A stretch of DNA of 64,000 nucleotides from the human T2T-CHM13v2.0 reference genome, Homo sapiens. Shown piece by piece: positions 1 through 64,000 of this stretch. The notes under the pieces were generated by a model. It saw only the letters and a list, made by a program, of their open reading frames with translations. It did no database searches and was not told where the DNA came from. A program made the position numbers and the translations under genes. Where the stretch lies: the NCBI RefSeq assembly GCF_009914755.1, contig NC_060948.1; one strand, 5' to 3'. Numbering within the stretch: the first letter of the stretch is position 1; each line of letters begins with the position of its first letter.

Positions 1-156
1 CAAGCGCTCAACACCCAGGGATGGGGGGATGTGTGAGCCTTCACATCTGTGCTCCTCACCGCGTGCAAGACACACCGTCATGACCCGGTGGCAGGGATGG
101 AGCATCAGATCTATCCAGCCGTGCAGGATATAGCGTCTCATGTGTCCAGACCTGCA

Positions 157-790
157 GGCTGGAGTGCAGTGTGTGATCACAGCGTGATCCATTTTTATTC
201 TACTTGTTTTTCGAGACACGGTCTTGCTGTTGCCCAGGCTGGAGTGCAGTGTGTGATCACAGCGTGATCCATTTTTATTCTACTTGTTTTTCGAGACACG
301 GTCTTGCTGTTGCCCAGGCTGGACTGCAGTGTGTGATCACAGCGTGATCCATTTTTATTCTACTTGTTTTTCGAGACACGGTCTTGCTGTTGCCCAGGCT
401 GGAGTGCAGTGTGTGATCACAGCGTGATCCATTTTTTATTCTACTTGTTTTTCGAGACACGGTCTTGCTGTTGCCCAGGCTGGAGTGCAGTGTGTGATCA
501 CAGCGTGATCCATTTTTTATTCTACTTGTTTTTCGAGACACGGTCTTGCTGTTGCCCAGGCTGGAGTGCAGTGTGTGATCACAGCTCAGTGCAGTCTCAA
601 CTTCACGGGCTCAAGCAATCCTCCCACCTTAGCCTCCCAAGTAGCTGGCACCACAGGTGCGCGCTATCATGCCTGGGTAATTTTTTTAATTTCTACAGTG
701 AAGTCTCACTATGTTGCCGAGGCTGGTCTGGAACCCTTGGCCGCAAGCCATCCTCCCGCCTTGGCCTCTCAAAGTGCTGGGACTACAGGG
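157..790 (-). repeat. 80-81 bp tandem repeat (~5.3 copies) built from the 3' end of an AluJ-like element, followed by the rest of that Alu
   Basis: agcgtgatcc recurs at 181, 261, 341, 421 and 502; the unit contains ttttcgagacacggtcttgctgttgcccaggctggagtgcagt; Alu body continues 583-790. Confidence 0.9.
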
Positions 791-1327
791 ATGACACTGC
801 AACCAGAGACAGCTGCACCCCCGGCGTCTGGGGGATGAGAACTGAGCGGGAGAGTGCTGGGCACACAGTCCCCCCACCACACCAAACCCGAAAATTACCT
901 CCAAATGAATTAGCTCATAATTTAAAATAATCCTAAAGTAAATGGAGATAATCAACTCTAAAATGCAAAAGATACAAAGGAAAGCAGTTTTACCTGAATG
1001 TCACAAAATCCTTATGGGAAAGGGAATAAAACATCAGATACCCTGATCTGACTTTTAAAAGTCTTTTCGTGATCGACACACAGAAAGACCGACTCCTTGT
1101 GGGGCCCGGCAACGCGGCGGCACGCCCACCCGCACGGCCAGGACAGGGAACGAGGCCGCCAGCCCTGACAGTCCCTTCGGCCCCTCCGCAGTCCGCTACG
1201 GCGACGGCCCCCAGGCCTCCTCCCCGTGGCTCCAGTTCACCTTTTCCAGGACACGGCAACGGGACCCGGCCATCTGCGGACTTTTAGACCTGGCTTCCCT
1301 CGCTCAGCACACGCGTGTGGGACTCAC

Positions 1328-1409
1328 ACACCTTGCTCTGTGTGGATCGTCTGCCCACCTTGCTCTGTGTGGATCGTCTGCCCACCTTGCTCTGTGTGGA
1401 TCGTCTGCC
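1328..1409. repeat. 27 bp tandem repeat x3 inside a degraded L1 3' end
   Basis: ccttgctctgtgtggatcgtctgcc at 1331, 1358 and 1385. Confidence 0.85.
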
Positions 1410-1762
1410 TGTGTACTGCTGAACCCTATTCCATTATGGCTCTGCTGACCTCAGAGTAGCTCCCTGAGCAGGAAACACCGCCGGCCCCAAGGCCCACGTG
1501 ATGGTGCTGCTGAGGGGGACTCGCGAGGCAGACAAAGTCCCGAGCGTCTACAGTCGCACAGGGCACGCCGACACCGACCGACAGGTGTGAGAGGAGAAAG
1601 GAGGACGCCACAACCACGGCCGGCAAGTTCAGCACGCGTTCCTCGGCGGGTGACGGGACAAGAGGACGATCTGCAGACACGTAAAGATGTGAAAACGCTG
1701 CCGAGCTATGTGAGCGAGTGACATCGCGGAGCCAGAGGAGTCTTCAGGGTCACATGAACCAG

Positions 1763-1933
1763 TGGTGGGCTGTGGCTCGGAGCCCCCACCCAAGTCTCAC
1801 GGGGAACTGTGATCCTGAGTGTTGGAGCAGGGCTCTGCTGGGGGGTGACTGGGTGATGAGGGTGGACAGCCCCCTTGCCGGTCTCGTAATCCTGAGTTCT
1901 TGTGAGATCCGATGGTCTAAAAGTGGGTGGCAG
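1763..1933 (+). mobile_element. MaLR LTR fragment (MSTA/THE1D-like)
   Basis: cccccacccaagtctcac...gtgttggag...tgagttcttgtgagatccgatggtctaaaagtgggtggca resembles the 5' half of MST/THE1 LTRs. Confidence 0.65.
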
Positions 1934-1934
1934 T

Positions 1935-4570
<2,636 letters not shown>

Positions 4571-5065
4571 AATAAAAAAAGTGCCTGCTGTCTGATTCTG
4601 TTTACATAAAATTCCAGAAAATTCCGGCTAATCTATATTGACAGAAAGGAGGCCTGAGGTAGCGTGGGATGAGGGCAGGTGCGCGTCAGAAAGCAGCAGA
4701 GAAAAGTCCAGCGCACGTGCCCGCTCAAGCGCAAGGATGCAGGGACGCCTATTGTCTTGGTGCTGTGGATAGTTTCATGGGTGGGTACAGACGTCAAAGC
4801 TCATTGAATTGTACCTTCCACATGCACCATGCATCCCACATCAGTTATATCTCAACACAGCTGCCCCAAAATGAAAAAAAGGCAAACTGATGAGAAAGAA
4901 ACACGTAAGGTGGTCAACACGTACATCAGGGAAATGAGGAGTGCAGCCAGGACGGGACGCCTGCACACGCACAGAACGGCTAAAGGCAAAGCGTGTGGCC
5001 ACGTGCCCGCAGGGGTCAACGCTGCTGCCTGGAAATGCGTCACTCAGGGCCACCCCGGAAGCACG

Positions 5066-5390
<325 letters not shown>

Positions 5391-5649
5391 TAGCTTCTTA
5401 CAAAACTAAACATGTGGCCACCAGATGAGGCAGAGTTCACCTCTGCGGTATTAATCACCTCAGGAAAATGCAAGCATGTCTGCGTAAATCAGTGCACAGA
5501 CACACAGCAGCTTTACTCACAAGAAGCAAAAACCAAAGCAACCAGACGTCTATCAACCCTGGAACAGGGGAGAGATGGAGCACACACACAGCAGAAGCTA
5601 CTCAGTGATAGAAAAGAAACTGCCCATACGGCCAGGGACACATAGTGAG

Positions 5650-5957
5650 CCCTAAAGTATCCACACCCTGGCCAGCCACACGTGAGCCCCACAGTATCCA
5701 CACCCTGCCAGCCCCATGGTAACCACGCCCCAGCCAGCCACATGTGAGCTCCACAGTATCCACACCCCGCCAGCCACACAGCGAGCCCCACGGTAACCAC
5801 GCCTTGGCCAGCCACACAGAGAGCCCCACGGTAACCACGCCTTGGCCAGCCACACAGCGAGCCCCACGGTAACCACGCCTTGGCCAGCCACACAGCGAGC
5901 CCCACAGTATCCACACCCCGCCAGCCACACAGCGAGCCCCACAGTATCCACACCACA
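5650..5957. repeat. ~38 bp minisatellite (~8 copies) gccagccacacagcgagccccacRgtaWccac
   Basis: gccagccacac recurs at 38 bp spacing (e.g. 5807, 5845, 5883); flanked by L1 3'-end-like sequence. Confidence 0.88.
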
Positions 5958-7694
5958 GGACTTAATCAGTCCTCAACACACACATAGCGAAACATCTTGC
6001 TGTACCCTGTATACACAAATATTACTTGTACATTCAAAATAAAATTTAAAATAAAGATGCTGCCAGGAAGAAGTTAGAAACCACAGACAAAACGCTCCAA
6101 GAGTCCTCATGTGAAATTCTAAGAGAGGCAAAGCTACAGCGACCGGAAGCACATCTGCAGCTGGCCCGGGCCAGGGAGAAAAGGGGAATGATGAGGCGCA
6201 AAAGGAGGCACGTGGGACACCCACGGCAGGTGACAAACGGCCGGTCCTGCCTATGAGGATGGATACCCAGGTGTGTGCTTTACCAAAACGGATCAAATTG
6301 TACACTTAAAATTGGTGAATCTTAGGGTGTGTAATTATATGACAATACAGCTGGCCAAACAAAAAACTATTCAATAAACTAAAAAAAATGACAGAAGGAA
6401 GTGTATGTAAAAAAGATGACTGTAGAAATTCATGAGGGAAAGAACTGAAATAATCTGTAACACTGACAGCTGCTTTACTGAAAGAGATATACGTTAGTGT
6501 GTAGCATGACGGATCAAGAAAGGAACCGGAAATAAATGATTCTGTCAAGAAAGTGTCTATGTATGATGCAGATACGATCAATATTTTGTAAATCGTACAA
6601 GACAAGGAAAAGCTTTAGAGCAAGAAATTTCTAAGTTACGCAAAAAATTTTTAGAAAAAATGTAAATCATCAAAATAGTCTCCATAAATGAAAAGCCTGA
6701 ATTAGCCAACAACGTTTGAAGGAAATTAACAAAGAGAAAAGTGTGTTTTCCTGTGGGGGCAGCTGAGGGGGTGGAGTTTGGTGGAGGTGAAGGAGCTGAT
6801 GACTCTGTCTCAAACGGCTTCAGAGAAAACACAGAGGAGTGACAATGATGAAAGGGAGGAAATGATGTATGAGATCAGCCCTGACTCACACAGACAGGAA
6901 GAACCGGGCCAGGAGAAGGCACACACGGACCTCGCTGCACGGCCACGGCTAAGATCCACGGGGGGACCCCCCTCATCAAACTCAAAGTCCCCTCAGACGT
7001 GAGTTCTCAAGCAGCCGCCGGCCAAAGTCCACCCGCCTGACAACACGCGTGTGGAGCTGTGACTCCAGGCCCTCACTCAGTCACTCACGCGACGGGGAGA
7101 ACTCGAAACGGCAGTGACACCCCTACTCGTTCGTCCCCTGGGCCGGGGACCCGGCTCACAGAAAACCGTCCCAAAGGCACACGATGGAGACGTGGACGGA
7201 CATCTGCAGGTAGCGGCGAGCTGGGCGCCACCGAGACAGGCTCAGCAGCCTTGGCGGGGAAGCTGAAGTTTGCCTGCGGCCCCCACACACGCGGGACGCT
7301 CACAGGGTTCTGCCGCCACAGCGCAGGTGGATTAAGTCGCGACAGCGCACACCCTGCTGGCCTCTGCCCACAGTCACGGTGGGGCCTGTGGAGGTGTCTC
7401 TCGGACTCCCAGCGGTGCAGACGCTGCAAGCGACACAACTTCAGTCTCAGAGCTCTCCCCTGCCCCGCTGGGTCACACCCAGGTCACCCTGCTTCTCTGG
7501 GGCATCGAAGACAACGACAAAACTTGCTTTTTACCACCAAACGTGACATCCAGCCAACGGACCAGGTTCTTTCAAGTCTTAAAGCCTCACTACCTTAGAC
7601 GGCCAAGGCCAGTGCCGCTGTGCGTGGAAGCGAGGTGACACCGAGAACTGAGTCCTGGAAGGAAAATGACATGAAGCGCGCACATGAGAACCAG

Positions 7695-7955
7695 GCGCCG
7701 AGGCGGGGAAGCACCGCGGAGGGGAGGTGGCCGCTGTGGGGGGCGGCACCACGGGGGGGGGGAGGCGCCGTTGGGGAGAAGCACCGTGGGGATGAAGCAC
7801 CAAGTGGGGAGGGGCGCTGTGGCGGGGAAGCATCGTGGGGACGGGCGCCCTGGCGGGGAAGCACCGCGGCGGGGGTAGGGGAGGGCGGGGCGGCGCCCTG
7901 GCGGGGAAGCACCGCGGCCGGGGAGGGGCATCGTGGCGGGGAAGCACTGAGGGGA
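7695..7955. repeat. Degenerate G-rich repeat (ggcggggaagcaccgcgg...) within a CpG-rich segment ~7000-8120
   Basis: ggggaagca motif recurs about 7 times between long G runs. Confidence 0.7.
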
Positions 7956-8914
7956 ATACATGGGTCCCATGCAGGAACCTCACTGGGCTGCGCGAGCGGC
8001 TTTGTAGGACCCGAAGCGGACGCAGCGCGTGAGCTGCAAAAGAGGTGACTGACCCAGCCCGAGGCGCGCAGAGACCCTGTGGGTGGGGCCGGGCGCACTC
8101 CGCGAGGGTGAGTTCTCCACACAACGGAGGCTGTACTGAAAAGGATGAAGGTGTCCCAGCAGACGGAATGCCAGCAAAGAGACCTCCCAGTGAAGGAACT
8201 CTCAGAGATACCCCACAACTTCAAGAGCACCAAGGATAAAACGCGGAAGCTGAGCAAGGCGTGTTAAGTCGAGTGAGTCTGCCAGGGCACGGAGCAGGTG
8301 CTCACTCCACACGGGACAAGGAGATGGCACTGCTGTAACTACTTTTGGCAAGTTTTTACTGAGAGATGAAACAATTCTTAATGCTTCTGGTGTTTTAAAT
8401 TACAGCACACTAGGTAAATATTAGTTCTTTTCATTCACTACATGTTTGCAACCGACTGTAAGAAAGTTTCTAATATTTCAACAAAAATGATTATAGAATG
8501 ATCCTAATTTTTACTGGAAGATGGTTTTGCATGGTTGTGACTTATCTGGTCCTTTCATGGCCCCACACTGCCGTACAAGACAGGGACACCTCTACAAATA
8601 CGGAGTGACTTAGCAAAAACAAATATGCAAGTGTACAACAGCATGCTAATTTTTCTCTAAGAAATGCAAGAAGTATGTATGTTCATACTCATACACATAT
8701 TTGTACATAATTGCTCATATTAAAAGCTAAAATAACAATAAGAGGATAAACCAAAGCTATGGAAACTATTACCTCCGGGGTAGAAACAGCACAGACAGGG
8801 ACAGAACCTGGACTTACCTGAATGTGTCTAGTTTGTTAGTGCTCACTTTGTAACCATGGAGGTTTTTACATATTTATAAAACAAAACTTTTTAAAATACT
8901 TTAAAAACACAATC

Positions 8915-9517
<603 letters not shown>

Positions 9518-10336
9518 TCACAGCTGCAGAGCTGGAGAGGGCTGGGGGGCAGGGGTCTCACCGTGAGGGGCTCACATGTACCGTGCACCGAGGCTCTGGG
9601 GCTCTGACTTGGAGGGGTGGGAGCATCCACTGGCCAGCGACTCCACCTGGAGGGTAGGAGGCTGGAGATGCGGGCACAGGTCCCTGGAAACACAACCACC
9701 CACCAGGGGTCTAGACACGCATCTCTGGTGTAGGCCTTGCCTTGGTAACGGACAGACACTAAACTGAGTGTGCTCCATCTGTGGGCGTCCAGGCGGTCAG
9801 CCTGGAGAGCATGCAGCTGAGAAGGAAAGCAGGCGGCGAATGATGCACGCCGCGCCGCAGCACTCAGGGTGAGTCTAGAAATGGGCCCATGGGGCTGCTG
9901 CCAGGAGACAGGGGTCCACAGCTGCCCAGCCTGGGATGGCCGCTCCTCGGGCAGAAAGGGGCAAGGCCAGGAGGGTGCAGAACGGCCTCTGAGAGCCACA
10001 AGAGCTGGCACCACTGGCCCCGGAGGGGAGAGAAGGGGAGGGTGGCACAGGGCGGGCCTGCGCTCTTCACAGCCTCAGGATGAGAATGCAGACGGAATTC
10101 CCACTCGCGTTTCAGATGCTTAAGAATTCACACAGCAGCAACCAGACAGCAAACCTCAGACCACAACTATAACCTCAGAGAAAACCTGGGCCGCTCCCGC
10201 ACACGTGTGAAACGCACCCTCCTCGGCCGTGCCGCCTCACGCTCGTGTGACACGCACCCACCTCGGCCGCTCCGCCTCACCCTCACATGCCCGCAGTACC
10301 ACCTCGGCTGCTCCACGTCCCACGCGTGACACGTAC

Positions 10337-10522
10337 CTTGGCCACCAGGCCCATGTCGTCCATGGTGGCCCTCTCGTGGGGGAACCGGGCGAAGGTGCTC
10401 TCGATCTTGCTGATGACGGCATCCACGTTGACGGAGTCCTGCGGGCGTCCTCTGGGGAAGTAGAAGGTCGGAATGCTTTGGCTCGTGGCCGGGGGCAGAG
10501 GCTCTTCTTTCCGTGTCTGAAC
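10337..10522 (-). CDS. PPP2R3B: PPP2R3B coding exon 2, 62 codons VQTRKEEPLPPATSQSIPTFYFPRGRPQDSVNVDAVISKIESTFARFPHERATMDDMGLVAK
   Basis: Acceptor ctcttcag|GTT at 10523/10522 and donor AAG|gtacgt at 10337/10336; 186 nt, phase 0/0; contains the IPxFYFPxG motif conserved in B'' subunits; in frame with exon 1. Confidence 0.96.
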
Positions 10523-11279
10523 CTGAAGAGTCGACAGACAGCGCTCAGTTAGAACCTGGGAGCATCGAACGCCTTCTTCACCCGGACAACACACGGGGCC
10601 TCTCTAGGGCCGACAGTGCTGAGGCCACCTGATCCCAGCCGGGAGAGGACACACTGCAATCCCTGCGGGGGACCACACACGTACTCCACTGCAGGGCCCA
10701 CCTTCACCCAGGAGGCCACACCATGCTGCCATGGACCCCACTCTGGGTGGCGGCTCTGCGCCACTGAGCCCCCATCACACCGAGCAGGGCCCTGGGGACA
10801 AGGGCAGCTACGTGCCCCAGGCACCTGAGAGCCCAGCCAGGACCCACTCCCGATTCCCATGAGCCACACCACTGACCCCACCACACCTGGCAGGGACCTG
10901 GGGAAAAGGGCAGCCACGCACCCCAGACGCCTGAGAGCTCAGACGTGGAGAGGCACAGGTGCCGTCCACAGGCAACCCTGTCCCTGGAGCCCGGAAGACT
11001 CACATTCTGAGAGGCAGAGGCAGGGCAGGCAACCACACAGCCAGGAGAAGGGGTCGACCACCAGGTACTGCTGCGGACACGCCTCAGCCCCTCACCCGGT
11101 GCACAGCCCACGCCCACGGGCTCTTGGCCCCACTCAGCACCAGCACTCCCCTCACCCAGTATATCTGCAGGCCCCAGAACACTCACTCAAGAGTCTCCTG
11201 CTTGCATCTCTACACAACCTGCGAGGTGGACATTTGATCTCATCCCGTGATGTTAAAACACCATCTGAAACAGTTAACA

Positions 11280-11582
11280 GCATCAGCAACCGTACTGCGT
11301 CCTCCTCCATCAACTGCCCAAGGGACGGTGCTGCGTCCTCCCCCACCATCAACTACTGAAGGGACGGGGCTGCGTCCTCCTCCTCCTCCAACTACCCAGG
11401 GAACGGGGCTGTGTCCTTCCCCATCAACTACTCGGGACGAGGCTTCGTCCTCCCCCATCAACTACTCAGGGGACAGGGCTGTGTCCTCCTTGACCAACTA
11501 CCTAGGGAATGGGGCTGCGTCCTCCTCCTCCTCCATCAACTACTCAGGGGACGGGGCTGTGTCCTCCTCAACCAACTGCCAT
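11280..11582. repeat. Degenerate ~37 bp repeat (~8 copies) cctcctccatcaactactcagggacggggctgYgt
   Basis: catcaacta...gggacggggctg recurs with a variable cct run. Confidence 0.8.
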
Positions 11583-11714
11583 GGAGGAGGGGTCCAGGGA
11601 GGAAGTCCGCACACCAGTGGACCACAGCTCAGGGCCTTTGCACCCACAATCCTGACTGCCTGGATCAATCCAGGACTGGGTCCAAGCTCCAGTGTCCACA
11701 CAGAGAAAACAGCC

Positions 11715-11952
11715 CGCCCTGCTACTCCCACAGGACCCTCACCGCAGGTCACAAGGGTCCCACAGACAGCACCCCAACTGTCCCCACCCTGCTACTGCCA
11801 CAGTATCCTCACCGCAGGTCACAAGGGTCCCACAGCGCCCCAACTGTCCCCACCCTGCTACTCCCACAGGACCCTCACCCCAGGTCACAAGGGTCCCACT
11901 GACAGCGCCCCAACTGTGCCCACCCTGCTGTCCCTGCAGGACCCTCACCCAC
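11715..11952. repeat. ~66-70 bp tandem repeat (~3.4 copies)
   Basis: caggtcacaagggtcccac...ccccaactgt occurs three times. Confidence 0.85.
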
Positions 11953-12137
11953 GGTGAGACTCAGTTGTTTTTCTCTGATCCCCATGTAGGAGGAACAGAG
12001 GCCGCCTCCGTGACCTGGGGCAGAGCAGGCTTCCCGCAGTAGCTGCCAACTGAGTGCTCCTTCAGCACAGCTTTACCTAAGGGCACACCCCTTCCCTGTG
12101 ATTCAGAACGTGACCTCTGTGTCCTGGGGCAGGAGGT

Positions 12138-15100
12138 CCCTGCATCTCCCCGAGCCCGCGATCCCACAGTGCATCTCCCCGAGCCCACGATCCCGCAGTG
12201 CATCTCCCCGAGCCCACGATCCCGCAGTGCATCTCCCCAAGCCCACCATCCCACAGTGCATCTCCCCGAGCCCACCGTCCCACAGTGCATCTCCCCGAGC
12301 CCACCATCCCACAGTGCATCTCCCCGAGCCCGCAATCCCACAATGCATCTCCCCGAGCCCGCGATCCCACAATGCATCTCCCCGAGCCCAGCATCCCACA
12401 ATGCATCTCCCCGAGCCCAGCATCCCACAATGCATCTCCCCAAGCCCGCGATCCCGCAGTGCATCTCCCCGAGCCCGCGATCCCGCAGTGCATCTCCATG
12501 AGTCCACGATCCCACAATGCATCTCCCCGTGCCCGCAATCCCACAATGCATCCCCCCGAGCCCACCATCCCACAGTCATCTCCCTGTGCCCACCATCCCA
12601 CAATGCATCTCCCCAAGCCCGCGATCCCACAGTGCATCTCCCCGAGCCCACGATCCCACAGTGCATCTCCCCGAGCCCACCATCCCACAATGCATCTCCC
12701 CGAGCCCACCATCCCACAATGCATCTCCCCGAGCCCACCATCCCACAATGCATCTCCCCGAGCCCACCATCCCACAATGCATCTCCCCGAGCCCACCATC
12801 CCACAGTGCATCTCCCCGAGCCCGCGATCCCACAGTGCATCTCCCCGAGCCCGCGATCCCACAGTGCATCTCCCCGAGCCCACCAACCCACAGTGCATCT
12901 CCCCGAGCCCACCATCCCACAGTGCATCTCCCCGAGCCCACCATCCCACAGTGCATCTCCCCGAGCCCACGATCCCACAGTGCATCTCCCCGTGCCCACG
13001 ATCCCACAGTGCATCTCCCCGAGCCCACCATCCCACAGTGCATCTCCCCGTGCCCACCATCCCACAGTGCATCTCCCCGAGCCCACGATCCCACAATGCA
13101 TCTCCCCGTGCCCACGATCCCACAATGCATCTCCCTGAGCCCACGATCCCACAATGCATCTCCCTGTGCCCACGATCCCACAGTGCATCTCTCTGAGCCC
13201 ACCATCCCACAATGCATCTCCCCGTGCCCGCAATCCCACAGTGCATCTCTCGAAGCCCACGATCCCACAATGCATCTCCCCGAGCCCACCATCCCACAAT
13301 GCATCTCCCCGTGCCCGCAATCCCACAGTGCATCTCTCCAAGCCCACGATCCCACAGTGCATCTCCGCGTGCCCACGATCCCACAGTGCATCTCCCCGAG
13401 CCCACGATCCCACAGTGCATCTCCCCGAGCCCACGATCCCACAGTGCATCTCCCCGTGCCCACGATCCCACAGTGCATCTCCCCGAGCCCACGATCCCAC
13501 AATGCATCTCCCCGAGCCCGCGATCCCACAGTGCATCTCCCCGAGCCCGCGATCCCACAGTGCATCTCCATGAGTCCACGATCCCACAGTGCATCTCCCC
13601 GTGCCCACGATCCCACAGTGCATCTCCCCGAGCCCACCATCCCACAGTGCATCTCCCCGTGCCCACCATCCCACAGTGCATCTCCCCGAGCCCACGATCC
13701 CACAATGCATCTCCCCGTGCCCACGATCCCACAATGCATCTCCCTGAGCCCACGATCCCACAATGCATCTCCCTGTGCCCACGATCCCACAGTGCATCTC
13801 TCCGAGCCCACCATCCCACAATGCATCTCCCCGTGCCCGCAATCCCACAGTGCATCTCTCGAAGCCCACGATCCCACAATGCATCTCCCCGAGCCCACCA
13901 TCCCACAATGCATCTCCCCGTGCCCGCAATCCCACAGTGCATCTCTCCAAGCCCACGATCCCACAGTGCATCTCCGCGTGCCCACGATCCCACAGTGCAT
14001 CTCCCCGAGCCCACGATCCCACAGTGCATCTCCCCGAGCCCACCATCCCACAGTGCATCTCCCCGAGCCCACCATCCCACAATGCATCTCCCCGAGCCCA
14101 CCATCCCACAATGCATCTCCCCGAGCCCACCATCCCACAATGCATCTCCCCGAGCCCACCATCCCACAATGCATCTCCCCGAGCCCGCGATCCCACAGTG
14201 CATCTCCCCGAGCCCGCGATCCCACAGTGCATCTCCCCGAGCCCACCAACCCACAGTGCATCTCCCCGAGCCCACCATCCCACAGTGCATCTCCCCGAGC
14301 CCACCATCCCACAGTGCATCTCCCCGAGCCCACGATCCCACAGTGCATCTCCCCGTGCCCACGATCCCACAGTGCATCTCCCCGAGCCCACCATCCCACA
14401 GTGCATCTCCCCGAGCCCACGATCCCACAGTGCATCTCCCCGTGCCCACGATCCCACAATGCATCTCCCTGAGCCCACGATCCCACAATGCATCTCCCTG
14501 TGCCCACGATCCCACAGTGCATCTCTCTGAGCCCACCATCCCACAATGCATCTCCCCGTGCCCGCAATCCCACAGTGCATCTCTCGAAGCCCACGATCCC
14601 ACAATGCATCTCCCCGAGCCCACCATCCCACAATGCATCTCCCCGTGCCCGCAATCCCACAGTGCATCTCTCCAAGCCCACGATCCCACAGTGCATCTCC
14701 GCGTGCCCACGATCCCACAGTGCATCTCCCCGAGCCCACGATCCCACAGTGCATCTCCCCGAGCCCACGATCCCACAGTGCATCTCCCCGTGCCCACGAT
14801 CCCACAGTGCATCTCCCCGTGCCCACGATCCCACAGTGCATCTCCCCGAGCCCACGATCCCACAATGCATCTCCCCGAGCCCGCGATCCCACAGTGCATC
14901 TCCCCGAGCCCGCGATCCCACAGTGCATCTCCATGAGTCCACGATCCCACAGTGCATCTCCCCGTGCCCACGATCCCACAGTGCATCTCCCCGAGCCCAC
15001 CATCCCACAGTGCATCTCCCCGTGCCCACCATCCCACAAAGCATCTCCCCGAGCCCACGATCCCACAATGCATCTCCCCGTGCCCACGATCCCACAATGC

Positions 15101-16520
15101 ATCTCCCTGAGCCCACGATCCCACAATGCATCTCCCTGTGCCCACGATCCCACAGTGCATCTCCCCGTGCCCGCAATCCCACAGTGCATCTCCCCGTGCC
15201 CGCAATCCCACAGTGCATCTCTCGAAGCCCACGATCCCACAATGCATCTCCCCGAGCCCACCATCCCACAATGCATCTCCCCGTGCCCGCAATCCCACAG
15301 TGCATCTCTCCAAGCCCACGATCCCACAGTGCATCTCCGCGTGCCCACGATCCCACAGTGCATCTCCCCGAGCCCACGATCCCACAGTGCATCTCCCCGA
15401 GCCCACGATCCCACAGTGCATCTCCCCGTGCCCACGATCCCACAGTGCATCTCCCCGAGCCCACGATCCCACAATGCATCTCCCCGAGCCCGCGATCCCA
15501 CAGTGCATCTCCCCGAGCCCGCGATCCCACAGTGCATCTCCATGAGTCCACGATCCCACAGTGCATCTCCCCGTGCCCACGATCCCACAGTGCATCTCCC
15601 CGAGCCCACCATCCCACAGTGCATCTCCCCGTGCCCACCATCCCACAGTGCATCTCCCCGTGCCCACCATCCCACAAAGCATCTCCCCGAGCCCACGATC
15701 CCACAATGCATCTCCCCGTGCCCACGATCCCACAATGCATCTCCCTGAGCCCACGATCCCACAATGCATCTCCCTGTGCCCACGATCCCACAGTGCATCT
15801 CTCCGAGCCCACCATCCCACAATGCATCTCCCCGTGCCCGCAATCCCACAGTGCATCTCTCGAAGCCCACGATCCCACAATGCATCTCCCCGAGCCCACC
15901 ATCCCACAATGCATCTCCCCGTGCCCGCAATCCCACAGTGCATCTCTCCAAGCCCACGATCCCACAGTGCATCTCCGCGTGCCCACGATCCCACAGTGCA
16001 TCTCCCCGAGCCCACGATCCCACAGTGCATCTCCCCGAGCCCACGATCCCACAGTGCATCTCCCCGTGCCCACGATCCCACAGTGCATCTCCCCGAGCCC
16101 ACGATCCCACAATGCATCTCCCCGAGCCCGCGATCCCACAGTGCATCTCCCCGAGCCCGCGATCCCACAGTGCATCTCCATGAGTCCACGATCCCACAGT
16201 GCATCTCCCCGTGCCCACGATCCCACAGTGCATATCCACGAGTCCACGATCCCACAATGCATCTTCCCATGCCCACGATCCCACAATGCATCTTCCCATG
16301 CCCACGATCCCACAGTCCATCTCCCCGTGCCCACAATCCCACAGTGCATCTCCCCAAGCCCACGATCCCACAGTGCATCTCCCCGTGCCCACGATCCCAC
16401 AGTGCATCTCCCCGAGCCCACGATCCCACAGTGCATCTCCCCGAGCCCGGGATCCCGCAGTGCATCTCCCCGAGCCCGGGATCCCACAGTGCATCTTCCC
16501 GAGCCCACAACGCATTCCCG
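12138..16520. repeat. Large 29 bp VNTR (~150 copies) tgcatctccccgagcccacgatcccacag
   Basis: Strict 29 bp period over ~4.4 kb, with variant units arranged in higher-order blocks. Confidence 0.98.
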
Positions 16521-17179
16521 CAGCGGCGCCTTCCCGTCTCTCGCTGTGGGGGTCCCACTGTGGAGCCTGCGGCTCTTCCTCCATCATCACGCTGGGTTCA
16601 CACAGCTCTGCTATTTGGGGTACGGAACTGACCCCGCGAATATTCTGCAGTGAGCTCTCGGGCTCCTGTGTTTGGCAATATAGCAATGACCTGGGTACAC
16701 AAACCAACCTTCCTGCTGAAAACTGCCAAGAACCCTGGACAGAATAGTTGACAAACGTCTTCTAGACGGCGCCCACAGGCTGGCAGGAAAGGAGGACACC
16801 TCAGGCCACAGCTGCCTGGAAGGAAGAACCCGGGGAAGCCCGTGGAGCCTGAACAGGCTCTGCCTTCAGAAGCGTGGGCCGAGCGGGCTCACCCGAAATC
16901 TCTCACAGCCTTGCAGAGCTCTGGGGAAGAGGAGGCAAAACGCAGGGTCCTCCGGGGAAGCTCCCAGAACGCGTCACCTTCAGTGGGAAGAATGAGCTCC
17001 AAGTAAATCCCCAGCGCGCCTCCGGCCCCAGGAATGAAAGTAGCAGCCTTCACCTGGAGCTGCTGGTACGAGCTGGGCAGGGGGGAGTTCTCCCCCGAGA
17101 ACTGACGGCTACAGCCGACTCTCCTGCAGGTTTGCAAACCAAACTCACGGTCACCAGGATGCTGCGAAAACCCTCAAAC

Positions 17180-19061
<1,882 letters not shown>

Positions 19062-19231
19062 TCAATTTAAAAAACATAAATCAGTGAAAACAACGTATGT
19101 TCAATTAAAAAAAAAAAGTCAATACAACAGCCTGTCAGTGACATGCTGACTGGATGAGTGTGAGACGGTTTGTGAGTTGGAGGAAAAGATACTGATTAAT
19201 ATTGGGCTTTGAAAAATTTAGTCGACGTTCC

Positions 19232-19364
19232 TTTTTTTTTTCTTTATAGAGACGGGGTCTCGCTATGTTGTGCTGGCTGGTCTTGAACTCCTGGCCTCCA
19301 GCGATTCTCCTGCCTCAGCCTCCCAAGGCGCTGGGATCACAGGTGTGAGGCCCCGTGCCCGGCC
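19232..19364 (-). mobile_element. FLAM / Alu left monomer
   Basis: About 130 bp antisense monomer with T tail. Confidence 0.8.
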
Positions 19365-19479
19365 AGCCATTGACATTTGTAGGATAAACAGTGAGCTAGT
19401 AGGAAGCGTGTACTCCAAACGAGAGAAAAGGCGACCAAGCTGAAAAAGAGCAGGAGACAGAGGTGCAGGATGAGACGGT

Positions 19480-20935
19480 CACAGTCCATCACACGGATGA
19501 GCAGGCAACATCGACCTCAATGCACCGAGTGCTCTAGTTACAAGACAAAGGTCTGACTGCAGAAAGAAAACAGCATTCACGTACATGGGAGACACAGAGG
19601 ACAGAAAGACAGGAGATATATGTGACTTAAGGACCCAGAGGCTACACATTTTTTTTTGAGATGGAAAAAGAGCAGGCAGACAGTAGAGAAAGCTGGTGTC
19701 GCTGTATTAACATCCATGAAGTGACACAAGGTGATGGACAGACCTGGAGACAGACAGGCCACCAAGGAACGCTGAAGAGGTCAGTCAGGGGAAGACAGGC
19801 TGATGCTAACTTTATCCATGCCTGACAACGCAGCCTCGGCACTGATCAAGTAAACACCACTGGACACAAACTGAGCCCGCTAGGCAAGGCGGAGCCCACC
19901 CACCCCGGGCACAGACACAGGGAAGGCCGGGACCACCCACCCTGGGCACAGACACGGGGAAGGCCGGGACCACCCACCTTGGGCACTGACGGGGGGAAGG
20001 CCGGGATCACCCACCCCGGGCACTGACGGGGGGAAGGCCGGGACCACCCACCCCGGGCACAGACACGGGGAAGGCCGGGACCACCCACCTTGGGCACCGA
20101 CGGGGGGAAGGCCGGGACCACCCACCTTGGGCACCGACACGGGGAAGGCCGGGACCACCCACCCCGGGCACCGACGGGGGGAAGGCCGGGACCACCCACC
20201 TTGGGCACCGACACGGGGAAGGCCGGGACCACCCACCCCGGGCACTGACGGGGGGGAAGGCCGGGACCACCCACCCCGGGCACCGACGGGGGGAAGGCCG
20301 GGACCACCCACCTTGGGCACCGACGGGGGGAAGGACGGGACCACCCACCCCGGGCACCGACGGGGGGAAGGCCGGGACCACCCACCCCGGGCACCGACCG
20401 GGGGAAGGCCGGGACCACCCACCCTGGGCACCGACGGGGGGAAGGCCGGGACCACCCACCCTGGGCACCGACCGGGGGAAGGCCGGGACCACCCACCCTG
20501 GGCACCGACGGGGGGAAGGCCGGGACCACCCACCTTGGGCACCGACGGGGGGAAGGCCGGGACCACCCACCTTGGGCACCGACGGGGGGAAGGCCGGGAC
20601 CACCCACCTTGGGCACCGACACGGGGAAGGCCGGGACCACCCACCCCGGGCACTGACGGGGGGAAGGCCGGGACCACCCACCTTGGGCACCGACCGGGGG
20701 AAGGCCAGGACCACCCACCCTGGGCACCGACGGGGGGAAAGCCGGGACCACCCACCATGGGCACTAATAGACGAGAGATGGAACAAACAACACAACCACC
20801 CCATGCGGGCACAGAAGATTTACAAGCTTAATCTCATGGACAGAAATAGACTCGGCCCCAGCACAGCTGCAGAGCACACATTCTTTTCAACACACACAGC
20901 TCACTTGGGAACTGGCCACCTCTCGGGCTGAGCTG
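19480..20935 (+). mobile_element. Degraded L1M ORF2 endonuclease-region fragment hosting a VNTR
   Basis: gaaagctggtgtcgctgtattaacatc and gcagagcacacattcttttcaa match the L1 EN region and lie on either side of the array. Confidence 0.6.
19893..20765. repeat. 37 bp VNTR (~23 copies) ggggaaggccgggaccacccaccYYgggcaccgacgg
   Basis: aaggccgg at 19923, 19960 and onward with a 37 bp period. Confidence 0.97.
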
Positions 20936-22384
20936 CAGGTCTCAGGGGGTTCTGAAGGAATCACAGGGACTGCTGCCCTGCCCCAAACGTAGCCGGTGAG
21001 GCCAGGCATCTACGGTAAACACAGAAGGAGCAAAAACAGCTGCATGTATGTGGAAGAAGAATTCTAAAGCCAGCCGCCTGTTCATTAAAAAGTTCAGACA
21101 AACCAGAGGGGCCTGTGGCGGCCAGGTCATCCACTTTAAATCCTCCTCAGTACGTGTACTTTAAAAAGAACTTCGTAAAGAGCCCGTCACCCAAAGCGCA
21201 CTGATAAAGGCGACACCCTGACTCCCAACAAGCTATTTCTGTTGAGGGCACTGAGAAGGCAGCTCCCTGACTCATCACAATTCCAGAAGTCACAGATACA
21301 TGTGTCGCCCTTCCAGAGTACACCCACAGTTTTGCAAAACACGTCCATATACGACCAAAAACAAAGGCTGAGCCTAACACTGAGGCTGCCTGTTTTTGCG
21401 TAGAAGTGCGTGCGCTTGATGGGTGCAGGTGAGTGTACCCCGAGAACACAGGCCACGTGCACCGTGACACATCCTCTCGCGACACCAGCCTCGGGCAGAC
21501 CCCCGCATGTGCAGAGGGTGCGCACAGCAGGCAGGGCGCGGTGACCAGCAGAAATGACCCTCGCCCCCACGGCAGCAGGACCGGACACCACGATCAAAGC
21601 CACAGAGGAGGTGCCGGAGCAGCAGGGGGCCGGCGGAAGGGACGCTCAGTACGGGCTGCAACGCACAGCCGTGCCCCCAGGAGCCCCCGCTCTGCAGCGG
21701 CCCCCACTCTGCAGCGGGAGGCGGAAGCACGGGAGGCTGTGGTATGGAATCAGGGACGGGGGGTTTGGCCGGGACGCACACTCATGGATTCCAGCTGAGC
21801 CCCTCGCCCACCCAGATGACGGCCACCCCCTGGAAGGCAGGGCCTGCTGCAAGCTCTGAGCATTCTTCTCGGCCCAGCACTTGACTCCCAGGGACCCTCT
21901 GAGAGGGCTGGTAGAGGGCTGCCAGCTACACCTGCAAACCGCACGCTGGACGGCTAAACACAGGAGTCAAAAAGGTCGGTGTTTACACAGAGGAGCCGAA
22001 CACGGAGATGAGAGGCCCCACGTGTGGGTTTAAAAATCCCCTCTCTAGCAAAGAGGGAGAACTGGTGTGGAGGGGTCAACACAGAAACGCAGCAGGTGCA
22101 GGTGTCTGAGTAGGCCAGAGCTCACGTGGGCTAACAGTCACTCAGACACATGACTGCAGCCGAGCAACCGGGCCTCAACGGACGCTGAGAGACGTCGGCT
22201 GGGGCCTGCACCCACACCTGCAGCCCAGGCACTGGCGCCTGCAGCCACGGCTGCAGCGAGGCGTGAGTCTCCACAGAGCTCGGAAGGCTGGGCTGGGGGA
22301 CGTGGGGATCATTCTGTCCACCAGCCAAGGGGTGACGGTGGATGCCGCGCAACACAGCGAGGGGAGGATCCGGCACCCTCCCTG

Positions 22385-23413
22385 CGTCCACAAGCCCCTG
22401 GCGGATGCTCCTGAGCTTGGTCTTCTGTGTGGACGTTCCCACCCGGGCTTCTGTTTCCCGTTAACCCCCCTTGCTGCAGCTCCCTGCCAGGTGGGGAACC
22501 CAAGCCCTGCCTTCTCCCTGCCACTGCCCAGGGAGTGGCATCCTGGGCAGCGTCCTGGCCAAACCAAAGGCTGCAAGGGTTTTGGTGACCACTGGCCTTG
22601 GGAGGGGAACGGCACGTGCCCTGGCGGTGAGAGCAGGAGGTGCGTCAGGGACGCCCAGAGCCCAGGCTGTCACCACGCTGAAGTCAGTTCCAAGTACAGC
22701 GGGGCTGCCGCGTAGGGGACGGCGCTTTCAGCCATGCGTGGTGCTGTGTAGGGTCTGTGCGTCCACCCGAAGGACCCCGTGGGGACGCCGGACAGTGTCT
22801 GTGTGACCAGGACAGGTGAAGAGGGGCGTCTGTGTGCTGAGTCAGTGTGTGGGGAGCGGGAGAGTCACTCCCCAGGCGGGGAGGGCCAGGCTAGGCAGCA
22901 CAGCTGTCCTGGGCTGGGAACAAGGTCTGAGCTGTCCTGCTGTTGCCCGGGGACAGAAGGCCCGAGAATCCCTGGGCAGGAGGCGCAGGCAGTGGCTCCG
23001 GCAAGAAGAGCTCAGCCAAGCAGCTGCACGGCCCCACTCCAGGTACATGCTGGGTCCTACAGTGAGAGCATGAGCCGTGTAACACGCCATCGTCACACGG
23101 GAGCCTCCCCGGACCCACGGTGAGAGTACGTGTAACACGCCATCGTCACACGGGAGCCTCCCCGGACCCACGGCGTGAACGCATGCTGTTCCGTTCCCAA
23201 GGCCGGCGGTCGCTGAACGCCCCCACCCCCCGAGTTTGGTTTGTCAAGGATGCCGGTGACAGGGAAGTGGGCAGTGGCAGGGAGGAGGAGGAGCTTGGGT
23301 TCACCATCGGGGCAGGCAGCACCCGCCAGGGGGTTAGTGGGAACAGAAGCCCAGGTGGGACGTCGCACAGTCAGAAGATCAAGCTCAGGAGCACCCGCCA
23401 GGGGCTCGTGGGT
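22385..23413. repeat. Diverged inverted repeat, arms ~22385-22620 and ~23178-23413
   Basis: The reverse complement of the left arm (tgggcagtggcagggagaaggcagggcttgggtt...aacagaagcccgggtggga...cagaagaccaagctcaggagcatccgccaggggcttgtgg) aligns by eye with the right arm. Confidence 0.85.
23076..23173. repeat. 53 bp tandem duplication
   Basis: cgtgtaacacgccatcgtcacacgggagcctccccggacccacgg at 23076 and 23129. Confidence 0.9.
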
Positions 23414-24513
23414 GCGGCCAACGTTGGCCGTGGAAGGCTGTGCCCGTCAGAGGACCCCTGAAAACAGTACCGTGCTGCCCGGCCGGGAGCGTCCGAAGGC
23501 GGAGGTGCGGCACCCCAACACGTCCAGTGGCTCCAACACGGGTGCTCCCTGACAACCCTGAGGGTGTGTCCAAGTGGGGTGGACCCAACAGACAGAGCCC
23601 ACACTCATGCGCGGAGTGAAAGCAGCCAGGAAACGTCCCCTTCTCCCCCAACACCACCCCCACAAATACCCCCAAATATGCCTGTAATTCCTCCACCACC
23701 CCTCAGACAACATGCATTTCACACGTCTGTCCTCACTCCCTAAAAACGTGGAAACCTATTTTCTGTAAAATGAAGCAAACTTCTGTAAACGGAATTCATG
23801 ATTTCCCAGAAACTGACTTTTTAAAAATAAACAGTCCTCACAGGTGCATCGTCACCACAGCCCCCCACAGAAGAGCCAGGGCCCCACTGCAGGGCTGAAG
23901 GGCTTCCTCATCCAGCCACGTGCGAGCTAATCACCTCATTGACTCTGCGACCAGCGAGCCCGCACCGCCCAGCACCTCCCACCATCTAGAGCAAATCCCG
24001 CACGAGGCTGATCTCGCTCTTCGCAGGTTAAGAGGATTTTAAAGACACCAGCCTCGCCCTTACCCACTTACAGGCAAAATGTCAAAACCTGGAAGACAGA
24101 GGTCAAAAACTCCGAAGGAGTGCAAAAGTTGATGTGAGATCTTACAGAAAAAATTTCAATTAAAATATCAACAGAAAGAAGTGGGTCTTCCTCCCCCTTC
24201 AAGCAGGATGCCTTGGTTCACCTTGATGTTAGGCCACTAGTTCCAGACTCCTGGAACTGAGTTTGAAAAGCGCGTCTGATGTGCCACGTGGGTGTGAGGC
24301 GCCCGCCACGCACACCCTGTCTGGATGAAATTCGGATCAGATTCGGCCGCAGCCAAACCCTAAATTCTCAAATTATACTGGGATTGTCACAGGAAGACTC
24401 TTACACGTTTAAATCACATGGTACTCGTAAAACTAACTCATACAATATACACGGGGTACAGACACAAATTTTACTTCCCTGAGCACTTATGAGAACTGAG
24501 ATTAAATTTCAAA

Positions 24514-24790
<277 letters not shown>

Positions 24791-25370
24791 TTCAAAGCCA
24801 CTGAGTTACTGAATAAAACCACGCTGCATAAATAGTCCGGTATGTGAGTGATATCTCAACCGACTCTTAAGTTAGCCAGTGGGAAGGAATGCTGGGTATT
24901 GCAATAACGCCGGGAAAGTTTCACCCACCCGACGCCTTTACGAAGGGTGAAGGAGTTTCCCGATGTTTATTACCAGCAATGCAAGGTATATTTAAATTAA
25001 AAATCTGTCTGCAGCGAACACTCCCAGGCGCTGACGGCTCTCACCCGCCTTGGTTGATCACAGCAAGGCGCGCACTCACAGCCAAAACTCCCGGGAAAGG
25101 AGCGAGTGCTCTTTTCAAAGCCCGGTTTTCCTAACAAGCTTGGCACCGCTTCCCACAGAGCAGCACCCGGTTTTCGGCGGCGTGCGGCCCGAGCGGGTCC
25201 CCTGCGCCCACAACTGGCCCTGTAAATCTGGCGTTTGGGCCCCGCCACGCAACAACGGGTGCACGGCCAGCAGCGGCGAGCGGGGGCCCACGCGGGGCCG
25301 GGAGGGCAGGGCTCGCCGGGCCGGGAGGCCTCGCCCGGTGTCGGGCAGCCGCGGGGCGCGCGGGGCTGAC

Positions 25371-25496
25371 CTGCTGGAAGGCCTTCAGCCGCTTCTTGAA
25401 CCGAGAGGGCAGCACGAAGTCGCAGCCGCGGGCCAGTGAGGCCAGCTCCTGGCGCAGGTCGGGGTCCTGGCGCAGCGAGCGCTCGCGGAGTCGCAT
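25371..25496 (-). CDS. PPP2R3B: Putative alternative first coding exon of PPP2R3B encoding a PR72-like N-terminus MRLRERSLRQDPDLRQELASLARGCDFVLPSRFKKRLKAFQQ
   Basis: ATG at 25496 (ggcggcATGc); 126 nt = 42 codons; donor CAG|gtcagc in phase 0, compatible with exon 2; inside an intronic CpG island; near-identical to the PPP2R3A PR72 N-terminus as recalled from memory. A further in-frame ATG lies at 25610. Confidence 0.85.
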
Positions 25497-25900
25497 GCCG
25501 CCGGCGCGCAGGGCTCTCCGCGGGCCGGGCCGGGCGCCGCGCTCTCGGGGCAGGGCCGGGCCGGGGCCGGCGGGGCGCTGCAGGCGTGGCCCGGGCTCAG
25601 CGCGCTCCATGCGTCGCCCGCCAGGCGCTCTGGGGCCGGGGCCCGCGCCGCGCGCATTCCTCAGGCTGAGGAGGGCGCATGGCGCCGGGGGTGGGGGCGG
25701 CCGCCTCTCCCGACCCGCGACTGTGCAGACCCGGCTGCTCCCGGCGCTGCTCTCCTCTCCTCCTTCTCCGCTCCCTGCACTGCCCTCCGCTCCCTCCGGT
25801 CCTCTTCTCTCCTCTCCCCGTTCGCTCCGGGCTGGGCCGTCCGGCCGGGCAAGGGGGCGCTTTCTGCACCGCGGCAGCCGTCACGTGGCTCGCCCTGGAG

Positions 25901-26015
25901 CGCGCATCAACAGGTCCCCGAGAGGAGAGCCTGGGCGGAACGCGCATCAACAGGTCCCCGAGAGGAGAGCCTGGGCGGAACGCGCATCAACAGGTCCCCG
26001 AGAAGAGAGCCTGGG
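25901..26015. repeat. 40 bp tandem repeat x3 upstream of the alternative exon
   Basis: cgcgcatcaacaggtccccgaga at 25901, 25941 and 25981. Confidence 0.93.
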
Positions 26016-26599
26016 GACGGCCTCGGGGACCCAGGCGAAGGCGCTCCCCGCGAGAAGTGAGGTCCCCCCCCTCCACGACAACACCAGAGCTGGCTGCAGG
26101 CTCGGTGCCGGCTCCGGCTTGCCCCTCCAGAGCACAGGGCACGCCAGGTGCAGCTGCGCCTCCACAAACACGCACGGCAGCCCAGACATCCCGGCAGCCC
26201 GGCATCAAAGCGCGCCGGCATCTCCGCCCCTCCCCAAACTTCAGGAGTTTCTAGAATACAGCTAAGCTGCAGTGGGCATCCAGGATCTCGTCTTCTCTGC
26301 CACTGCTCACTGTGATAACTGCGCTTGTTTGCAATCGTATTTAGAACAAGAAAAGAGGGGCGGTGGAAAAGGGGGACGGGCAACTTTAAATGAGGGTGAG
26401 CTGACATTCCGGGGGCCTGCACCTCGATCCCACCGGGAAGGAGACAGGATACCTTCGGGCTGAGGGTCAGAAACTGGCCACATCCCTGCCAGGCTGAACG
26501 CTGTCAGCAGAAAGCCTCCCGGGTCCCCGATCAGGAAGGTCCTGCGTGACCGCCTGCATCTGTTACAGTCAATAAACCTCCTTGGACGGGTCACTATCA

Positions 26600-26860
26600 C
26601 CCCGAGTCAACAGCGTGCACTGGGCTCTCCCGCTGCCGCACGCTCTGTTGAGTCTGGAAAAACGCAGGATGACACGGATCTACCACTGTGGGGTCACGCA
26701 GAGGAGTTTCCCTGCCCTGAAAAACGTCTGTGTGGCACTGACGCACCCAACCCCCGCAAGCCCCGATCTGTTTCCTGTCTCCATCGTTTTCCTTTTTCCG
26801 AGTGTCCTAGACTTGGAACCAGAAGTCTGCAGCCATCTCAGACTGGCCTTTTCTTCTCCT
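26600..26860 (-). mobile_element. Old L1M 3'-end fragment
   Basis: gatctgtttcctgtctccatcgttttcctttttccgagtgtc...tcagactggcctttt resembles the antisense L1MC-type 3' end. Confidence 0.55.
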
Positions 26861-27135
26861 GCAACCTTCCACACCACCTCTGACGCCCACCACAGCCCCC
26901 CACCCGCAAGGCCCCTTCCAACTCTTCTTAGGGGTACGCCCCTCTCCACTTCCTTCTCTTCCACCTCCTTCCCTTCTCCAGCCATCCTCGGATCCCTCCA
27001 TCCTTCTCACTTCCTTACTGTCCTTGAGGATTCAGAAGTCGGCCTCTGACCCCCGGTAAGTCTCCAAAGGGAAGCTTTAAGACAGCACCAGAGGGAATGT
27101 GCTCAAACCACCAGGAGACGATTTAAACAAGTGCA

Positions 27136-27474
27136 CCCAGTAACCCACGATGCGGGGCGCAAACTCACAGGGCAGAGGTGCCGCCCAGTCACCCACGATG
27201 CGGGGCGCAAACTCACAGGGCAGAGGTGCTGCCCAGTCACCCACGATGCAGGATGCAAACTCACAGGGCAGAGGTGCCGCCCAGTCACCCACGATGCAGG
27301 ATGCAAACTCACAGGGCAGAGGTGCGGCCCAGTAACCCATGATGTGGGGCACAAACTCACAGGGCAGAGGTGCCGTCCCGTCACCCACGATGCGGGGCGC
27401 AAACTCACAGGACAGAGGTGCCGCCCAGTCACCCACGATGTGGGGCGCAAACTCACAGGGCAGAGGTGCCGCCC
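27136..27474. repeat. 48 bp minisatellite x7
   Basis: aaactcacag at 27161, 27209, 27257, 27305, 27353, 27401 and 27449. Confidence 0.95.
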
Positions 27475-27750
27475 CTTCAGTTCATATCAGCACTACACAC
27501 GGACGGCCTCCCAAACGCAGCTAGGGGAACCAGATTGGGAGCCAACCTCCTGTGATCTCCCTCCGAAAGTCAAAGATCAAACCCAAAATGCGGGGGAAGC
27601 GAGCCAACGGGCGCGATCCTCACACTCAGGCAACATGCCCTGTCCTGCCACGCCAGGTGACACACGCCCTGTCCTGCCACGGCGGGTGACACACACCCCT
27701 GTGGACTTTACTGCCAGGTTTCCTCTTTCCGTACAAGACTTTTGGAACAC

Positions 27751-28071
<321 letters not shown>

Positions 28072-28269
28072 TCAAAATCCTGAAGTGCACACATAGGCAG
28101 AGATTTAGACTCTGACCTGGAGCCCTCGAACCACCTCTGGATGCAGTCCCACTGCCCCCCTGGAGCCCTTGCGTCCTGTCCCGATGCAGAACCCGCACCA
28201 CCCGCCCCCAGTGCAGCCACAGGGCTGTCTACACCGGATGGGGGAGGGACAGGGCTGTCCACACTCGAC

Positions 28270-29985
28270 AGAGCCCCCATGGGGCCATCCACTACCGTGT
28301 ACAGGGACGGGCCGTCCACAGTGGGGCCGCCATGGGGCTGTCTATACACTACTGTATGCAGGGACGGGCCGTCCACACCCAGTGGGGCCGCCATGGGGCT
28401 GTCTATACACTACTGTGTACAGGGACGGGCCGTCCACAGTGGGGCCGCCATGGGGCTGTCTATACACTACTGTATACAGGGACGGGCCGTCCACAGTGGG
28501 GCCGCCATGGGGCTGTCTATACACTACTGTATGCAGGGACGGGCCGTCCACACCCAGTGGGGCCGCCATGGGGCTGTCTATACACTACTGTATGCAGGGA
28601 CGGGCCGTCCACACCCAGTGGGGCCGCCATGGGGCTGTCTATACACTACTGTATGCAGGGACGGGCCATCCACACCCAGTGGGGCCACCATGGGGCTGTC
28701 TATACACTACTGTGTACAGGGACGGGCCGTCCACACCCAGTGGGGCCACCATGGGGCTGTCTATACACTACTGTGTACAGGGACGGGCCGTCCACAGTGG
28801 GGCCGCCATGGGGCTGTCTATACACTACTGTATACAGGGACGGGCCGTCCACAGTGGGGCCGCCATGGGGCTGTCTATACACTACTGTATGCAGGGACGG
28901 GCCGTCCACACCCAGTGGGGCCGCCATGGGGCTGTCTATACACTACTGTATGCAGGGACGGGCCGTCCACACCCAGTGGGGCCGCCATGGGGCTGTCTAT
29001 ACACTACTGTATGCAGGGACGGGCCGTCCACACCCAGTGGGGCCGCCATGGGGCTGTCTATACACTACTGTGTACAGGGACGGGCCGTCCACACCCAGTG
29101 GGGCCACCATGGGGCTGTCTATACACTACTGTATGCAGGGACGGGCCGTCCACAGTGGGGCCGCCATGGGGCTGTCTATACACTACTGTGTACAGGGACG
29201 GGCCGTCCACACCCAGTGGGGCCGCCATGGGGCTGTCTATACACTACTGTATGCAGGGACGGGCCGTCCACAGTGGGGCCGCCATGGGGCTGTCTATACA
29301 CTACTGTGTACAGGGACGGGCCGTCCACACCCAGTGGGGCCGCCATGGGGCTGTCTATACACTACTGTGTACAGGGACGGGCCGTCCACAGTGGGGCCGC
29401 CATGGGGCTGTCTATACACTACTGTGTACAGGGACGGGCCGTCCACACCCAGTGGGGCCACCATGGGGCTGTCTATACACTACTGTGTACAGGGACGGGC
29501 CGTCTACAGTGGGGCCGCCATGGGGCTGTCTATACACTACTGTATGCAGGGACGGGCCGTCCACACCCAGTGGGGCCGCCATGGGGCTGTCTATACACTA
29601 CTGTGTACAGGGACGGGCCGTCCACACCCAGTGGGGCCACCATGGGGCTGTCTATACACTACTGTGTACAGGGACGGGCCGTCCACACCCAGTGGGGCCA
29701 CCATGGGGCTGTCTATACACTACTGTATGCAGGGACGGGCCGTCCACACCCAGTGGGGCCGCCATGGGGCTGTCTATACACTACTGTGTACAGGGACGGG
29801 CCATCCACACCCAGTGGGGCCACCATGGGGCTGTCTATACACTACTGTATGCAGGGACGGGCCGTCTACAGTGGGGCCGCCATGGGGCTGTCTATACACT
29901 ACTGTGTACAGGGACGGGCCGTCCACACTTGACAGGACCACCACAGGGCTGTCTATACACTACTGTGTACAGGGACGGGGCCGTC
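28270..29985. repeat. 57/61 bp VNTR (~29 copies) gggacgggccgtccac(accc)agtggggccRccatggggctgtctatacactactgtRtRca
   Basis: Two interleaved unit lengths that differ by accc. Confidence 0.97.
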
Positions 29986-30905
29986 ATAGCATTGTTTTTG
30001 CACCACAGGCCAGCACGGAATCTGCGAGGCCTGTTTTCAGCCTGTTCCCCCCAAATTCCTACTCTGAAGAGACAACATTGCCATCTGGGCCGATGAAGCC
30101 CCTCACGGCACCCGAATCTCCACCGTCCCTCTGCTGTCGGGACACAATCTTACCATCAACCTCTAAAGGCTCCTAAAATGCCCAGAAGACCTTTATGCAA
30201 AATTTTCATAAAAATCTCTTCACTTTTCATTCTCACTAAACATACATTTGTTCAGACGGCTTGTTTTAGGATAAAAATGTGTCTTCCATGAGCAAACATA
30301 ATGGCTTTTCTGAAATCCCAGATTTGAAAGGCTTACGAAGGCGACCTGCCCTTTGTGAGAAAAAGTTTTTCTGAACATCCAAAGCTAAAAGCATAGCTAG
30401 TAACAGGCAAGCCTATGAGACAGGAAGATGGCCCAGAATCCTGTCCTCACCCTGCAGGTGCCGTCTGCAGAGCACGGCTTCCTCCCTGTTTCAAAGGCCC
30501 TGAGAGGACAGGCTCCAGCGGATTCAAAACCCGTCCACCTCATCTCAGGAAACGGCATGGTTCTCTCTGTCAACAGAAGGGGAGGGAGGGATGAAGCTCT
30601 TTACACAGTTTCCATGGTTGCAGATTCTCGGAGGTTGCAAGAAGGGTTTTCGACACCTTCCTTCCTCCTCACAACGAGACTCTCATCGGTGCCCACTATG
30701 AAAACGTGAATAGGTCGTTGTTACGAAGGCAGTGAGAACTGAACGCAGACAGGCACGCACCTGTACAAAAGCTACAGTCCCTGGGCAAGCTCAAGGCTCC
30801 CGCACGAAACCTTCAGAAACCCTGAGCTCCTGCCCTGAGGGTTCTAGGTGCTTTTGTCTTACAACATGTTTGTTAAGAACTTCTAATGAAACGTTAAGAT
30901 AACCA

Positions 30906-31392
30906 CACCTGTATGTACATGCACCTGTGTGTGTGTATGCACCTGTGTGTTTGTGTGTATGCACCTGTGTGTGTGTATGCACCTACGTGTGTGTGTATGC
31001 ACCTGTGTGTGCACCTGTGTGTATGCACCTATGTGTGTGTATGCACCTATGTGTGCATGTACCTGTGTGTATGGACCTATGTATGTGTGTATGCGTGTGT
31101 ATGCACCTGTGTATGCACCTGTGTGTATGCACCTATGTGTGTGTGTGTGTATGGACCTATGTATGTGTATGCACCTGTGTGTATGTATCTGTGTGTATGG
31201 ACCTATGTATGTGTGTATGCGTGTGTATGCACCTGTTATGCACCTGTGTGTATGCACCTATGTGTGTATGTACCTGTGTATGCACCTATGTGTGTATGCA
31301 CCTATGTGTGTATGCACCTGTGTTTGTGCATATGCACCTGTGTGTGTGTATGCACCTGTGTGTTTGTGTGTATGCACCTGTGTGTGTGATGC
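30906..31392. repeat. Complex (TG)n / tgtgtatgcacc simple repeat
   Basis: Directly visible. Confidence 0.95.
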
Positions 31393-31529
31393 ACACGCAC
31401 GCCCGTGTTTATCTCCAAATACCCTGTTCTAATGTTCTAGAATGCTGGCACCCGGTCTGATAAAAATCACAGGTTAGGTGGACACCAAAACTGAGTAGCT
31501 TCCAGAAATTAGAGAAGAACTAAATAAAC

Positions 31530-32399
31530 AGATAGAAACTTAATCAAGGAGGTGCAAGAGGTGTACCCGGGGAAGTACACAACGTTGCTGAACAAAACCT
31601 AAATGAATGGAAAGTCCTTTGTTTGTGGATTGGAAAATACTGTTAAGGTATCAATTATCCTAAATTGATCCACAGATTCAAAGCAATCCCAATCAAAATT
31701 CCAACAGGCTTTTCTTGCTGGAAAGCAATTTTTAAAGAACAGGCTTGGACTCACAGTATCTGCTTTCAAAATTTGCTAGAAAGTTACACTAATCTGGAAA
31801 GTGCCATGAAGGTGAGGGGATGCACATACAGCAATGGGATGGAAATAATAATAAAACAGACGTACGTACTCAACTGACTTTCAACAACACAATTCCACGG
31901 GGGGAGAAAAGACTGTTCAATATACGGTGCTGGGGTCATCCAGATACCTCACCTCATACCACGCAGAAAAACTGACCTGAACTGGATCACAGGCCGAAAC
32001 GCAAACCTAAAACCACACTGCTTTCTCAAGATAAATAGGAGAAAATATTTGACACCTTGTGGTATGCAAACATTTTGTAATAAGACACAAAAAATAAGAG
32101 TCATAAAAGAAAAAAGTTGAAAAACTAAACACTTTTGCTCTTTGAGACACTGAAGAAAACAAAAAGCAAGCCAGACTCAAGAGACATATGCACACACCAC
32201 ATTGTCTTACCAAGGACTTGCCAACAGTTGTATGTAAAGAGCTCTCGCAACTCAGTGATAACATAACCCAATTTAAAAAGCAAACACACGACCTGAACAG
32301 ACGCTCGACAGTGGGAACCACATGAATGGCAAATAAGCACCTGAAAATTCCTCGGCGTCACCAGGCCGCAGGGAAATGCAATCAAAATCGTGCAGTACT
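31530..32399 (+). mobile_element. L1M ORF2 3' fragment
   Basis: tggattggaaaa...aaattgatccacagattcaaagcaatcccaatcaaaattccaacagg...caactgactttcaacaa...atggcaaataagcac follow L1 order. Confidence 0.85.
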
Positions 32400-34391
<1,992 letters not shown>

Positions 34392-35449
34392 TCTCATTTT
34401 CACCGCCTCCCTTGGTCCTGCCCCCTATACCCAATAAACTCAGTGCATTTCTCAAGTTCCACTACTCACTTCCTCCTCAAAACTTTCTCCAGGAGAGAAA
34501 TGATGTCTCCCTGCTTTGAACACCTTTGGAACTTAATTTCCACTTGTTAGAGGCTTCTTGCCTGATTTACAGAATATATCATCCTCTCACATGCACCCAA
34601 ATGGCCTCGTTTGCACAGACCTGACCTTCCGTCAATATTCCCAGCCCTAGGAGAATTCATGCAAAGTCACAATAGTCCCAGCCCTAGGAGAATTCTTGCA
34701 AAGTCACACAATTCAAGCATTTACCTTAGCGTCTGGCTGTCATTCAACACGTTTAAGGACAAAATGGCAGCTCATTAGCGATCCCACTGAGAAAGCAAGT
34801 CATGGAGGGGAACCATCATTACTAGCACATGCTTCTTGAGTCCTGGCCCTCCTCTCAACCTCCTCAGTAAATGAGGGATTTGGGCAAGAGTTCCTAAGGT
34901 GCTTCAGGTTTTGCAGCTCACTGGGAAAGTGCACTGGGCCGGAGCTCAAGAGATGCGTCCTGGGGCCCTGAGTCCCCTCCTGGATCGGGATCTGGAGGGC
35001 CTGAGCCAGACGGTCTCCAAGCTGCCTCTAGCTCTAGTTCACATTTTCATCGACACGTACTTTTGGAAAATGTTCTAGATCCATCAGAAGACATCGGACA
35101 ACCACCGGTAATTTAGAACGCAAGGAGCTCACCTCAGATTGCCACCCACCTCTCACTCAGCAAGTAGAGAGGCTGGTCCATTTTGGCTGGAAAACTGTGG
35201 TGCTACGTAAATATCACTTTGTGACATGCTTATTAGTGCTGCTGATGGAAAGCTGGTGTTCAGCTGAAAATTTTCAAATGGTATAAACAAGTTCCGACGG
35301 AACATTCTGAATATTTCAGGCTTCCGTAGTATTCTCGGGACACCAGACGCACCAGCCATACGTGTTTCTATAACATCTGGAAGCAATGTTTTATCGCTTT
35401 AAACTGCATAGTATAAAACGACAGAAAGCATTTTTAAAAATACACGGCT

Positions 35450-38017
<2,568 letters not shown>

Positions 38018-38265
38018 TAGGAAGCCTTTCTACCTTTATAAATTGTGTGATTTTTAGGTTAACAACTGTCAATGACGGAATGTTCAGTACGTGGGACTTT
38101 CTTGTCTGTATGTGTGTGGTGGGGGGGGTCGGGGCGGGGAACAGACTCAATATGAAACCGTTTTGGGGTCTGACGCTCGCCCACCAGCCTCCATCGCGCA
38201 GCCACACGCCCACTATGCGACCAGAGCCACCTGCGCAGTTGTTAGCAGAAGGAAGAGTAACTTAC

Positions 38266-38589
38266 TACTCTCGTCCCTGCGGATCTACGGGTGCCTCGAA
38301 CGTGGGGCGCGTTCCTGGGGCTGGAGGCGGCGCCCAGGGGCAGCGCAGGGCCCGGCCCGGGGGTTCCCGGGGGTTCGAGCCCGCTGGGCCGGGGGGCGGC
38401 GAGCGGGGCTGTGGGCCAGGCCCCGGGCTGCTCCCCGTCCCCCGGGGTCGGCTGGTCCCGCCCGGGCGCCTTGATCCGGCGCAGGCAGTCCTGCAGCATC
38501 CGCTGCGTGCTGGCCTCGCTGAGCCAGTACAGGAACAGCTCGTCCACCTTCATCTTCAGGACCGGCTGCAGCACTTTGCCGGGCGGCAT
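38266..38589 (-). CDS. PPP2R3B: PPP2R3B (PP2A B''beta / PR70) coding exon 1, 108 codons MPPGKVLQPVLKMKVDELFLYWLSEASTQRMLQDCL...RRSAGTRV
   Basis: ATG at 38589 in context cccgccATGc; 324 nt = 108 codons; ends at donor GTA|gtaagt (intron starts 38265); peptide recognised as the PR70 N-terminus; inside a CpG island. Confidence 0.96.
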
Positions 38590-38802
38590 GGCGGGGGCTG
38601 GGCCCGCGGCGCCCCCGGACGCCCGCGCCCCGCCCCGCCCCGGGGGCTTCGGTCCGCCCCGGACCGACCTCGGTGATGCGAGCACGGCCCGCTGAGGGGG
38701 CGCGGCGCAGGGAACAGGGCCCGCGCCTCGGGAACTGCGCGGACTCGCGGGGCGCGGGGACCGAGGAGGGGGCGCGGTCCGGCCCGCGCTGCTCAGGGCA
38801 GC

Positions 38803-38819
38803 TTCAAAACGGGCGCGCC
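38803..38819 (-). promoter_or_regulatory. Candidate CDE/CHR cell-cycle element GGCGCGC-CCGT-TTTGAA
   Basis: The minus strand reads GGCGCGCCCGTTTTGAA: a canonical CHR (TTTGAA) preceded by a 4-nt spacer and a GC-rich CDE-like site, about 215 nt upstream of the ATG. Confidence 0.5.
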
Positions 38820-39810
38820 GGCCGCGCTCCCAAACAAGGGCGCCCGCGTTCACGTCACTGCGTCGCGTCATCGCGACGATGTCATCACGAGGCGACGCCG
38901 CCGCTAGCCACGCGCGCCCCGCGGCCCTCGGAGCTTTTGCAGGAGGCTTTGGTGGGGCCGAGCGGCTGCGGTGAGGACGAGGGAGGGGCTGTGGCGGCCG
39001 TACCGCCCGAGCTCTTTCTGCGTTTAGGATTTTTAGAGGCGCGGCCCATGGCGGCGTGGCAGTCCTAGAGCTGCGGAAATGCGAGCATGCGCAATGCGTG
39101 CCTGCCAGAGCGAGGAGAGGGTGGAACCTCCGCATGGAGCATGCGCCGTGCATAGCGGTGGAGGAGCGGAGTTCGGGAGGCCGGTCGGGTGAGCGTGCGC
39201 AATGGCTGCCCGCGGGGCGCAAGCCAGAGGCTGGGAGGTGTGTGAGCGGGTGGGGCTGGAGGACGGGAGTGCGCCTGCGCAGTGGGAGGCACCGGGAACG
39301 AGCGAGCATGCGGGGTGCGCGCCCGCCGAGCTCGGGAGCGAGCGTGCGTCCTACGGGAGCGCGCGAGGAAAAGATCAAACTTTTCAATAACAGCGGGCTA
39401 CCTGGGACCCAAAGGGCCCCGTTTACTTTAGCTTTGCTTATCAAACAGTAGAGACAGGTTGGAGGAGTTGGACCCCTTTAAACGTTGGTGTTCAGGGATG
39501 AGCGTGAAGTGCGTTGAAAATTGCAAAAATCATCCACGTCCAGGGAGGTGACATTAGTTAAATAACTTTACCCAATGGTCGTTTTTGTTTCTGCTTTTAA
39601 CAGTATCCATAAAAACACTGCATTATCATCTGTCTGGCACACATGCACCTGTTTCCTTTACATCTTGCCCCGCTTTTTATTCATTTTTTATCAAAATAGG
39701 GTTTCACCTGGTGTTGCACCCTGTTAGAGAGTAATTTCAAGGTCTTTTATGAGCCAGGTTCTCCTACTTCTGAGCTGCATAAATCGAGCCAGACTCAATA
39801 AGTAACCCTT

Positions 39811-43640
<3,830 letters not shown>

Positions 43641-44784
43641 AGAAACCACCGTAACTGTGGCAGTAAGAGGCCAGGAACTCTCACAGATACCTCGTCCAAA
43701 ACCGGCAAAGGAGAGGATGGAACATTTGCTGTAGAGGTTTTCCTGCCTCTTCATAACTCCTTGAGGCTGTGTCCTCATCCATCTTCCAGAAACCAAAAAC
43801 CCTTCACACATCGCCCCTTTTGTCCCGAGCGGCGCCCGCTGCCACCTGCTTGGCAAAATAAAACGTAAGTGGAAAAATGCTCCCTTTTCCATTTTCCTCT
43901 CTAATTGAATTCTCTCCTGACCTCTCAGTTCCCCACGGCTGTGTTTCAGGTTTTGATGATAAGGAAAAGAACTCTGTATTTGGATAATACGATTTTCAGC
44001 AACCTTCAACTCAATTTCCTCTCCCCGGAGACAGTGTATCTTATAGGATAGAATGAAATCCCTTATTCATAGGGAAAAAGTTCCAATTTAATCTGAATAT
44101 TCAGCGTGCCGCCGTGGCCGGGGTGATGGATGGCGTATGGAAATATCACAGTTCAAGCAATCAGATGTCAGAATGCACTCTGCTACTGGAAGAAATAATG
44201 ACGCCTATCCAATTTTCTATAAGGCGCAGAAATGCACGTTGCATCGTGAGGACCCCGGCTTTCTCCTATTACCTTACTAATCACATCTCCATTTAAACAC
44301 AGAACAGAAAAGGAAGCGTGGTCACAAATTAAGAATTAATGGAAGTGAGACTCCGCAATGGATTCGGGGCCGAGGGCCAAAGGCGGCCGCCACGTGCCGC
44401 TATTTACATGAAGTCACAGAGATGACGGGGATGAGCGGGGTCCCCTTGTCAGAAGCTGCTGGGCCAGATGAACCTGACAAGTATCTCCTAAGAAGGATTT
44501 AGAAAAGGGGAAGATGAAATCTTTGGAGGTAATGGAGAATTAGAAGCATGTCATTACCTATAAATCCTGCGGCCCTGCACACGCTGTTGACAGCCCGGAA
44601 GATGAGACTGGCTGAGAGGAAAAAGATTCTGAGCCTGGAACAAGCGGACCCAGATTCTAGGTGGCCAGGCTGTGTGGTTGCTTTTATCATTCCGGGAGAC
44701 TTTCGGGAGGAAATGTTTGCAAAGAGCACGCAGACGGGGAAATGTTTGCAAAGAGCACGCAGATGGCATTTTCTTTTCTCTCTA

Positions 44785-51074
<6,290 letters not shown>

Positions 51075-51144
51075 TGAATTGCACCATTGGAAGCTGGGGA
51101 CTGTCTGTATGCAATATTATGTATAGTTTGATTTCTTTTTTTGC

Positions 51145-51973
<829 letters not shown>

Positions 51974-52892
51974 ACAGTTACACACGGACACAGAGCCAAG
52001 GGGCCACCTGAACTCCCTCTCAGCCCTGGAATGAAAGACCATAGGACCAGGCGCGGCGGCTCATGCCCACAATCCCAGCACAGTGGGAGGCCGAGGCAGG
52101 AGGATCGCTTGAGGCCTGGAGTTCGAGACCAACCTGGGCCACCTAGCAAGACCCTGCCCCTACCAAAAAATGTAAACAATAAAAATAAATGAAAAGCAAC
52201 AATAAAAGAAGGTAGACCACGTGTTGCGGGACCTTCCTCTCCTGGGGCGCCTTGTGGGTGTGGGCAGGGGAGGCTATTCCCGGCCTTTCACGTTCTAAAA
52301 ACATCCCGTGGAAAGTGTACAGACGGCATCTGTGGGGCTCACCTCTGTGCCCGTCACTCGATCGTGGGCCTGCTGAGTGGCGCTATTTTTGGAGGGCAGC
52401 TGGGGGAGGGAGGAATTGGTACGATTTTGCTATTATAGGAAGGAAGACTAAGGGATTCCTAGGCTTGCTTACATGCTTTTTTTTTTTTTGAGACGGAGTC
52501 TCGCTGTGTCGCCCAGGCTGGAGAGCAGTGGCCCCATCTCATCTGACTGCAAGCTCTGCCTCCCGGGTTCACGCCATTCTCCAGCCTCAGCCTCCTAGAG
52601 AGTAGCTGGGGCTACAGGCGCCCGCCACCAACACCCGGCTAATTTTTTGTATGTTTAGTAGAGACAGGGGGTCTCACCGTGTTAGCCCGGATGGTCTCAA
52701 GATCTCCTGAACTTGTGATCCGCCCGCCTCGGCCTCCCAAAGTGCTGGGATTAGAGGCGTGAGCCACCGCGCCCGGCCGCCTACATGATTGTTATAAGCC
52801 ATGACCCTTTCGGCATATGAGAGAGTGTGTGAATCCTGTCAGTTCAGGGTTAGAAGCCCAGGATGCATGATTGAGGTGGCTGTCTGCAATAG

Positions 52893-53093
<201 letters not shown>

Positions 53094-53096
53094 TAA

Positions 53097-53234
<138 letters not shown>

Positions 53235-53237
53235 TAA

Positions 53238-53720
<483 letters not shown>

Positions 53721-53751
53721 AGCCCTTCACCCTTCTTCTGTATTAAATTAG

Positions 53752-54090
<339 letters not shown>

Positions 54091-54774
54091 TGACAGGCGT
54101 GAGCCACCGTGCCCGGCCAGAAGAAAGCCTTTATGGAGAAGAATGTTGACACTATGACAGCGAATTGTGTGCCTGCTGGCTGTCTGGGTTTAACCCACCC
54201 CTCACAGCCCCACCCAGCCCCCACCAATCAGAACGTGAGCCGCCGAGGACAGGAAGGTTTCTCCTTGGTCTGTTTCTCTCACTACAGGGACCCCGGGAAA
54301 TAGAATGGCACCTGTCACACGGTAGCTTTCAGACAGACACATTCAGAGTCCAGAATGTTCACCATTACACCATGGAACTGTCTTCACGGTAGCTTCCTAA
54401 TACATGTTTGTTCCCTCGATAAATGAAACAAGGGCGTCGGGGCTCCAGCCTGTCATCCCAGCACTTTGGGAAGTAGAGGTGGGTAGGTTCCTTGAGTTCA
54501 GGAGTCTGAGACCAGCCTGGACAACACAGCAAGATCCAGTCTCTGCAAAAAAAAAAAAAATACACTAAATTAGCCGGGCATGGTGGCACCTGCCTGTAGG
54601 CCCAGCTACAAGGAGATAGGAGGATCACTTTAAATGTTTTGAGTCACCAACTTGGAAACATTCTTTTTGTAGAATCTCCAAAGTGACGTTTCTGAGTCCA
54701 TCGAGGCTTGTAAGGAAACATAGAATATCCAATGATAAAAGCTAGAAACAAGCTATCTATGAAAATGCTTTGAT

Positions 54775-55063
54775 GTGTGACTGAGTATGTGTGTGTGAGG
54801 GTATGTGTGAGTGCGTGAGTGTGAACGTATGAGTATGTGTGTGTGTGTGAGGGTGTGTGTGTGAGGGTATGTGTGTGTGATTCAGCATTTGGCTCTGTGA
54901 GGGTACGTGTGAGTGTGAGCACGTGGCTATTTGTGTGTGTGTGAGGGTATGTGTGAGTGCGTGTGTGATTGAGCACGTGACTGTATGTGTGTGCATGTGT
55001 GTGAGGGTACGTGTGAGTGCGTGAGCCTGTGACTGAGCACGTGGTTCTGTGTGTGCGTGTGTG
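54775..55063. repeat. Complex (TG)n / gtgtgaggg simple repeat
   Basis: Directly visible. Confidence 0.88.
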
Positions 55064-55757
55064 TCCTTGCAGCTGGCAGGGGGTGTTGCCCAGGGAAGAA
55101 CTGGGGGAAGCAGCTTTCTCCCCACTCAGGAGAGGGCCCGCACAGGGGAGCGGCCACGCAGGCCGCGCAGGAGCTTGTCCTCCTGACTTGGAGTCCCTGG
55201 CAGGAACCTGATGCTGGAGTGAAGAATATGCCTCGTTTAGGGGGCACCGTGGTTCCCACTTCCCAGCTGAGGAAGCCCCTTGGAGACAGTGGGGCTGAGA
55301 TTCAGAGCCCGCCCTGGGACCCACAGTCGGATCGCTGCTCTCCCTAGGAGACCTCCTGGGCTCCCATTTTCCCTTCTCTGCCACAGTTGCCACCTGCGTG
55401 CTGGGGCGGCAAAGCGTAAAGGCTGGCAGGTCCTTCCTCAACCCCGGAAGGTGGGAACCACAGCACGGTCATTGCCGGCGTAAAACCCCAGGGCCGTCAG
55501 GTGCTGTGTGCAGATTGAACAGCTTCATGCTTCTACGCTCACCTGCAACGGAATAGGTCGGCCCCTGGGACCACATTGTGAAATGCAATCTGAGCATTCT
55601 CTGGGCAATGACGGTGCAACCTGGACAGGCTCGGGGGGTCCCCAGCGCAGACATTGAACCTCCTCTTTGTCATTTTCCTAAAGGTTGGAAGTAGAAATCG
55701 TCCTAAATCATAGCCACGCGATTTCTCTCCGGAAAGGACGACATTTGGGTCATGTAG

Positions 55758-56102
<345 letters not shown>

Positions 56103-56159
56103 TAGCTGGGATTACAGGTGTGCACCATCATGCCTGGCTAATTTTTGTATTTTTAGTAG

Positions 56160-56336
<177 letters not shown>

Positions 56337-57002
56337 TAAGTCCTCTTTGAGATAAACGGGAATGGTTCGTGTCTTGACAGTGAGCATTTGCAGTAGAAAT
56401 CACGCACACTCAGCAGAGGGCTGCACAAGGCCAGCCGTGCTCCACCTGCCCCCCTCAAAAATCGGCCTCCGCACCTGCTGCGGCCATTTCATTACATCTC
56501 AAAACAACGTCAACTTATTTAATAAATAGGAGAATTTTTAAATCAAGTCCCGAGGCAGGATGTATAAACTTTAGTATTGATTATGCGTCCCTAAAAGCGC
56601 TCTCAGTAAAGGGACTTTGCTTCCTTTTCCTCAGGTTCCTATGAAGTCGTTTAATCCGTCTAACTCTTATTTTATGTTGTTTTCCCCGTTTTTATTACTT
56701 TATATGACAGTACATCTTTGTAGCCACAAACTCAATAGCATAATTGTGTGTTTTTTTTTCCCTGAGACAACAATGTGCTTTTTGTTCGAGGAGGTAATAA
56801 TTCTTGACAAAATCTGTTTTAATGTCGTACCGAAAAAAAAAACAAACCCCACAAAACCCTTAACGGACATTTGTAGTCCCCATTGGATCTAAAACACTGT
56901 GATATTGTTTGTGTAATCTGCTTTTAAAGTCACCAAAAGTGCTTTGTTGTAAATACTCTGTGATAACATTTGCTTTGTTAACGTATTTTAAATGAAATAT
57001 AG

Positions 57003-57060
57003 TTATAATTTCCCTCATGACATTTTCATTTAAATTTAAATGTCATGAGGGAAATTATAA
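57003..57060. repeat. Perfect 23 bp inverted repeat with a 12 nt spacer
   Basis: ttataatttccctcatgacattt (57003-57025) and aaatgtcatgagggaaattataa (57038-57060) are exact reverse complements. Confidence 0.95.
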
Positions 57061-57440
57061 TTTAATTTAAAAAACGATTTAAATTTATTTAATAAATTTA
57101 ATTAATAAATAATAATATATAATAAATATATAATAATAAATAAATAATCAAATTTGTTTAAATTTAAATTTATTTAAATTTATTCATTTATTTATTTATG
57201 TATTCATTTAGATAGTTATTTAAATTTATTTAAATTTATTATTATTTATTTTTATTTTATTTCATTTTATTTATTTTATTTTATTTTATTTTAGAGACAG
57301 GGTCTCCTTCTGTTGCCCAGCTTGGAGCGCACCTGTGTGATCTCGGCTCACTGCAGACTCCGCCTCCTGGGTTCAAGAGATCCTCCTGCCTCAGCGTGCA
57401 TGCACCACCAAGCCTGGCTCATATTTTTTAGACATTTTAA

Positions 57441-57788
<348 letters not shown>

Positions 57789-58469
57789 TGACGCGCATCG
57801 TGTAGATGGAAGAGAAATCAAACGGCACCGTCTGCCGGGGCGGGATTGCAGCCCGTTCCAATGTCTCATTTATTCCCCGGGTGCTGGGAGAGTCTCTGGG
57901 ATGACAAGACTGATGGTTCCTAACCCAGGCCGGGGCAACGCATGACTTTTGACGCCTCGGAGAAGCCCTTCCTTCCTGGACTGTATTCTGACAGGGAGTG
58001 CGTCTCACGCTTTACCCGACGGCGCCCAGAGCGACCTTCATCGCGGCCCACCGGCCAGGGCCGTCTTCTGGATCTTCAGCGGCTTGAGGAACTTTCTGTC
58101 CCCTTCTGGGTTGACTGAATTTTTATCGCGAAAAGGCACTGCCTTTGCTCAAATGCTTTTCCTGCATTTCTGCAAATGGTCATGTGAGTTTGGCCCCTTA
58201 GCCATGAATACGGTGCGTCACATTCACTGGTTTTCCAGAAAAGAGCTGTATAGAGAGAGAATTTACACAGCTGACAATGTGTCCGTTTAAACTCTTCCAA
58301 CCCGTGGCTTTCTGTATGCAGAGACTTGTGCCACCATCACCACAGTCTATTTTATTGCTTTACTTATATTTGTTTTTTTTTTTTTTTTTGAGACAGGGTC
58401 TCGCTCCTGTAGCCTTGGACTCTCAGGCTCAAGGGATCCTCCCTCCTCAGCTCCCCAAGTAGCCGGGCA

Positions 58470-60795
58470 ACGTGGCTTCTCCCGAGTAGCTGGGTGACGC
58501 TGTTTCTCCAGAGTAGCTGGGTGACGCGGTTCCTCCCGAGTATCTGGGTGACGCGGCTTCTCCAGAGTTTCTGGGTGACGCGGCTTCTCCAGAGTAGCTG
58601 GAGGATGCTGTTTCTCCCGAGTAGCTGGGTGACGCTGTTTCTCCAGAGTAGCTGGGTGACGCGGTTTCTCCCGAGTATCTGGGTGAGGCGGCTTCTCCAG
58701 AGTTTCTGGGTGACGTGGCTTCTCCAGAGTAGCTGGAGGATGCTGTTTCTCCCGAGTAGCTGGGTGACGCCGTTTCTCCCGAGTAGCTGGGTGACGCTGT
58801 TTCTCCCGAGTAGCTGGGTGACGCTGTTTCTCCCGAGTAGCTGGGTGATGTTGTTTCTCCGGAGTAGCTGGTGACGCCGTTTCTCCCGAGTAGCTGGGTG
58901 ACGCCGTTTCTCCCGAGTAGCTGGGTGACGCTGTTTCTCCCGAGTAGCTGGGTGATGTTGTTTCTCCGGAGTAGCTGGTGACGCTGTTTCTCCGGAGTAG
59001 CTGGTGATGCCGTTTCTCCAGAGTAGCTGGTGATGCCGTTTCTCCCGAGTAGCTGGGTGATGCTGTTTCTCCAGAGTAGCTGGTGACGCTGTTTCTCCAG
59101 AGTAGCTGGTGACGCTGTTTCTCCCGAGTAGCTGGGTGAAGCCGTTTCTCCAGAGTAGCTGGTGACGCCGTTTCTCCCGAGTAGCTGGTGACGCCGTTTC
59201 TCCCGAGTAGCTGGTGACGCCGTTTCTCCCGAGTAGCTGGTGACGCCGTTTCTCCCGAGTAGCTGGTGACGCCGTTTCTCCAGAGTAGCTGAGTGACGCC
59301 GTTTCTCCCGAGTAGCTGGTGACGCCGTTTCTCCCGAGTAGCTGGTGACGCTGTTTCTCCCGAGTAGCTGAGTGACGCCGTTTCTCCCGAGTAGCTGGTG
59401 ACGCCGTTTCTCCCGAGTAGCTGGTGATGCTGTTTCTCCCGAGTAGCTGGTGATGCTGTTTCTCCCGAGTAGCTGGGTGACGCCGTTTCTCCCGAGTAGC
59501 TGAGTGACGCCGTTTCTCCCGAGTAGCTGAGTGACGCCGTTTCTCCCGAGTAGCTGGTGACGCCATTTCTCCTGAGTAGCTGAGTGACGCCGTTTCTCCC
59601 GAGTAGCTGGTGACGCCGTTTCTCCCGAGTAGCTGGTGACGCCGTTTCTCCCGAGTAGCTGGGTGACGCCGTTTCTCCCGAGTAGCTGGTGACGCCGTTT
59701 CTCCCGAGTAGCTGGTGACGCTGTTTCTCCAGAGTAGCTGGTGACGCTGTTTCTCCCGAGTAGCTGAGTGACGCCGTTTCTCCCGAGTAGCTGGTGACGC
59801 CGTTTCTCCCGAGTAGCTGGTGACGCCGTTTCTCCCGAGTAGCTGGTGACGCTGTTTCTCCAGAGTAGCTGGTGACGCCGTTTCTCCCGAGTAGCTGGGT
59901 GAAGCCGTTTCTCCAGAGTAGCTGGTGACGCCGTTTCTCCCGAGTAGCTGGTGACGCCGTTTCTCCCGAGTAGCTGGTGACGCCGTTTCTCCCGAGTAGC
60001 TGGTGACGCCGTTTCTCCCGAGTAGCTGGTGACGCCGTTTCTCCCGAGTAGCTGGTGACGCCGTTTCTCCAGAGTAGCTGAGTGACGCCGTTTCTCCAGA
60101 GTAGCTGGTGACGCCGTTTCTCCCGAGTAGCTGGTGACGCCGTTTCTCCCGAGTAGCTGGTGACGCCGTTTCTCCCGAGTAGCTGGTGACGCCGTTTCTC
60201 CCGAGTAGCTGGTGACGCCGTTTCTCCAGAGTAGCTGGTGACGCTGTTTCTCCAGAGTAGCTGGTGACGCCGTTTCTCCCGAGTAGCTGGGTGATGTTGT
60301 TTCTCCGGAGTAGCTGGTGACGCCGTTTCTCCCGAGTAGCTGGTGACGCCGTTTCTCCCGAGTAGCTGAGTGACGCCGTTTCTCCAGAGTAGCTGAGTGA
60401 CGCCGTTTCTCCCGAGTAGCTGAGTGACGCCGTTTCTCCCGAGTAGCTGGTGACGCCGTTTCTCCCGAGTAGCTGGTGACGCCGTTTCTCCCGAGTAGCT
60501 GGTGACGCCGTTTCTCCCGAGTAGCTGGTGACGCCGTTTCTCCAGAGTAGCTGGTGACGCCGTTTCTCCCGAGTAGCTGGGTGACGCCGTTTCTCCCGAG
60601 TAGCTGGTGACGCCGTTTCTCCGGAGTAGCTGGTGACGCCGTTTCTCCCGAGTAGCTGGGTGACGCGGCTTCTCCCGAGTAGCTGGGTGACGCGGCTTCT
60701 CCCGAGTAGCTGGGTGACGCGGTTTCTCCAGAGTAGCTGGGTGATGCGGTTTCTCCCGAGTAGCTGGGTGACGCGGTTTTTCCTGAGTAGCTGGG

Positions 60796-60800
<5 letters not shown>
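58470..60800. repeat. 26/27 bp VNTR (~88 copies) tgacgccgtttctcccgagtagctgg(g)
   Basis: Regular 26-27 bp period over ~2.3 kb; contains the Alu fragment ctcccgagtagctggg. Confidence 0.97.

Positions 60801-64000
<3,200 letters not shown>

What the first reader, a model, noticed from the sequence alone, without database searches (positions are those of the whole stretch)
25371..25610. Hidden PR72-type alternative first exon of PPP2R3B in an intronic CpG island
Seen in the sequence: an ATG (G at -3), 42 open codons and a CAG|gtcagc donor in phase 0, so the exon can replace exon 1 and splice in frame to exon 2 (...KAFQQ|VQTRKEEP...). It sits in its own CpG island about 13 kb downstream of the main promoter. 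Established knowledge, recalled rather than searched: PPP2R3A makes PR130 and PR72 from alternative promoters, and PR72 begins MMIKETSLRRDPDLRGELAFLARGCDFVLPSRFKKRLKSFQQ. By my count that is 34/42 identical, including an unbroken LARGCDFVLPSRFKKRLK. Inference: such conservation between ancient paralogs, in a region where neighbouring L1s are barely recognisable, implies purifying selection. It points to a second PPP2R3B isoform 66 aa shorter than PR70, with a basic N-terminus (RFKKRLK). I cannot tell whether it is already annotated.
Basis: partly seen in the sequence, partly recalled or inferred. Interest (0 to 1): 0.93.

Follow-up and report, generated by a model that had tools for sequence, protein, structure and literature searches.

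The report
Second start exon of PPP2R3B gene
This is a real, already annotated alternative first exon of the phosphatase-subunit gene PPP2R3B, conserved from fish to humans and matching the first exon of its sister protein PR72, and it is likely the little-studied heart and muscle form that was named in 2008.

Summary
The exon is real and protein-coding, but it is not hidden. A 42-codon frame (ATG 25496) ends at a phase-0 donor (25371). It is 34/42 identical to the PR72 first exon of PPP2R3A with saturated silent sites, and is kept in PPP2R3B orthologues from fish to primates. RefSeq already lists an exon at 25371-25571. PMC2529318 (2008) states that PPP2R3B makes two subunits from alternative first exons: PR70/B''beta1 and a heart/skeletal-muscle PR70/B''beta2 (PPP2R3L product). 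I could not see the beta2 sequence; that it uses this exon is inferred (about 0.85), because it is the only such frame in the 27.7-kb intron and the mouse counterpart PR59/B''delta2 carries the orthologous exon. Two refinements: an upstream in-frame ATG (25610) is conserved in placental mammals, so the product may be 547 rather than 509 aa; and the exon holds the only PSORT-type nuclear signal (PSRFKKR) of PR72 and of the beta2-type models, lost in the mouse-type protein. Most likely it swaps the N-terminus on an unchanged PP2A-binding core and retargets the phosphatase in muscle. Already known; low interest, though the isoform looks neglected.

The parts
24981..26380 (.). CpG island around the exon; likely the alternative promoter (GC boxes, no TATA, MEF2 or CArG consensus upstream)
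   Evidence: GC 0.70, CpG o/e 0.86, 147 CpG; motif scan of 24501-27000. Promoter activity not measured here.
25371..25571 (-). Alternative first exon as annotated by RefSeq; its 5' end is not at an AG, so it is modelled as a 5'-terminal exon
   Evidence: hub gene table; flanks
25371..25496 (-). Conserved 42-codon coding block (PR72-type N-terminus)
25497..25610 (-). 38-codon in-frame upstream extension from ATG 25610 (MERAEP...), Pro/Gly/Arg-rich; start Met conserved in placental mammals; its ATG lies 39 nt upstream of the RefSeq 5' end
25389..25409 (-). PSRFKKR, a PSORT pat7-type monopartite nuclear localisation motif (codons 30-36 of the block); predicted, untested
   Evidence: rule recalled from PSORT
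25365..25373 (-). Phase-0 splice donor CAG|GTCAGC
10337..10522 (-). Shared exon 2 (PR70 residues 109-170) with the Ile125-Phe128 hydrophobic motif that binds the PP2A A subunit
38266..38805 (-). Canonical exon 1 (108 codons) of PR70/B''beta1, which the alternative exon replaces; no similarity to it and no paralogous hit in the genome

Best explanation
This is a conserved, protein-coding alternative first exon of PPP2R3B, likely transcribed from its own CpG-island promoter and likely the exon of the published heart/skeletal-muscle isoform PR70/B''beta2, which would swap a PR72-type N-terminus onto the unchanged PP2A-binding core. Shown here: open frame, phase-0 donor, CpG island, homology to the PR72 first exon, conservation in both paralogous lineages. 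Inferred: the transcript splices 25371 to 10522 and gives 547 aa (ATG 25610) and/or 509 aa (ATG 25496, by a later start site or leaky scanning). The protein keeps the Ile125-Phe128 motif and both EF-hands, so it would form a calcium-regulated PP2A trimer like PR70. The new N-terminus is predicted to be a targeting module: its PSRFKKR motif would favour nuclear import, and the longer invariant stretch likely binds a partner shared with PR72 in striated muscle. The two-promoter layout predates the PPP2R3A/PPP2R3B duplication. Confidence is about 0.95 for the coding exon, 0.85 for identity with beta2, and 0.5 for the nuclear-targeting role.
For: Paralogue 34/42 with saturated silent sites. The chr3 exon has the junctions and the 267-nt next exon of mouse Ppp2r3a exons 3-4 and heads 529-530-aa B''alpha proteins. 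Of the best 120 of 350 homologues, 60 join the peptide to the exon-2 motif; named sources include primates, bats, carnivores, whales, platypus, birds, turtles, amphibians and teleosts. A tree of the shared core separates 20 beta-named from 15 alpha-named carriers with 100/100 support. PMC2529318: two subunits by alternative first exons, beta2 heart/skeletal-muscle specific, closest mouse protein PR59/B''delta2. The paper's delta2 probe primer reads FPSRFQK and has its single best match in the intron inside this exon; record P0274 has that motif at 34-40 (probe ends at coding nt 120) and the RQ|VH junction of the paper's exon table. The other three annotated extra exons give no ATG-led frame in phase with exon 2. 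PSRFKKR is the only pat4/pat7/bipartite hit in 3 of 3 full-length PR72 and 3 of 3 beta2-type proteins tested and is absent from PR70 exon 1 and P0274, matching the paper's PSORT calls and GFP patterns: PR72 nuclear, PR70/beta1 and PR59/delta2 mostly cytoplasmic. A-subunit binding needs only residues 105 onward.
Against: I saw neither the beta2 sequence (CAI41975) nor the original paper (PMID 11173861 not held). No human junction reads, CAGE or peptides were available; four peptide strings found 0 papers. Most orthologous proteins are gene models. The 2008 paper did not test beta2 for binding or localisation and calls the PR59 and PR70 N-termini of rather low homology. The heart/muscle pattern is second-hand, and no MEF2 or CArG consensus was found near the island. 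The truncated PR48, which lacks any first exon, is reported nuclear, so the motif is not needed for import; three of four other divergent rodent-like records keep pat7. The RefSeq 5' end lies downstream of ATG 25610.
Confidence: 0.85

Rival explanations
1. The exon is real, but the published PR70/B''beta2 (PPP2R3L product) uses another 5' end, so this isoform exists only as database models and has never been described in print.
For: The beta2 sequence was not seen; the 2008 text I read never compares beta2 with PR72's N-terminus; 'PPP2R3L' occurs in only 4 held papers.
Against: No other ATG-led phase-0 frame with a good donor in intron 1; other annotated exons cannot give a distinct N-terminus; delta2, the closest mouse protein to beta2, carries the orthologous exon.
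Confidence: 0.1
2. It is an internal cassette exon spliced between exon 1 and exon 2, adding the peptide to PR70 instead of replacing the N-terminus.
For: An in-frame, open AG acceptor exists at 25577, and 3 of 120 homologue models carry both the exon-1 motif and the peptide.
Against: That acceptor has a weak tract (11/20 pyrimidines, 2 T; exon 2 has 13 and 7); Met1 is invariant in 119 of 119; own CpG island; the PR72 paralogue starts 68 of 69 full-length proteins; the RefSeq 5' end is not at an AG.
Confidence: 0.03
3. The exon is a recently silenced or minor relic in humans; the short intron-retained read-through is the main product.
For: The human donor is imperfect and the donor 6 nt downstream used in many other vertebrates is absent; a read-through ORF of 159 aa is in the protein database (P0003).
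Against: The 42 residues are identical in the simian orthologues seen (Aotus, Pongo, Pan, Chlorocebus, Nasalis); X and Y copies are identical across the exon; RefSeq models it spliced; read-through tails are not conserved between species.
Confidence: 0.03

Closest known systems
PR70/B''beta2 (PPP2R3L product, CAI41975), as described in PMC2529318
   Same: Same gene, alternative first exon, distinct N-terminus on the PR48 core; closest mouse protein PR59/B''delta2.
   Different: Sequence not seen, so identity is inferred; which ATG it uses is unknown to me.
PR72/B''alpha2 of PPP2R3A
   Same: 34/42 identical first-exon peptide, same phase-0 junction to the exon with the hydrophobic motif, same PSRFKKR motif.
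   Different: PR72 has 44 codons (donor 6 nt later), an AT-rich upstream region and no upstream in-frame extension in 68 of 69 full-length records; the PPP2R3B exon sits in a CpG island with a conserved upstream ATG in placentals.
Mouse PR59/B''delta2 (Ppp2r3d)
   Same: Orthologous first exon and junction; a proven PP2A subunit in pull-downs.
   Different: Diverged (25 of 40 aligned residues for P0274), lacks the pat7 motif, broadly expressed and mostly cytoplasmic.
PR70/B''beta1 (NM_013239)
   Same: All exons from exon 2 onward.
   Different: 108-residue unrelated N-terminus without a pat7 motif; cytoplasmic as a GFP fusion.

Membership tests
Coding alternative first exon | ATG-led open frame ending at a GT donor in the phase of the next exon | tested here: met
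Coding alternative first exon | Protein-coding constraint across species | tested here: met
   pS 0.86, pN 0.16; 25 of 42 positions invariant in 119 top hits, a set chosen by similarity
Coding alternative first exon | Own transcription start and junction reads in human tissue | not testable with these tools
   CpG island and RefSeq exon only; no CAGE or RNA-seq access
PR72-type N-terminal exon of PP2A B'' genes | Homology to the PR72-specific exon and the same place before the shared core exon | tested here: met
PP2A B''/PR72 regulatory subunit | Hydrophobic A-binding motif and EF-hand core retained | tested here: met
   exon 2 in frame and matching PDB 4i5l/4mew; EF-hand Pfam domains on full-length orthologous models; human exons 3-13 lie outside the window and were not fetched
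PP2A B''/PR72 regulatory subunit | Binds the PP2A A and C subunits | not testable with these tools
   Reported for PR70/beta1, PR72 and PR59/delta2, not for beta2
PR70/B''beta2 (PPP2R3L product) | N-terminal sequence equal to CAI41975 | not testable with these tools
   record and original paper not available; indirect support
PR70/B''beta2 (PPP2R3L product) | Heart and skeletal-muscle expression | not testable with these tools
   stated in PMC2529318 citing the 2000 paper
Classical monopartite NLS | PSORT pat7 pattern | tested here: met
   kept in 119 of 120 and 120 of 120 listed hits; rule recalled
Classical monopartite NLS | Needed for importin-dependent nuclear entry | not testable with these tools
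   correlation with published GFP patterns only

The most novel reading that the evidence does not exclude
The PR72-type N-terminus is an uncharacterised vertebrate targeting module, kept almost invariant in two paralogues since before the fish-tetrapod split, that carries the nuclear signal and a partner-binding surface of muscle PP2A-B''. Human muscle would then hold a second PR72-like, likely nuclear holoenzyme from a pseudoautosomal, dosage-sensitive gene; this isoform was named in 2008, untested in the papers I read, and poorly modelled in mice, whose orthologous exon has drifted and lost the signal.
Probability: 0.4. Interest if true: 0.4.

Novelty: already known. Interest (0 to 1): 0.2.

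Why it matters
As a discovery it matters little: the exon is annotated and the isoform very likely published. Its practical value is that the form looks overlooked. A 2022 review calls PPP2R3A unique in having two start sites, and the 2008 study did not test beta2. Studies of PPP2R3B dosage, variants or overexpression that use only the 575-aa PR70 may miss the muscle form; variants in 25371-25610 would be read as intronic on NM_013239; and PR72 loss could be buffered by a near-identical N-terminus in humans and fish but less so in mice (inference).

Tried and rejected
Pfam: no family for the 42- or 80-aa peptide or exon 1. PDB by sequence: only chance saposin hits at E 0.8-0.9; no solved structure holds this peptide. 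AlphaFold2 of a monkey beta2-type protein with 41 aligned sequences: mean pLDDT 48, residues 1-103 under 50, so the three helices drawn on the peptide are uninformative and no fold search was run. Profile search of 1.84 billion representatives: 85 hits, the weakest being drifted copies of the same exon; records are unnamed, so absence from invertebrates is not shown. Paper searches for the peptides (0 papers), for alternative promoters, cardiac or nuclear PR72/PR70 work and island methylation added no study of this isoform among the papers listed. PMID 11173861 not held. No complex prediction was sent: no partner is named by the evidence. Processed pseudogene or extra human copy rejected: only X, Y and chr3 match. 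Other extra RefSeq exons rejected as the source of a distinct N-terminus.

Full report
Observation. On the minus strand an ATG at 25496 opens 42 codons that end at the donor CAG|GTCAGC (25371) in phase 0; exon 2 begins in phase 0, so the join is in frame. The frame is also open from an ATG at 25610, giving 80 codons. The donor matches the consensus at 7 of 9 positions (exon 1: 6, exon 2: 7), and in the whole 27.7-kb intron only two ATG-to-phase-0-donor frames of 30 or more codons reach that score, both this exon. A CpG island spans 24981-26380. The X copy is identical over the exon; the 5 differences in 3126 bases lie outside it. The hub's table already lists a RefSeq exon 25371-25571, whose 5' end is not at an AG.

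Paralogue. A six-frame search of the genome gives 3 matches: X, Y and one on contig 3. The last is 34/42 identical; identity by codon position is 32, 36 and 15 of 42, 21 of 29 differing codons are synonymous, pS is 0.86 and pN 0.16, and the flanks are unrelated. It is the PR72 exon: its donor ACACAG|GTTTGA and the 267-nt next exon equal mouse Ppp2r3a exons 3-4 in Table 1 of PMC2529318, and it heads 529-530-aa proteins named B''alpha.

Orthologues. The peptide finds 350 proteins among 357 candidates; the best 120 were examined. Identity is 34-42 of 42; 60 of 120 continue into the exon-2 motif, and most of the rest run on into unrelated sequence that looks like intron read-through. 25 of 42 positions are invariant in 119 (P0073 left out for a duplicated stretch; the set is biased to close hits). 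A tree of the shared core only (35 rows; P0161 dropped for lack of the anchor motif) separates 20 beta-named carriers, teleost to primate, from 15 alpha-named carriers, ray to primate, with 100/100 support. Both genes therefore kept the exon since their duplication, before the teleost-tetrapod split; the midpoint root is not a tested root.

Start codon. Among 75 mammal-type hits, 31 models start within 15 residues of the block and say nothing; of the other 44 (one is the window's own ORF), 42 have a Met at the MERAEP-like position (38 by pattern, 4 variants by eye), 31-51 codons upstream in the pattern-matched set and in frame; one has Thr and one lacks it. Frameshifted cases would hide among the 31, so this is supportive, not proof. 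With PR70 at 575 aa the products are 547 or 509 aa. Neither ATG has a full Kozak context (C-3/G+4 and G-3/C+4), and RefSeq's 5' end lies between them, so both may be made.

What is in print. PMC2529318 (parts 1-6 of 7 read; figures not held, supplements not requested) says that two PR48-containing isoforms with different N-termini exist, PR70 and the PPP2R3L product, renames them PR70/B''beta1 and beta2, says they arise by alternative first exons, and gives beta2 as heart and skeletal-muscle specific, citing Schiebel 2000. That paper is not held and CAI41975 could not be fetched, so the link to this exon is indirect. Three lines support it. The other three extra RefSeq exons give no ATG-led frame in phase with exon 2. 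No rival frame exists in the intron at my thresholds. The mouse protein closest to beta2 is PR59/B''delta2; its probe primer translates FPSRFQK and best matches this exon, 16 of 22 bases, the top score on both strands of the intron, and unnamed record P0274 has that motif at residues 34-40, where the probe is said to end (nt 120), followed by the RQ|VH junction of the paper's exon table. P0274 aligns to the human peptide at 25 of 40. The exon has thus been cloned in mouse as a working PP2A subunit. The form seems neglected: 'PPP2R3L' is in 4 held papers, four peptide strings in none, and a 2022 review calls PPP2R3A unique for two start sites (PMC9707111, passages). The library lacks most subscription papers, so this is not proof of absence.

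Mechanism. The exon replaces residues 1-108 of PR70. A-subunit binding needs residues 105 onward (PMC4090178, passages and section 8), through Ile125 and Phe128 in exon 2 and the EF2 surface (PMC3698643, passages), so the isoform should assemble as a calcium-regulated trimer (inferred). The N-terminus would then set location and partners. With PSORT's rules (recalled), PSRFKKR in this exon is the only hit in 3 full-length PR72 and 3 beta2-type proteins, and is absent from PR70 exon 1 and from P0274. This matches the 2008 predictions and GFP data: PR72 nuclear, beta1 and delta2 mostly cytoplasmic. Against it, PR48 without a first exon is reported nuclear, and three of four other drifted records keep the motif. 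Conservation extends well beyond the motif, which points to a binding surface; the fold prediction was too weak to test this and no solved structure holds the peptide.

Rivals. An internal cassette exon is possible through a weak in-frame acceptor at 25577, and 3 of 120 models join exon 1 to the peptide, but the invariant Met, the island and the paralogue argue for a first exon. A relic is unlikely given identity across the simian orthologues seen.

Other papers seen: PMC10133272 (passages, sections 6 and 15): zebrafish ppp2r3b is expressed in somites and axial muscle, and the mutation is in an exon said to be in all detectable isoforms, so it does not separate them. PMC4612414, PMC12557939 and PMC8460442 (passages): no second PPP2R3B N-terminus in the passages shown; the words 'isoform' and 'exon' do not occur in the main text of PMC8460442.

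Verdict. Real, ancient, coding, already annotated and very likely already named. The additions are modest: the explicit homology of the PR72, beta2 and delta2 first exons, the conserved upstream start and the predicted nuclear signal. Interest 0.2.

Noticed in passing
proteins P0037 and P0070, homologous to window 25371-25496 and 10337-10522: Two chimpanzee gene models carry a slightly changed copy of this exon plus exon 2; P0037 continues into an NPIP domain (Pfam PF06409, E 1e-34). Suggests a chimpanzee duplicate fusing this promoter and exon to NPIP; no such copy found in the human genome. One paper search gave 6 listings, none evidently on this (listing only). May be a model artefact.
   Followed up: partly
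window 12141-16508, 17358-18836, 19896-20764, 28290-29985: Large tandem arrays in intron 1 (29-mer x151, 165-mer x9, 37-mer x23, 61-mer x28). The alternative exon lies about 14.8 kb from exon 2 on Y but 12.8 kb on X, probably array length variation.
   Followed up: no
window 25897-26015: Three copies of a 40-bp unit (97% matches) in the presumed promoter part of the island, about 300 bp upstream of ATG 25610; a possible promoter VNTR.
   Followed up: no
window 25365-25373: Orthologous models use either this donor or one 6 nt downstream (two extra residues; 34 vs 23 of 60 spliced models). The human sequence has only the upstream one; PR72 uses the downstream position.
   Followed up: partly
window 36941-37004 and 11187-11264: Two short RefSeq alternative exons with AG/GT ends: 64 nt (frameshifting) and 78 nt with in-frame stops; likely nonsense-decay exons or 5' UTR parts of forms that start in exon 2.
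   Followed up: no
proteins P0270-P0274: Unnamed, strongly drifted copies of the peptide with a 3-residue insertion, one matching mouse PR59/B''delta2; the invariant Cys and the basic patch are changed in some, a lineage-specific relaxation of an otherwise frozen sequence.
   Followed up: partly
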